Assembly: GCA_902768795.1 (NCBI GenBank)
Contig: CACXMS010000003.1
Coordinates: forward strand, 42,816 to 106,815
DNA from: an uncultured Eubacteriales bacterium
GTDB taxonomy: Bacteria > Bacillota > Clostridia > Christensenellales > CAG-138
Direction of reading: 5' to 3'
DNA: 64,000 bases
Of the stretch, positions 1 through 64,000 are shown piece by piece. Both the position numbers and the translations under genes were made by a program. Each line of letters starts with the position of its first letter. The first letter of the stretch is position 1. The notes under the pieces were generated by a model, which saw only the letters and a list, made by a program, of their open reading frames with translations, was not told where the DNA came from and searched no databases.

Positions 1-1644
1 CATACGCTGACCGACGCGCAGAAAAGCGCCGTCGAAACGATCCGGGAAGCGCGCATCGATCCCGTTCACAACACGGTTCTGCTGCACGGCGTGACCGGCA
101 GCGGAAAGACCGAGGTGTATCTGAGCGCAATTGAGGAATGCCTTGCCGACCGACGTCAGGCGATCGTGCTTGTTCCCGAAATTTCTCTGACGCCGCAGAC
201 CGTCGGCCGGTTCCGCGCTCGTTTCGGCGACCGCATCGCGGTGCTGCACAGCCGCCTGTCCGCCGGAGAACGGTTTGACGAATGGCGGCGGATCCGGCTC
301 GGGCTCGCCGACATCGCAATCGGCGCCCGCAGCGCGGTATTTGCGCCGATGGAACGGCTCGGGCTTATTCTCATTGACGAGGAGCATGAAAGCAGTTACC
401 AAAGCGAGAAGACGCCGCAGTACTCCGCGATCGACATTGCGGCGCAGCGGCTGAAGAATACGGGCGGAGCGCTTGTGCTCGGAAGCGCAACGCCGCAGCT
501 GATCTCCTACTATCGCGCCCTGTCCGGACGGTACCGGCTCTGCACATTGCCGGAGCGCGTTGCGGGGAGGCCTTTGCCCGAGGTTGAGATCGTCAATATG
601 CGCGACGAGTTTCTGCTCGGCAACAACAGCATTTTCTCCGACCGGCTCACGGAGCTGCTCGCCGAAACGTTTGCCAAAGGACAGCAGGCGATGCTGTTCA
701 TCAATCGGCGCGGGTATTCGACTTTCGTTTCCTGCCGGAATTGCGGGTACGTGCTCAAATGCGAAAACTGCGATATTTCGATGACCTACCATAAGGGCGA
801 GGGACGCACGCGCTGCCATTACTGCGGCAGCACCAAGCCGCTGCCGTCGGTCTGCCCGAGCTGCAAAAAACCGTTTCTGAAGCAATTCGGGCTCGGAACC
901 GAGCAGGTGGAAGAAACGCTGCACAAGCTGTTTCCTTCCGTGCGAAGTCTTCGGATGGACACGGATACAATGCGGGAAAAGGATTCCTATAACCGGATTC
1001 TCTCCGCTTTTTCCTCAGGGCAGGCGCAGGCGCTGATCGGCACGCAAATGATCGCCAAGGGACACGATTTCCCGAACGTCACGCTTGTCGGCGTAGTTGC
1101 CGCCGACACGACGCTGAATCTGCCCGACTACCGCTCGCCGGAACGCACGTTCCAGCTCCTCACGCAGGTTGCCGGGCGCGCCGGACGCGACGAAGCGCCG
1201 GGGCGCGTCGTTCTGCAGACCTACGCGCCGCAGCATCCGATCATCCGCTTCGCAAAGGAGCAGGATTATCCCGCGTTTTATCAGTACGAAATCGCGGAAC
1301 GCAAAAAGATGCTGTATCCCCCGTTCTCGCTGTTTCTGCGCGTCGTATTCGCCGACAAAAGCGAATCGACGGTTGCCAACGCCTGTCTTGCCTACGCAAA
1401 GGCGCTCGAAGCGGAGTTGAAAAAAGCGCTCGGGAGCGAGGGCGCGAACGACATTCTGCTGCTTGTGGCAGGGGAAGCGCCGATCTCCCGGATTGCCGGA
1501 CTTGTCCGCTATCAGCTCCTGATCAAACTGCTTCGCACCAAACGGCTCCCCGACGCGATCCGCACCGTTTACGGGTTCCACGCCGCGAATGAAAACGCCT
1601 GTATGGAAACGCAGCTGGAGATCAATCCGCAGGAGCTTTACTGA
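1..1644 (+). CDS. priA: Primosomal protein N' (5' end cut by window)
   Basis: Frame open from base 1; LLHGVTGSGKTEVY, DEEHE, two Zn-finger CxxC pairs, QVAGRAGR. Confidence 0.96.
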   Translation, partial: HTLTDAQKSAVETIREARIDPVHNTVLLHGVTGSGKTEVYLSAIEECLADRRQAIVLVPEISLTPQTVGRFRARFGDRIAVLHSRLSAGERFDEWRRIRLGLADIAIGARSAVFAPMERLGLILIDEEHESSYQSEKTPQYSAIDIAAQRLKNTGGALVLGSATPQLISYYRALSGRYRLCTLPERVAGRPLPEVEIVNMRDEFLLGNNSIFSDRLTELLAETFAKGQQAMLFINRRGYSTFVSCRNCGYVLKCENCDISMTYHKGEGRTRCHYCGSTKPLPSVCPSCKKPFLKQFGLGTEQVEETLHKLFPSVRSLRMDTDTMREKDSYNRILSAFSSGQAQALIGTQMIAKGHDFPNVTLVGVVAADTTLNLPDYRSPERTFQLLTQVAGRAGRDEAPGRVVLQTYAPQHPIIRFAKEQDYPAFYQYEIAERKKMLYPPFSLFLRVVFADKSESTVANACLAYAKALEAELKKALGSEGANDILLLVAGEAPISRIAGLVRYQLLIKLLRTKRLPDAIRTVYGFHAANENACMETQLEINPQELY

Positions 1645-1723
1645 TATCCGGCCGAAAGGCCCTATCCCCGTTTCTTTCGATCCGATCGAAAGAACTGAAA
1701 TTGCAATCAAAAGGAATTTTGTT

Positions 1724-3544
1724 ATGAAAAAACGATCTGATCAAAACCGGGCGCTGGTCATGGATGCGCTGCGCGGCTCGAAGTGGCGGCTGCTGCTTGC
1801 CGCGGTCGAGGTGATTTTAGCAATCCTCGCGCTGTACTGCACCTCCTATGTGACCAGCTATGCGCTCGATTATGTTCTTCTCGGAGAGGATCCCTCGCTT
1901 CCCGACTGGCTGTTTTCGTTTCTGACCGCGCACAGCGACGTCACCAAAACCTTCTGGTTCTGCGCGCTGATGCTGATCCTGTTTACGGTTCTGAACGGCT
2001 GGTTTACCTTTGTGCGGCGCAGGAACGTTTCGCTTGCCTCCGAGCAGATGGCAAAGAAGATGCGCGACGTTCTGTACCGTCATCTCAACGCAGTCCCCTA
2101 TGACTACCACAAACACATCAGCACCGGCGATCTGGTCCAGCGCTGCACCTCGGACGTGGACACGGTCCGGCGGTTCATTTCCAATCAGCTGATGGAAATC
2201 GTCCGCATCATCGTGATGTTTGTAACGGCGCTCGTCATGATGCTGCTGATCCATCCGCAGATGGCGCTGATCTCGATGGTGACGCTGCCGATCCTTTCCG
2301 TGCTGAGCTTTCTGTATTTCCGTTTCGTCCGGAAATACTTTACCGAAGCGGATGAGGCCGAAGGCGCGCTCTCCACGGCGATCCAGGAAAATCTGACCGG
2401 CGTGCGCGTCGTCCGGGCTTTCGGACAGCAGCGCGCGGAATACGATAAGTTCACGAAACTGAACGCCGATTTTCGCAAAAAGAACCTGTTTCTGAACCGG
2501 TTGATGGCGTATTACTGGAGCGGCTCGGACGCGATCGGCTATCTGCAGATCGCCCTGACGCTGGTGTTCGGCGTACTCTTCTATGCCCGAACGCACGGCA
2601 CGCCAGACGCCTTTACGCTCGGCAATATCTACCTGTTCGTTTCTCTGACCAACCGTCTGACCTGGCCGGTGCGCCAGCTCGGCAGAATCCTTGCCGATCT
2701 CGGCAAAGCGACCGTTTCGCTGAACCGTCTGAATGAAATCTTAAACGCCGCAGCCGAGCAGGAGCCCGGAAAAGCGCTTAAGGACGTGAACACGGAAGGC
2801 GACATCACGTTCGAGCACGTCTGCTTCGGGTACGACGCGCCGAACGACGTGCTGGACGATATCAGCTTTACGGTTCATGCGGGACAGACCGTTGCGATCC
2901 TCGGCAGTACCGGCAGCGGCAAAAGCTCGCTCGTGCAGCTGATGCAGCGGCTCTACCCGACGACCTCCGGGACGATTTCCATCGGCGGGACGCCGATCAA
3001 CGACATTGATCACGAAACGCTTCGCCGGAATATCGCGATCGTGCTGCAGGAGCCGTTTCTCTATTCGCGGACGATTCGTGAGAACATCAAGCTCGTCCGG
3101 CCCGAAGCCACGGATGAGGAGATGTATGCCGTCGCAAAAGAAGCCGCGGTGCACGACGTGATCATGCAGTTTGCCGACGGGTACGATACGGTCGTCGGCG
3201 AGCGCGGCGTAACGCTTTCCGGCGGTCAGCAGCAGCGCGTTGCGATCGCCCGCGCGCTCATGCAGGACGCGCCGATCCTGATCTTCGACGACTCGATGAG
3301 CGCCGTCGATACTGAAACCGACGCGAAAATCCGGGAATCCCTGCGCGCGCGGCGCGGAAAAGGCATTCTGTTTTTGATCTCGCACCGCATCACAACCCTC
3401 TGCGAAGCGGATGTGATTCTCGTTCTCGAGCACGGAAAGCTGGTGCAGATGGGTACGCACGCGCAGTTGATGCAGCAGGACGGCCTGTATCGCCGCATCG
3501 CGGAAATTCAGGACGTCCCGCAGAAAGGAGGTGAAGTCGCATGA
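1724..3544 (+). CDS. ABC exporter, fused permease/ATPase (heterodimer half, degenerate Walker B)
   Basis: N-terminal TMD; GSTGSGKS, LSGGQQQR, ILIFDDSMSAVD; ATG at 1724 after AAGGA. Confidence 0.92.
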   Translation: MKKRSDQNRALVMDALRGSKWRLLLAAVEVILAILALYCTSYVTSYALDYVLLGEDPSLPDWLFSFLTAHSDVTKTFWFCALMLILFTVLNGWFTFVRRRNVSLASEQMAKKMRDVLYRHLNAVPYDYHKHISTGDLVQRCTSDVDTVRRFISNQLMEIVRIIVMFVTALVMMLLIHPQMALISMVTLPILSVLSFLYFRFVRKYFTEADEAEGALSTAIQENLTGVRVVRAFGQQRAEYDKFTKLNADFRKKNLFLNRLMAYYWSGSDAIGYLQIALTLVFGVLFYARTHGTPDAFTLGNIYLFVSLTNRLTWPVRQLGRILADLGKATVSLNRLNEILNAAAEQEPGKALKDVNTEGDITFEHVCFGYDAPNDVLDDISFTVHAGQTVAILGSTGSGKSSLVQLMQRLYPTTSGTISIGGTPINDIDHETLRRNIAIVLQEPFLYSRTIRENIKLVRPEATDEEMYAVAKEAAVHDVIMQFADGYDTVVGERGVTLSGGQQQRVAIARALMQDAPILIFDDSMSAVDTETDAKIRESLRARRGKGILFLISHRITTLCEADVILVLEHGKLVQMGTHAQLMQQDGLYRRIAEIQDVPQKGGEVA

Positions 3545-5403
3545 GTATGGACAATGAGCAGGATTTTCAGGGACAAAAAGTGGATCTGAAGCTTTGGAAG
3601 CGGCTCTTCGGCTATGCGCTTCGCAACAAAAAGCAGTTGACTCTGATCATACTCTCGCTGGTTTTCGTCGCCGTCATCGACGCGCTCTATCCGTTTCTGA
3701 CGCGCTATGCGATCGATACGTTCGTCAACCCCGGCGGTACGCCGACTACGGACGGAATCTGGCTGTTCGGCGCGATTTACGCGGTTCTTGTGATCGCGCA
3801 GTCATTCGCAACAATGACGTTTATCAAGCGATCCGGCGAAATCGAAATGGCGATGTCGTACGATATCCGACAGGAAGCATTCTGGCACCTGCAGAATCTT
3901 TCCTTCTCGTTTTATGACAAAACCTCCGTCGGGTACCTGATGGCGCGCATGGTCAGCGATATCGGGCGCATCAGCGAACTGATCTCCTGGAGCATGGTCG
4001 ACATCTTCTGGTCGTCCTTCTATATTCTGTTCTCGGTCGTCATGATGTTCGTCTTCAACTGGAAGCTGACGCTGATCGTGCTTGCCGTGATTCCGCCGCT
4101 TGCCGTTGTGAGCTATGTGCTCCAAAAAGCGATCCTGAAATACCAGCGTGCCGCGCGCAAGCAGAACAGCCGCATCACCGGCGCGTTCAACGAAGGGATC
4201 ATGGGCGCCATGACAACCAAGACGCTGGTGCGGGAAGAAGCGAACGCGGCCGAGTTTGAAGCGATCTCGACCGATATGAAGAAGGCATCCGTAAAAGCCC
4301 AGGTGCTTTCCGCGGTGTTCTTCCCCCTCATCATCTCGCTGAGCGCCATCGCTACCGCAGCCGCACTGCTGCTCGGCGGCGCGGGCGTAAACGCGACGCT
4401 TCTCGGAACGACCACATTCCTCGGCGCGATCACCGCGGGAACGCTCGTTTCGTTCATCACCTACGCTTCGGGGCTGTTCGATCCGATCCAGAACCTTGCC
4501 GGCATCTTTGCGGAAATGCAGAGCGCGCAGGCAAGTGCGGAGCGCGTGATCGGGCTGCTCGATACGAAATCCGACATTTCCGATACGCCCGAGGTCACGG
4601 AGCGTTACGGAACGACGATGGATCCGAAGCGGGAGAACTGGGAACCGCTCGCGGGCGATATCGAATTCCGGCATGTGGATTTCTACTATAAGGAAAGCGA
4701 ACCGCTGCTGAGCGATTTCAACCTGCACATTCACCCCGGCGAAACGGTTGCGCTCGTCGGCGAGACCGGCGCGGGCAAAAGCACGATCGTCAACCTGACC
4801 TGCCGCTTCTACGAACCCGTTTCGGGCAGCATTCTCATTGACGGCAGGGATTACCGCGAACGTTCGGAGCTTTGGCTCCAGTCGAACCTCGGCTATGTGC
4901 TTCAGCAGCCGCATCTGTTCTCCGGAACGATCCGGGACAACATCCGTTTCGGCCGGCCCGACGCCTCGGATGAGGAGGTCGCCGCAGCCGCAAGGATGGT
5001 CCATGCCGACGAGTTTATCCTCCGGCAGACAAAGGGATACGACACCGAAGTCGGCGAAGGCGGCGCACGTCTTTCGACCGGACAGAAGCAGTTGATTTCG
5101 TTCGCGCGCGTGATCCTTGCCAATCCGCAGATCTTTGTGCTCGACGAGGCGACAAGCTCGATCGATACCGAAACGGAACAGATCATTCAAAGCGCGATCA
5201 CAACCGTTCTGGAAGGGCGAACCAGCATCGTCGTCGCGCACCGTCTCTCGACGATCCGAAACGCCGACCGCATCTTGGTCATCCGCAACGGTTCGATCGC
5301 CGAAGCGGGCACGCATGACGATCTGCTTGCGCTCGGCGGGTACTATCACGACCTGTACGTCCACCAGTTCCGCGAGGATGCGCTCGCGCAGGCATTAGAA
5401 TAA
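3541..5403 (+). CDS. ABC exporter, fused permease/ATPase (second heterodimer half)
   Basis: GETGAGKS, LSTGQKQ, LDEATS; ATGA overlap with upstream gene, AGGAGG RBS. Confidence 0.92.
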   Translation: MSMDNEQDFQGQKVDLKLWKRLFGYALRNKKQLTLIILSLVFVAVIDALYPFLTRYAIDTFVNPGGTPTTDGIWLFGAIYAVLVIAQSFATMTFIKRSGEIEMAMSYDIRQEAFWHLQNLSFSFYDKTSVGYLMARMVSDIGRISELISWSMVDIFWSSFYILFSVVMMFVFNWKLTLIVLAVIPPLAVVSYVLQKAILKYQRAARKQNSRITGAFNEGIMGAMTTKTLVREEANAAEFEAISTDMKKASVKAQVLSAVFFPLIISLSAIATAAALLLGGAGVNATLLGTTTFLGAITAGTLVSFITYASGLFDPIQNLAGIFAEMQSAQASAERVIGLLDTKSDISDTPEVTERYGTTMDPKRENWEPLAGDIEFRHVDFYYKESEPLLSDFNLHIHPGETVALVGETGAGKSTIVNLTCRFYEPVSGSILIDGRDYRERSELWLQSNLGYVLQQPHLFSGTIRDNIRFGRPDASDEEVAAAARMVHADEFILRQTKGYDTEVGEGGARLSTGQKQLISFARVILANPQIFVLDEATSSIDTETEQIIQSAITTVLEGRTSIVVAHRLSTIRNADRILVIRNGSIAEAGTHDDLLALGGYYHDLYVHQFREDALAQALE

Positions 5404-5507
5404 GAAAAAACATCCGAAGCTTCAAACAGTGCATCGGTAAACTAAAAGTAGACACTGAAAAGTGCCTACTTTTCTTGTATAATGGAGAAAACAAAGGAGG
5501 AAAGGAA

Positions 5508-5591
5508 ATGGGAAAGAAAGGCGTACCGCATCGTAAGTTCAGCAAAGAAGAAAAGCTGAAGATCATAAAGGAGCATTTAGAGAAACATCTC
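5508..5591 (+). pseudogene. IS3-family OrfA N-terminal stub
   Basis: MGKKGVPHRKFSKEEKLKIIKEHLEKHL after strong RBS and ctgaaa-17-tataat promoter. Confidence 0.7.
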
Positions 5592-6398
5592 TTCCGACGC
5601 TTCAAAGCCCGCCTGTTTCAAAATGTTTCCCGCGAGTTCTCCTATCGATCCCGCCTCCCCGACTTTGAACAGCTTTTCGATACTGAGCTCTTCGAACAGC
5701 ATTTCGAGCACACCTGCTGCAATCGCTGTCTTCTGCGCTTTGTCGTAGCTGAGACCGCGATCCAGTGCTTCCCTTAATTCCGAGTTGTACGCGGATCCGC
5801 CGAGGGCCGCGCCTCCAAGCCCCGGGATAGCTTTTGACATGAATGCTGCCGCTGTGCTGTCGAGAATAGACATTGCGGTTCCATATGCAAACTGGCCTTC
5901 GCCCGTCCAGTCCTCTTGCCGGTGCTCCCGGACTAGGTTTCCAGCATCAAGCCCGTATGCCTCCAGTTTCCCAGTTTCGTGACCGTAGATTGCATTTTGT
6001 ATGTTATGCTGCGAACCATATATCCCGCTGAGTATATTCAGTGGCACAGTTGCAAGATCTGATAGTACCGGATACTGATTCGCGAATCTTCGGTGTCCCA
6101 TCGTCGTTCACGATCTTACTGCCCGTGAACCATGCCCTAAACTGACGGGTTTCCGTCTGATCGTGAATGTTCTGCTTGACAGGTGAGCCTTGATCTGTTA
6201 TTCTATGAATGACTCCATTGGGAATGGTCACTCCGTGATAAAGCACGGCGCCGCCAATCACTGATCGGAGTCTATTTTTTTCAGATAAAATACTCTGATA
6301 TTTTCATTGCTATCTTTCTTTATCGCTGCCGCCAAAACCTTGATTGAATCGTCTCTCCCATGTACCGATTTTACCTTTTGAGCATCGATTACCACTTT
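5590..6398 (-). pseudogene. Two fragments of a phage/MGE large polyvalent (MuF-C/ART-PolyVal-like) protein gene
   Basis: SVHGR..VFYLKK..GVIHRITDQGSPVK..TETRQFRAWF..SKIVNDDGTPK, and AAGVLEMLFEELSIEKL..LKQAGFEASEE; recognised by recalled similarity only. Confidence 0.55.
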
Positions 6399-6503
6399 CC
6401 GAAACTGTTGGACGAATATGTTCACTACTTCAACGAGCAGCGGCTCGCCGCTGCTCTGGACTACAAAAGCCCGATCCAGTACCATGCCGAATCGGGCTTC
6501 TGA
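6399..6503 (+). pseudogene. IS3-family OrfB transposase C-terminal stub
   Basis: PKLLDEYVHYFNEQRLAAALDYKSPIQYHAESGF*, resembling the YxxFYNxxR..L.YKSP tail of IS3 transposases, just inside the right IR. Confidence 0.75.
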
Positions 6504-6573
6504 CAATTATTCTTTTTCACTGTCTACTTTTACTTGACAAGTGTACGAAGCTTCAAACAGCTCCGGATGTTTT

Positions 6574-8427
6574 TTACAGGAACAGCGCGGCGATGCGGTA
6601 AACCAGCCCCGCAAGCAACAGCGCGCCGAAAAAGTAAAACAGCGCGAAGCGGATCGTCCATCGGACCGAATGCGATTCCCGCAGCGTCGCGGATAACGCC
6701 ATGACGCACGGTACCTGAAACGTGCAGGCGAACAGAAACGCGGCCGCTTCCGCTTTGGATACCGTCTGCGCCATTGCGTAAGCGAGCGCCGTGCCGTCGC
6801 CAATCGCCGCATCCGCGTCGAACGCTGCATCGACAAGAGAGCTTTGACCGAGGAACGCCGCGTTCAGTGTGCCGAGAACCGCTTCCTTTGCAAAAGCGGC
6901 GCTTAAAAAGCCCATGAACGTCTGCCAGCCCAGCCCGAACGCCCTTGTGACCGGCTCTGAAAACACCCCGATGCGGTACAGCAGACTGTCCTCCGCACTG
7001 CCGCTTACGCTGAACGTGAGCGCCCAGAAGATCAGCGAGACAAGCGTAACCGTAATCAAAGACCGCAAAAAGATATCCCACGCCTTATGAAACGACTCCT
7101 CGAGCACCTGAAGCAAATGCGGTCTGTGGTACGGCGGCAGTTCCATAATCATGCCGCAGCGCAGCGTTTTCGGCGTCAGCTGCGGGCGAAAAATCCATGC
7201 GGCAAGCGCAGCCATCAGGACCGTGCAGAGGATGATTGCCGCGCACAGGAGAAAGGTTTCCATCGGCGTGAAGAACATCCGCGCAACCACCGGAACAACG
7301 CCCCACGTTGCGCTGCACGGAACCGCCCAAACGACCGCCATCGTCAGCAGTCTCTGTCCCGGATCGTCCATGACGCGCGTTCCGAACGCGCCGCCGACCG
7401 TACAGCCGAATCCCATCAGAATCGGGCATATCGCTTTTCCCTGCAGGCCGATCCGGGACAACAGACCGTCGAACTGGAACGCAACGCGGGCGAGAAACCC
7501 GATTTGTTCAAGGAGCCCGAGCACGAGACTGACGCCGAACACATACCCGGTCATCGAAACGGAGAAGCAAAGAACATTCGGCAGCAGCTGACTGAAAACG
7601 GATACAATCCACGGATGAACGCCCCAACCGGAAAGCATCCGCCCGATCGGCTCACGCAGAAGTTTCGGAATCGCCGAGCCGAGCGACGACATCGGCGTTC
7701 CGATCAGCATCGCCATGCCAAGCGCTGCCAGTATGATCGCAACCGTCAGCAGCTTCCCTGCGATCGGGGCCGTTGCGATCCGGTCGAACGCGCATAGTCC
7801 GAACGGGCGCGTTCGCTGCACGACAGCGCCGTCAAGGATCGATCGAATCCAGCGATATTTTGCGTCGCCGTCCGAAAGCACGTCGCTCCCGCGCTCCCGC
7901 TGCAAAGCAGCCGGCGCCGTTTTCAGCCGATGCGGCGCTTTCAGCTCCTTTGCCAGAAGCGCCTTTAAGCGGTCGTATCCCGCTTCCTTTGCCGCTACAA
8001 ACGGGAGAACCGGAATGCCGAGGCGCTGTTCGAGAAGGCGTGCGTCGATCGTTTTCCCCTGTGCTTTTGCAACATCCATCATGTTCAGCAGCAGAATGGC
8101 CGGAACGCCGAGCGGCGCGAATTCCGCCGTCATATACATGCTGCGCTCCAGCTGCGACGCATCGATCAGAATGCACACGAGGTCGGCCTGCCCGCTCCGA
8201 ATGAAGGACGCGGTGATTTGCTCCTCCTCCGATACGCCGGTCAGACCGTAGCTTCCCGGAAGATCCGTTACCGTATAGCGGACGCCGTCATACTCGAAAC
8301 TGCCGTCGTTTTTCTCCACCGTCTTCCCGGGCCAGTTGCCGACGTGACGGTGGAGCCCCGTCAACATATTGAACACCGTCGATTTGCCGGAATTCGGCTG
8401 ACCGAGAAGCGCAATCCTTGTTTTCAT
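6574..8427 (-). CDS. feoB: Ferrous iron transporter B
   Basis: GQPNSGKS, VGNWPGKTVE, DLPGSY, NMMD, GFGC, MELPPY. Confidence 0.95.
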   Translation of the reverse strand: MKTRIALLGQPNSGKSTVFNMLTGLHRHVGNWPGKTVEKNDGSFEYDGVRYTVTDLPGSYGLTGVSEEEQITASFIRSGQADLVCILIDASQLERSMYMTAEFAPLGVPAILLLNMMDVAKAQGKTIDARLLEQRLGIPVLPFVAAKEAGYDRLKALLAKELKAPHRLKTAPAALQRERGSDVLSDGDAKYRWIRSILDGAVVQRTRPFGLCAFDRIATAPIAGKLLTVAIILAALGMAMLIGTPMSSLGSAIPKLLREPIGRMLSGWGVHPWIVSVFSQLLPNVLCFSVSMTGYVFGVSLVLGLLEQIGFLARVAFQFDGLLSRIGLQGKAICPILMGFGCTVGGAFGTRVMDDPGQRLLTMAVVWAVPCSATWGVVPVVARMFFTPMETFLLCAAIILCTVLMAALAAWIFRPQLTPKTLRCGMIMELPPYHRPHLLQVLEESFHKAWDIFLRSLITVTLVSLIFWALTFSVSGSAEDSLLYRIGVFSEPVTRAFGLGWQTFMGFLSAAFAKEAVLGTLNAAFLGQSSLVDAAFDADAAIGDGTALAYAMAQTVSKAEAAAFLFACTFQVPCVMALSATLRESHSVRWTIRFALFYFFGALLLAGLVYRIAALFL

Positions 8428-8645
8428 TCGGCGCGAACCTTAATTCTCTGTGCGTCAGGTCGGTTCAGGGCGATCAGCGTCTCCCGGCAATACAGCAGCA
8501 CGGGCATTTTTCCGTCATTTCGAACCAACTGAAACCGAACGCCTTTTGTCAATCCGATCCCCGTGACGCGATTCAGAAAGCGCGCGTCGCCGCTGACGCC
8601 TGTGACGACTCCGAATCCGCCTGCCTGCATTTGGGTCAAGTTCAT
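8424..8645 (-). CDS. feoA: Ferrous iron transport protein A
   Basis: 73-aa FeoA-like sequence overlapping feoB start. Confidence 0.9.
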   Translation of the reverse strand: MNLTQMQAGGFGVVTGVSGDARFLNRVTGIGLTKGVRFQLVRNDGKMPVLLYCRETLIALNRPDAQRIKVRAE

Positions 8646-8772
8646 TCCTTTCCCTCCGTTCGTTCTACAAACAGCTTATTCCGCACAGGCGGCGGAAAGA
8701 ATCTTTCCATGCGAACCGCGCTCCGAAGTTGCCGCCGGGTAAAGTAAATTCTGTAAAAAGCGAAAAAAATGC

Positions 8773-8801
8773 TTGCATTTATCAACCGTATTCGCTATAA
8801 T
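8773..8801 (+). promoter_or_regulatory. sigmaA promoter of tRNA-Thr
   Basis: TTGCAT-17-TATAAT. Confidence 0.75.
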
Positions 8802-8812
8802 AATCGGTGCGT

Positions 8813-8889
8813 GCTGATGTAGCTCAGTTGGTAGAGCGCGTCATTGGTAATGACGAGGTTCATGGGTCCGACTCCCATCATCAGCTCCA
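8813..8889 (+). tRNA. tRNA-Thr(GGT)
   Basis: Acceptor gctgatg/catcagc, anticodon stem cgtca/tgacg with loop TTGGTAA, encoded CCA; T-loop TCCGACT is atypical. Confidence 0.9.
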
Positions 8890-8891
8890 CG

Positions 8892-8922
8892 AAAAAACCA
8901 CTCCATGCGGAGTGGTTTTTTT
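8892..8922 (+). terminator. Intrinsic terminator after tRNA-Thr
   Basis: aaaaaaccactcc atgc ggagtggtttttt. Confidence 0.8.
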
Positions 8923-9261
8923 GTGCTGTAAATCAAAGGGAGTCAGCTGAGCGGCCGCCGAAAGCCGCAGTGCGGCCTTCGGCAGCGAAGTGGGTTTGCG
9001 GTTCTTTTTCGTCTGAAATCGGCGCGGAAACTTCTCTTTTTTGCTTGACAATTATGTCTTCATCTTGTAAAACACAAATAAAGCATCGGAACTGTGGGAC
9101 TTGGGCAATTGTAGCCCCGGTGACAGCAGATTTTCGGTGTTTTTTCTATGAAAAAACTTTCTGTCCGAGGCTGTATTTGAGAAAAGTCGGCAGCGAAGTG
9201 GTTTTGCGGCGAGGCGGCTTGCGATGCGCGGGCGTGAGCAAGCTTGCCGATCCGTCGCAAA

Positions 9262-9288
9262 CGACTCCCATCATCAGCTCCACGAAAA
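9262..9288 (+). repeat. 27-bp duplication of tRNA-Thr 3' end (att-like)
   Basis: cgactcccatcatcagctccacgaaaa identical to 8869-8895. Confidence 0.9.
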
Positions 9289-9463
9289 GCCCGGTGTTCC
9301 GGGCTTTTTTCGTATCATGTCCATTTTCTTGTCCAAAATTGCATTTTTAACGTAATAAATTTGGCGGGGCGCATTGCCCCGCCGCAGTGCTTTCAATTTT
9401 TTCTTTTTTCAGCAAATGATGTGCAAAAAACAGGGCCGCGGGCGGAGCCGCGGTCCCGGACTG

Positions 9464-10297
9464 TTAGCTGTTCATTCGAATCGTCAGCGTATCGAACGTA
9501 CGGTCGAGATCGGCATTTTCCTTCCACGCGCTGCCGAGCGCCACGCCCGGACGGTTGTCGCCGTGGAAATCGCTGCCGCAGGTGATCAGAAGACCGAGCT
9601 GATGGCCCAGCGATGCGAACATTTGCGTCTGCCGCGGCGAGGACGACGGATAGTATGCTTCAATCCCCATCAAGCCGAGATCGGTCAGCTCCCGAACCAG
9701 CGCGTGCGGGTTATCACGGATGTGGCACGGATGCGCGAGTACCGGAAGCCCGTCCGCAATATGGATCATGTCGATCACCTGCTTCGGTGTAAACCGCTGT
9801 TCTGCATAATACCCGACCTGCCCCGGACGCAGATACTTTGCAAACGCATCGCGCACGTCGGACGCAGCCTGCATTGCGACGAGCGCTTTTGCGATGTGCA
9901 GCTTGGTCGTGCGCTCGGGCGGACGGTCGATCCATTCCCCGACCGGATATCCGGCTTCCTTCAGCTTCCCGTAGATCGTGCGGTTCCGTTTTTCACGCCG
10001 CTGCCGCGCAATCTCAAGGCATTGGTTCAGCGTCGGGTTTTCGGGATCTATGTCCAGTCCGATGATGTGCAGTTCGTGCCGCCACTCGTTGTCCATCTCC
10101 ACCGCCGGAAGCACCGGCAGACCGATCCGCTTTCCGGCTTCAACCGCTTCGGCTACGCCGCCGATGTTGTCATGGTCGGTCAAAGCAAGCAGCCGAACGC
10201 CTTCTTTTGCCGCCGACGCGACAAGCTCGGTCGGCGTATACGTTCCGTCGGAAACAATGCTGTGCGAATGGAAGTCGAACTTTTTCTCCGCGCTCAT
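9464..10297 (-). CDS. PHP-domain phosphoesterase
   Basis: DFHSHS.SDG, LTDHD, AHP, GSDFHG. Confidence 0.92.
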
Positions 10298-12333
10298 TGC
10301 TCCCGGCCGCCTTCGGCTTCAGTCGGCGTTTCAACAGGGCTCTGGACCGTTTCCTGCGATGTTTCTTCCTTTACCGTCTCTTCCGCGGTCGGTTTCTTTT
10401 GCATGACCTCGTCGGCATCCTGCCCGCGATACACGGCTTCAAACTGCTCGCCGGTCACGCGCTCATATTTGAGCAGCATTTCGGCAACCGCGGTCAGACG
10501 ATCCCTGTGTTCGGAAATGATCGCTTCCGCGCGCTCGAACTGCTCCTCGAGAATGCGGCGCATCTCCACGTCGATCTTCGCCGCGAGCTCCTCGGAATAG
10601 TTCTTGCTGTGGCCCCAGTCCTTTGCAATAAAGACTTCGGTGTCGCCGCCGACGAACACGGGGCCGACCGCATCGGACATGCCGTATTCCTCGACCATCT
10701 TACGGGCGATTTCGCTCGCCTGCTTCAAATCCTGGATCGCGCCGGTGGAAACGTCCGTAAACGCGACCTTTTCGGCAACACGGCCGCCCATCGTCATACA
10801 GATCCGGTCCAGCAGATGCGACTTCAGCGTATGATGCAGATCCTCGCTCGGCAGCATCATCGTATAACCGGCCGCCATACCGCGGGAAATGATCGAAACC
10901 TCATGCAGCTTGTCGCAATGCTCGAGTTCGATTGCAAGAATCGCGTGGCCGCTTTCGTGGAACGCGGTAATTCTGTTGTCCTCAGGCGTAACGACACGGC
11001 TCCTCTTTTCCGGGCCCATTTCAACGCGCGTGACCGCTTCTTCGAGATCGTGCTGTTCGATCCACTTGCGGTTCGCACGGGTCGCAAGGATCGCCGCTTC
11101 GTTCAGAACATTCTCGAGGTCCGCGCCGGTAAAGTACGGCGTGCGCCGCGCGAGCGTTTTCAGATCCACGTTCGGCGCGAATTTCTTGTTGCGCGCATGT
11201 ACCTTCAGAATGTCCTCGCGGCCCTTCACGTCCGGATACCCGACCATGATTCTTCGGTCGAACCGACCGGGACGCAGCAAAGCGGGATCAAGAATGTCGG
11301 CACGGTTCGTCGCCGCGATGACAATGATGCCCTCGTTCGGCGCAAAACCGTCCATTTCGACCAGCAGCTGGTTCAGCGTCTGTTCGCGCTCGTCATGACC
11401 GCCGCCGAGACCCGCGCCGCGCTGACGGCCGACCGCATCGATCTCGTCGATAAACACGACCGCAGGCGCGCTGCGCTTGGCGGTATTGAACAGATCGCGT
11501 ACGCGCGAAGCGCCGACGCCGACGAACATCTCAACGAAGTCCGAACCGGAGATCGAGAAGAACGGCACCTTCGCCTCCCCCGCGACCGCCTTTGCCATCA
11601 GCGTTTTGCCGGTGCCCGGTGGGCCGACGAGCAGTACGCCCTTCGGGATCCGCGCGCCCATCTCGCTGAAACGCTGCGGCGCGCGCATGAATTCGACGAC
11701 TTCCTGCAGCTCTTCCTTTTCCTCCACAAGACCGGCCACGTCCTTGAACGTCACCTTATCGGTCGAGGAATCGAGCGTACGGGCGTTTGCCTTCGAGAAA
11801 TTCATCATCTGCTGACCGCCGCCCTGCTGCCGCACGAAGAAGAAAACGATGAATCCGATCAGCAGAAACTCGATGATGTACGGGAGCAAAACCAGAAAGA
11901 TCGGCGTTCCTTCCGGCAGCGCGCTGTTCATCACGAAACCGTAGTCGGACGGCAGGATCGAATCCTTCTCTTTTCCGGTTTTCTCGGCAGCGAGCGTACG
12001 CATGCTGTCGGTAAACGTCTCGTTGCTGAGGTACAGAACAAAGTCCGCTTTGTCGGGCAGAGCGGTCGCGTCCGCCTCGTTCGAACGGTACATGCCGTAA
12101 AACGTGCCGCTGTCAAGCACTTCATGAACGGCCTTGATGTTGTCCTTCCGGTATGCTTCGGCAAACTCGTCAAAGTTGATTTCCTTGACCTTGCCCGAAG
12201 AGCAGCCGTTTGTGACCATGAAGATCATCATGCCGATGATCAGCGCCCAGATGAGAACGGAAATAATCCCCCGCATCCGAAGCACCGGCCGCTTCTGGTT
12301 GTTGTTATTGTTGTTATTGTTATCTTGTTCCAA
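10294..12333 (-). CDS. ftsH: ATP-dependent zinc metalloprotease FtsH
   Basis: 2 [22 protein letters not shown]; TTG start inferred from GGAGG spacing. Confidence 0.96.
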
Positions 12334-12371
12334 TTGCATCCTCCGTCCCGCGCCCCACGGGATTCTCTATG

Positions 12372-12911
12372 TTAATTTGCGTAAACCTCGGGCTTCAATA
12401 CGCCGATATACGGCAGATTGCGGTAAATGCCCTTATAGTCGAGCCCGAATCCGACTACGAATTCGTTCGGAACCGTAAATCCGCAGTAATCCGGCGTGAT
12501 GTCCACCTCCCTGCGGCTCGGTTTATCCAGCAGGCAGGCGATTTTGACTGATTCCGGCTTCCGTTCCTTCAGCATCTTGACCAGATAGGTCAGCGTATAG
12601 CCGCTGTCCATGATATCCTCGACGATCAGAACATGCTTGCCCGTGATGCTTGTGTCGCAATCCTTTGTGATCTTGACGATGCCGCTCGTCTTCTGCGCGT
12701 CGCCGTAGCTCGAAATGCCCATGAAGTCCATCTTCATGTGTACCGTAATCGCGCGGCACAGATCCGCGAAAAAGATGCTCGCGCCCTTCAGCACGCAGAT
12801 CACAACGATCTCCTGTCCGTCGTAATCTTTCGAGATTTGCTCCCCGAGTTCTCTGACGCGCTTTGCAATCTCTTCTTCAGAAACGAGAACCTTCTCGATT
12901 CCCTGCGCCAT
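12372..12911 (-). CDS. hpt: Hypoxanthine phosphoribosyltransferase
   Basis: [24 protein letters not shown]; tilS-hpt-ftsH synteny. Confidence 0.95.
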
Positions 12912-14241
12912 AAAGTCTTTCCCCCACATACGCCTGATCCTCCTCAAAATTGATTTTCAAAATATGCTCTGTCCCGGCGCATACGCGCGCCCGTTCATCG
13001 ATCGTATATCCCAAAACGGCAAGAATGCCGTTTTCGTCCGCAAGAACCGGACCGCCGCGAAAAAAGCGCGGCACTTTCCGGTCGGTAAAATAATCGCTGA
13101 GCAGCTTGCTGCCGCCGAGCCCGAACGGGCGGAACCGATCGCCTTCCCGCGGGGAACGAACCGACAGCGTCCCGCGCACGGCGTCCGCGTTGAGATACAC
13201 GGTCTCGGAGTCGCACGGAAACAACGCCTCCGGCACAATCTGTGAAGAAACCGTTCCGCCCGGCACGCGAACCGATCCGCCGATCGGAAGCTCCTCCGCG
13301 TACGGCTCCGATCCGATGCGTCCGACAAGCAGCCGTTTTGCCGACGTCCATGCCGTAAAGCCGAATTTCAGGTCGCGCCGCGTTCCCGTCTGCGCCGTCA
13401 GCAGCGAATCGAGCGTCTCCAGATCGCTGCGCTCATACGTCGCATAAGGCAGATATCGCTTCAGAACGCGCATCCGGATCGGGGCGTCCATCGCCGCAAG
13501 CTCTTCCCTCGTCGGATCGCTTTGAAAAGCGCGCTCCGCAACGCCGTCCAGCCAATCCGCATCGGCTGCGACAAGCGAAGCGGCTTTGGCCAGCGCTTCG
13601 GAAACATTCGGACGAATCGCTTCCAATGCCGGCAGGATCCCATGCCGGATCCGATTGCGAAGCGCATCGGTCTGCTCGTTCGTCGAATCCTCGCAGTACG
13701 GCTCGCCGCGCTCCGCAAGATACGCCAGAAGGTCGGATTTCGGAACGGAAAGGAACGGGCGGATCAGATCCCCGCTGCGCTCCCGCATTCCGGCAAGGCC
13801 GTCCGTTCCGCAGCCGCGCAGCAAATGCAGCAGCAGCGTTTCGGCCTGATCGTCCCGATGGTGCGCCGTCGCCAAAAACCGCAGTCCGCGCGCGCTTTTT
13901 TCGGCGTTCAAAAACGCGTAACGCGCGGTTCGCGCAGCCGTTTCCAGCGACACGCCTTTTTCGGACGCCAGCGCGGGAACATCCGCAAAGCCCTCCGCAT
14001 ACGGCACCGCGAGCCGCTCGCACAAAGCGCGGCAAAATGCGGCGTCACGGTCGGCTTCCGCTCCGCGAATTCCGTGGTTCAGATGCGCTGCGGCGATCGG
14101 GCCGATTTTTCCCGCGCTTTGCAGCCGTTTCATTTCCAAAAGCAGCGCCACGGAATCCGCGCCGCCGGAAAGTGCGATCAGAATGCCGTCCTCTGAGGAA
14201 ACGCCGCAGCGAAGCAAAACGTCTTCCCGCAATACCAACAT
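12877..14241 (-). CDS. tilS: tRNA(Ile)-lysidine synthase
   Basis: [30 protein letters not shown]. Confidence 0.95.
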
Positions 14242-14372
14242 GAAAAACAACTCCGGATACAGATATTTTTATGATACCCTTATTTTGCGCTTTTTGCAAG
14301 GGCAAAATGAAAAAACCGTATGGCTTTTATGAAAACAAATGTCGATTCCGCGCCAACCTTGCCGCATTCCGT

Positions 14373-15320
14373 TCAGGATACGACATGAATCGGCGAACCA
14401 TTCAGAAATGCCGCAAGGTTCGCCGCCGAAACGTCGATCAGCTTCTGGCGCGTCAAGACCGGCGACCATGCGTAATGCGACGTCAGAAAACAGTTCGGCG
14501 CGTCAAGAAGCGGATTTGATTTTGCGATCGGTTCGGTCGAAACCACATCGGCGGCAAACGCGGAAAGCTTGCCGCTTCGCAGCGCTTCCGCCACATCGGA
14601 CTCGTTCACGAGACTGCCGCGCGCCGTGTTGATCAGAATCGCCCCATCCTTCATCTGTCCGATCGTTTCGCGCCGGATCATGCCGACCGTGTCCGCGGTC
14701 GCCGGACAGTGCAGCGACAGCACGTCCGATTGCGAAAGCACCTCCGAAAAGGACAGCCGCTCGCCGCAAAACGCTGCGTTTTCGCTGCGGCTGTATCCGA
14801 TCACGCGCATGCCGAGCGCCTGCGCGATCTTTGCCGTCCGACAGCCGATTCGCCCCGTTCCGATCACGCCGAACGTCATGCCGTCCAGCAGAATCGGCGC
14901 TTTGTCCCAATAGCAGAAATCCGGCGACGCCGTCCACTGTCCCTGATGTACGAGGCGGTCGATCCGGTATGCGCGCTGCGTCAGATCGAGCAGCATTGCG
15001 ATCGCAAGCTGCGCCACGGCCTCGGTGCTGTACGCCGGAACGTTGCAGACCGTGATGCCGCGCTCGCGCGCCGCCGCAAGATCGATATTATCGTATCCGG
15101 TCGCCAGCTCGCCGATAAATTTCAGCTGCCGGGCGGTCCGAAGCACCTCGCGCGTCATGCGAACCTTGTTGACAAACACCGCGTCCGCGCCGCGCAGCCG
15201 CTGCGCGACCATGGACGGATGCGTCCGATCATACACGGATACGGTGCCGAGCTTTTTCAGCGGCGACCAGTCGAGATCGCCGGGATTGACGCTGAAGCCG
15301 TCCAAAACTACAATCTGCAT
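14373..15320 (-). CDS. D-2-hydroxyacid dehydrogenase (glycerate dehydrogenase-like)
   Basis: GTGRIG, SLHCP, INTARG. Confidence 0.9.
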   Translation of the reverse strand: MQIVVLDGFSVNPGDLDWSPLKKLGTVSVYDRTHPSMVAQRLRGADAVFVNKVRMTREVLRTARQLKFIGELATGYDNIDLAAARERGITVCNVPAYSTEAVAQLAIAMLLDLTQRAYRIDRLVHQGQWTASPDFCYWDKAPILLDGMTFGVIGTGRIGCRTAKIAQALGMRVIGYSRSENAAFCGERLSFSEVLSQSDVLSLHCPATADTVGMIRRETIGQMKDGAILINTARGSLVNESDVAEALRSGKLSAFAADVVSTEPIAKSNPLLDAPNCFLTSHYAWSPVLTRQKLIDVSAANLAAFLNGSPIHVVS

Positions 15321-15461
15321 AACAACCCTCCCTTTCCAATTTTATTATATCCCGCATTCGGTGCGGCGGCAAGGAAACAAATCGTTAACGTATCTTCTGT
15401 TCCTCTGCAAAAAGCGATCCGACTGCGGCCGCGCGCCGTGTAGAAATTCGGTAAAAACAGC

Positions 15462-15490
15462 TTGACAAACAGAGGGATTCGATTGATAAT
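15462..15490 (+). promoter_or_regulatory. sigmaA promoter of glyQS
   Basis: TTGACA-17-GATAAT, 30 nt upstream of ATG. Confidence 0.7.
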
Positions 15491-15520
15491 AAACCGATAG
15501 GAAAAACGGAGGACGATACG

Positions 15521-16909
15521 ATGGAATATTCGATGGATAAGATCGTCGCGCTCTGCAAAGGCCGCGGCTTTATTTTCGCCGGCAGCGAGATCTACGGCGG
15601 GCTCAGCAATACCTGGGATTACGGCCCCTTAGGCGTGGAGCTGAAAAACAACGTCAAAAAAGCGTGGTGGAGAAAATTCGTGCAGGAAAGCCCGTACAAC
15701 GTCGGTCTCGACGCGGCGATCCTGATGAATTCGGAAACGTGGAAGGCATCCGGGCATCTCGGCGGTTTTGCAGACCCCCTGATGGACTGCCGCGAATGCA
15801 AGGAACGGTTCCGTGCGGACAAGCTGATCGAGGACTGGTGCGCCGAAAACGCGTTCACACTCGAAAAGCCGATCGACGCATTCACGCAGCCCGAGATGAA
15901 AGCGTTCATCGAGGAGCATCAGATCCCCTGCCCCACCTGCGGCAAGCATAACTTCACGGACATCCGGCAGTTCAACCTGATGTTCAAGACGTTCCAGGGC
16001 GTCACGGAGGACGCAAAGAACACCGTGTATCTGCGTCCCGAAACGGCGCAGGGCATCTTTGTCAACTTTGCAAACGTCCAGCGCACGACGCGCAAAAAGC
16101 TCCCGTTCGGCATCGGACAGATCGGCAAATCGTTCCGCAACGAGATCACGCCGGGCAACTTCATCTTCCGCGTCCGCGAATTTGAGCAGATGGAGCTTGA
16201 GTTCTTCTGCGAGCCCGGCACCGACCTCGAATGGTTCGATTACTGGCGCTCGTACTGCAAAAACTTCCTGCTCTCGATCGGCATCAAAGAGGAGAACCTC
16301 CGCACGCGCGACCACGATCCCGAGGAACTGGTGTTCTACTCCAAGGCGACGACGGACTTTGAATTTCTGTTCCCGTTCGGCTGGGGCGAGCTCTGGGGCG
16401 TTGCGGACCGTACCGACTACGATCTGACGCAGCATCAGAACGCCTCCGGCAAGGATCTGACCTACTACAACCCGGAACGCAACGAACGGTACATCCCCTA
16501 CGTCATCGAGCCGTCGCTCGGCGTCGAGCGCACGGTGCTCGCGGTTCTCTGCAACGCATACGACGAGCAGACGCTCGAAAACAACGACGTCCGCACGGTT
16601 CTCCACCTGCATCCGGCGCTGGCGCCGTTCAAGGCCGCCGTGCTGCCGCTCTCGAAGAAGCTCTCCGAAGGCGCCGCCGAGGTTTACCGTATGCTGTCGA
16701 AGCATTTCATGGTCGACTTCGACGAAACCGGCTCAATCGGCAAGCGGTATCGCCGCGAGGATGAGATCGGCACGCCGCTGTGCGTCACCTATGATTTTGA
16801 CTCCGTCAACGACGGCTGCGTCACCGTGCGCGACCGCGATACGATGGAACAGGTGCGGATCCCGATCACGGATCTGAAAGCATACATCGAAGCGCGCCTC
16901 GATTTCTGA
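15521..16909 (+). CDS. glyQS: Glycine--tRNA ligase (alpha2 type)
   Basis: [36 protein letters not shown]. Confidence 0.96.
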
Positions 16910-16917
16910 CCCGAACC

Positions 16918-16943
16918 GCCTCCCGGATTCCGGGAGGCATTTT
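16918..16943 (+). terminator. Intrinsic terminator after glyQS
   Basis: gcctcccgg..ccgggaggc followed by atttt. Confidence 0.65.
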
Positions 16944-16951
16944 ACCTTTTT

Positions 16952-19150
16952 ATGGTACTGAACGGCATCGTACAAAGCATCATCTATCGGAACGCATCGA
17001 ACGGTTATACCGTTCTTTCCGTGCTGCCCGATACCGGAAAGCAGGCGGTCACGGCCGTCGGGAAAATGCCGCTTCTGGACGTCGGCGATACCGTAGAGAT
17101 GCAGGGCGAAACGACCTACAACGCGCGTTTCGGTTCCCAGTTTTCCGTGCAAAGCTATTCGCGCGTTGCGCCTTCCACGGAAACCGCCATCAAAGCATAC
17201 CTTTCGAGCGGCGTGATCCGCGGCGTCGGACCGAGTCTTGCGAATACAATCGTGTCGCACTTCGGGCTCGATACGCTGCAGATCATCGAGCACGATCCGG
17301 ACCGGCTTCTGGAAGTCCCGGGTATCGGCGCGAAAAAAGCCGCGATGATTCTATCGTCCTACCGTGAGAACGCGCTGCTTCGCAACGTTCTGCTTGCCCT
17401 GGAGCCGTACGGCGTAACCGTGAACCAGGCAAGCCGCATGATCTCCGTTTACGGCGATCTTTGTCTTGCGAAAATTCAGGAAAACCCGTATCAGCTGATC
17501 GATGATATCGACGGCATCGGTTTTCTGACCGCCGACCGGATCGCGCAGAACGTCTCCGGTTTTGAAGCGGATTCGCTTGCGCGGCTGCAAGCCGGCGTTC
17601 GCTACGCGCTGATGCGCGCCAGGGACGAGCGCGGCGACATGTTTCTGCCGCGGGAGGAATTACTCCTCACCTGCCGCAAGCTGCTCGGCGCTGAACCGGA
17701 GATGCTTTCGGACGCCGTGGACTGGATGCTGGACGGCTGCGATCTGGTCGGCGAGCAGGTCGACGGCGTCGACGCGATCTTTCTGCCGTACCTCTCCAAG
17801 ATGGAGGATTACCTTGCAAAGCGGCTCCTGATGCTTCGGAACGCGCCCGCTGCCGAAGTCTGGGATATCGGCGCTGTGGAAACCGAGCTGCAGCTCGAGT
17901 TGTCCGGACAGCAGCGCGACGCCGTTCTTGCCGCGCTGAATGCGGGACTTCTGATCCTGACCGGCGGGCCCGGAACCGGCAAAACGACGATCATCCGCTT
18001 TATCGCGCATCTGATGCAGGAAGCGGGGCTTGCGGTCGCTTTGACGGCGCCGACCGGACGCGCCGCAAAGCGAATGAGCGAGGCAACCGGGTTCGACGCC
18101 TGTACCATCCACCGCCTTCTGGAGTACATTCCGGGCGAAGGGTTCACCCGCAACGCGGAAAACCCGCTGCTCTATGATACGGTGATCGTCGATGAAATGT
18201 CGATGGTCGATGTTCCGCTGATGTACGCGCTTTTGAAAGCCATTCCGAGCGGAACGCGCATGATTCTGGTCGGGGACAGCGATCAGCTTCCGCCGGTCGG
18301 CTGCGGAAGCGTGCTGCTCGACGCGATCCGGTCGGGCTGCGTCCCGACCTGTCGCCTGACCGAAATCTTCCGTCAGGCGCAGCGCAGCCGTATCGTGCAG
18401 AACGCGCATCTTGTCAACGAGGGGCGGATGCCGATCCTGGCTTCGGAAAACTCCGACTTCCTGTTTGAAGAATTGCCGAATCCGGATCGGATCCTGATGC
18501 GAATCACCGATCTGGTTCTGAAGGAACGGAGCCGCCTCGGAACCGCGGAACCGCTGATGGACGTACAGGTGCTTGTTCCGATGAAGACCGGACCGCTCGG
18601 CGTCGCCGCGCTGAACGCGCATCTGCAGCGCGTACTGAACCCGCCCGCCCCCGATAAAATCGAACGGCTGTACGGCGAGACGGTCTTCCGCGAGGGCGAC
18701 AAGATCATGCAGATCAAAAACGATTATAAGACGGAATGGCGCAAAAGCGAACCCGGCGGCGGATACTCCGAAGGAATCGGCGTTTTCAACGGCGACCTCG
18801 GTACGCTCGTTTCGTTGAATCCGGACGCAAAAACGGGAACCGTCGTGTTTGACGACGGACGCGCAGCCGTCTACGAATACTCCAAATTCGATGAACTGGA
18901 GCTTGCGTACTGCATTACGATCCACAAGAGCCAGGGCAGCGAATTTCGCACCGTGCTTCTGCCGCTTGCCGGCGGGCCGCCGATGCTGCTGACCCGCAAC
19001 CTGCTCTATACGGCGATCACGCGGGCGAAGAAACTCGTTTACTGTGTCGGACGTTCGGAAACGATCGCGCGGATGGTGCATACCGCGCAGCACAACGACC
19101 GGCGCACGTCGCTCCGGCAGCGACTGATCGAATATGCGGCGCTTCTCTGA
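16952..19150 (+). CDS. recD2: ATP-dependent RecD-like helicase
   Basis: HhH N-terminus, GGPGTGKT, DEMSM, TIHKSQGSEF. Confidence 0.94.
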   Translation: MVLNGIVQSIIYRNASNGYTVLSVLPDTGKQAVTAVGKMPLLDVGDTVEMQGETTYNARFGSQFSVQSYSRVAPSTETAIKAYLSSGVIRGVGPSLANTIVSHFGLDTLQIIEHDPDRLLEVPGIGAKKAAMILSSYRENALLRNVLLALEPYGVTVNQASRMISVYGDLCLAKIQENPYQLIDDIDGIGFLTADRIAQNVSGFEADSLARLQAGVRYALMRARDERGDMFLPREELLLTCRKLLGAEPEMLSDAVDWMLDGCDLVGEQVDGVDAIFLPYLSKMEDYLAKRLLMLRNAPAAEVWDIGAVETELQLELSGQQRDAVLAALNAGLLILTGGPGTGKTTIIRFIAHLMQEAGLAVALTAPTGRAAKRMSEATGFDACTIHRLLEYIPGEGFTRNAENPLLYDTVIVDEMSMVDVPLMYALLKAIPSGTRMILVGDSDQLPPVGCGSVLLDAIRSGCVPTCRLTEIFRQAQRSRIVQNAHLVNEGRMPILASENSDFLFEELPNPDRILMRITDLVLKERSRLGTAEPLMDVQVLVPMKTGPLGVAALNAHLQRVLNPPAPDKIERLYGETVFREGDKIMQIKNDYKTEWRKSEPGGGYSEGIGVFNGDLGTLVSLNPDAKTGTVVFDDGRAAVYEYSKFDELELAYCITIHKSQGSEFRTVLLPLAGGPPMLLTRNLLYTAITRAKKLVYCVGRSETIARMVHTAQHNDRRTSLRQRLIEYAALL

Positions 19151-19790
19151 CAACCGAATCGGCGAAACGATGCTGGATCTGCTTGCGCCCGGGCCTTACC
19201 ACTGCTACCTTTGCGGACGGGAATCGGTTCTCGACGCGGAAGGGCTTTGTGAGGAGTGTCGGACGCAGGTTCTGCTTTGCCCGACGCCATCCTATTTGCA
19301 GCCGCTGGACGGTCTTTCCGTCGGACTGCAGTACAACGATCTGCTCAAACGCGCCATCCTTTCGATGAAAATGCACCGGAACCGTCAGTTTGCGCCGTTT
19401 CTCGCGCAGTATCTGACGATCCCCGACGCGTGGCAGGCGGATGTTCTTGTTCCGGTTCCGATGCACCCGGCAAGGGAGCTTGTCCGCGGCTTTAATCACA
19501 GCGAATTGCTGACGCAGTATCTCTCTGCGCGGACAAAGATTCCGTACAGCAGCGCGCTGCTGGCAAAAACGCGGTATTCGCTTCCGCAAAAGCGGTTTCT
19601 CGATCCCGCGGCGCGCCGGAAGAATATCCGGAACAGTTTCACCGCGGATCCGGCCTGCAAAGGGCTTCGGATCGTTCTGATCGACGACATCTTCACAACG
19701 GGCGCAACGGTTTACGAATGCGCCAAAACGCTGAAACAGGCGGGCGCGATCCGCGTCTACGCCTGCTGTGTCGCCTCCTCCAGCCGCTGA
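19134..19790 (+). CDS. comF: ComF family phosphoribosyltransferase-like protein
   Basis: N-terminal CxxC pairs, VPVPMH, RGFN, LIDDIFTTGAT. Confidence 0.88.
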   Translation: MRRFSDNRIGETMLDLLAPGPYHCYLCGRESVLDAEGLCEECRTQVLLCPTPSYLQPLDGLSVGLQYNDLLKRAILSMKMHRNRQFAPFLAQYLTIPDAWQADVLVPVPMHPARELVRGFNHSELLTQYLSARTKIPYSSALLAKTRYSLPQKRFLDPAARRKNIRNSFTADPACKGLRIVLIDDIFTTGATVYECAKTLKQAGAIRVYACCVASSSR

Positions 19791-20035
19791 CGCCGCGCGG
19801 CGTATTTATCGTGCGTCGCTTTTCCGCCGCGGATATGCCGCTCCGCCTTGTTGATCTCCAGGATCGCGCGCACTTCTTTCGCAAGTCCCGGATGCATGGA
19901 TTCCAGCCGTGCCGTCACATCTTTGTGCACGGTGCTCTTTCCGGCGTGCAGCACCTTTGCGGCATCGCGCACCGTCGCCCGATGCTCCAGAATGTAGTTC
20001 GCTTCCGCCATGATTCGTTCTTCCAATTCGTACAA
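19757..20035 (-). CDS. spoIIID: Sporulation transcriptional regulator SpoIIID
   Basis: ATVRDAAK..KSTVHKDV..RL..NKAERHIRGG; TTG start inferred. Confidence 0.92.
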   Translation of the reverse strand: MYELEERIMAEANYILEHRATVRDAAKVLHAGKSTVHKDVTARLESMHPGLAKEVRAILEINKAERHIRGGKATHDKYAARRQRLEEATQQA

Positions 20036-20083
20036 ACCGCTTTCCCCCATTCCGGTATGGAAAACTCCCATACACTGTGGTAC

Positions 20084-20112
20084 AGTATATGGGAGCCGGT
20101 TTGCGGTTATGA
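20084..20112 (-). promoter_or_regulatory. sigmaE-type promoter of spoIIID
   Basis: TCATAAC-14-CATATACT on minus strand; spoIIID is a known sigmaE target. Confidence 0.7.
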
Positions 20113-20121
20113 TGGGATTCT

Positions 20122-20919
20122 TTAATAGGATTCAATATTGATTTTCTGCACGACGCCCGCCGGGATTGCGTCAAGACGCGCGTTTGCGATCGACCGGAAC
20201 GATGCGTCGTCGTCGCTGACGTAGTAGGCAACGTCGGACGGCGCATCGTTTTTTTGCAGCGGGATTGCATGCGAAAGCTTTTGGGCAAGCGCCGTGCCGA
20301 TATTCAGCAGCCGGACGCCCGGCAAAAACGCGCCGATGGCGTTCGTCAGGAACGGATAATGCGTGCAGCCGAGGATCAGCGTATCGATATCGGTGTTCCG
20401 GATCGGCGCAAGATACCGTTCGACCGTAAGCAGCGTGATCGGATCGTCCTCGACAAACCCGTTTTCGATCAGCGGCACGAACAATGGGCATGCCACGCCG
20501 GTGACTCTTTTTCCCTCCGAAACGCGCCCGATCTCCTTTGCGTAAGCGCCGCTTTGAACCGTCGCTTTCGTGCCGAGCACGCCGATATGCCCCGTTTTCG
20601 TCATGCGAACGGCTTCGGACGCCGCCGGTTCAATGACGCCGAGAATCGGAATGCGATACCGGCTTCGCAGCAGGTCGATGCACGTCGCGCTGACGGTGCC
20701 GCAGGCGATCACGATCGCCTCCACGCCCTGCGCCAGCAGAAACCGAACGTCCTGTTCCGCATACCGCGCGATCGTTTCGGGGGAGCGGGAACCGTACGGC
20801 ACGCGCGCCGTGTCCCCGAAATAGATGATATCCAGCCCGTCATTGTATCTGCAAATCTCATTCAAGACCGTCAGTCCGCCGAGTCCGCTGTCAAATACGC
20901 CGATTTTTGTCCGTTCCAT
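20122..20919 (-). CDS. murI: Glutamate racemase
   Basis: FDSGLGGLTV, PYG, IACGT, LGCTHYP. Confidence 0.95.
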   Translation of the reverse strand: MERTKIGVFDSGLGGLTVLNEICRYNDGLDIIYFGDTARVPYGSRSPETIARYAEQDVRFLLAQGVEAIVIACGTVSATCIDLLRSRYRIPILGVIEPAASEAVRMTKTGHIGVLGTKATVQSGAYAKEIGRVSEGKRVTGVACPLFVPLIENGFVEDDPITLLTVERYLAPIRNTDIDTLILGCTHYPFLTNAIGAFLPGVRLLNIGTALAQKLSHAIPLQKNDAPSDVAYYVSDDDASFRSIANARLDAIPAGVVQKINIESY

Positions 20920-20971
20920 GTCTCTCTCCGTTTCTTCGATGCCCGTATTATAGCACACACGTCCGTTGGTT

Positions 20972-22375
20972 TCAAGCACCATCCTTCCTTCGCTGAAAAT
21001 AGCGTTTCGTTTGCCGGATCACGCGCTTTTGCAGCAGCAGAAGCGCGATCAGGTTCGGAACGGCCATCAGCGCGTTCAGCACTTCCGCCGCCTTCCATAC
21101 GAATCCGGGTTCCGACAGCGCCGCCACGGGCAGCATCGCAAGAAACAGAACGCGATAAACTGCGGCAAAGCGCTTTCCAAACAAGTCTTCGGCACAGCGC
21201 GACCCGTAGAAAAGCCATGTGATGATGCTGGAAAAGGAGAAAAAGAGCAGCGTCAGCCCGAGCAATCCCGACGACAGGCGCGGAGAAAGCACCGTTTCCA
21301 GCGCGGCTTCGACACATTCCGCGCCGCACGGCGTTCCGTAAGGAATCCGATATCCGCCCGCGCCGGCCAACGATGGAAGCAGCAGAGCAAGCGCCGTCGA
21401 CGTGCAAACGATCATCGTCACAAAAAAGACCTCCGCAACGCCGAGAAAGCCCTCCCGGACCGGGGAATCCGCCGTTGCCGACACATGCGCGAGCGGCGCC
21501 GAACCGAGCCCCGCCTCGTTGGACAGCACCCCGCGCGAAAGTCCCTTTTCCAGCGCCTGTCTTATGCCGATCCCGGCCGCCGCGCCGACCGCCGACCGCG
21601 GGCAGAACGCCGCGCGAACGATCAGAGCCAGCGCCGCCGGAACACGGTCAATGAAACGGACAATGACTGTGCCGACGGTAAAAAGATACAGGATGCTCAT
21701 CACCGGCACGATCCGCTCCGCAACGCGGCCGACGCGCGCCGCCCCGCGCGACCATATCCCCACAAGCGCAGCGACAATAAGCCCCGCCGCAAGCGCAAGC
21801 ACGCGCGCCGCGCTTTCCGGGACCGTGCAGAATTTTGCCGTCGCAAAAAGCACGCTTTCGGCGATCGTATGCATCTGTACAAGATTTCCGATTCCAAACG
21901 ACGCCGCAACCGTGAAAACGCAGAAAGCCGCCGAAAGCGCCCTGCCGAACCGTCCGAACCGATCTCGCAGCGCAATCGCCGCGCCGCCGTGCCATTCGCC
22001 GGATGCGTCCTTCCCCCGCGTCAGCAGCGTCAATACGATCTCCGCATATTTTGTGGCCATCCCGAACAGCGCCGAAATCCACATCCAAAAGATCGCGCCC
22101 GGGCCGCCCAGCGCGATCGCGCCGGCGACGCCCGCGATATTCCCCGTCCCGATCGTTCCCGCAAGCGCCGTGCAAAGCGCCTGCTGCGGAGAAACGGCGC
22201 CGTCGCCGCTCCTCTTATCTTTCCGAAACAGCGCCAAGGTGATGCGGCCCGCGTATCGCACCGGAAAAACGCCGAGCCGGAAGAAAAAATAAATGCCGGT
22301 TCCGAGCAGCAGCAGAAGAATCGGCATATCCCATGAAATGCTCCCGAGAGCATCCGCGAATCGGATCCGTTCCAT
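20972..22375 (-). CDS. Sodium:alanine (AGCS family) symporter
   Basis: TIGTGNIAGV, GGPGAIFWMW, SNEAGLGS, PNLIAL. Confidence 0.92.
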   Translation of the reverse strand: MERIRFADALGSISWDMPILLLLLGTGIYFFFRLGVFPVRYAGRITLALFRKDKRSGDGAVSPQQALCTALAGTIGTGNIAGVAGAIALGGPGAIFWMWISALFGMATKYAEIVLTLLTRGKDASGEWHGGAAIALRDRFGRFGRALSAAFCVFTVAASFGIGNLVQMHTIAESVLFATAKFCTVPESAARVLALAAGLIVAALVGIWSRGAARVGRVAERIVPVMSILYLFTVGTVIVRFIDRVPAALALIVRAAFCPRSAVGAAAGIGIRQALEKGLSRGVLSNEAGLGSAPLAHVSATADSPVREGFLGVAEVFFVTMIVCTSTALALLLPSLAGAGGYRIPYGTPCGAECVEAALETVLSPRLSSGLLGLTLLFFSFSSIITWLFYGSRCAEDLFGKRFAAVYRVLFLAMLPVAALSEPGFVWKAAEVLNALMAVPNLIALLLLQKRVIRQTKRYFQRRKDGA

Positions 22376-22458
22376 ACGCAATCGTATGCGGCGGAGCGCT
22401 CCGTTTAGTACCGCGTTTTTTTCTTGCTATCGTACAAAAAACGAATTATACTGTATGC

Positions 22459-23196
22459 ATGAAATTCGATTTGCATTTTGTCGAAACGATTGATTCGACC
22501 AATACGGCGTTGAAAGCGCTCGCAAAAGACGGCGCCCCGGAAGGGTATGTTCTCACCGCCGAGCGCCAGACTTCGGGGCGCGGACGGCTCGGCCGCGCGT
22601 TCTTCTCGCCGGCGGGCAGCGGGCTTTATTCTTCTCTGCTGCTTCGTCCGAAAATGCCGATCCGGCCCGCCGCGCTGACATGCCTCGCCGCCGTCGCCGC
22701 CGCCGAAACCGTGCGTTCGTACGGAAAGGATTGCCGCATCAAGTGGGTCAATGATCTTTATCTCGACGGGAAAAAGGTCGCCGGAATTCTGACGGAAGGC
22801 GCGCTCGATCAAAGCGGCCAACTGCGGTATGCCATCGTCGGGATCGGATTCGATCTGAACGTTCCGAAAAACCTTCCCGCGTCGCTTGATCCGGTCGTCG
22901 GCGGGATCTTTGACCGGCCGCTTTCGGCTTCCGAGCGGGAAGCGTTTCTGCTCCGGTATCTCGAACGGTTTGCGGGCTATTACGAACGGCTTCCCGAAAT
23001 CGCTTTCTGGGAAGCGTATCGGAACCTGCAGATCGTTTTCGGAAGGCGCGTTGCATTTTCGGAAAACGGTACGCCAAAATCCGGCGTCGCCCAGTCCGTT
23101 GACCGGGATTTTCGGCTTTTGGTGTGCTCCGAAGGCGCGCTGATCCCGCTTGAGCGCGGCGAAGTTACCTTTATTGCGCCCCAAGAAGGCGACTGA
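22459..23196 (+). CDS. birA: Biotin--protein ligase (no HTH)
   Basis: DSTN, QTSGRGRLGR, KWVND, KVAGIL. Confidence 0.92.
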   Translation: MKFDLHFVETIDSTNTALKALAKDGAPEGYVLTAERQTSGRGRLGRAFFSPAGSGLYSSLLLRPKMPIRPAALTCLAAVAAAETVRSYGKDCRIKWVNDLYLDGKKVAGILTEGALDQSGQLRYAIVGIGFDLNVPKNLPASLDPVVGGIFDRPLSASEREAFLLRYLERFAGYYERLPEIAFWEAYRNLQIVFGRRVAFSENGTPKSGVAQSVDRDFRLLVCSEGALIPLERGEVTFIAPQEGD

Positions 23197-24520
23197 CCTC
23201 CGCCGTCGCTTCGGTACGGATCCTTTCTTCGTCCAATCCGCAAACGGCGCCGTCCTGCACGGTGCAGACGCCGTTCACAAACACGAGGTCGCAAGGACGG
23301 TGCAGACCGACTGTTCCGAACAGATTCATCGGATCGCCGTCGGCGCACACCAGATCGAGTCCCTTGCGAACGGCAAAAACGTCCGCCGCTTTTCCGACCT
23401 CGATCGTGCCGATGTCGTCGCGTCCGAGCACGCTTGCGCCGCCCGCCGTCGCGATTTTCAAAAGCTCATATCCCGTCGGCGCACGGTCGCCCCATTTCAG
23501 CCGATGCAGCAGGTACGCCGTCCGCAGTTCTTCGAGCAGGTTGCTCCCGTCGTTGCTTGCCGATCCGTCCACGCCGAGGCCGATCGTGATCCCCCGCTCC
23601 CGCATATCCGCAATCCGCATCACGCCGCTCGACAGCTTCATGTTGGAACACGGGCAATGCGCGATCTTTGTCCCCGTTTGAGCGATCCGATCCAGCTCGT
23701 CATCGTTAAAATGGATGCCGTGCGCGTAAAACACGTCGCTTCCGGTCCAGCCGACCGATTCCATATACGCAAACGGCCGGATCCCGAACCGTTCCAGGGT
23801 ATAGCGTTCCTCATCCTTCGTTTCGCAAAGATGCGTATGCAGCTGCACGCCGTACTGTCTCGCCAGCGCCGCGCTTTCGCGCAGCAGCGCCTCCGATACC
23901 GAAAACGGCGAGCACGGCGCCAGCACAATGCGCCGCATCGAAAACGGTGCCGGATCATGGTAGGTTTCGATGATCCGCGCGCTGTCGCGAAGGATTTCGT
24001 CAACGGACTGAACCACGCTGTCGGGCGGCAAACCGCCGTCCTTGACGGATAGATCCATGCTGCCGCGGGAAGCGTGCAGCCGGATTCCGAGCCGATTCGC
24101 CGCTTCGACCTGCGCGCCGATCAGATCTGCGGTGCCGGCGGGAAAGACATAATGATGATCGAAGCAGGTCGTGCAGCCATAGCGCATAAGCTCCGCCATG
24201 CCGCACAGCGAGCTCAGATAAACCGTGTTATCGTTCAGGTTTTTCCAGATCTCATACAGCGCCTTCAGCCAATCGAACAGCTCGAAATTCTGCACGGCGG
24301 CAAGGTTGCGCGTGAAATACTGATAGAGATGGTGATGCGTGTTCACAAGTCCCGGATAAACGAGCATTCCCGTGCAGTCATACGCCCGGTCCGGCGTTTT
24401 CTCCCACGCGCCGATATGCGCGATCACGCCGTCCGAAAACCAAAGATCGCAGTTGCGGTAGACGGAATCCGCTCCGTCGCATGAAACGATCGCGTCCGCA
24501 TGCTTCAGACATGTCAGCAT
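23171..24520 (-). CDS. Amidohydrolase, 8-oxoguanine deaminase-like
   Basis: NTHHHLYQ, DHHY, PCSPFS, HTHLCET, GVDGSASND. Confidence 0.88.
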   Translation of the reverse strand: MLTCLKHADAIVSCDGADSVYRNCDLWFSDGVIAHIGAWEKTPDRAYDCTGMLVYPGLVNTHHHLYQYFTRNLAAVQNFELFDWLKALYEIWKNLNDNTVYLSSLCGMAELMRYGCTTCFDHHYVFPAGTADLIGAQVEAANRLGIRLHASRGSMDLSVKDGGLPPDSVVQSVDEILRDSARIIETYHDPAPFSMRRIVLAPCSPFSVSEALLRESAALARQYGVQLHTHLCETKDEERYTLERFGIRPFAYMESVGWTGSDVFYAHGIHFNDDELDRIAQTGTKIAHCPCSNMKLSSGVMRIADMRERGITIGLGVDGSASNDGSNLLEELRTAYLLHRLKWGDRAPTGYELLKIATAGGASVLGRDDIGTIEVGKAADVFAVRKGLDLVCADGDPMNLFGTVGLHRPCDLVFVNGVCTVQDGAVCGLDEERIRTEATAEVSRLLGAQ

Positions 24521-24557
24521 CCTGCATTCCCCCTTTTTCTTCAGTTTAGCAAACTAC

Positions 24558-24586
24558 TTGAAAAATGTAAAGAATCCCTGTATAAT
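24558..24586 (+). promoter_or_regulatory. sigmaA promoter of ecf operon
   Basis: TTGAAA-17-TATAAT. Confidence 0.7.
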
Positions 24587-24615
24587 GATTTCGACTTTTG
24601 AGAGGACTTTGTGTT

Positions 24616-25434
24616 TTGATTCAATTCGATCATGTAACTTTTCAATATGAGGAATCTGTGCAAAAAGCGCTGGACGACGTTTCGCTCACGATTGAGGACG
24701 GATCGTTTGTCGCCGTAGTCGGACACAACGGCAGTGGAAAAAGCACGCTTGCCAAGCACATCAACGGGCTGCTGCTTCCGACTGCCGGAACCGTTTTGGT
24801 CAACGGTCTTTCGACCGCCGACGAAGCGAACATTCTTCCGATCCGGCAGACCGTCGGCATCGTATTTCAGAACCCCGACAATCAGATCGTCACCACCATT
24901 GTGGAGGAGGACGTTGCGTTCGGGCCGGAAAATCTCGGCGTTGAACCCGCCCTGATCCGCGAGCGCGTGGACGCTGCGCTCGATACCGTCGGCATGCGGG
25001 AATTTGCCGAGCGCGCCGTGCACACGCTTTCCGGCGGGCAAAAGCAGCGCATCGCAATCGCCGGAATGCTGGCGCTGCGTCCGCAGATCCTTGTGATGGA
25101 CGAAGCGACCGCTATGCTCGATCCGAAGGGGCGCGCGGATCTGATCCGCACCCTGAAGGAGCTGCACGACAGCGGACTCACCGTTCTGATGGTCACGCAA
25201 TACATGGAGGAGGTCACGGATTGTGACCGCGTCATTGTGATGAATCACGGCAGGATTGCAAGGGAAGGCACGCCGACGGAAATCTTCCGCGACAAGGCGC
25301 TGCTGAAGGAATGTTCCCTTGCCGAGCCGGAAGCGATCCGGCTTGCCGACCGTCTGCGCGGAATCGGCGTTCCGATCTCCGAGCAGGCCATGCGATCCGA
25401 GGCGATCGCGGAGGAATTATGTCCATTGTTGTAA
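24616..25434 (+). CDS. ecfA1: ECF transporter ATPase 1
   Basis: GHNGSGKS, FQNPDNQ, LSGGQKQR. Confidence 0.92.
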   Translation: MIQFDHVTFQYEESVQKALDDVSLTIEDGSFVAVVGHNGSGKSTLAKHINGLLLPTAGTVLVNGLSTADEANILPIRQTVGIVFQNPDNQIVTTIVEEDVAFGPENLGVEPALIRERVDAALDTVGMREFAERAVHTLSGGQKQRIAIAGMLALRPQILVMDEATAMLDPKGRADLIRTLKELHDSGLTVLMVTQYMEEVTDCDRVIVMNHGRIAREGTPTEIFRDKALLKECSLAEPEAIRLADRLRGIGVPISEQAMRSEAIAEELCPLL

Positions 25435-26267
25435 ACGATCTCTCCTATCGGTACGGCAATGCCGACAATTCGCAGTTCGCGCTCGAACACGTTTCTTTCA
25501 CCGTGGAGGAGGGCGCTTTTCTCGGCATCGCCGGACATACGGGCAGCGGAAAATCCACGCTGGTACAGCACCTGAACGGTCTGATTCCGTGTGAAAAAGG
25601 GCACGTCCTCATTGACGGGCACGATCTTTCCGACAAGGCCGAACGGCGGCTCGTGCGCTCGCTTGTCGGCATGGTGTTTCAATACCCCGAATACCAGCTC
25701 TTTGCGGAAACCGTTTACGACGACATTGCCTTCGGCCCGCGAAACATGAAGCTGCCCGAGGAAGAAATCAAAGCGCGCGTGCTTTACGCGCTGGAGCGCG
25801 TCGGGCTCGACCCCGATGCATTTTCGGGAAAATCGCCGTTCGAGCTGTCCGGCGGCGAAAAGCGGCGCGCCGCCCTCGCCGGCGTTCTGGCAATGCGGCC
25901 GAAATACCTCGTTCTCGATGAACCGATGGCCGGGCTCGATCCGATCGGCCGTCAGGCGATCCTGGCGATCCTCGAGGATCTGCGCCGCGAAGAAGGCTGC
26001 ACGATCCTGATGATCTCGCACTCGATGGAAGACCTTGCGCGCCACGCGACGCGGATGCTCGTGCTCGACGGCGGCAGAATCGCGTTTGACGATACGCCGA
26101 AGGCCGTTTTTATGCACGCCGAGGAACTGTTCCGGCTCGGTCTTTCCGTTCCGCAGATGACCTGCCTCGGAATGCTCCTGAAGCAGAACGGATTTGACGC
26201 GCCGACGGTCTTTAACGACGAACAGCCCCTGCTCGACTGGATCGAAGGGAGGATGCGCCATGCGTGA
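25419..26267 (+). CDS. ecfA2: ECF transporter ATPase 2
   Basis: GHTGSGKS, FQYPEYQLF, SPFELSGG. Confidence 0.92.
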   Translation: MSIVVNDLSYRYGNADNSQFALEHVSFTVEEGAFLGIAGHTGSGKSTLVQHLNGLIPCEKGHVLIDGHDLSDKAERRLVRSLVGMVFQYPEYQLFAETVYDDIAFGPRNMKLPEEEIKARVLYALERVGLDPDAFSGKSPFELSGGEKRRAALAGVLAMRPKYLVLDEPMAGLDPIGRQAILAILEDLRREEGCTILMISHSMEDLARHATRMLVLDGGRIAFDDTPKAVFMHAEELFRLGLSVPQMTCLGMLLKQNGFDAPTVFNDEQPLLDWIEGRMRHA

Positions 26268-27060
26268 CATCACCCTCGGTCAGTTTGTCGCCGGCAATTC
26301 GCTGCTGCACCAATGCGATCCGCGCACAAAGATCCTGATCATGATCGTTTACGTTGCGATGGTGTTCTTTGTCGAATCCATCCCGGCGTTTATTCTGCCG
26401 TTCGCGTTTCTTCTGCTGGCGCTGATTCTCTCAAAGATTCCGGTCAGCTATATTCTGAAATCGCTCAAGCCGATCCGGCTGCTGTTGGTCTTCATGTTCA
26501 TTCTGAACCTGTTTTTCACAACCGGCGAGCATGAAATCTTTCAAATCTGGATCTGGCGGCTCACATGGGAAGCGATCTACCAGTCCTTCTTCATCACGAT
26601 CCGCATCGCTCTGCTGGTAACGGGCGCTTCGCTTCTGACGCTGACGACGTCGCCGATCAAGCTAACCGACGGAATTGAACGGCTGATGAATCCGCTGCGC
26701 GTCATTCACTTCCCGGCGCACGAGCTTGCCATGATGATGACGATCGCGCTTCGGTTCATCCCGACGCTTATCGAGGAATCGGATAAAATCATGAAAGCGC
26801 AGCTTTCCCGCGGCGCCGATCTGGAATCCGGAAATCTGTTCGCGCGGGTGAAGAGCATGATCCCGATCCTGATCCCACTGTTCGTTTCGTCTTTTCGCAA
26901 AGCCGACGAGCTTGCGACCGCGATGGAATCGCGCTGCTACCACGGCGGCGAAGGGCGCACGCGGCTGCATTCTTTGAAATTCGGAAAACAGGATCTTTTT
27001 GCGGGGTTGATTACGCTTGCGTTTTTCGGCGCTACGCTTGCGGTTTTTATCATTTGGTGA
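26260..27060 (+). CDS. ecfT: ECF transporter transmembrane component T
   Basis: DPRTK, ALRFIPTL, AMESRCY. Confidence 0.93.
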   Translation: MRDITLGQFVAGNSLLHQCDPRTKILIMIVYVAMVFFVESIPAFILPFAFLLLALILSKIPVSYILKSLKPIRLLLVFMFILNLFFTTGEHEIFQIWIWRLTWEAIYQSFFITIRIALLVTGASLLTLTTSPIKLTDGIERLMNPLRVIHFPAHELAMMMTIALRFIPTLIEESDKIMKAQLSRGADLESGNLFARVKSMIPILIPLFVSSFRKADELATAMESRCYHGGEGRTRLHSLKFGKQDLFAGLITLAFFGATLAVFIIW

Positions 27061-27065
27061 AGCAG

Positions 27066-27839
27066 ATGCGACGGATTCGTCTGATAATTGCATACGATGG
27101 CACGGCGTACGTCGGCTGGCAAACGCAGCCGACCGGCGTTTCCGTGCAGGAAACCGTTGAGCGCGCGCTCCGCGAAGTCACAAAGCAGCCCATCGCGCTG
27201 CACGGATCGGGGCGAACCGACAGCGGCGTACACGCCCTCGCGCAGGTTGCACATTTCGATACCGACGCGCGCATGGCGGCGGACAAGTTTGCGATCGCCG
27301 TAAACATGCATCTGCCGCCCGACATCCGCGTGCTCTGGTCCGAAGAATGCGATCCCGGTTTTCACGCCCGTTTCTCCGCCAAAAAGAAGCAATATCTCTA
27401 TCGGATTCACATCGGCGCGCACGCGGACGTCTTTTCCCGCAATACCGCGCTGCAGCTCCATCACGTTCCCGATTTTGATGCGATGCAGTCGGCTGCCGCG
27501 GATGTGGTCGGAACGCACGACTTTCGGGCGTTCATGTCTTCCGGAACGAGCATGGAGAACACCGTTCGCACGGTGGAGCAGTCGGAATGGCGAAAGGAAG
27601 GCGCGTTTTGGATCTACACGGTTTCGGGAAACGGGTTCCTGTATAACATGGTCCGCATTCTGGTCGGAACGATGCTTGACATCGGCGAACACCGGCTCCC
27701 GGCCGACGCGATTCGAACCGCTTTGTCTTCCGCGAAGCGGACCGACGCCGGCCCGACAGCCCCGGCGCACGGACTGACGCTTGCCCGGGTCATCTATCCG
27801 GACTTTGACACCGAGGAGGTGCTGCGCCATGACCGATGA
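27066..27839 (+). CDS. truA: tRNA pseudouridine(38-40) synthase
   Basis: YDGT..GWQ, GRTDSGVHA, FLYNMVRI. Confidence 0.95.
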   Translation: MRRIRLIIAYDGTAYVGWQTQPTGVSVQETVERALREVTKQPIALHGSGRTDSGVHALAQVAHFDTDARMAADKFAIAVNMHLPPDIRVLWSEECDPGFHARFSAKKKQYLYRIHIGAHADVFSRNTALQLHHVPDFDAMQSAAADVVGTHDFRAFMSSGTSMENTVRTVEQSEWRKEGAFWIYTVSGNGFLYNMVRILVGTMLDIGEHRLPADAIRTALSSAKRTDAGPTAPAHGLTLARVIYPDFDTEEVLRHDR

Positions 27840-28272
27840 ACAGGGGATGCGGCTCGCGCTTACGGAAGCCGAAAAGGCGCTCGCCGAAAACGAGGTGCCT
27901 GTCGGTGCGGTCGTCGTTCAAAACGACCGCGTCATAGCAAAAGCGCACAATCTCTGCGTACAAAGCGGCGAGCCCTGGATGCACGCCGAGCTGATTGCTC
28001 TGAAAAGCGCCTACCGTGCGCTCGGATCCCTGGACGGCTGCACGCTGTACGTGACGCTTGAACCGTGCGCGATGTGCGCGGGAACGCTGCTGAACCTTCG
28101 TCTCCCCCGCCTTGTTTACGGCGCATTTGCGCCCGTGACGGGCTGCTGCGGCTCGAAAATCGACCTGACCGACCGTTGGTTTGACGCAAGCGCGGAGACG
28201 GTCGGCGGCGTTTTGGAAGCGGACTGTTCCGCACTCCTGCGCCGATTCTTTTCCGATTTACGCGGAATTTGA
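27829..28272 (+). CDS. tadA: tRNA adenosine deaminase
   Basis: EVPVGAV, HAE, TLEPCAMC. Confidence 0.85.
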   Translation: MTDEQGMRLALTEAEKALAENEVPVGAVVVQNDRVIAKAHNLCVQSGEPWMHAELIALKSAYRALGSLDGCTLYVTLEPCAMCAGTLLNLRLPRLVYGAFAPVTGCCGSKIDLTDRWFDASAETVGGVLEADCSALLRRFFSDLRGI

Positions 28273-28340
28273 GAAATGCCGCAAATTCGGACTTGCTTTT
28301 TTTGCCCGAATGCGTTATACTGCTTCTGCTGACCAAAAAT

Positions 28341-28429
28341 GGAGAGATGTCCGAGAGGTCGATGGTGCAGCACTCGAAATGCTGTGTCCCCTAAAGGGAC
28401 CCTGGGTTCGAATCCCAGTCTCTCCGCCA
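28341..28429 (+). tRNA. tRNA-Ser(CGA)
   Basis: Acceptor ggagaga/tctctcc, anticodon loop CTCGAAA, long variable arm gtccc/gggac, TTCGAAT, CCA; TTGCTT-17-TATACT promoter at 28293-28321. Confidence 0.96.
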
Positions 28430-28530
28430 TGAAAGAAGCCTCTTTTGTCTACCATGGCAAAAGAGGTTTTTTATGTTGGCAGAAATATGGTATAGTTATC
28501 CTTATCAAACGAAAGAAACGGAGGCAGGCC

Positions 28531-29262
28531 ATGATACTTTTTCTTACAGGCAATACTTTCACAGACAGACCGGGGTGCGACGACAAATCCGAAATGATCC
28601 CCGACAACCGTTTGATCGACGAATTGCGCAGTGTTTTTCCCGCTCCATGCCGTGCGCTTTACTTCAGCGACGGTCCCGACGACTTTGAGTTTAACGATTA
28701 TATTACCGACGATACCAGAGATGGCTTTGAGTATTCGGGATTTCAATTCGAGAGCTTTATCTGTGTGGACGGCAGGAACGCTTCTCAGGCAGAGGAGCTG
28801 ATCCGGCAGGCGAATTTCATCATTCTCGGTGGTGGGCACACGCCGTCGCAGAATTGTTTTTTCAAAGATATGGGGCTTGCTGATCTGTTGAAGTCCTATG
28901 ACGGCGTCATTTGGGCGATCAGCGCCGGAAGCATGAACTGCGCCGAAACCGTTTATGCCGCGCCCGAGGAGGATGGCGAGGCACTCGATCCCGATTATAA
29001 GAGATTTTTGACCGGTCTTGGTTTCACAAAGACTACGATCCTGCCCCATTATAATTATTGGAAAGACAAAACGCTGGATGGCCTCAACTATATCAACGAG
29101 ATAATACTGCCTGACAGTATAGGAAGGACTTTCTATTACATTGCGGACGGCAGTTACATACTGGTAAAAGACGGTATGGAGGAACTGCGGGGGGAAGCGT
29201 ACATCGTACGCAACGGTACGATCAAACAGATCTCGGCTAACGGTGATACCGTTTTGCTGTAA
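28531..29262 (+). CDS. Peptidase S51 / type 1 glutamine amidotransferase-like protein
   Basis: ILGGGH, ISAGSMN, GLG..ILPHY. Confidence 0.8.
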   Translation: MILFLTGNTFTDRPGCDDKSEMIPDNRLIDELRSVFPAPCRALYFSDGPDDFEFNDYITDDTRDGFEYSGFQFESFICVDGRNASQAEELIRQANFIILGGGHTPSQNCFFKDMGLADLLKSYDGVIWAISAGSMNCAETVYAAPEEDGEALDPDYKRFLTGLGFTKTTILPHYNYWKDKTLDGLNYINEIILPDSIGRTFYYIADGSYILVKDGMEELRGEAYIVRNGTIKQISANGDTVLL

Positions 29263-29383
29263 AACAGCTCCTGTTCGTCAAACTGTCCGCAGGAATGTGT
29301 TTTACGAGCTCTTTCTATGCCTTGGTGTTCTTTTGCGCGGTCTTACACAGCAAAAACGCTCCTTTTGTCTACCGGACAAAGGA

Positions 29384-29570
29384 GCGTTTTTGAATGATGT
29401 TTGCCCTGCCGGGCAAATGATGCTGCCTTCGGCAAGGATGTCGCTGCGCTGATGATGTGTCCTGCGGGACATGAAGGGCAAACATTGCATCATTGCGGCA
29501 CGAAGTGACGCGACATCATTTCGAAGCGCAGCGAAGATACAGCATTGCGACCATCGGGAGCAGCATCATT
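29384..29570. repeat. TGATG/CATCA multi-hairpin module 1
   Basis: Tandem short hairpins separated by TGATG, then mirror half with CATCA. Confidence 0.75.
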
Positions 29571-29603
29571 ATTCTTTCATCATAATAGGATAATCATCCG
29601 AAG

Positions 29604-29766
29604 GCGTTTTTGAATGATGTGTTCCGCTTGCGCGGAACGTGATGTATCCTTTGGATGTGAAGTGCGCTTTGCGCATGAAAAGCGGAACACATCATGCGCG
29701 GCGATCCGCATTCAGTTCGAAGCGAAGCGGAGAAACAGCATCAGCCGCCGAAGGCGGCGGCATCAT
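29604..29766. repeat. TGATG/CATCA multi-hairpin module 2
   Basis: Same 17-nt lead-in gcgtttttgaatgatgt and same layout with different stem sequences. Confidence 0.75.
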
Positions 29767-29872
29767 GGAAGTCCGCTTTTGTCTGCCGGAGCAAGAGAGG
29801 TTTTTGTTGTTATCACCGGCGGGATATGATATAATCATTCCGACAAATCGAGATATAAAGAGGGTATCTGAA

Positions 29873-30160
29873 TTGGAAAATGAAAAAACATATCGTTTTT
29901 CCGCGCAGTTATGTGTTGATCCGAAAAGCGGCGGGGCTTATATCGTTTTTCCTTTCGATATCCGAAAAGCGTTTGGAAAGGGACGAGTAAAAGTCCACGC
30001 AACATTTGACGGGGTGCCGTACGACGGCAGTATAGTCAATATGGGCGTTAAAGACGAGAACGGGAATATTTGCTACGTGATTGACGTTTTGAAATCCATA
30101 AGAAAACAACTCGGTAAATCAAACGGCGATATTCTTGAAGTACAGATTTGGGAGAGATAA
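29873..30160 (+). CDS. DUF1905-domain protein
   Basis: GGAYIVFPFD..FGKGRVKVHATFDGVPYDGSIVNMG. Confidence 0.8.
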   Translation: MENEKTYRFSAQLCVDPKSGGAYIVFPFDIRKAFGKGRVKVHATFDGVPYDGSIVNMGVKDENGNICYVIDVLKSIRKQLGKSNGDILEVQIWER

Positions 30161-30329
30161 TTGTCACACAGGGAAATGCCAAAACAGGTTCGACGATTCA
30201 GACACCGCCCCGTCTCTTGAGGAGCGCTTCGGCGCAAACAGCTCTTTTTTCCTGACAGCCGGAACTGCTTATATATGTCTGATACAGCAAAACCTTTTTC
30301 TGCCGAGACCGGAGTTTACGGAGGTATCG

Positions 30330-30776
30330 ATGGTAGAACTGAAAGCAATCACAGAGGAAAACTTTCTTGACGCATTTCATCTCTGTCTTGCGCCCGGACA
30401 GGAGGATTTCGTTTCTCACCCCATACGGAGTCTTGCACAGGCCTATGTTTACAGAGATCAATGTCAGCCGTTTGGAATCTATGCCGATGGGAAAATGGTC
30501 GGATATGTCATGGTGATCTATGACTACGACATCCCCGAGTATGACATCTGGCACATGATGATCGACCGGGCGGAGCAGGGACGCGGGTTCGGCAGCGAAG
30601 CTTTGAACCGCGTGATGGAGTATATCCGAACAAAGCCCTTCGGCGATTCGGACAGGGTTGCCCTGACCTGCGGCAAAAACAATCCCGTCGCCAGAAAGCT
30701 GTATGAAAGCAAGGGCTTTTCCCCCACCGGGAGCAGCACCGATGACGAGATAGAACTGGCGATGACGGTTCGGTAG
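30330..30776 (+). CDS. GNAT acetyltransferase (spermidine acetyltransferase-like)
   Basis: QGRGFG, NPVARKLYESKGF; GGAGG RBS. Confidence 0.88.
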   Translation: MVELKAITEENFLDAFHLCLAPGQEDFVSHPIRSLAQAYVYRDQCQPFGIYADGKMVGYVMVIYDYDIPEYDIWHMMIDRAEQGRGFGSEALNRVMEYIRTKPFGDSDRVALTCGKNNPVARKLYESKGFSPTGSSTDDEIELAMTVR

Positions 30777-30946
30777 CCAAATCCGGCTCGCCGGAAATGT
30801 CCCTTTGCGAGCAGCTTCTCTTTCGGCGGCACGGAAACCTTTTGCCCTCCGGGACAAAAAGATTCTTATTGAAAGGGACGACGGAATGTGATAGAATCGT
30901 CCCATAGAACCGTTTCACACGGCGCTGCGACGAGCCGAACAGAAAG

Positions 30947-31723
30947 GTGATCCATTCCATGATAACAAACGCATACGATACTCTGTCTCCTGCCAAAATC
31001 AATCCGCACATCAACGAAAACGCTCCCGCGGCGGAGGCCGTGATCTTTACTTTTTCACACGTCATCGAACAATACGTGGTTGAAAACTATGCCTGCGAAA
31101 CCGTCGGAGAATTGCGGATGGCGCACGGCTCGACGCCGGTTTACCGCATCGATTACAACGGCAAAAAATACGGGTTTTCCAAGACCTGGGTCGGTGCGCC
31201 CGCCTGCGCGGCAACGGTGGAGGAAATCCGGGAAATCCTGAACACCCGAAAGATCATCCATTTCGGCGGCGCGGGCTGTCTGAACAAGGAAATCGCCCGG
31301 GGAAAGGTTATGATCCCGACCGAGGCGTACCGGGACGAAGGCACTTCGTATCATTACGCGCCGGCCTCCGACTATATCCGAATCAAAAACGCGCCCGTTG
31401 TGGAAGCGTTCATGAAAGAGAACGGCATCCCGTATGTCCTGGGAAAAACCTGGACGACGGATGCATACTATCGGGAAACGGTCAATCACTTTGAAAAACA
31501 TAAAAAAGACGGCTGTATTTCCGTGGAGATGGAAGGTTCCGCCGTTCAGGCGGTTTGCGACTTCAGAGGGCTTGAAGTCTATATGTTCTTCACCGGCGGC
31601 GATCTACTGGACGCGCCGGAATGGACAATGCGAAAAGAAAAGGATCAGATCCGACACACCCAGCATGACGCCGGACATTTTGAAATCGCTCTTGCGCTTG
31701 CGGCGTATGCGGCAAGCTGGTAA
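30947..31723 (+). CDS. Nucleoside phosphorylase family protein
   Basis: RDEGTSYHY, WTTDAYYRET, VEMEGS. Confidence 0.85.
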   Translation: MIHSMITNAYDTLSPAKINPHINENAPAAEAVIFTFSHVIEQYVVENYACETVGELRMAHGSTPVYRIDYNGKKYGFSKTWVGAPACAATVEEIREILNTRKIIHFGGAGCLNKEIARGKVMIPTEAYRDEGTSYHYAPASDYIRIKNAPVVEAFMKENGIPYVLGKTWTTDAYYRETVNHFEKHKKDGCISVEMEGSAVQAVCDFRGLEVYMFFTGGDLLDAPEWTMRKEKDQIRHTQHDAGHFEIALALAAYAASW

Positions 31724-31831
31724 CACAAGCCGGATGAAGCGCCGGAATCTCTCTCATGCCAGCGAAGGCAGCGGCGGTCTGTCGTTTCTCTTTTCGGTTT
31801 GACGCAATACCGTTCGAAAAAAGGAGACAAT

Positions 31832-32338
31832 ATGCAGCAGGATATGACCGTTCCGTGCGGAAACGGACTGATCAATCTCCGCGTCGGCGCAATCATTCAA
31901 AAAGACGGCCGGATCCTGATGGTCGGCAACCGGAACCGGCCGGATTATCTGTACTCGGTCGGCGGACGGATCCGGTTCGGGGAAACCGCCGAGGAAGCCG
32001 TGGTCCGGGAAGTTTGGGAGGAAACGGGCGTTTCCATGGAGATCGACCGGCTCGGGTTCGTACACGAGAATTATTTTTACGGCGATGCGCCGTCCAATTT
32101 CGGAAAACCGATCTATGAAATTGCATTCTTCTTTTTCATGAAAGTTCCGGAAGAATTTTCCCCGCAAAGCCCGAGCTTTTTCGAGGACGATCAGGAGGAA
32201 TTCCTGCGTTGGGTCGCGCCGGACGATCCGATCCGGTGCTATCCCGCGTTCTTTTGCACCGAGCTGCAGCGTCCGCAGGCGGGCGTCCGGTTTTTCCAAA
32301 CGGACGAGCGCAATCTGTCCGACAGACAAGGAGAATAA
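31832..32338 (+). CDS. NUDIX hydrolase
   Basis: GGRIRFGETAEEAVVREVWEETG Nudix box. Confidence 0.9.
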   Translation: MQQDMTVPCGNGLINLRVGAIIQKDGRILMVGNRNRPDYLYSVGGRIRFGETAEEAVVREVWEETGVSMEIDRLGFVHENYFYGDAPSNFGKPIYEIAFFFFMKVPEEFSPQSPSFFEDDQEEFLRWVAPDDPIRCYPAFFCTELQRPQAGVRFFQTDERNLSDRQGE

Positions 32339-32340
32339 TC

Positions 32341-32802
32341 ATGGATTACGAATCGCTTTGCGCGCAGCTGCAGTCGCTTGCCGAGGCCGAACCGCACTAT
32401 GTTCCGCTGCTTGCGAACGCCGCGGCGCTGCTTTACGACACGCTTCCCGCGTTGAACTGGGCCGGTTTTTATCTGCTCCGGAACGGACGGCTCGTTCTCG
32501 GTCCGTTCTGCGGAAAGGTTGCCTGCATTCATATCCTGCCGGGCAAAGGCGTTTGCGGGATCGCAGCGCAGCGCGGGCAGACGGTCGTCGTGCCAAACGT
32601 GCATCAGTTTCCCGGCCATATCGCCTGCGACAGCGCCTCCAACGCGGAAATCGTGGTGCCGATCCGCTGCGGCGATGCGGTCATCGGCGTGCTCGATCTG
32701 GACAGCCCCGTTTTCGATCGGTTCACGGATGCGGACCGGGCAGGTCTGGAAGCATTTGCAAAGGTGATAGAGGCCAATGCGGATTTCGGAGAAATGCTAT
32801 GA
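32341..32802 (+). CDS. msrC: GAF protein, free methionine-R-sulfoxide reductase
   Basis: NWAGFY, LGPF.GK.AC, GKGVCG, GHIACD, GVLDLDS. Confidence 0.85.
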   Translation: MDYESLCAQLQSLAEAEPHYVPLLANAAALLYDTLPALNWAGFYLLRNGRLVLGPFCGKVACIHILPGKGVCGIAAQRGQTVVVPNVHQFPGHIACDSASNAEIVVPIRCGDAVIGVLDLDSPVFDRFTDADRAGLEAFAKVIEANADFGEML

Positions 32803-33302
32803 GCGCGGCCTACTTTGCGGGCGGATGCTTTTGGTGCATCACCCCCGTCTTTCGGGAACAAAAGGGCGTGCTGTCCGTGACCGCGGGCTATGCGGGCGGA
32901 AACGAACCGAACCCGACGTATGAGGCCGTGAAGCACGGCCTGACGCATCACCGGGAAACGATCCGCGTCGAGTACGATCCCGACCGGATCCCGTATTCCG
33001 CGCTGCTGGACCTGTATCTTTGGAGCGTCGATCCGTACGACGGCGGCGGTCAGTTTATCGATCGCGGCGCCTCCTATACGCTTGCAATTTACTGGACGGA
33101 TCAGGCGCAATACCGGCAGGCGAAAGACGCCCTGAACGCGCTTTCAGACGCCGATCCACGGCCCGTCTGTATTGCTTTGGAACCGTTCCGATCGTTTTAT
33201 CCCGCCGAAGAAGCGCACCAGAATTACGATCTGAAGCATCCCTCGGAATTTGCGCGGGAACTGGCGATCTCCGGCAGAAGTGACCGAAAAAAAGAGCGCT
33301 GA
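32799..33302 (+). CDS. msrA: Peptide methionine-S-sulfoxide reductase
   Basis: FAGGCFWC, GYAGG..PTY, GQF.DRG..Y, FYPAEE.HQ.Y. Confidence 0.92.
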   Translation: MSAAYFAGGCFWCITPVFREQKGVLSVTAGYAGGNEPNPTYEAVKHGLTHHRETIRVEYDPDRIPYSALLDLYLWSVDPYDGGGQFIDRGASYTLAIYWTDQAQYRQAKDALNALSDADPRPVCIALEPFRSFYPAEEAHQNYDLKHPSEFARELAISGRSDRKKER

Positions 33303-33338
33303 ATACAAAGCGCTCTTTTGATTTCATCCGGAATCCGG

Positions 33339-33752
33339 TTACGGCTGCTTCAGTACGGATTTTGCAAATGCTGCGGCGGCGGCGACGTCGGCTTCATTCG
33401 GACGGCCCTTGTTGGCAAATAAAAACTTGCCGAGGCAAACAAATTCCACTTCACAAAGCGGGATCTGCAGAGCGTCGAGCAGCGGCTTGAGTTTTGGATA
33501 GGTCGATTTCCCCGAAGCCGATGTGCCGAACAGCGCCACCTTTCCGATGCGATCCGCGTTTCGCTTCAGAAACGCGCCGACGGACGGTTCATAGGTGAAC
33601 TTATAGAGAGAGCTTCCGAGAAACAGAAGCTCCACGGGTTCGGTCAGATCCGTTCCGACCGTTTCGGGCCGTACCTCCGCCTCCTTTGCAATCGCATCCG
33701 CAATCTTTTCGGTGTTTCCGGACCGGGAATAATATCGAACCGCTGTTTTCAT
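33339..33752 (-). CDS. Flavodoxin-like protein
   Basis: YYSRSGNTEKIA, GRPNEAD. Confidence 0.85.
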   Translation of the reverse strand: MKTAVRYYSRSGNTEKIADAIAKEAEVRPETVGTDLTEPVELLFLGSSLYKFTYEPSVGAFLKRNADRIGKVALFGTSASGKSTYPKLKPLLDALQIPLCEVEFVCLGKFLFANKGRPNEADVAAAAAFAKSVLKQP

Positions 33753-33894
33753 GTGAACCTCCCGTTTCGCCGCGTTCTTCATAGCGCCGTTTTTCTTCTA
33801 TTGTAAACGGGTTCTTCCGGCGGCGCAAGCGCTTCGGGCAATCTTCACAGATTTGCTCCATTTCAGAATTCTCACCGTTGGTGAGAAACATACG

Positions 33895-34716
33895 TCACTT
33901 TCCCCGGCAAACGCCGTTTGCATCGACCTTGCGCTCTCCCTCGGGAAGCAGTTCCGGCACGGTGACGAACGTGTAGCCGTCGGCCTGCGCTTTTTCAATC
34001 AGCTTCGGCAGATACGTCTCGATGTGATATCCGTTGTTGTGCGACAGGATGATGCTGCCCGGCTTTATTTTGGAAAGCACCGTTTTCAGAATCGCTTCTT
34101 CCGAGCGGCCCTCCTTCCAGTCGATGCTGTCGGCGTCCCACTGAACGATCTCATACCCGAGACGGCGCACCGTATTGACGACAAGATCGTTGTACTCCCC
34201 GAACGGCGCCCGGAAAAGCGTCGTATGCGTTCCCGTCAGCGCGGCAACCGCCTCGTCCAGCTCGACGATCTCCTTTTCAATCTCCTGCTCCGTCAGCCGG
34301 TTCATGTGCGGGTGCGTCATGGAATGATTCCCGATCACATGCCCGCGCGAAGCGATTGCCTGAACGGTATCCGGATACGCCTTGACCCATACGCCGCACA
34401 GGAAGAACGTCGCCCTGACGTTGTATTGATCCAGAATATCCAGGATCTTTTCGGTTTTGTCCGCGTCCCACGCCGCATCGATCGTCAGGGCGATCGCTTT
34501 GTCCTCACGGCTCACCGAGTAAACCGGTACCTCCTTTGCCGTGTAAGGGATCATCTGCAGCTCGTAGTTTTCGACGGTCGCCATGGTCGGTACGGACGAC
34601 GGCGCCGCCTCCCCCTTGGTCAGCATCACGACGCCGATCACAATTCCCGCGATCAGCAGCACGCCGATGACGGCGCCTGCGATCACTTTCTTTTTCGATA
34701 AAACGATTACGTGCAT
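33895..34716 (-). CDS. Polysaccharide deacetylase (PdaB-like sporulation type)
   Basis: N-terminal TM, ALTIDAAW, ATFF, GNHSMTH, FRAPFG, DSIDW. Confidence 0.88.
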   Translation of the reverse strand: MHVIVLSKKKVIAGAVIGVLLIAGIVIGVVMLTKGEAAPSSVPTMATVENYELQMIPYTAKEVPVYSVSREDKAIALTIDAAWDADKTEKILDILDQYNVRATFFLCGVWVKAYPDTVQAIASRGHVIGNHSMTHPHMNRLTEQEIEKEIVELDEAVAALTGTHTTLFRAPFGEYNDLVVNTVRRLGYEIVQWDADSIDWKEGRSEEAILKTVLSKIKPGSIILSHNNGYHIETYLPKLIEKAQADGYTFVTVPELLPEGERKVDANGVCRGK

Positions 34717-34742
34717 ACGTTTTCACCTCCGCGCTTTGCTTC

Positions 34743-34771
34743 AATTTATGCGGAGCACCGGACCGGTATGC
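34743..34771 (-). promoter_or_regulatory. sigmaE-type promoter of PdaB-like gene
   Basis: GCATACC-14-CATAAATT on minus strand. Confidence 0.6.
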
Positions 34772-34862
34772 AAAAAGCAAACGTTTTGTGAAACGGCCCG
34801 GGCAGGATTGCACATTCGCGGAAAAGCTGTTATAATACAGAAAAAGCAAGGAGGAATTCTTT

Positions 34863-35060
34863 ATGGCAACCGTAGATGAACTTGTTCAGCAATATCAGAC
34901 CGACCCCGCCCTGCAGGCCGAGGTGAAAGAAATCCTGGCGGACGGAAAGGTTACGATGCAGGAGTTTCTGACCTTCGCAAAGAAGCACAATGTCAACATT
35001 TCCTTGACCGATATTCCCAAATACATGGAGCAGGCAAAGCAGCTCGGCTTCATCAAATAA
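34863..35060 (+). CDS. Small 65-aa protein (Nif11-leader-like)
   Basis: TTGCAC-17-TATAAT promoter at 34808-34836, AAGGAGG RBS. Confidence 0.75.
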   Translation: MATVDELVQQYQTDPALQAEVKEILADGKVTMQEFLTFAKKHNVNISLTDIPKYMEQAKQLGFIK

Positions 35061-35072
35061 TCGATGCAGGAC

Positions 35073-35264
35073 AAGGGGCTGTCGCAAAGGCGGCAGACCA
35101 TTTTCGGCAGAATCAGAAACAGTATTCCGGTAAGAAAAAGGCGAAAGTTTTCGCCTTTTCTTTTGTCATTTGCCGATAATTAACCGGTTTTTCGCCCTCG
35201 GCGTAGCGTCAGTACATCCTTCGGGTAAAAAACCGGTTTCTGCCATCCTTATCAGCAGCCCCTT
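35073..35264. mobile_element. MITE-like element
   Basis: Imperfect terminal IRs aaggggctg..aagg..ggcaga / tctgcc..cctt..cagcccctt; internal hairpins; no credible gene. Confidence 0.55.
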
Positions 35265-35309
35265 TCAATGTGTCAAAGAGTTTTGAAATAACCCCATTTA
35301 ACCTGACGT

Positions 35310-37478
35310 TTAATTGAAATTGACCTTGATTTCGTTGATCTTGCTGTTGTTCCAGAACATGTATGCCCAGGCCGAGCTCCTGCCGACATCGGTAGGCGCG
35401 CATGGATTGGTGAAATTCGCAACCTTGGTGTATCCGAAGATTTTCGCAACCTCAATCGCAAGATTCTGCACCTCTTCGAGCTTATCCAGCAGCGCGGCCG
35501 ATGTGGAACGCAGCGAATTGTTCTTGCCGTTCCTGGCTTTCTTCGCTTCGGTATCGGCCGATTTCTTGGCCTTCGTCAACTCCTTCACCGCCGTCTTGAA
35601 TGCGTCGAACTTGGCGCGCTGTTCCGGCGTGTACTTGCGCGTCTGATCCGTCATCCATCGGACGCCGGGTGCCGGATTGGTTTCGGGCTCCTGCGCGGAA
35701 TTCTCTTCGGGCGCGGGATCCGGTTCCGACACGGGTTCGGACGGCTGCTCCGGCGGCTGCTCCGGCGCCGGGCCGATGTAGGTCGCGGTGACCGTAAAGC
35801 CCGCGGAAGCCGAACCGTCTACACGGAACGAGTAGAGATCCTTGACTTTCTGATACGCTTTTTCATTCTTGTCAATTTCAACGGAATAAGCGATTTCTCC
35901 GTTGTCGTCGGTCTTCGGGCGACCGCGGAATTTGATCTCCCACTTGCCGTTGCCGTCGTCCTTGATCGACCCCTTCCAGGACGTTGCGTTCCCGTTCGCC
36001 ATCAGTTTGACCGGAACCTCCGTCGGGCGCTTGCCCGCGGAGTTGCTGCTGTCGTCCCACTTCACCTTCACGGCGATATCGACCGTTTCGGCAGCGGGCG
36101 GATCCGTCGGCGCGGTCGTCGGATTCTCTGTCGGCTCATCGGGTTTCGGCGTCGAGGGCGCTGCGGTCGGATCGGCGCTTGCCGTTCCGTCCGGCAGCTT
36201 ATCGTCCTCGTCGATCAGATTCTGCACATATTTCTGCAGCGGCGTGCACAAATTCACATACCGGTCATAGAGCATGGTTCCCCAGCGATACCGGCCGTAA
36301 TTGAGCGAATACTGCGGATACTGCGGCACATCCACGCCATAAACCTTTTTGATCACGTCCACGCGGTTCGCCTGATCCGTGAACAGGAAGTTCCAATGGA
36401 ACAAGGTGGTCGTCGTGCCGCTCATCGAATACAGGCCGATGTTTTCCCGGTCGAGATTGTAGGCAAACGTCGCAAGCGCCGCCGTCTGCGCCGGCGTGCA
36501 GTTCGTATACAGCTCGCCCTTGAACGCATCGAGGATGTCCGGGATCCTGACGATCAGGTTGTCCTTTTTCAACTGATCGAAGAACGCAACCAGAATTCTT
36601 TTCTGACGGTTCACGCGGTTCCAGTCGCCGACGTCATCTGAAGACAGTCCGTTCCCCGCTTTGCGGACACGGCAGTAATCGAGCACCGCCTGCCCGTCCA
36701 TGTGCTGAAATCCCTTCGTGTACGAACGGCCCTGGATACGGTAGGTCAGGTCGAGGTCGTAATCGAGGCCGCCGAACGCATCGACAAGCTGCTTGAGCGA
36801 CGTCATGGTGACGGCGTAATAGTATTCCACGGGAATCCCGCCGAGCATCCACTCCGCCGTTTCGCAGACCTTTTCCAGCCCGCCGGGGTTGAATTCTCCG
36901 TTTTCATCATACAGGCCGCCGCCGCAGTTGATCGCGGCGTTCATTTTATAAATGCCCTTGACGCCCGGGATTGCGGCGTACGTATCGCGCGGAAGCGAAA
37001 TCAGATCAGCGCGGTTTTCGGCAAAGTTGACCGACAGCACAATCATCACGTCGGAGTGCCATTCCTTTTTTCCGCTCCACGTCAGCCGTTCCTCGGAAAT
37101 ATCCACACCGACCAGCAGGATATTCACGATATCCTGATTCAGCATATCCGGATCCGCAAGACTTTGCAGATGCTCGTACGGCATCGGCGTCGGCGTGATC
37201 TCCGGCGTCGCCGTTGCGTCCTGCTCCGGCGCAGCGGTTTCCTCCTGCTGCGGCGCCGCCGTCGGCGTCGGCGTTACGACGCGGATCAACGGATCGTCGG
37301 TCTGAACGGGCTGTACCTCCGCTCTTTTTGCGGTGCAGGTTCCTGCGTTTCGGAAATCATCGCCCGTTCCGCCGAACAGAAATGTCGTCACCGGCGTAAG
37401 CAAAAGCGCAAGCACGATGCCGATCACAACGATCGCCACGGCGACGATTCCGATGATCATCAGTTTTTTTCTGGACAA
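35310..37478 (-). CDS. LCP (LytR-CpsA-Psr) family protein with Cna B-type domain
   Basis: TM, NILLVGVD, SDVMIV, SLPRDTY, RVNRQK; V.VKWDDSSN..GKRPTEV.V.L.ANG repeat; TTG start after AAAGGAGG. Confidence 0.85.
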   Translation of the reverse strand: MSRKKLMIIGIVAVAIVVIGIVLALLLTPVTTFLFGGTGDDFRNAGTCTAKRAEVQPVQTDDPLIRVVTPTPTAAPQQEETAAPEQDATATPEITPTPMPYEHLQSLADPDMLNQDIVNILLVGVDISEERLTWSGKKEWHSDVMIVLSVNFAENRADLISLPRDTYAAIPGVKGIYKMNAAINCGGGLYDENGEFNPGGLEKVCETAEWMLGGIPVEYYYAVTMTSLKQLVDAFGGLDYDLDLTYRIQGRSYTKGFQHMDGQAVLDYCRVRKAGNGLSSDDVGDWNRVNRQKRILVAFFDQLKKDNLIVRIPDILDAFKGELYTNCTPAQTAALATFAYNLDRENIGLYSMSGTTTTLFHWNFLFTDQANRVDVIKKVYGVDVPQYPQYSLNYGRYRWGTMLYDRYVNLCTPLQKYVQNLIDEDDKLPDGTASADPTAAPSTPKPDEPTENPTTAPTDPPAAETVDIAVKVKWDDSSNSAGKRPTEVPVKLMANGNATSWKGSIKDDGNGKWEIKFRGRPKTDDNGEIAYSVEIDKNEKAYQKVKDLYSFRVDGSASAGFTVTATYIGPAPEQPPEQPSEPVSEPDPAPEENSAQEPETNPAPGVRWMTDQTRKYTPEQRAKFDAFKTAVKELTKAKKSADTEAKKARNGKNNSLRSTSAALLDKLEEVQNLAIEVAKIFGYTKVANFTNPCAPTDVGRSSAWAYMFWNNSKINEIKVNFN

Positions 37479-37744
37479 GACGAAAATCCTCCTTTTCGCA
37501 GGATCATTTTCCGATTGGGATGCATATAGTTTACTCTTAAACCGTCCAAAATTCCACACGCTTATGAATTTGTAACAAAGGATTTACAAAAATGACGAAT
37601 TTCGGCGGGCGAATTGTGTTGAAATTGTCAATTATTTTGCGATCGATGATTTTTTACTTCCAAATTCAAAAAAGTATGCTATACTATACTGGATTGAATC
37701 CATCCTGAAAATGGGAATATGTGGTTTCTTTATCGGAGGTTCTC

Positions 37745-38926
37745 ATGATTGTAGTGATTCCGGCTTATGAACCGGATGAACAGCTGCTCGGCGTTGTAAA
37801 CGGGTTTCGTTCGCGCGTCGCGCAGTATCCGATCGTCGTTGTTGACGACGGAAGCAAAGCGGAATGCAAGCCGATCTTTGACGCGCTCGAACAAACGGAG
37901 GGCGTTACCGTGCTGCATCATCCGCAAAACCGCGGCAAGGGAGCTGCGCTGAAAACGGCTTTTGCATATATCGGAGAAAACTATCCTGCTTCGGAAGGCA
38001 TTCTGACGGTCGACGCCGACGGTCAGCATCTTTTGCACGACTGTCTGAAGGTGTGCGCGGCCTTTGCGACGCATTCGGATCTGTTGATTACGGGGTCGCG
38101 TCGGTTCAAGGGCAAGGTTCCGCTTCGGAGCCGTCTCGGAAACGGCGTCACGCGCGGCGTTTTTCATCTGACGACCGGCAAGCGCGTCTACGATACGCAG
38201 ACCGGCCTTCGCGCCTTTTCCGTCAGCCGGGTTCCCGAGATGCTTGCGCTGAAGGGCGACCGTTATGAATACGAAATCCATCAGCTGTTGCACTGCTGCA
38301 CGAAGAGCACCGGCGTTTATGAAGTCCCGATCGAAACGGTCTATCTGAACGAAAACACTTCGTCGCACTTCGACACGCTGCGTGACTCCGTAAAGATTTA
38401 TAAGGTCATTCTGAAATTTCTCGGCCCGACGTTTTTGAAGTTCATGTCGACGTCTTTTGCCAGCTTTCTGATTGATTTTCTGAGTTTCTGTCTGATCTTT
38501 TACGGCGCCGTCGCGATTTTTGCCGGTCCCGAAACGGCCGTTTCCATGTTTTCATTCAACCGCAGCGTCGACGAAACCTGGGCGTCGGTTCTGCTCGCCG
38601 CCAACCCGATCGTCTTTGTCGGCGGCGGTTCGGTTCTGCGGATCGTTTCCCTTGTTTTGGCGCGTGTCGTTTCCGGGTTCTGCAATTACCTTCTGAACCG
38701 TCGATTCGTATTTGAAGGCGTCCGGAAAGACCGCAATTTCGTCAAGTATGCGCTTGTTGCCGGGACGGTCCTTCTGCTGAACTGGGGCTTTATTGAACTG
38801 TTCACGCGCATCGGCGTACCGGTCTGGCTTGCAAACATCCTTGCACAGACCATCTGCTATCCGCTTTCATTCCTGATGCAGCGCATCTTTGTGTTTAAGA
38901 AAAGAAAGGAACTTTTGAATGGCTAA
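37745..38926 (+). CDS. Bifunctional GT2 glycosyltransferase / GtrA protein
   Basis: VIPAYEP, VDDGS, NRGKGAALK, DADGQH, DTQTGLR; C-terminal TM GtrA region. Confidence 0.9.
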   Translation: MIVVIPAYEPDEQLLGVVNGFRSRVAQYPIVVVDDGSKAECKPIFDALEQTEGVTVLHHPQNRGKGAALKTAFAYIGENYPASEGILTVDADGQHLLHDCLKVCAAFATHSDLLITGSRRFKGKVPLRSRLGNGVTRGVFHLTTGKRVYDTQTGLRAFSVSRVPEMLALKGDRYEYEIHQLLHCCTKSTGVYEVPIETVYLNENTSSHFDTLRDSVKIYKVILKFLGPTFLKFMSTSFASFLIDFLSFCLIFYGAVAIFAGPETAVSMFSFNRSVDETWASVLLAANPIVFVGGGSVLRIVSLVLARVVSGFCNYLLNRRFVFEGVRKDRNFVKYALVAGTVLLLNWGFIELFTRIGVPVWLANILAQTICYPLSFLMQRIFVFKKRKELLNG

Positions 38927-40301
38927 AAAAGATTCATACCGGGTTCTCCGCGTCATCGCCTGCATTCTTGCAAACGCGACCGGAATTCTGGCCGCCAATT
39001 ATATTACGTTCTACATTCTCGATCACTTCAACCCGGGAATGCACTTCGTCATGTATTCGACTTTCCCGCTGACGCAGTATCTGCATTGGATCATCGCCGC
39101 GCTTGCCGTGCTTTCCGGAATGCTGTATCTGCTGCTCTTCAACGTTGATGCGTTCAAGCGGCATAAATTCAACCTGAAGCGGCTCATTCTGATCCTTGTT
39201 CTCGATATTCTTCTTGCAGGCGCGTTTGCCATGACCGTCAACACCCATGCGTTCGACTGGCTGCACCTGCGCGACATTCAAAAAGAAAACCTTGTCGCCG
39301 TCGCTACGCTGACGCCCACGCCCGAGCCGACGGCTGCGCCCACCGCCGAGCCCACTGCGGCGCCGGAGCTTACGCCCGCGCCCGACGGCTCCACGCCGGT
39401 TCCGACCGAGGAACCGACCGCGACGCCCGAACCCACCGCAACGCCGATTCCGGGTCTTCTCGGCGACCGCTACGCGGACAAGTTTACGGACGGAACGGTT
39501 GTGACCGCAGAACCGAAAACAAAGGAAACGCTGGACGACGGTACGGTGAAAACGCTTCTGTACACGTATGCGAGCGACAGCGTGGTGATCGAGATCAACC
39601 ACTATAAGCTGAAAAAGCTCGAATACCAGATCGCCGATATCTATGTGCGCGACATCAAATCGCTTTGGGCGGACTATTCCTCCGGCTCCGGCGATACCCG
39701 CATGGCCTCCGATTTCGGTCGTGAGCTTGGCGCGCTGGTTTGCGTAAACAGCGATTATTTCATCAACAACGCCACGAATGAAGGACTTGTCATCCGAAAC
39801 GGATTCGTTCTCCGGAACAACCCGTGCGTCAACGCGGATCTCTGCGTCATCTTCCAGAACGGCGAGATGCGCTGCTACGAAGCGAAGAAGGATAAAGTGG
39901 ACAACGACGAAATTCTCGCGCAGTATCCGTTCCATTCCTTCTATTTCGGGCCGTCGCTGCTGGATGCGGAGGGCAACGCAAAGACCGAATTCGCTTCTCC
40001 GCAGAACATCAACGGCGCAAACCCGCGTACGGCGATCGGTTATTATGAACCCGGTCATTACGCATTCCTGTGCGTGCTCGGAACCCGTTCGATGCACTCG
40101 CTTTCCGGCAAGAATCTCGGCAACGGTTCCTCCCCCGGCCTGAAGATGGCGGAGCTTTCGGAGCTTTGCGCGAAGCTCGGCATGAAGTCCGCTTACAACC
40201 TGGACGGCGGCGGTTCCTCGAGCATGTATTGGAACAAGAATCTTTTCGGCCACAATTCCCGCGCGACCAGCGATATTATCGCGGTCGTCGATCAGAAATA
40301 A
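38919..40301 (+). CDS. Phosphodiester glycosidase (NAGPA/DUF2233) membrane protein
   Basis: 3 TM, PT-rich linker, VNSDY, FGP.L, NPRTAIG, AYNLDGGGSS. Confidence 0.87.
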   Translation: MAKKDSYRVLRVIACILANATGILAANYITFYILDHFNPGMHFVMYSTFPLTQYLHWIIAALAVLSGMLYLLLFNVDAFKRHKFNLKRLILILVLDILLAGAFAMTVNTHAFDWLHLRDIQKENLVAVATLTPTPEPTAAPTAEPTAAPELTPAPDGSTPVPTEEPTATPEPTATPIPGLLGDRYADKFTDGTVVTAEPKTKETLDDGTVKTLLYTYASDSVVIEINHYKLKKLEYQIADIYVRDIKSLWADYSSGSGDTRMASDFGRELGALVCVNSDYFINNATNEGLVIRNGFVLRNNPCVNADLCVIFQNGEMRCYEAKKDKVDNDEILAQYPFHSFYFGPSLLDAEGNAKTEFASPQNINGANPRTAIGYYEPGHYAFLCVLGTRSMHSLSGKNLGNGSSPGLKMAELSELCAKLGMKSAYNLDGGGSSSMYWNKNLFGHNSRATSDIIAVVDQK

Positions 40302-40307
40302 GGAGGT

Positions 40308-40547
40308 ATGATTATGCGTAAATTTCTGCGTACCGTTGCGATCGTCATCACTGTGCTGAGTGTGGCGGTTTCCCTTGCATATCTGCTTCTTCTGATGCTT
40401 TCCGCGTTTGTTCAGCTTCCGTTCCGCGTCGAAGAAAACTTCCTCGCCGCGGACTGGGTGTTTATCGCGGTCCCGATCCTTGCGCTGCTTTCGTCGATCC
40501 TCGTGCAGGTCGCTTCCCTGAAAAAGAAGAAGAAAAAGCAGGCATAA
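40308..40547 (+). CDS. Small 2-TM membrane protein
   Basis: AGGAGG RBS, two hydrophobic helices, poly-Lys tail. Confidence 0.7.
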   Translation: MIMRKFLRTVAIVITVLSVAVSLAYLLLLMLSAFVQLPFRVEENFLAADWVFIAVPILALLSSILVQVASLKKKKKKQA

Positions 40548-40647
40548 GTTTTCAAAAACAGATGCGCCCGTCCGCACCTTCCGGTGCAGACGGGCATGTT
40601 TTTATGCCTCCCCCTTGCATTCAAAAGCGGCGCCAATGTGCGGGCAG

Positions 40648-40680
40648 AAAAAAGGCCGTCCGGTTTTTTCCGGACGGCCT
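40648..40680 (-). terminator. Intrinsic terminator of cotH-VTC-DUF4956 operon
   Basis: aggccgtccgg..ccggacggcct with T-run on minus strand. Confidence 0.7.
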
Positions 40681-40699
40681 CATACTTTCGTGAAACGGA

Positions 40700-41383
40700 T
40701 CAGGAGATCAGATCGCCCTGATGTGCGATCAGCGTTGCGTCGTAGACGCCGTCCACGCGCAGGAACTTATCGACAAAGCCGGTTTCGCTCGACTTCACGC
40801 GCAGCTCGACCGCAAGCTCGATGCCCTCACGCTGCACGGTCTTGGACTTCACGCGCGCATAGGGGATCTGCGCGACCATTGCTTTGACCTGCTTCGAAGC
40901 GCGTTCCTCATAGTGCAGGATCAAAAGATACGGCAGGGACGCTTTCTTTTTCGAAGACGCCAGCGCAAGCATCAATACGCCGATCAGCAGGACGCCGACG
41001 ATTGCGGCCAGAATAAACCCTGCGCCGATCGCAATGCCTTCGCCGATCGCCCAGAACATGAACACGGTATCGATCGGATCCTTGATCGCAGTACGGAAAC
41101 GAACGATCGACAGCGCGCCGACCATGCCGAGCGACAGCTTCAGGTTGTTCGACATAAACAGGATGACCATTGCCGATACCATCGTCAGCATGACGAGGCT
41201 CATGTTGAACGTTTTGCTGTACACTACGCCGGAGAACGTCAGCCGATAGATCACATAGATGAACATGCCGAGCAGAAACGCGACGACAATGCTGCCGATC
41301 ATCGGGACGACCTGGTTCGTCTGAAAGTTGAACAGCTCCAGGAAAGCGGAGCGCAGCGTGCTGAAATAACTTGTTGATTCCAT
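40700..41383 (-). CDS. DUF4956 membrane protein
   Basis: LSLGMVGALSIVRFRTAIKDP.D..F.FWAI..G. Confidence 0.9.
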   Translation of the reverse strand: MESTSYFSTLRSAFLELFNFQTNQVVPMIGSIVVAFLLGMFIYVIYRLTFSGVVYSKTFNMSLVMLTMVSAMVILFMSNNLKLSLGMVGALSIVRFRTAIKDPIDTVFMFWAIGEGIAIGAGFILAAIVGVLLIGVLMLALASSKKKASLPYLLILHYEERASKQVKAMVAQIPYARVKSKTVQREGIELAVELRVKSSETGFVDKFLRVDGVYDATLIAHQGDLIS

Positions 41384-41414
41384 AATTCCTCCTGAAATAA
41401 TCATTCTTTGTATG

Positions 41415-42131
41415 TCAACAGTCGTATTGTCTGCAATACAGGTACTTGCTTGCCGCACTCCTCTGCGCGGCGTTGAGCTGCAGCAGTTCCATCACATACG
41501 ACGCCAGATACGCGTTGAACTTGACCTCGAGGATGCACTGCCCCATAAACTCCGTAGCGGGATAGGTGATCGTGTTCGGATTGAACAGATCGACCGAATG
41601 CATGCCGGTGCGGATGTTGCGATCGAGCGTCACGCGGACGTCCTCGACCGGGAATACGAACGGCTCCCGGTCATAATCGACGATAACCTTCGGCCGCAGA
41701 TGTTTCGTGACCATCTCTCCGTATGCTTCCTTTGCAAACGGCTCTTTCCGGTGCAGCAAAAAGCCGTATACGCCGGCGCAAAGCGCGCTGCATTCGCGTT
41801 TGGAAAGCGATAAGCTGTCCTTCTTGATGAACTGGCCGTTTTTGTGCTTTCGCTCCAGTTTGATGACTTTATCGGACAGATCGTAAATGCGGATGCGCCA
41901 TTTGTCGCGGTACTCGATCCCGTTCACTTTTTCGGTTACGGCCGAATCGAACGGATCGTCAAAGTAAAGACTGCGGATAAAATACCCGCCCTCTTTCGCG
42001 TACGGATCGGGACGCAGCGCATTTCGCAGACGGATCGCCAGCAGTTCCGCCTCGGCTTCCGAGATGATGTATTTCAGCTCGTGCCGGTAGCCCTCCGAAT
42101 TGGGCTTCGGGGTTAAAATACTGTTTTTCAA
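41415..42131 (-). CDS. VTC-domain polyphosphate polymerase-like protein
   Basis: RHELKY, IRSLYFD, KWRIRIY, KLERK, DYDRE, RVTLD, ILEVKF, SKY; TTG start overlapping cotH stop. Confidence 0.88.
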   Translation of the reverse strand: MKNSILTPKPNSEGYRHELKYIISEAEAELLAIRLRNALRPDPYAKEGGYFIRSLYFDDPFDSAVTEKVNGIEYRDKWRIRIYDLSDKVIKLERKHKNGQFIKKDSLSLSKRECSALCAGVYGFLLHRKEPFAKEAYGEMVTKHLRPKVIVDYDREPFVFPVEDVRVTLDRNIRTGMHSVDLFNPNTITYPATEFMGQCILEVKFNAYLASYVMELLQLNAAQRSAASKYLYCRQYDC

Positions 42132-45100
42132 AGCTTGCTTGTCCTCCCGAACAGTTCGATCATCTTCGCATCCGTCAGCTTGTAATGCGTTTTGCTGTTG
42201 ATGTAATTCTGACAGTACTTCAGGAAATAATCCTGATAATTGTTCGCGTAGTTGCGAATGTTGTTCACGTGGGAATTCCATCCCTTCACCGAAAGATGAT
42301 TGTACGGCTCCCAGCGCTTGAGGTCGTACGTTTCCATCTCAAAGCGGATATTGCTCTGCAGCTCGTCCACCTTCGCGTTGATCTTCTCCGGCGTATAAAC
42401 ATTATTGAAGAAGTCCGCGCAATAATAAAGGAAAATCTCCACAAAATCGTTGTTCGAAAGCAGCGAACGGGCAAGCGTCGTATCGAAGCTGGCGCCCGCG
42501 CCGTGTCCCGCCGGGTTGAAATACTTCGTGAAGAAATCCCTGCGGTAGCCGCTCGTCTTGTTGATATCGGTGCTCGGATCCTCGCGGTTGAATGCCCAGC
42601 AGAAGTCGTACGGAAGCCAGCGCCACTTGTTGTCCAGCTCCGTCGAACGCCACCACTTGATATTGCCGGTGTCCGTATTGCCGACGATGATTTCAAACGC
42701 GCAGTATTGCGCGAAGTTACGCACATCGACGCGGTCGCACACATACTGATAATCGGAATCGTTCCTGAGGTCGCAGTTCTTGCTGTTGCAAAAAGCGATC
42801 AGCTCCTTATAATCGTTCAGCGCGTCGCCGTTGACGTCCGCAACAACGTTGCCGCTTGCCGCGCCGTTGCCGACCAGAATGTCGATCGAATCGGTGTCCT
42901 CGATACCGAAATGCTGCGCGATATAGAACTTGCTGATCTTCTCGCGCAGATTGTACACGCCCCAGTACTCGCCGTTCAGATACACAATGCACTGGATATA
43001 CGCCTGATTCGCCATATCCACGCCCGCGTCGTTCAGAAGCCCGAGAACGAGCACGTCGCGGATACGCGACAGCGCGCAATCCTGTCCCGACGCGCGGAGA
43101 ACCAGCGATTTATACCGCGTGAACGGGCGGTTTTCAAAGAACGGATACTCGAGCCACGAGGAGCCGACGCCCTTTCTGCCGATCAGCGCGATGCCCTTCT
43201 GGGCTTTTTTGCGCGAGAACGCGCCGAAAATCCGGATGTTGAGATCGCTCTCGTAAAGAACGTTCTGCGCGTTCACGTCACAGTAGGTAAACGTCGCCGG
43301 GCGCTCCCACATCTTGCCGCGCATATTGAAGTTCGCCCAGGTTCCCATCGTTTCCTTGTCCTGGATGATGATCTCGTTCGGATCCTTCACGGCGCCCTTG
43401 CCCGTATAATCGTCGCCCTTGACGTAAATACCCGTCTTGGTGTCCCAAAGGTTATTGGGATCGGTCACAAGAAAGCAAACGGGCAGCGTCGTATTGTGCG
43501 CGTTCACGGTCTCCGAATTGCCTACGATAATATAGGTATAGGATTTCGTTACGCTCGGGTACTGCGATCCGTTGTTCGAAAACGTGCGGATCCTTAGCAC
43601 GGTATTCTGCGCGATCGGGATCGGGCCGGTGACGCGCGTACCGCTTTCGGTCGGCGTCGTCGCATCGGTCGTATACGTTGCGTACGCGCCTTCCGGCACC
43701 CGGACATTCACGGTCTGCACCGCGGAATACACGCCGCTCGGCGTATCCGCCTCGGCTGCCTCACAGTATGCCGTAAACCCTGCGTTCGGATTCTGCGCCG
43801 CCTCGGTCGGCGTATCAAACAACACCCATTCGCCGTTTGCGTCACGCCCGTACGAAATGCACGCGCGACATTCCGGAACCGTAACACGATCGATCATCGT
43901 TCCGCCCGGTTCGTACAGGTAGATCGTCTCGCCCGAGGAGGAGATATCAAAGTTCAACTGATAGCGAAGCTGCTGTTCGGTCGCGGCGCTTTCCCCGTCC
44001 CGTGGGAGACTGCCGTCCAGCTGCAGAGCGAGATATCCTTTTGCGGCGATACTCGTTCCGTCAGGAAAAACCCATTTGAGCGGGCGGCTCAGGTTGTTGG
44101 AGACCGTATAGCCGGTCAGGTCGATCGGATAGTCCGCCTTGTTGTATATCTCGATCCATGCGCCGTAGTCCGCGTCGAACGGGCGATCGCTCTTGGTCGA
44201 TTTGGAATACTGATACACGACGTGGTAGCCGTTGACGAGCACTTCGTTGAACATGATATCATGCACGCCCATGCTGCCGTTTTCGGCTTTGTCGAACAGC
44301 GCATAGCCCGCTTCGGTGTTCGGATACCCCGGCGTGATGCGGTCGGTCGGCGTAAACGGGGACGACGGATCGAACTGTCCGCCCGGGAACGACCTTGCCA
44401 TGGAAAAGTTCTTCTCCTGCGGACCGAACTCGATCATATCAATGATCATGTCCTCGGGCGAAGTCAGAAGCAGCGTTTCCCCGCGGGAAGCGAGGCCGAA
44501 ATCGATGCAGACGTATCCGTCTACGGGAACCGTCGTATTGTACACGACCAGGAATCCGTAAGCGTCGATCGTCACATGGCCGAACGTGAATTTCTTCGGC
44601 TTTGTGACGTCGTCCGACAGTCCGTATCCGGCAAGGTCGACCGGAGAGCCGGAGTTGTTGTACAGCTCGATCCAGTCGCAGTATGTCCCGTCCGGGCAGA
44701 GATGCGCGCTGCTGTTGCTCGCCTGGAATTCGCTGATGCGGACCGCGCTCTGGGAAACCGTTTCCACGGTTCCGATCTCGGTCGAAAGCATCTTGGACTT
44801 CTCGTATGCCTCGATGCCGGCGTCGGTGTTCGGATATCCGGGAGACGGCGCCTTGTTCGACCAGGTTCCCGTCGCTTCGTCGTAGCAGTACGCAAGGCCG
44901 GCGTACGTGTCTGCAAGGGAAACCGTCGTGATCGGGACGCCGCCGCCGTCGATAAAGCGCAGCACGTCGCCCTTGGACAGTGCAAACGTCGCGACATTTT
45001 TGAGGCCGGTTTCCTGCCCCGCGCACCAGATCACATAGTACTCGCCGGGCTGCAGAATCGTTCCCTCGGGCACGACCCATGCATCCGTCTCGCTGTCAGA

Positions 45101-45370
45101 CAGACCGTAGCCGGAAATATTGACCGATGCGGAGCTTGTGTTATGCAGCTCCACATAGTCGCTGTAGGTTCCCATCGGATCGCGCGCGACCTGTTTGTTG
45201 CTCACAAGAATTTCGCTGATCACGACTGCCGAGCTCTGCTTGTTCGTCGTTGTCTTCCGCGCATTCTTCCCCGCGCAGCTCATTATCAATGAAAAAGCCA
45301 GCAGCACCACAAGCACCGCCGCCAAAGCGACGGCAAGCGCGGCCAGCTTTCTTTTTTGTTTTTTATTCAT
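42128..45370 (-). CDS. Membrane-anchored lamin-tail/CotH kinase protein
   Basis: N-terminal TM; three LTD starts (ISEILVSN, ISEFQASN, FNEVLVN); YLNGEYWGVYNLRE, GNTD, WRWLPYD. Confidence 0.88.
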   Translation of the reverse strand: MNKKQKRKLAALAVALAAVLVVLLAFSLIMSCAGKNARKTTTNKQSSAVVISEILVSNKQVARDPMGTYSDYVELHNTSSASVNISGYGLSDSETDAWVVPEGTILQPGEYYVIWCAGQETGLKNVATFALSKGDVLRFIDGGGVPITTVSLADTYAGLAYCYDEATGTWSNKAPSPGYPNTDAGIEAYEKSKMLSTEIGTVETVSQSAVRISEFQASNSSAHLCPDGTYCDWIELYNNSGSPVDLAGYGLSDDVTKPKKFTFGHVTIDAYGFLVVYNTTVPVDGYVCIDFGLASRGETLLLTSPEDMIIDMIEFGPQEKNFSMARSFPGGQFDPSSPFTPTDRITPGYPNTEAGYALFDKAENGSMGVHDIMFNEVLVNGYHVVYQYSKSTKSDRPFDADYGAWIEIYNKADYPIDLTGYTVSNNLSRPLKWVFPDGTSIAAKGYLALQLDGSLPRDGESAATEQQLRYQLNFDISSSGETIYLYEPGGTMIDRVTVPECRACISYGRDANGEWVLFDTPTEAAQNPNAGFTAYCEAAEADTPSGVYSAVQTVNVRVPEGAYATYTTDATTPTESGTRVTGPIPIAQNTVLRIRTFSNNGSQYPSVTKSYTYIIVGNSETVNAHNTTLPVCFLVTDPNNLWDTKTGIYVKGDDYTGKGAVKDPNEIIIQDKETMGTWANFNMRGKMWERPATFTYCDVNAQNVLYESDLNIRIFGAFSRKKAQKGIALIGRKGVGSSWLEYPFFENRPFTRYKSLVLRASGQDCALSRIRDVLVLGLLNDAGVDMANQAYIQCIVYLNGEYWGVYNLREKISKFYIAQHFGIEDTDSIDILVGNGAASGNVVADVNGDALNDYKELIAFCNSKNCDLRNDSDYQYVCDRVDVRNFAQYCAFEIIVGNTDTGNIKWWRSTELDNKWRWLPYDFCWAFNREDPSTDINKTSGYRRDFFTKYFNPAGHGAGASFDTTLARSLLSNNDFVEIFLYYCADFFNNVYTPEKINAKVDELQSNIRFEMETYDLKRWEPYNHLSVKGWNSHVNNIRNYANNYQDYFLKYCQNYINSKTHYKLTDAKMIELFGRTSKL

Positions 45371-45450
45371 TGGGAACTCCTCAACTTATAAAATCGTATC
45401 AGCTTATCATACCATACATTTTTCGATATGAACAGTATCGCATAAAAATT

Positions 45451-46809
45451 TCACACTTTATCCGATTTTCCCGGAAGAAAGTCCTTCAGGATCCGCTTCA
45501 GCCGATCGCTCCGGTTGTCCGCCGGCCGGCACGCGCAGTGCAGCAGCAGCCGTTTTTTCAGCTCCGCAACCGCCGGCGACGGCGGCAGTCCCGTCGTTTC
45601 CAGAATCTCCCGGCCCGAAACGGCAAGTTCCTCCGCCGTCCACGGGCAGCCGTCCGAACGCATCGCTTCATAAACCGCACGCCAGCGCGACGCGACATAC
45701 GCCGTTTCATACCCGCTGCCGCGGACGTCCCCTTCGCGCAGCGCGATCAGATCCTCCGTGCCGTCTTTTCCGAGCAGGACAAACTTCTTTCGGATCGTCG
45801 TTTCCTTTGCCCGCCCGTCCAGGTCAAACATGTGCTCGCGTACCGCTTTTGTGACGCGGGAAATCACAGCGTTCGGATACGTCAGCCGCCGCAGAATCAC
45901 GGCGGTCATTTCCGCTCCGTACACCGAATGGCGGTGAAAATCCCCCGTCCCGGCAAGGCAGCGCGGCTTTCCGACGTCATGCAGCAGTCCCATCAGCCGG
46001 AGCGGAACCTCGGGCGGCATTGCGGCCGCGCTTTGGAATAAGTGCTCCAGAACGTCATACCGGTGATATTCCGGCCGCTGCGCGACGCCCGCACACTCCG
46101 CAAGCTCCGGGATCAGGTGCGGCCAAACGCCGAGCGCATCAATGAGATGCAGCGCGCGCAGCACGCCGTCCGAAACCAGCATTCGATCAAGCTCCTGCCG
46201 CCGCCGTTCCCAGGCGATATCGCCGAGCAGCGCGGCGTTTTCCCGGGCCGCGGCCCATGTCGCCGGATCCACGGCAAACCCCGTCGTCACCGCAAATCGC
46301 ACAAGCCGCAGGATCCGGAGCCCGTCGTCCCGCAGAATGATCGCCGGATCGGCGGTCGTCGTTCGCAAAACGCCGCGTTCGATGTCCCGTATGCCGCCCG
46401 TCGGATCCAGTATTTCCCCGGTCAGCACGTTCTGATACAGCGCGTTCATCGAGAAATCGCGCCGCATCGCGTCCGCTTCAAGGGAGTCCGTAAACGCGAT
46501 CGACTCGGGCGCATGCGCGCCGCCCTGCGGATAGGACTCGACACGAAACGTCGTGTGCTCGTATTTCCGGTCCCCGATGCAGAGCAGCACCGTTCCGAGC
46601 CGCTCATTCACGGTCGGGGCGCTATAGCCCGCTTCGTTTGCCAGACGGCGCATCTGCTCCGGCCGCAGGGCGCTGCACAGATCAATGTCGTGCGACGGCT
46701 TTCCCAGAAGCGCATCGCGCACACAGCCGCCGACCGCATACAGCGGGGCCGGCAGCCGTGCGGCAAACATTTGCAGTTCCTGCGGATACTCCGGCATATG
46801 CTCCGACAC
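45451..46809 (-). CDS. cca: CCA tRNA nucleotidyltransferase with HD domain
   Basis: VGGCVRD, DIDL, RRDFSMNA, LRILR..RF, LLHDVGKP. Confidence 0.88.
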   Translation of the reverse strand: MSEHMPEYPQELQMFAARLPAPLYAVGGCVRDALLGKPSHDIDLCSALRPEQMRRLANEAGYSAPTVNERLGTVLLCIGDRKYEHTTFRVESYPQGGAHAPESIAFTDSLEADAMRRDFSMNALYQNVLTGEILDPTGGIRDIERGVLRTTTADPAIILRDDGLRILRLVRFAVTTGFAVDPATWAAARENAALLGDIAWERRRQELDRMLVSDGVLRALHLIDALGVWPHLIPELAECAGVAQRPEYHRYDVLEHLFQSAAAMPPEVPLRLMGLLHDVGKPRCLAGTGDFHRHSVYGAEMTAVILRRLTYPNAVISRVTKAVREHMFDLDGRAKETTIRKKFVLLGKDGTEDLIALREGDVRGSGYETAYVASRWRAVYEAMRSDGCPWTAEELAVSGREILETTGLPPSPAVAELKKRLLLHCACRPADNRSDRLKRILKDFLPGKSDKV

Positions 46810-46814
46810 GACGG

Positions 46815-49313
46815 TTATTCTTCCGGCAGCGGTTCGATCGTTTCCGCTTCGGCGGGCGCTTCGGGTTCCGTCGGCGCTTCTCCGTCTTCGACGATTTCCT
46901 GATGCGGCAGCAGCGCGACGCAGGCGATCGAATTGCTCTCCCCGACCTGCATCAGCCGTACGCCCTGCGTGTTGCGGCCGATCACCGAAATCTGTTCGAC
47001 CGGCATGCGCATGATGATGCCGTCGTCCCGCACAAGCAGCAGGTCCTCTCCCGCTTCGGTCATGCGAAGCGCGGCAAGCCCGCCGGTCTTATCGGTCGCT
47101 TTCATCGCGACAATGCCCTTGCCGCCGCGGCCCTGAATCGAATACTGCTCCTCCGGCGTGCGCTTGCCTAGACCCTTTTCGGTCACCGTCAGCAGCATGC
47201 CGCCTTTGATGACCTTGACAAGATCGATCAGCACGTCGTCGCCGGTCAGGTTGATCCCGCGAACGCCCATGCCGCCGCGGCCAGTCGGCCGCACGCCCGC
47301 TTCCTTGAAGCGAATGCTCTTGCCCTCACGCGAAGCGAGAATGAATTCATCGTCGCCGCTGCTCATCTCGCAGGCGATCAGCTCGTCGCCCTCGCGGATC
47401 GTTTGCAGCAGCAGCCCGCCCTTGCGGATGTTGCCGCAATCGGCAATGCGCGTCTTCTTGATCAGACCCTGCCGCGTCGCGGTCACAAGATAGCCGTGCT
47501 CCTCAACCTCGCGCGGGACCACGAACATCGCGGTGACCTTTTCGCCGGTCTGGAGCTGCAAAAAGTTCACGACCGGGATGCCCTTCGACGTGCGCCCCGC
47601 TTCGGGAATCGCATAGCACTTGATCCGGTACACGCGGCCGTAATTCGTGAAGAACATGATCGGCGCGTGCGTGCTCGAAACCAGCATTCGCTCGACATAA
47701 TCCTCCTCGCGCGTCGCCTGGCCCTTGACGCCCTTTCCGCCGCGGTTCTGCGCTTTGAACACATCGGTCGAGGTGCGCTTGATATAGCCGAAATGCGTCA
47801 TTGTGACGGTCATCTGCTCTTCCTGAATGATATCGTCGAGTTCGATGTCGTCCGGCATCGGCGCGATCTCCGTGCGGCGCTGATCGCCGAGGCGCGCTTT
47901 GACGTCGAGCGCTTCTTCCTTGATGACCTCCATCAGCCGGTGTTCGGACGCAAGGATCGCTTCGAGATACGCGACGCGCTCCTTCAGCTGCCGATCCTCC
48001 TCCTCGAGCTTGTCGCGCTCGAGTCCGGTCAGGCGCTGGAGACGCATATCCAGAATCGCCTGCGCCTGCCGTTCGGAAAAGCCGAACCGCTCGCAGAGCC
48101 GCTCCTTGGCAATCTGTGCGGTTTCGCTGCCGCGAATGATCCGGATGACCTCGTCGATGTGATCGAGCGCTTTCAACAGGCCCTCGATGATGTGCAGACG
48201 TTCCTTCGCCCGGCCGAGATCGAACCGCGTGCGCCGCGTCACAACCTCTTTCTGATGCTCGAGATAATAGTACAGAATCTGCTTGAGCGTCAGAATCTTC
48301 GGCTCGCCGTCGACCAGCGCGAGGTTGATCACGCCGAACGTCGTCTGCATATCGGTATGCTTATACAGATTGTTCAGGACGACGCTTGCGTTGACGTCCT
48401 TCTTGAGTTCAATGACGATGCGCGTTCCGTTGCGGTCGGTCTCGTCGCGCAGGTCGGAAATGCCCTCGATCTTCTTTTCATGCACCAGCTCCGCGATCCG
48501 CGTCACAAGCCCCGCCTTATTGACCTGGTACGGGATCTCGGTCACGATGATACGGCTTTTCGAAGCGCTCATCTGCTCGATCTCGGTCCGCGCGCGAACA
48601 TAGATTTTGCCGCGTCCGGTGCGGTACGCCTGGGCGATTCCCGTCTTGCCGAGAATGATCCCGCCGGTCGGGAAATCCGGGCCGGGGATATAACCCATCA
48701 GCTCGTCGACCGTGATCTCAGGATTGTCGATCATGGCGACAAGGCCGTCGATCGTTTCCCCGAGGTTGTGCGGCGGCATGTTCGTCGCCATACCGACCGC
48801 AATTCCGTTGCTGCCGTTGACCAGCAGGTTCGGGAAGCGCGCCGGCAGCACGACCGGCTCCTGCTGCGTGCCGTCAAAGTTCGGCTGGAAATCGACGGTA
48901 TCCTTGTCGATGTCGCGCATCAGATCCATTGCCATCTTGCTGAGCCGCGCTTCGGTATAACGCATGGCGGCCGCGCCGTCGCCGTCCACCGAGCCGAAGT
49001 TGCCCTGGCCCTCTACCAGCGGATAGCGCGTATTGAAGTCCTGCGCGAGGCGCACCATCGCGTCATAGACGGAGCCGTCGCCGTGCGGATGGTATTTACC
49101 CATGCAGTCGCCGACGATACGGGCGCTTTTGCGCGTCGGTTTATCGGGCGTGACGCCGAGTTCTTCCATCGTGTGCATGATGCGGCGGTGAACGGGCTTC
49201 ATGCCGTCACGGACGTCGGGGAGCGCGCGGCTCGTAATGACCGACATCGCGTAGGCGATGAAGCTCTTTTGCATTTCGTGTTCCAGATTGATCGGACGAA
49301 TTGTTTCACTCAT
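46815..49313 (-). CDS. gyrA: DNA gyrase subunit A
   Basis: YHPHGD, AAMRYTE, GyrA-box QNRGGKG. Confidence 0.97.
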
Positions 49314-49325
49314 ATCGGCACCTCA

Positions 49326-52680
<3,355 letters not shown>

Positions 52681-52917
52681 GGCCTTCTCCCCCTCATACA
52701 GTTATTGTCAGTATACCATGTTTTCCGCTCTGTGTAAATAATAATATAGAAGAAACTCCCGATTTTGCAGAAATGTTACACAGTTTTCACGTAGCGGAAC
52801 GGGCTGAAAAGAGGCCGTTTCAATCCGTTCAAAAAACGTTTTCGTCCGGGTCACATTCGGGGCTTTTCGAACGGAGAAAAGTGTGTTATAATGCTTTTAT
52901 GATAAAATGACAGGAGT

Positions 52918-55677
<2,760 letters not shown>

Positions 55678-55684
55678 CCAATAA

Positions 55685-55738
55685 AAAGCAAGAGACTGCT
55701 GCAAAACGGATCAAACCGTTTGCCGCAGTCTCTTTTTC
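55685..55738. terminator. Bidirectional terminator
   Basis: aagagactgc..gcagtctcttttt between convergent genes. Confidence 0.65.
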
Positions 55739-55746
55739 TGTTGCGG

Positions 55747-57216
55747 TCAATACCCCCTGTCCGGCTGAACCAAAGAACCGTCGACCGCGTTCAGCACGAT
55801 CGCCTGCTGCGCGACCGACGTCTGCCCGTATTCGCCGTCCGGGCGCGTGCGGGTGAACACAAACACCCAGCAGGGTATTTCATAATATTCCTCCGAATCG
55901 CGTACCCGCAGCGTGTACGTCGTCAGGATCGCGCGATACACGGTGAACGACGCCGCGGCGCGATCCGCTTCGTTGTACCGCGCAAAGCCGAAGTCGATCG
56001 CGTTTTTCAGGAGCGTCTGAATTTTTGCAAACGGCAGCAGCGCGACATTTTCGTTTTCGAGCCCGACGACGGTTTTCGGATGCCCGTATGAGAACGAACG
56101 CACGCCGTCCGGCGCGACAAACGCCGTGATCGATTCCGTGCCGATCGGACGGTTTACCGCGCTCTCCCCGTTCGACGGATAATCGAACCGCGTCGCGGGC
56201 GAAATGTGCAGCAGCGGCGGATATCCTCCGTAATCGCGGTGCAAAACGAACCGCCAGCCCGCCGCGCATTCCGTGCGGCCCGAAAACTGGTTTGCTTCCT
56301 CCGCTTCGACAACCGTAAACGACGTCAGCCCGAGCGTTTCCAGCGTTCGCAGCAGCATGGCGCTTGCGTCCTCCTTTGACAGGGAAGGATCCTGCCAAAG
56401 CCGGAAAAACGGATCGTCCTCCTGCGGATGCGTCTTGGTAAACGCATATTGGGAACGGAGATACATGTCCTCCCCGCCCCGCTGTACGAACACGGAATCC
56501 GCATCCCAGTACAGCGTCGCCCGTTCGCCGGAGGAAAGCGTATAAATGTGCGTCGTGCGCGAAGCGATATTGCGAAAGTCGGAAACCGTGCGCGTTTCGT
56601 TCCGTTCCGGCGCCGCCGCGATCGCCGCGGCGTATTCCTCGCTTCGCGCTTCGATCTCCTCCTCGGTCCAGACCGTTTCATCCCGATCTCCGTCCGACGG
56701 CTTTCCCGCCGCGACCCATGCGCGCTGCTCGTCCGCGGTCTTCAGATACTCCCGAAACTCCGCGATCCAGTCGTCCTTCGTCATTCCGTCTGTCGTTTCC
56801 GATACCGGCGAAACAAGCAGCGCTTTTGCGACGCGCTCCGTGTCCTCCGCCGTAAAGACGGCCGCCCGCGTTCGATACACGGGATACCGTCCGTCCGCCT
56901 TCTGTTCCACCGGCGCATCAAACTGAACCGTGACTTTTTCACCGATCTGAACCGTTTCCCTCCACTGTTCAGGAAACCGGACCGACGCCGCCGAAGGCGT
57001 TTCCGTTTCATCCTCTGCCTTTTGCGAAGTTGCCTGCGGCTTTGCGTTCGGTTCCTCCGCATTTTGCTCGACTTCCACGGCAATCACCGCCGGTGCTGCG
57101 GCAAGCTTATTCTCGAGCGTGCCGTCCGCTTTGTTTACGATATATCCCTGCTTCGGCGTCGGCACGCAGCCCGACAGAAGCAGGACGACCGATGCCATCC
57201 AGATCAACCGTTTCAT
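55747..57216 (-). CDS. Lipoprotein, DUF6034-like
   Basis: Lipobox LLSGC then VPTP; C-terminal IPCW.F..LNAVDGS. Confidence 0.7.
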   Translation of the reverse strand: MKRLIWMASVVLLLSGCVPTPKQGYIVNKADGTLENKLAAAPAVIAVEVEQNAEEPNAKPQATSQKAEDETETPSAASVRFPEQWRETVQIGEKVTVQFDAPVEQKADGRYPVYRTRAAVFTAEDTERVAKALLVSPVSETTDGMTKDDWIAEFREYLKTADEQRAWVAAGKPSDGDRDETVWTEEEIEARSEEYAAAIAAAPERNETRTVSDFRNIASRTTHIYTLSSGERATLYWDADSVFVQRGGEDMYLRSQYAFTKTHPQEDDPFFRLWQDPSLSKEDASAMLLRTLETLGLTSFTVVEAEEANQFSGRTECAAGWRFVLHRDYGGYPPLLHISPATRFDYPSNGESAVNRPIGTESITAFVAPDGVRSFSYGHPKTVVGLENENVALLPFAKIQTLLKNAIDFGFARYNEADRAAASFTVYRAILTTYTLRVRDSEEYYEIPCWVFVFTRTRPDGEYGQTSVAQQAIVLNAVDGSLVQPDRGY

Positions 57217-57384
57217 TCCATGACTCCTTTCCTAAAAGCATCGTACCATGCGAATGCAAGGAAATCCTCCTGAAAATGTCTCGGTTTTGTATGGATTTCG
57301 GCGCACGAAAAAGAAGCCGTTGAATCCTCCTGTGAGGATCCCCGCGACTCCTTTACCTTAGCGCCTGTGTTGGATCATGGAGAC

Positions 57385-57573
57385 TTACGCGTCTTTTTCC
57401 ATGTTGATGACTTCTTCGCCATCGTAATATCCGCACTTCTTGCAAACCACATGCGGGAGCTTCAGCTCGTGGCACTTCGGGCATTCGACCAGATTCGGCG
57501 TCTCCAGCTTGAAGTTGTTCGCTCTGCGCGAATCACGTCTTGCCTTCGAGGTTTTTCTCTTCGGTACTGCCAT
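57385..57573 (-). CDS. rpmF: 50S ribosomal protein L32
   Basis: MAVPKRKTSKARRDSRR, two CxxC. Confidence 0.97.
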   Translation of the reverse strand: MAVPKRKTSKARRDSRRANNFKLETPNLVECPKCHELKLPHVVCKKCGYYDGEEVINMEKDA

Positions 57574-57575
57574 GA

Positions 57576-58088
57576 TCACACCTCCTTATTTTCGTTGAGT
57601 AATTGTTGAAGCGCGCCGAAAGCGCCGCTTCCGATTTCGTTTTGGCAGGCACAGGGCGTTTCATTGCGATCCGCGCCGCAAATCGGGCACAGCCCTTTGC
57701 AATCGGGTCTGCATACGCTCACGAGCGGCAGATGCAAAAACAGATTGTCCGAAAACGCCTGCCATAAATCCAACTGCTCATGCGTGTACGGGTACACATC
57801 GCTGTCCGCCTCCCAAACGACATCCCGAACGAAATGCTCGTCGATCGGGAACGTCAGCGTTTCGACAAACGGCTTGTTGCACCGCGCGCAGACCGCTTCG
57901 TAAGACGCCTTTGCTTGTGCCGTTACATGAAACGACTTCCCGTCGAACGAGAACGTTCCGCTCACGGAAACGGGCGCAGCAAACGTCAGCGTCTTTCCTG
58001 CGTAGGTTTCGGGCGCGCGGGATTCTTCCAATGCGATCGGAAAACTCTCCCCTGCGCGCTTTTGGGCATCGCTCACAGAAACAATCAT
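57576..58088 (-). CDS. DUF177/YceD protein
   Basis: CARC, CRPDCKGLCPICG; upstream of rpmF. Confidence 0.9.
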   Translation of the reverse strand: MIVSVSDAQKRAGESFPIALEESRAPETYAGKTLTFAAPVSVSGTFSFDGKSFHVTAQAKASYEAVCARCNKPFVETLTFPIDEHFVRDVVWEADSDVYPYTHEQLDLWQAFSDNLFLHLPLVSVCRPDCKGLCPICGADRNETPCACQNEIGSGAFGALQQLLNENKEV

Positions 58089-58120
58089 GTGCACACCTCA
58101 AAAATCTACCAAATGGTATT

Positions 58121-60073
58121 TTAACCGTTCCGCCGCCGTTTGTCAACAGCATTCTTCGAATGTTTCGCGGTTTTCTTGGTAAAATCGGCTTTGCTTTTTG
58201 CGGACTTTTCGCGGGCGGCATTCCGCTTGTCCGTCTGTTTCTTTTTCGGTTCGCCCTGCCGGTCGCTTCCTTCGCGCTCCGGCGGAACGAGCGCGTCTTT
58301 TCCGAAGCCGATCAGATCCTTTCGCCCGGCCGCAAGCAGCGCTTCCCGCACGAGGCGACGGTTTTTCGGCAGGAACCACTGCATCAGCGCGCGCTGCATC
58401 GCCTTATCGTGCTCCGATCGCGGAACGTACACGTCCTCCCCGGTGCGCGGATCGATCCCCGTGTAATACATGCAGGTGGAAACCGTGCCTGGCGTCGGAT
58501 AGAAATCCTGGACCTGCTCGGGATGATGCCCGATCCGTTTCAGATACAGCGCAAGCTCGATCGCGTCGGAAAGCGTGCAGCCCGGATGCGAGCTCATCAG
58601 ATACGGGACGACGTACTGCTTTAAGTCGAGCCGTTTGTTCATCGCCTCATACTTTTGCAAAAACCGTTCGTACTGCTCATGCGGCGGCTTGTTCATGTAA
58701 TACAGCGTGCGATCCGCGATGTGCTCCGGCGCAACCTTGAGCTGACCGCTGATATGATGTCCGACCAGCTCGCGCAAAAACGCGTCGCTTTTGTCGTACA
58801 GCACATAGTCGAACCGGACGCCCGAACGCACAAACACCTTTTTCACGCCCTCGATTCCGCGCAGTTTTTTCAGCAGCGCCGTATAATCCTCATGCGAAAC
58901 TTCCAGGTTGTTGCACTTCTTATATCCGATGCAGGAGCGATCCTTGCAGACCCCGCTTTTCAGCTGTTTTTCGCAGGCGGGCTTGCGGAAATTCGCCGTC
59001 GGGCCGCCGACGTCGTGAATATACCCCCTAAACCGCGGGTTTTCTGTCATCGCCTTCGCCTCGGTCAGGATCGACCCGTGGCTGCGCGACGAGATGATGC
59101 GTCCCTGGTGGAACGTAAGCGCGCAGAAGTTGCAGCTTCCGAAGCAGCCGCGGCACGACGTGATCGAAAACTCGACCTCCTGCAGCGCGGGAATCGGCTC
59201 CGTGTACTTCGGATGCGGCAGCCGCGTATAGGGCAGCGCGTACGTCGCGTCCATCTCCTCGGTCGAAAGCGGCATCTGCGGCGGATTCTGCACCAGCACG
59301 CCCTTTTCGTGCGGCTGCGCGAGTTTTTTGCCGCGGATCGGATCCTGCTCCCGGTACTGGATCCGAAACGCTTCCACGTACTTTTGCCGGTCCGCCGCGA
59401 CCTCCGAATAGGACGGCAGTACCAGCGCGTCCGGGCATTCAAAAAGATCGGCCGCACGATAGCACGTTCCCGGCACATCCCGGATCTCCCGCACCGGAAC
59501 GCCCGCGTCCAGCGCCTCCGCAAGCGCGACGATGCTGCGCTCGCCCATGCCGTACATCAGAATGTCCGCACCCGAATCATACAGGATCGAATGTCGGACG
59601 CGATCGTCCCAGTAATCGTAATGCGCGAACCGTCTTAAGCTCGCTTCGATCCCACCGATCAGCACCGGAACGTGCGGGTACGCTTCGCGGCAGCGGTTGC
59701 CGTATACGATCACGGCCCGATCCGGCCGCGCGCCGGCTTTTCCGCCCGGCGTGTAGGAATCGTCCGTACGGCGGCGCTTTGCGGCGGTATAATGGTTCAC
59801 CATCGAATCGATATTCCCGGAGGACACCAGAAACGCGAGCCGCGGCTTGCCGAGCGCGCGAAACGCTTCGACGTCGCGCCAGTCCGGCTGCGCGATAATG
59901 CCGACCGAAAACCCGTGCGCCTGCAGCGTCCGGGCGATGATCGCCGCGCCGAACGACGGGTGGTCGATGTACGCATCTCCGTTGATATAAACAAAATCAA
60001 GCCCTTCGAATCCGAGGGCTTTACACTCTTCCGCCGACATCGGCGGCATCGTTGTGATCGGTTTACGTTTCAT
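58121..60073 (-). CDS. YgiQ family radical SAM protein
   Basis: GDAYIDHPSFG, RGCFGSCNFC, GGPTAN, VQDFYPTP. Confidence 0.92.
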   Translation of the reverse strand: MKRKPITTMPPMSAEECKALGFEGLDFVYINGDAYIDHPSFGAAIIARTLQAHGFSVGIIAQPDWRDVEAFRALGKPRLAFLVSSGNIDSMVNHYTAAKRRRTDDSYTPGGKAGARPDRAVIVYGNRCREAYPHVPVLIGGIEASLRRFAHYDYWDDRVRHSILYDSGADILMYGMGERSIVALAEALDAGVPVREIRDVPGTCYRAADLFECPDALVLPSYSEVAADRQKYVEAFRIQYREQDPIRGKKLAQPHEKGVLVQNPPQMPLSTEEMDATYALPYTRLPHPKYTEPIPALQEVEFSITSCRGCFGSCNFCALTFHQGRIISSRSHGSILTEAKAMTENPRFRGYIHDVGGPTANFRKPACEKQLKSGVCKDRSCIGYKKCNNLEVSHEDYTALLKKLRGIEGVKKVFVRSGVRFDYVLYDKSDAFLRELVGHHISGQLKVAPEHIADRTLYYMNKPPHEQYERFLQKYEAMNKRLDLKQYVVPYLMSSHPGCTLSDAIELALYLKRIGHHPEQVQDFYPTPGTVSTCMYYTGIDPRTGEDVYVPRSEHDKAMQRALMQWFLPKNRRLVREALLAAGRKDLIGFGKDALVPPEREGSDRQGEPKKKQTDKRNAAREKSAKSKADFTKKTAKHSKNAVDKRRRNG

Positions 60074-60347
60074 CTCCGTTGCCCGCAGCAAGCCGCTGAC
60101 GGCCGGTTGCGGTGAAAAGCGCATGCGGCGAAACCGGCCCGACGACGCTGTCCCGCATTTCCTCTTTGGAATCGGGGGCAAGCTGCCCGGCCAGATACTC
60201 GATCGTCGTTGCCATTTCCAGGCGCTCCTGCTCCATTTGCCTCAGCTGCGCGATCAATTCATCCAGGTACCGATCGACCTCTTCGCAGTCGTATCCGTAC
60301 AGGGATTTGCGGAATTCCTTTGCAGCGATATTCTCCGCCTTGATCAT
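60063..60347 (-). CDS. DivIVA-domain protein (short)
   Basis: EFRKSLYGYDCEEVDRYLD. Confidence 0.8.
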   Translation of the reverse strand: MIKAENIAAKEFRKSLYGYDCEEVDRYLDELIAQLRQMEQERLEMATTIEYLAGQLAPDSKEEMRDSVVGPVSPHALFTATGRQRLAAGNGDET

Positions 60348-60355
60348 GCCGGCAC

Positions 60356-60796
60356 TCAGAAATCGGTGTAGTTGTTCTCGCCGTTGTCGACAACGTTGCA
60401 GTTTTTCGGCGCAACGAGGAAGATCCCGCGCGAGATCTTGCTGATCGAACCATCCAGCGCATAAACGGCGCCGAGCAAAAAGTCGAGAACGCGCTGCGCC
60501 GTCGCGCCGTCGAGTTCCTCCATGTTGACAATGATCGGCTTGCCGCTTTTCAGGTTGTCCGCAATGCTCTGCGCGTCATCGTACACGACCGGGTGAAAAA
60601 CGACCATCTTCATATCCGACGGAATATCGCGCGGAGACATGCCCTCGCCAACTGCGGCGGGACGCGTCGCTTCACGGCGCTGTCTCGGACGGGGCGCGGG
60701 CTTTGCCGCCTGCTGGGGCTGCTGTTGCTCCTCTTCCTCCATCAGTTCTTCGTCGTCGGCATCTTCCAATCCGATAAAGCTCAAAAACTTACCCAT
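60356..60796 (-). CDS. sepF: Cell division protein SepF
   Basis: IIVN, AQRVLDFLLGAVYALDG, IFLVAP. Confidence 0.92.
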   Translation of the reverse strand: MGKFLSFIGLEDADDEELMEEEEQQQPQQAAKPAPRPRQRREATRPAAVGEGMSPRDIPSDMKMVVFHPVVYDDAQSIADNLKSGKPIIVNMEELDGATAQRVLDFLLGAVYALDGSISKISRGIFLVAPKNCNVVDNGENNYTDF

Positions 60797-61490
60797 TGAC
60801 TGTTCCTCCCTGTATGGTTCTCGCACCGAAGATCGCCGTGCCGACGCGCACCAGCGTCGACCCTTCCTCGATTGCGATCGGATAATCGCGGCTCATGCCC
60901 ATTGAAAGCGTATCGGCCGTCGGAACGGACAGGCGAAGCCGTTCGAACAGCGCGCGCATCCGGCGAAAATACGGGCGCGCCTCCTCCGGCGTGCCCGCAG
61001 GCGGAACGCACATCAGTCCGCAAAGACGGACGCCCGCAAGCCCCTGCGCTGCCTCGACATACGCATCCAGATCGTTCGGATCGAATCCGCCCTTCTGCGG
61101 TTCGTTTCCGATGTTGACCTCGAACAGGATCGGCTGAACGACGCCTCGCGCTGCCGCGCGGCGCGCAACCGCTTCCAGCAAGGCCGGTCGATCGACCGAC
61201 TGAATCATATCGGCACTGCCACAGATATATTTTACCTTGTTTGTTTGCAATTGTCCAATAAAATGGGCCTCTAAATTGCGCTGTTTATAAAAAGTTAACT
61301 TTTCGGTGAACTCCTGCGCGCGATTTTCGCCGATCAGCGTGATTCCGGCGTCCGCTGCCAGGGCGATCCGATCGATCGGGACATACTTCGTCACCGCCAT
61401 CAGCCGGATCTCCCCGACGCTCCGCCCGGCGCGCAGCGCGGCGTCCGCGATGGAGCTGCGTACCGTCTCAACGTTCTCCGCGATCGTCAT
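60789..61490 (-). CDS. yggS: PLP homeostasis protein YggS
   Basis: AVTKY, GENRAQE, HFIGQLQTNK, LSMGMS.D, VRVGTAIFG. Confidence 0.95.
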   Translation of the reverse strand: MTIAENVETVRSSIADAALRAGRSVGEIRLMAVTKYVPIDRIALAADAGITLIGENRAQEFTEKLTFYKQRNLEAHFIGQLQTNKVKYICGSADMIQSVDRPALLEAVARRAAARGVVQPILFEVNIGNEPQKGGFDPNDLDAYVEAAQGLAGVRLCGLMCVPPAGTPEEARPYFRRMRALFERLRLSVPTADTLSMGMSRDYPIAIEEGSTLVRVGTAIFGARTIQGGTVNG

Positions 61491-62713
61491 TCGTCATCAT
61501 CCTCCTCGATCGGCATGCGATAGCGCAAGCCGGCAAACAGCGTCAGTTTCTCGTCACGCGCGGAAATGATCGCGTTTTCGCCGTCCGAGCCGGCAATATA
61601 GACTGCGATCGGCGTGTACCCGTAATCCGACTTGATGTACACATACGGCACGCCGTTCGAATACTGAATGTACTTGATCGGAACCGTAAGGCCGGATGCA
61701 ACGTTCTGTACGGAAATCTCCACGACGCGCGCGTCCAGCAGCGGCTTGACGTCCGCCGAGACCGACATCACGTACAAAATACCGTTCGAAGCGTCTTTTT
61801 CGGAAACGACCGTTCCCATAAACGCGCCGTCGATGCCCTTGATCGTAAACGGATAGGATGCGCCCGGCATCAGTCGTTTGGAGAGGTCGGCCGAGCTGGT
61901 TGTGCTTGCGACAAAGGCAAGATGGAATGCGCTGCGATCCGTTACGATCCGGTAGGAAAAGTTTTCCGAGTCCGTCGCAAAAGAAGTGGACGTCATAATG
62001 CGGCGCACCTGCGATACGGTCAGACGGGAAACGTCGCGCAGCGGTTCCTCGTTTGCGTCGGTATAAAAGCTGATGTATCCGTTGTAGCCGCTTTTGATCG
62101 TGCGCGCCATATTCGTTTCAAACGAGGTATACTGGTTCTCAAGCGCGCGGATTTCCGCTGCCAGCGTCGAAGCGTCGGACAGACCGGATACCATCAGGTC
62201 GCGGCGCTCCTTGAGCAGCGAGAGCAGTTCGGATTCCATTTCCGCGTACGATTCGTTCGATTCGCCGTTCGAAGCCGCCCGCATCTTCGCGCCGAGATAC
62301 GCGATGCGATCGTTCATGCTCTGAACCGCTGCCGGCAGCACGCCGCCGTTCAGCGTTTTCAGCTGCAGCTCCAGTTTTGCGTACAGCTCCGATTCCTGAG
62401 CGGTGATCGACGCGAGCGCGGTTTCGTACCCGTACGGATACAGAACTGCAATATCGTCGCCCTCCTGCACGTAGACGCCGCTTTTGGCGATGATCTTCGC
62501 GTCGCTGGCGGATTCCGAAAACGATTGCTCGGCGCGGATCACAACGGCTTTCGTTTCAATTTCGGCATACAGCTGTCCGACCGACATGCGGCGTACGTGT
62601 CCCGTCAGGTTCTGCAGAAAAAGCACAAGACCGACCACGCCCGCGATCAGTGCGACTACCCCGATCAAGGCAAACAGAATGAATCTTTTGCTGAGTTTCA
62701 GACTGCGTTCCAT
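61487..62713 (-). CDS. Membrane-anchored HlyD-like adaptor protein
   Basis: N-terminal TM, barrel-sandwich V..GD.IA, coiled coil, G.ISFYTD; position upstream of yggS. Confidence 0.65.
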   Translation of the reverse strand: MERSLKLSKRFILFALIGVVALIAGVVGLVLFLQNLTGHVRRMSVGQLYAEIETKAVVIRAEQSFSESASDAKIIAKSGVYVQEGDDIAVLYPYGYETALASITAQESELYAKLELQLKTLNGGVLPAAVQSMNDRIAYLGAKMRAASNGESNESYAEMESELLSLLKERRDLMVSGLSDASTLAAEIRALENQYTSFETNMARTIKSGYNGYISFYTDANEEPLRDVSRLTVSQVRRIMTSTSFATDSENFSYRIVTDRSAFHLAFVASTTSSADLSKRLMPGASYPFTIKGIDGAFMGTVVSEKDASNGILYVMSVSADVKPLLDARVVEISVQNVASGLTVPIKYIQYSNGVPYVYIKSDYGYTPIAVYIAGSDGENAIISARDEKLTLFAGLRYRMPIEEDDDE

Positions 62714-62731
62714 ACCGTCTCCGTCCCCCGT

Positions 62732-64000
62732 TTATCGGGCAGGATCGCCCGTTTTGCTCCAATTCTCCGCCTGCTTTTGCAGCGATTCGCGGACTTTTCC
62801 GAGCCGACCGACCGCGGCAAGCGTAAACGATCCGCGCGTCAGAACGTTCGGAATCAGCGCGTTGACGTCCCCGATCGTAACCGATTCGATCCGCGCAAGC
62901 ATTTTTTCCAGATCGTACTCCTCGCCGACCAGCAGCGCCGTCTTTCCGATCGCGTTCATGTGCGCCGAAGCGGATTCCATGCCGAGCACATAGCTGCCCT
63001 TCAGCTGCTGCTTGCAGCGACGGAATTCCTCCTCCGTCACGCCGTTTCCCAGCAGATCGTCCAGTTCCGCAAGCATCAGCCGCAGCGCCTCGCAAATCTG
63101 TTTTTCGGTGCTGCCGACATACAGGCACAGCGATCCGATCCCGCGGTACGACATCGGATAGGAATAGACCGAATAGCACAGCCCGCGCTCCTCGCGGATG
63201 TGCCGGAACAGCCGCGAGCTCATGCTTCCGCCGAGGATGTTGGACAGCACCGAGAGCGTAAACGCTTCCTGCGAGGCAAGCGGCGCGCCCGGAAATTCGA
63301 GCACCGCATGCACCTGTTCCACGTCCTTTTCCGTGAACGAAAACGCCACGCCCGGTTCCGGACGGCATGCCGGCGCTTCCCGCCGCGCGCCGTGCTTTAC
63401 GGAAGCAAACCGCCGCTCGAGTTCCTCGAGCAGCGCGGTTTCATCGAACCTGCCCGCCGCCGCGATCACGATGTTCTCCGCGGTATAATGCGTATCCATA
63501 TAGGCGCGAAGATTCTCCGCATACAGCCCGGAAACGGTCTGCTCCGTGCCCAGAATCTCCCGGGAAAGCGGAGTCCCGTGATAATATGTCTCGGCCGCCT
63601 TATCGAACACGAGATCCTCCGGATTGTCCAGCGTCATGGCGATCTCCTCGAGCACAACGCCCTTTTCACGCTCCAGCTCCTCGGGATCGAGCGTGCTGTG
63701 AAGCACGAGATCCGACAGGATATCCACGCACAGCGGCATATCCTCATCGAGGGCTTTCACATGGAAGCAGGTGCATTCCTTTGCGGTAAACGCATTGAGG
63801 TTCGCGCCGATTGCGTCCATCTCCATCGAAATATCGACGGCGGAGCGGGTCGTCGTTCCCTTGAATACCATGTGCTCAATGAAATGCGAAACGCCGGAAT
63901 CGGCTTCGTTCTCAAAGACCGAGCCGGCATTGACCCAGACGCCGATCGAAATCGAATGAAGCTGCGGCATCGGTTCGAGCGCAACGCGCACGCCGGATGA
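62732..64000 (-). CDS. M16 (pitrilysin) family peptidase (5' end cut by window)
   Basis: HFIEH inverted Zn motif, NAFT, GGSMSSRLF..IREERGL. Confidence 0.93.
   Translation of the reverse strand, partial: SSGVRVALEPMPQLHSISIGVWVNAGSVFENEADSGVSHFIEHMVFKGTTTRSAVDISMEMDAIGANLNAFTAKECTCFHVKALDEDMPLCVDILSDLVLHSTLDPEELEREKGVVLEEIAMTLDNPEDLVFDKAAETYYHGTPLSREILGTEQTVSGLYAENLRAYMDTHYTAENIVIAAAGRFDETALLEELERRFASVKHGARREAPACRPEPGVAFSFTEKDVEQVHAVLEFPGAPLASQEAFTLSVLSNILGGSMSSRLFRHIREERGLCYSVYSYPMSYRGIGSLCLYVGSTEKQICEALRLMLAELDDLLGNGVTEEEFRRCKQQLKGSYVLGMESASAHMNAIGKTALLVGEEYDLEKMLARIESVTIGDVNALIPNVLTRGSFTLAAVGRLGKVRESLQKQAENWSKTGDPAR

Follow-up and report, generated by a model that had tools for sequence, protein, structure and literature searches.

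The VTC complex is a eukaryotic polyphosphate synthase-translocase that is composed of Vtc4, Vtc3 or Vtc2, and Vtc1 (3g3q, 7ytj, 8i6v). It features a tunnel domain that is homologous to a protein of the locus described here and, as at this locus, an obligatory membrane partner. In Vtc4 the triphosphate/metal-binding residues are K200, R264, R266, K281, Y359, R361, E426, S457, and K458 (10.1101/2023.01.27.525886). The eukaryotic proteins have an SPX domain and a fused DUF202 membrane domain, whereas the 238-aa bacterial protein is the VTC domain alone according to Pfam. The eukaryotic complex targets the vacuole and the target of the bacterial module, as proposed here, would instead be the cell exterior.

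CotH proteins from the spore coat of B. subtilis and B. cereus (5jd9) are about 360 aa long, and spore CotH acts with ATP in the mother cell. The Fam20-family kinases phosphorylate proteins outside the cytosol, in the Golgi with imported ATP; one member, Fam20B, phosphorylates a sugar, and we know of no relation of these kinases to polyphosphate. A study on CotH describes it as a distant relative of these secretory-pathway kinases, reports the catalytic roles of D228 and D251 in the B. subtilis protein, and gives ATP as the phosphoryl donor of characterized CotH (PMC7821199).

MgtC proteins from Salmonella and M. tuberculosis (C-terminal domains 2lqj and 7qa5) feature membrane helices followed by an ACT-like domain, which is also the predicted layout of the DUF4956 protein at this locus. 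A preprint describes MgtC as a regulator of ATP synthase and PhoR that acts through contact with other membrane proteins and not as a channel (PMC12345266).

The combination of cotH, a polyphosphate polymerase gene and a DUF4956 gene was described as a set of accessory genes in Gram-positive pel loci by Whitfield et al. (10.1101/768473), and in S. intermedius the trio is SIR_1594/1593/1592 (PMC12345266). These two papers place the trio solely at pel loci. The pel loci resemble the locus described here in that the three families are co-oriented in one cluster with an exported CotH and a cytoplasmic VTC protein, and the DUF4956 protein, called 4 TM with a C-terminal ACT-like domain by the authors, has an ACT-like domain in both cases. 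However, the pel-locus CotH in these texts is about 570 aa with an FN3 domain, while the CotH protein at this locus is 1080 aa with three lamin-tail domains.

Organization of the locus and the CotH protein

The window is the 64-kb stretch of DNA that was analysed, and it originates from an uncultured ruminant-gut Clostridia bacterium. The cotH, VTC, and DUF4956 genes are all located on the minus strand and are co-oriented. The features are as follows, in the direction of transcription:

45406..45414, minus strand: candidate extended -10 element TGGTATGAT, 36 nt ahead of the cotH start codon ATG (sequence reading)
42128..45370, minus strand: cotH-like gene, 1080 aa (ORF list; Pfam)
45278..45346, minus strand: predicted N-terminal signal-anchor or lipoprotein-like signal, aa 9-31 of CotH (sequence; Kyte-Doolittle)
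43877..45241, minus strand: three lamin-tail (LTD) domains, aa 44-138, 206-315, and 386-498 of CotH (Pfam PF00932)
43553..43741, minus strand: CHB_HEX_C_1 / Fn3_assoc beta-sandwich domain, aa 544-606 of CotH (Pfam PF13290)
42233..43237, minus strand: CotH kinase domain, aa 712-1046, with D900 (NTD motif) and D922 (PYD motif) (Pfam PF08757)
41415..42131, minus strand: VTC-domain gene (Vtc4-like polyphosphate polymerase domain), 238 aa, TTG start (ORF; Pfam)
40700..41383, minus strand: DUF4956 gene, 227 aa (ORF; Pfam PF16316; AlphaFold models; fold searches; alignment)
40652..40681, minus strand: intrinsic-terminator-like hairpin with T-run, 12 pairs of which 9 are G-C, 19 nt past the DUF4956 stop

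The TTG start of the VTC gene at 42131 overlaps the cotH TGA at 42130..42128 and is preceded by GGGAGGA about 10 nt upstream. This start yields a protein of 238 aa, and most of the closest homologues among the matches listed have 236-238 aa. The DUF4956 ATG at 41383 is preceded by AGGAGGA and lies 31 nt downstream of the VTC stop. Translational coupling and the single terminator are among the points that support one operon. The original prediction of a tight three-gene operon is borne out by the co-oriented genes and by the order long CotH, VTC, DUF4956. Of 80 related loci in other species, 76 keep this order, which is more than chance. The overlap of the cotH stop with the VTC start, which was part of the same prediction, holds if VTC starts at TTG 42131. 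The predicted extended -10 is found as TGGTATGAT at 45414..45406, however, its -35 is weak (TGTTCA) and the site is absent from the list of a consensus promoter scan.

The CotH domain matches PF08757 at 6.1e-40 (138.1 bits, cut-off 23.8), and a profile of the linked CotH proteins matches B. cereus CotH 5jd9 at 1.4e-58. D900 and D922 align with aspartates that have the spacing of D228/D251 in B. subtilis and D224/D247 in B. cereus, so the kinase domain and both catalytic aspartates are common to this protein and the spore-coat proteins. Three lamin-tail domains had been predicted and are found, at 7.2e-47 when the whole protein is scanned with Pfam and at 9.8e-17, 8.6e-13, and 3e-16 when it is scanned piecewise; the PF13290 domain scores 1.1e-9 in the whole-protein scan and 4.8e-11 piecewise. 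Residues 9-31 are hydrophobic, follow MNKKQKRK, and reach a Kyte-Doolittle maximum of 3.17 over 15 aa, although the N-terminus could alternatively be a lipoprotein-like signal (..LIMSC). Under either type of signal the protein past the anchor is predicted to be extracytoplasmic by the positive-inside rule, which agrees with the earlier view that CotH is membrane-anchored and probably faces outside. An N-terminal hydrophobic segment is present in 31 of 32 VTC-linked CotH proteins of at least 450 aa (threshold 2.0, with the 32nd at 1.98), compared to none of the six unlinked spore-type CotH proteins of about 360 aa that were examined. The CotH protein at this locus does not match the spore type; it is threefold longer, has a predicted outside anchor, which disagrees with a spore-coat location and action in the mother-cell cytoplasm, and is linked to VTC and DUF4956.

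The VTC protein and its conserved neighbours

The VTC protein matches PF09359 with an E-value of 9e-37 (127.3 bits, cut-off 23). A profile of 46 relatives matches yeast Vtc4 3g3q at 6.3e-19, and Vtc4 is ahead of the inactive Vtc2/3 by a wide margin as the nearest solved relative. The PDB profile search gave matches to yeast Vtc2/3/4 only and no solved structure of a bacterial VTC-domain protein. The nine Vtc4 residues correspond to K20, R79, R81, K95, Y153, R155, E202, S228, and K229. Eight of these are invariant in the 46 sequences, including K229, the equivalent of the Vtc4 K458 that is missing in Vtc2/3, and S228 is kept in at least 90%. As judged from its sequence, the protein is soluble and homologous to the catalytic tunnel domain of Vtc4 with the full residue set, as expected for the Vtc4-like tunnel enzyme that had been proposed, and homology predicts a closed beta-barrel tunnel fold. 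The first strand is R-H-E-L-K, which places E18 where Vtc4 has a threonine, and the bacterial proteins keep this glutamate. The ExExK motif is a signature of hydrolytic tunnel enzymes, and the VTC protein keeps one of its glutamates. Because E18 is kept in the bacterial proteins, the choice between polymerase and hydrolase is not settled by sequence. Among the papers listed for bacterial VTC-domain proteins and for DUF4956, no title or abstract reports an activity for a bacterial VTC-domain protein.

PPK1 and PPK2 have no match in this genome, which is 90.4% complete, and VTC is possibly the sole enzyme it has for polyphosphate synthesis. VTC is no simple replacement of PPK1, since PPK1 is also present in 16 of 45 genomes with VTC, compared to 36 of 256 without it.

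Co-occurrence statistics, suggested earlier as a check on the trio, were obtained from 301 genomes of the phylum and 14 control genomes. VTC is found in 45 of the 301 genomes and DUF4956 in 46, with both present in all 45 VTC genomes; the match in the sole extra DUF4956 genome is below the family cut-off. At 50 of 54 VTC places, a same-strand DUF4956 gene is no more than 1.5 kb away. The other four comprise two places at a contig start, one with DUF4956 on another contig, and one with cotH in between. Both families occur in the same three control genomes, those of B. thetaiotaomicron, C. glutamicum, and M. acetivorans. A same-strand CotH gene is present at a distance of up to 3 kb at 32 of the 54 places and is absent from this range at 22, and nine of the 45 VTC genomes have no CotH match. 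The genome described here also has one more VTC-DUF4956 pair, which lacks CotH, and two CotH genes that lack VTC. In some loci the partner is instead a Cthe_2159 beta-helix lipoprotein, and all five such partners start with a lipoprotein-like signal. Taken by sequence, VTC and DUF4956 are a near-obligatory adjacent pair with a third gene whose product is predicted to be exported, mostly CotH and in some loci Cthe_2159. None of nine long forms is a VTC-DUF4956 fusion, in a search that lay outside the length range 418-504 aa.

The pel contiguity (pelDEADAFG) is missing at this locus. PelG, PelF-type (DUF3492 + GT1), and DUF2194 proteins were not found among the 103 other ORFs of the window that reach 140 aa, and PelG has no match in the 1.9-Mb assembly at the same 90.4% completeness. 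Most sampled loci are likewise outside pel, with pelF and pelG within about 10 kb at only 6 of 39 mapped loci. An OmpR-type regulator and a HisKA kinase directly flank the module in 14 of the 39, and no equivalog, PhoR included, reached its cut-off for these two-component systems. Gut and rumen Clostridia commonly carry the module, and exopolysaccharide genes often adjoin it.

The DUF4956 protein

The DUF4956 protein matches PF16316 at 1.4e-8 (35.1 bits, cut-off 30.6), as do all 44 aligned relatives. AlphaFold models place membrane helices at aa 22-145 and an ACT-like domain at the C-terminus (aa 150-220). The alignment reveals a conserved basic loop, R95-F96-R97-x3-K101, in which R95-F96-R97 is invariant. 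In the models this loop should face the cytoplasm, since two membrane helices separate it from the cytoplasmic C-terminal domain.

Weak matches to MgtC (PF02308) were obtained for 32 of the 44 members, the best at 1.1e-5, but the protein at this locus has no PF02308 match at E <= 1. Its C-terminal domain superimposes on the MgtC C-domain with Z 10.2 and rmsd 2.5 over 81 residues (Foldseek E 3.3e-3) and is equally similar to other ACT domains in the fold search. The membrane domain alone has no convincing fold match; the best Z of 8.0 is the chance level for helical bundles, and no Vtc1 chain is among the top 50 matches. DUF4956 resembles the yeast channel subunits (Vtc1/DUF202) in neither sequence nor fold. 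It is a separate membrane partner, apparently MgtC-like with an ACT-like domain, and unrelated to the membrane subunits of eukaryotic VTC. It differs from MgtC in that the invariant R-F-R loop is its own and in always being paired with VTC.

Proposed mechanism and alternatives

The trio probably works together on the cell surface. The leading explanation, which is tentative and has somewhat less than an even chance, is that the three genes form a single operon whose products make up an envelope-directed phosphate module. On the inner side of the membrane, the VTC protein would dock on a DUF4956 oligomer and build polyphosphate out of ATP. This polymer or its phosphoryl groups would be passed to the outer face, where the anchored CotH protein would work with them on surface polymers, either glycans or proteins. 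The polymer may be the phosphoryl donor of CotH, its substrate, or a matrix component bound by the lamin-tail domains. The rate would be set by the ACT-like domain and, in many genomes, also by the neighbouring two-component system. Export remains a plausible idea, given that the product of the third gene is predicted to be exported in 31 of 32 cases for CotH and in five of five for Cthe_2159. The original prediction, which was correct in that no established mechanism for the recurring trio was found in the literature covered, is partly supported in its mechanistic interpretation as a whole.

Somewhat less probable than this module, and on balance unlikely, is a cytoplasmic polyphosphate store in which DUF4956 is an MgtC-like anchor or sensor and CotH is co-regulated under envelope or phosphate stress but takes nothing from VTC. 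The ACT-like domain would bind a metabolite, and DUF4956 might communicate with the neighbouring histidine kinase as MgtC does with PhoR. The MgtC-like sequence and ACT-like fold of DUF4956, the flanking regulator and kinase, the missing PPK1/PPK2 matches, and the 22 VTC places lacking a nearby CotH are consistent with a store. In the S. intermedius report, the VTC knock-out aggregates like the wild type, deletion of DUF4956 raises Pel, deletion of CotH lowers it, and the authors suggest that the polymer may stay cytoplasmic (PMC12345266). These phenotypes do not fit a simple linear chain from VTC through DUF4956 to CotH and argue against strict dependence among the trio. However, a store leaves the exported third gene and the cotH-VTC translational coupling of this locus unexplained, the flanking two-component systems were assigned to no equivalog, and the PPK1 distribution shows that VTC does not simply replace that enzyme.

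That DUF4956 is a pore and exported polyphosphate the phosphoryl donor of an external CotH kinase, as originally proposed, is unlikely. All points for the operon and the envelope-directed module also favour this version, as do the recurrent coupling of cotH with VTC (32 of 54 places; 76 of 80 loci) and the reasoning that a kinase placed outside the cell lacks a source of ATP. Against it, characterized CotH uses ATP (PMC7821199), the VTC and CotH knock-outs of S. intermedius differ in phenotype (PMC12345266), and the partner in some loci is the Cthe_2159 binding protein, not a kinase, so that the polymer fits better as a product than as a donor. The broadest form of the idea, that a separate VTC machine exists in bacteria and archaea in which a Vtc4-like polymerase docked on a DUF4956 oligomer exports polyphosphate as the energy and phosphoryl source of surface-anchored CotH kinases, is similarly unlikely. 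The least probable alternative is a non-polymerase, in which VTC acts as a triphosphate-tunnel hydrolase or produces a small phosphorylated signal that DUF4956, with its ACT-like domain, transduces at the membrane; the retained ExExK glutamate and the lack of a solved bacterial structure in the PDB profile search or a reported activity in titles and abstracts leave it some room, but the Pfam match is to VTC, Vtc4 is well ahead of Vtc2/3, and the Vtc4-specific K458 equivalent is invariant.

The gene set is already in print; what this locus contributes is a clean case without pel, together with figures on distribution, and the kind of system is not new. The occurrence in gut and rumen Clostridia, the exopolysaccharide neighbours, and the aggregation effect in S. 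intermedius make the module relevant to the biology of biofilms and cell surfaces. Export of polyphosphate by the pair, if it occurs, would make it the first counterpart in bacteria of the eukaryotic VTC synthase-translocase, though with an unrelated membrane partner, and a second polyphosphate route besides PPK1 and PPK2. It would also provide a function for DUF4956, a family of thousands of sequence clusters, and for many exported CotH kinases of non-sporulating bacteria. If polyphosphate powers CotH, no earlier means is known of driving phosphorylation outside the bacterial membrane, where ATP is lacking, and the module would offer a testable explanation of how such phosphorylation takes place.

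The trio and its setting in the window

The cotH-like, VTC and DUF4956 genes are three co-oriented ORFs on the minus strand of the window. The original prediction of a three-gene set whose CotH-like protein carries three lamin-tail domains agrees with Pfam, which matches all three families and finds all three domains.

Features of the trio (window coordinates, or residues of the CotH-like protein where marked aa)
45414..45406, minus strand: candidate promoter element TGGTATGAT, read from the sequence
42128..45370, minus strand: cotH-like gene, 1080 aa (ORF and Pfam)
aa 44-138, 206-315 and 386-498, minus strand: three lamin-tail domains (Pfam, piecewise scan)
aa 544-606, minus strand: CHB_HEX_C_1/Fn3_assoc domain (Pfam)
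aa 712-1046, minus strand: CotH kinase domain (Pfam 6.1e-40)
TTG start at 42131, minus strand: VTC gene, 238 aa (Pfam VTC 9e-37)
ATG start at 41383 (most likely), minus strand: DUF4956 gene, 227 aa (Pfam 35.1 bits, cut-off 30.6)
40681..40652, minus strand: 12-pair hairpin with a T-run, 3' of the DUF4956 gene

The longest VTC frame would extend 154 nt into cotH, whereas with the TTG at 42131 as start the overlap is confined to the cotH TGA, and the predicted overlap of the cotH stop and the VTC start therefore holds with TTG as the coupled start. This TTG has a GGGAGGA about 10 nt upstream, and the resulting protein of 238 aa agrees in size with the majority of its nearest listed homologues (236-238 aa). 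The DUF4956 ATG is preceded by AGGAGGA. The extended -10 element that had been proposed, TGGTATGAT, is present at its place, but its -35 is poor and it is absent from the promoter-scan list. Each of the three genes is covered in part by short metatranscriptome contigs from four bovine gut libraries (two studies), and one contig, 42006-42237, spans the cotH/VTC junction; because the contigs have no transcript ends and DNA carry-over is possible, this match is not taken to demonstrate an operon transcript.

The CCA-adding enzyme, gyrA, gyrB and recF genes lie upstream, on the higher-coordinate side of the trio. Downstream, the opposite strand carries a small membrane ORF and genes for a NAGPA phosphodiester glycosidase and a GT2-GtrA glycosyltransferase; genes for an LCP-Cna_B protein and a polysaccharide deacetylase lie farther downstream. 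At 37721-40301 on the plus strand, the GT2-GtrA fusion (polyprenyl-phosphate sugar synthase type) has a stop that overlaps the start of the NAGPA gene, whose product is membrane-anchored with a Pro/Thr linker, and together the two genes resemble a surface-glycan unit that converges on the trio. The small ORF (40308-40547, plus strand, 79 aa) directly follows the NAGPA gene, features two hydrophobic helices and a KKKKKKQA tail without a Pfam match, and is followed by its own hairpin (40596..40565, opposite strand). The NAGPA, GT2-GtrA and LCP genes were not found adjoining the module in other genomes and are thus treated as local neighbours; for the same reason a functional link between CotH and NAGPA was dropped.

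Distribution and neighbourhoods of the trio

In a sample of 301 genomes drawn evenly from the phylum, VTC was matched in 45 genomes, DUF4956 in 46 (44 over the cut-off) and CotH in 43 (42 over the cut-off, the single sub-threshold match being excluded from the CotH counts that follow). The original prediction had looked to co-occurrence for a check, and the pairing is near-perfect: DUF4956 is found in all 45 VTC genomes and lies within 1.5 kb on the same strand at 50 of 54 VTC places, and the sole DUF4956-only genome has a sub-threshold match. The other four places comprise two at a contig start, one with DUF4956 on a different contig and one with cotH in between. CotH is found in 36 of the 45 VTC genomes and within 3 kb on the same strand at 32 of the 54 places; six genomes have CotH without VTC or DUF4956, and in four of these the CotH frame is about 360 aa long. 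Among 14 control genomes, VTC and DUF4956 occur in the same three (B. thetaiotaomicron, C. glutamicum and M. acetivorans), and CotH occurs in these and in B. subtilis. A related-locus scan, which used a narrower alignment and reached Clostridia only, found the order long CotH, VTC, DUF4956 in 76 of the 80 closest loci from other species, three of the four exceptions being cut by contig ends. The loci closest to the window trio belong to genomes of uncultured Clostridia, Christensenellales and Oscillospiraceae, with the ruminant gut as a frequent source.

Whitfield et al. (10.1101/768473) describe accessory genes contiguous with pelDEADAFG in streptococci and clostridia: cotH, DUF4956, DUF4832 and a 'poly-phosphate polymerase' gene. 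Work on S. intermedius describes trio proteins much like those of the window and states that the three genes are not together outside pel loci (PMC12345266; 10.1101/2024.04.20.589940). The present counts contradict this confinement. Neighbours were surveyed at 40 of the 54 VTC places by calling and clustering ORFs and naming the clusters by Pfam, and were counted over the 39 loci with a VTC gene kept by the ORF picking (it was lost in 3). Only 6/39 loci contain pelF and pelG. No pel gene was found in the 64-kb window, where 103 other ORFs (140 aa or longer) were scanned; PelG had no match in the whole 1.9-Mb assembly (90.4% complete), nor in any of the three control genomes with VTC and DUF4956.

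At 14/39 loci (15 including L034, a locus where the picker chose the wrong strand over cotH) the module has genes for an OmpR-type regulator and a HisKA kinase as immediate neighbours; these two-component systems reached no NCBIfam equivalog cut-off. A Cthe_2159 beta-helix protein replaces CotH at 4/39 loci, and a processive-type GT2 lies a few genes off at 4/39. Diguanylate cyclases/phosphodiesterases, other glycosyltransferases and secreted nucleases also recur, and HlyD/TolC-type neighbours amount to one HlyD-type gene beside ABC transporter genes (locus L041) among 140 flanking ORFs in this single-membraned sample. Surface polymers and the regulation of these, rather than pel alone, form the theme of the neighbourhood.

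PPK1 was matched in 52/301 genomes, 16/45 with VTC and 36/256 without (hand count), which shows that VTC is not simply a replacement for PPK1. In the window's own assembly, which is 90.4% complete, PPK1 and PPK2 had no match and one Ppx-GppA homologue was found (contig 16, 19362-20117). This assembly has a second VTC-DUF4956 pair of another subfamily (contig 17, locus L008, 14337-15143 and 15047-15844, plus strand), with a KRYELKY... motif, a AFSLIRFRSAPG loop and no CotH alongside. Judging from gene content, this organism may have no polyphosphate synthases other than its two VTC proteins. The contig 17 pair is flanked upstream by an ORF for a polytopic membrane protein of 291 aa that has no Pfam match and downstream by Amidase_3. 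Two more CotH genes occur in this assembly without VTC. One (contig 6, L009, 6646-10047) encodes a protein of 1133 aa that has four lamin-tail domains; after it come genes for proteins with a TIR domain, with LRRs (1142 aa) and with a RyR domain. The other (contig 2, L010, 7397-8953) encodes 518 aa, and an OmpR/HisKA pair and a further NAGPA gene lie at a distance of about 2.3 kb.

Catalytic residues and export signals

A profile of 46 VTC relatives matches the catalytic domain of yeast Vtc4 at 6.3e-19, ahead of the inactive Vtc2/Vtc3, while a single-sequence PDB search gave no useful match. A cryo-EM preprint (10.1101/2023.01.27.525886) reports that the triphosphate in Vtc4 is bound by K200, R264, R266, K281, R361, K458, S457 and Y359 and Mn2+ by E426, and that K458 is the single ligand residue missing from Vtc2/3. 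By HMMER alignment these correspond in the window protein to K20, R79, R81, K95, R155, K229, S228, Y153 and E202, respectively; eight of the nine are invariant in the 46-sequence alignment and S228 is kept in at least 90%. The 238-aa protein has neither an SPX domain nor a membrane domain. Bacterial VTC proteins also have a near-invariant glutamate, E18, where yeast Vtc4 has threonine. We take E18 to be half of the ExExK signature typical of hydrolytic tunnel enzymes, and the sequence therefore does not by itself separate a polymerase from a hydrolase. No VTC-DUF4956 fusion was present among the nine long proteins found in a fusion search (lengths of 418-504 aa outside the search). Rare CotH-VTC, Cthe_2159-VTC and HisKA-VTC proteins (P0245, P0246, P0248 and P0250) have partial VTC domains and were rejected as probable gene-calling read-throughs between neighbours.

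The CotH-like protein begins with MNKKQKRK and a 23-residue hydrophobic stretch ending in ..LIMSC, a predicted signal-anchor or lipoprotein-like signal, and by the positive-inside rule the remainder is expected on the outer side of the membrane. A profile of VTC-linked CotH proteins matches B. cereus CotH at 1.4e-58, and a single-sequence PDB search gave no useful match. Mutation of D228 or D251 is reported to inactivate B. subtilis CotH (PMC7821199). By motif and spacing these residues correspond to D900 (NTD) and D922 (PYD) of the window protein, whose CotH domain looks catalytically competent.

Export of the third partner was scored as a 15-residue Kyte-Doolittle window of at least 2.0 within the first 90 residues. 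The test covered 32 VTC-linked CotH proteins with a length of 450 aa or more, two shorter fragments being left out; 31 pass and the remaining one has a value of 1.98. For six CotH proteins of about 360 aa that are not linked to VTC, the values are 0.16-0.97. The Cthe_2159 partners, 'carbohydrate-binding' lipoproteins, have lipoprotein-like N-terminal signals in 5/5 cases. In the linked cases examined, the third gene thus appears always to encode an exported protein. The Cthe_2159 loci are L011, L013, L014, L017 (and L012), and the OmpR/HisKA pair is usually present. Members of the Cthe_2159 family are reported to bind polyanionic polysaccharides, and by analogy the protein might bind polyphosphate.

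The DUF4956 protein and the proposed fate of the polymer

The AlphaFold model of the DUF4956 protein (pLDDT 83.4) features an N-terminal amphipathic helix, helices at 25-49, 57-77, 81-93, 103-120 and 124-144, and a beta-alpha-beta-beta-alpha-beta domain at 150-220. This C-terminal domain matches ACT-type folds, the MgtC C-terminal domain among them (Foldseek E 3.3e-3; Z 10.2, rmsd 2.5 over 81 residues), which agrees with the published description of the S. intermedius homologue as four TM helices plus ACT, MgtC-like. Pfam MgtC is matched weakly by 32/44 family members and not by the window protein, MgtC is the nearest named cluster in the ESM Atlas (0.76, under the meaningful level), and a profile PDB search found no solved relative. 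The membrane domain folded alone (pLDDT 80.8) gave a best Z of 8.0 (archaeal virus coat proteins, assorted transporters), no more than helical bundles reach by chance, so this model search weighs neither for nor against a channel. The sole invariant residues are Y46, G89, R95, F96, R97 and G116. Two helices separate the R-F-R...K loop from the C-terminal domain that follows, and the two should therefore be on the same membrane side, presumably the cytoplasm.

A soluble Vtc4-like enzyme that is paired almost without exception with one membrane protein resembles the yeast VTC complex; the enzyme is the same, whereas the bacterial membrane partner is unrelated and an exported kinase is added. From this likeness and the exported third partner we tentatively infer, as the best single reading though one that may well be wrong, that VTC docks on DUF4956 and would synthesise polyphosphate at the membrane, and that the polymer, or phosphoryl groups of it, would pass to the outer face, where the membrane-anchored CotH protein would act. 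A somewhat less likely possibility is that the polymer stays inside and DUF4956 is an MgtC-like regulator, perhaps signalling with the neighbouring histidine kinase. Its MgtC-like fold, its ACT-like domain and the two-component neighbours point this way, as do the S. intermedius genetics: deletion of DUF4956 or CotH costs more than half of aggregation in artificial sputum, Pel is higher in the DUF4956 deletion and lower in the CotH deletion, and the VTC deletion keeps aggregating (PMC12345266). This regulatory role leaves the exported partner unexplained. It is improbable that the polymer is the phosphoryl donor of CotH, as originally predicted, a special case of the docking-and-export reading; loci with a binding protein instead of a kinase better suit the polymer as product.

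The earlier view that the trio lacks an established mechanism accords with the S. intermedius study, whose available text gives none and considers the polymer possibly cytoplasmic (PMC12345266; 10.1101/2024.04.20.589940). A literature search (DUF4956, CotH, VTC domain, polyphosphate; supplements outside its scope) likewise found no proposal of polymer export or of CotH use of the polymer. The mechanism put forward here is a hypothesis: the homologies, catalytic residues, gene linkage and export signals are observed, whereas docking, polymerisation, translocation and any use of the polymer by CotH are proposed. The trio at the window is a real, conserved and clean example of an already described, functionally unsolved gene set, to which the present analysis adds distribution figures, a map of catalytic residues, an export rule for the third partner and the correction that the trio is mostly not at pel loci.
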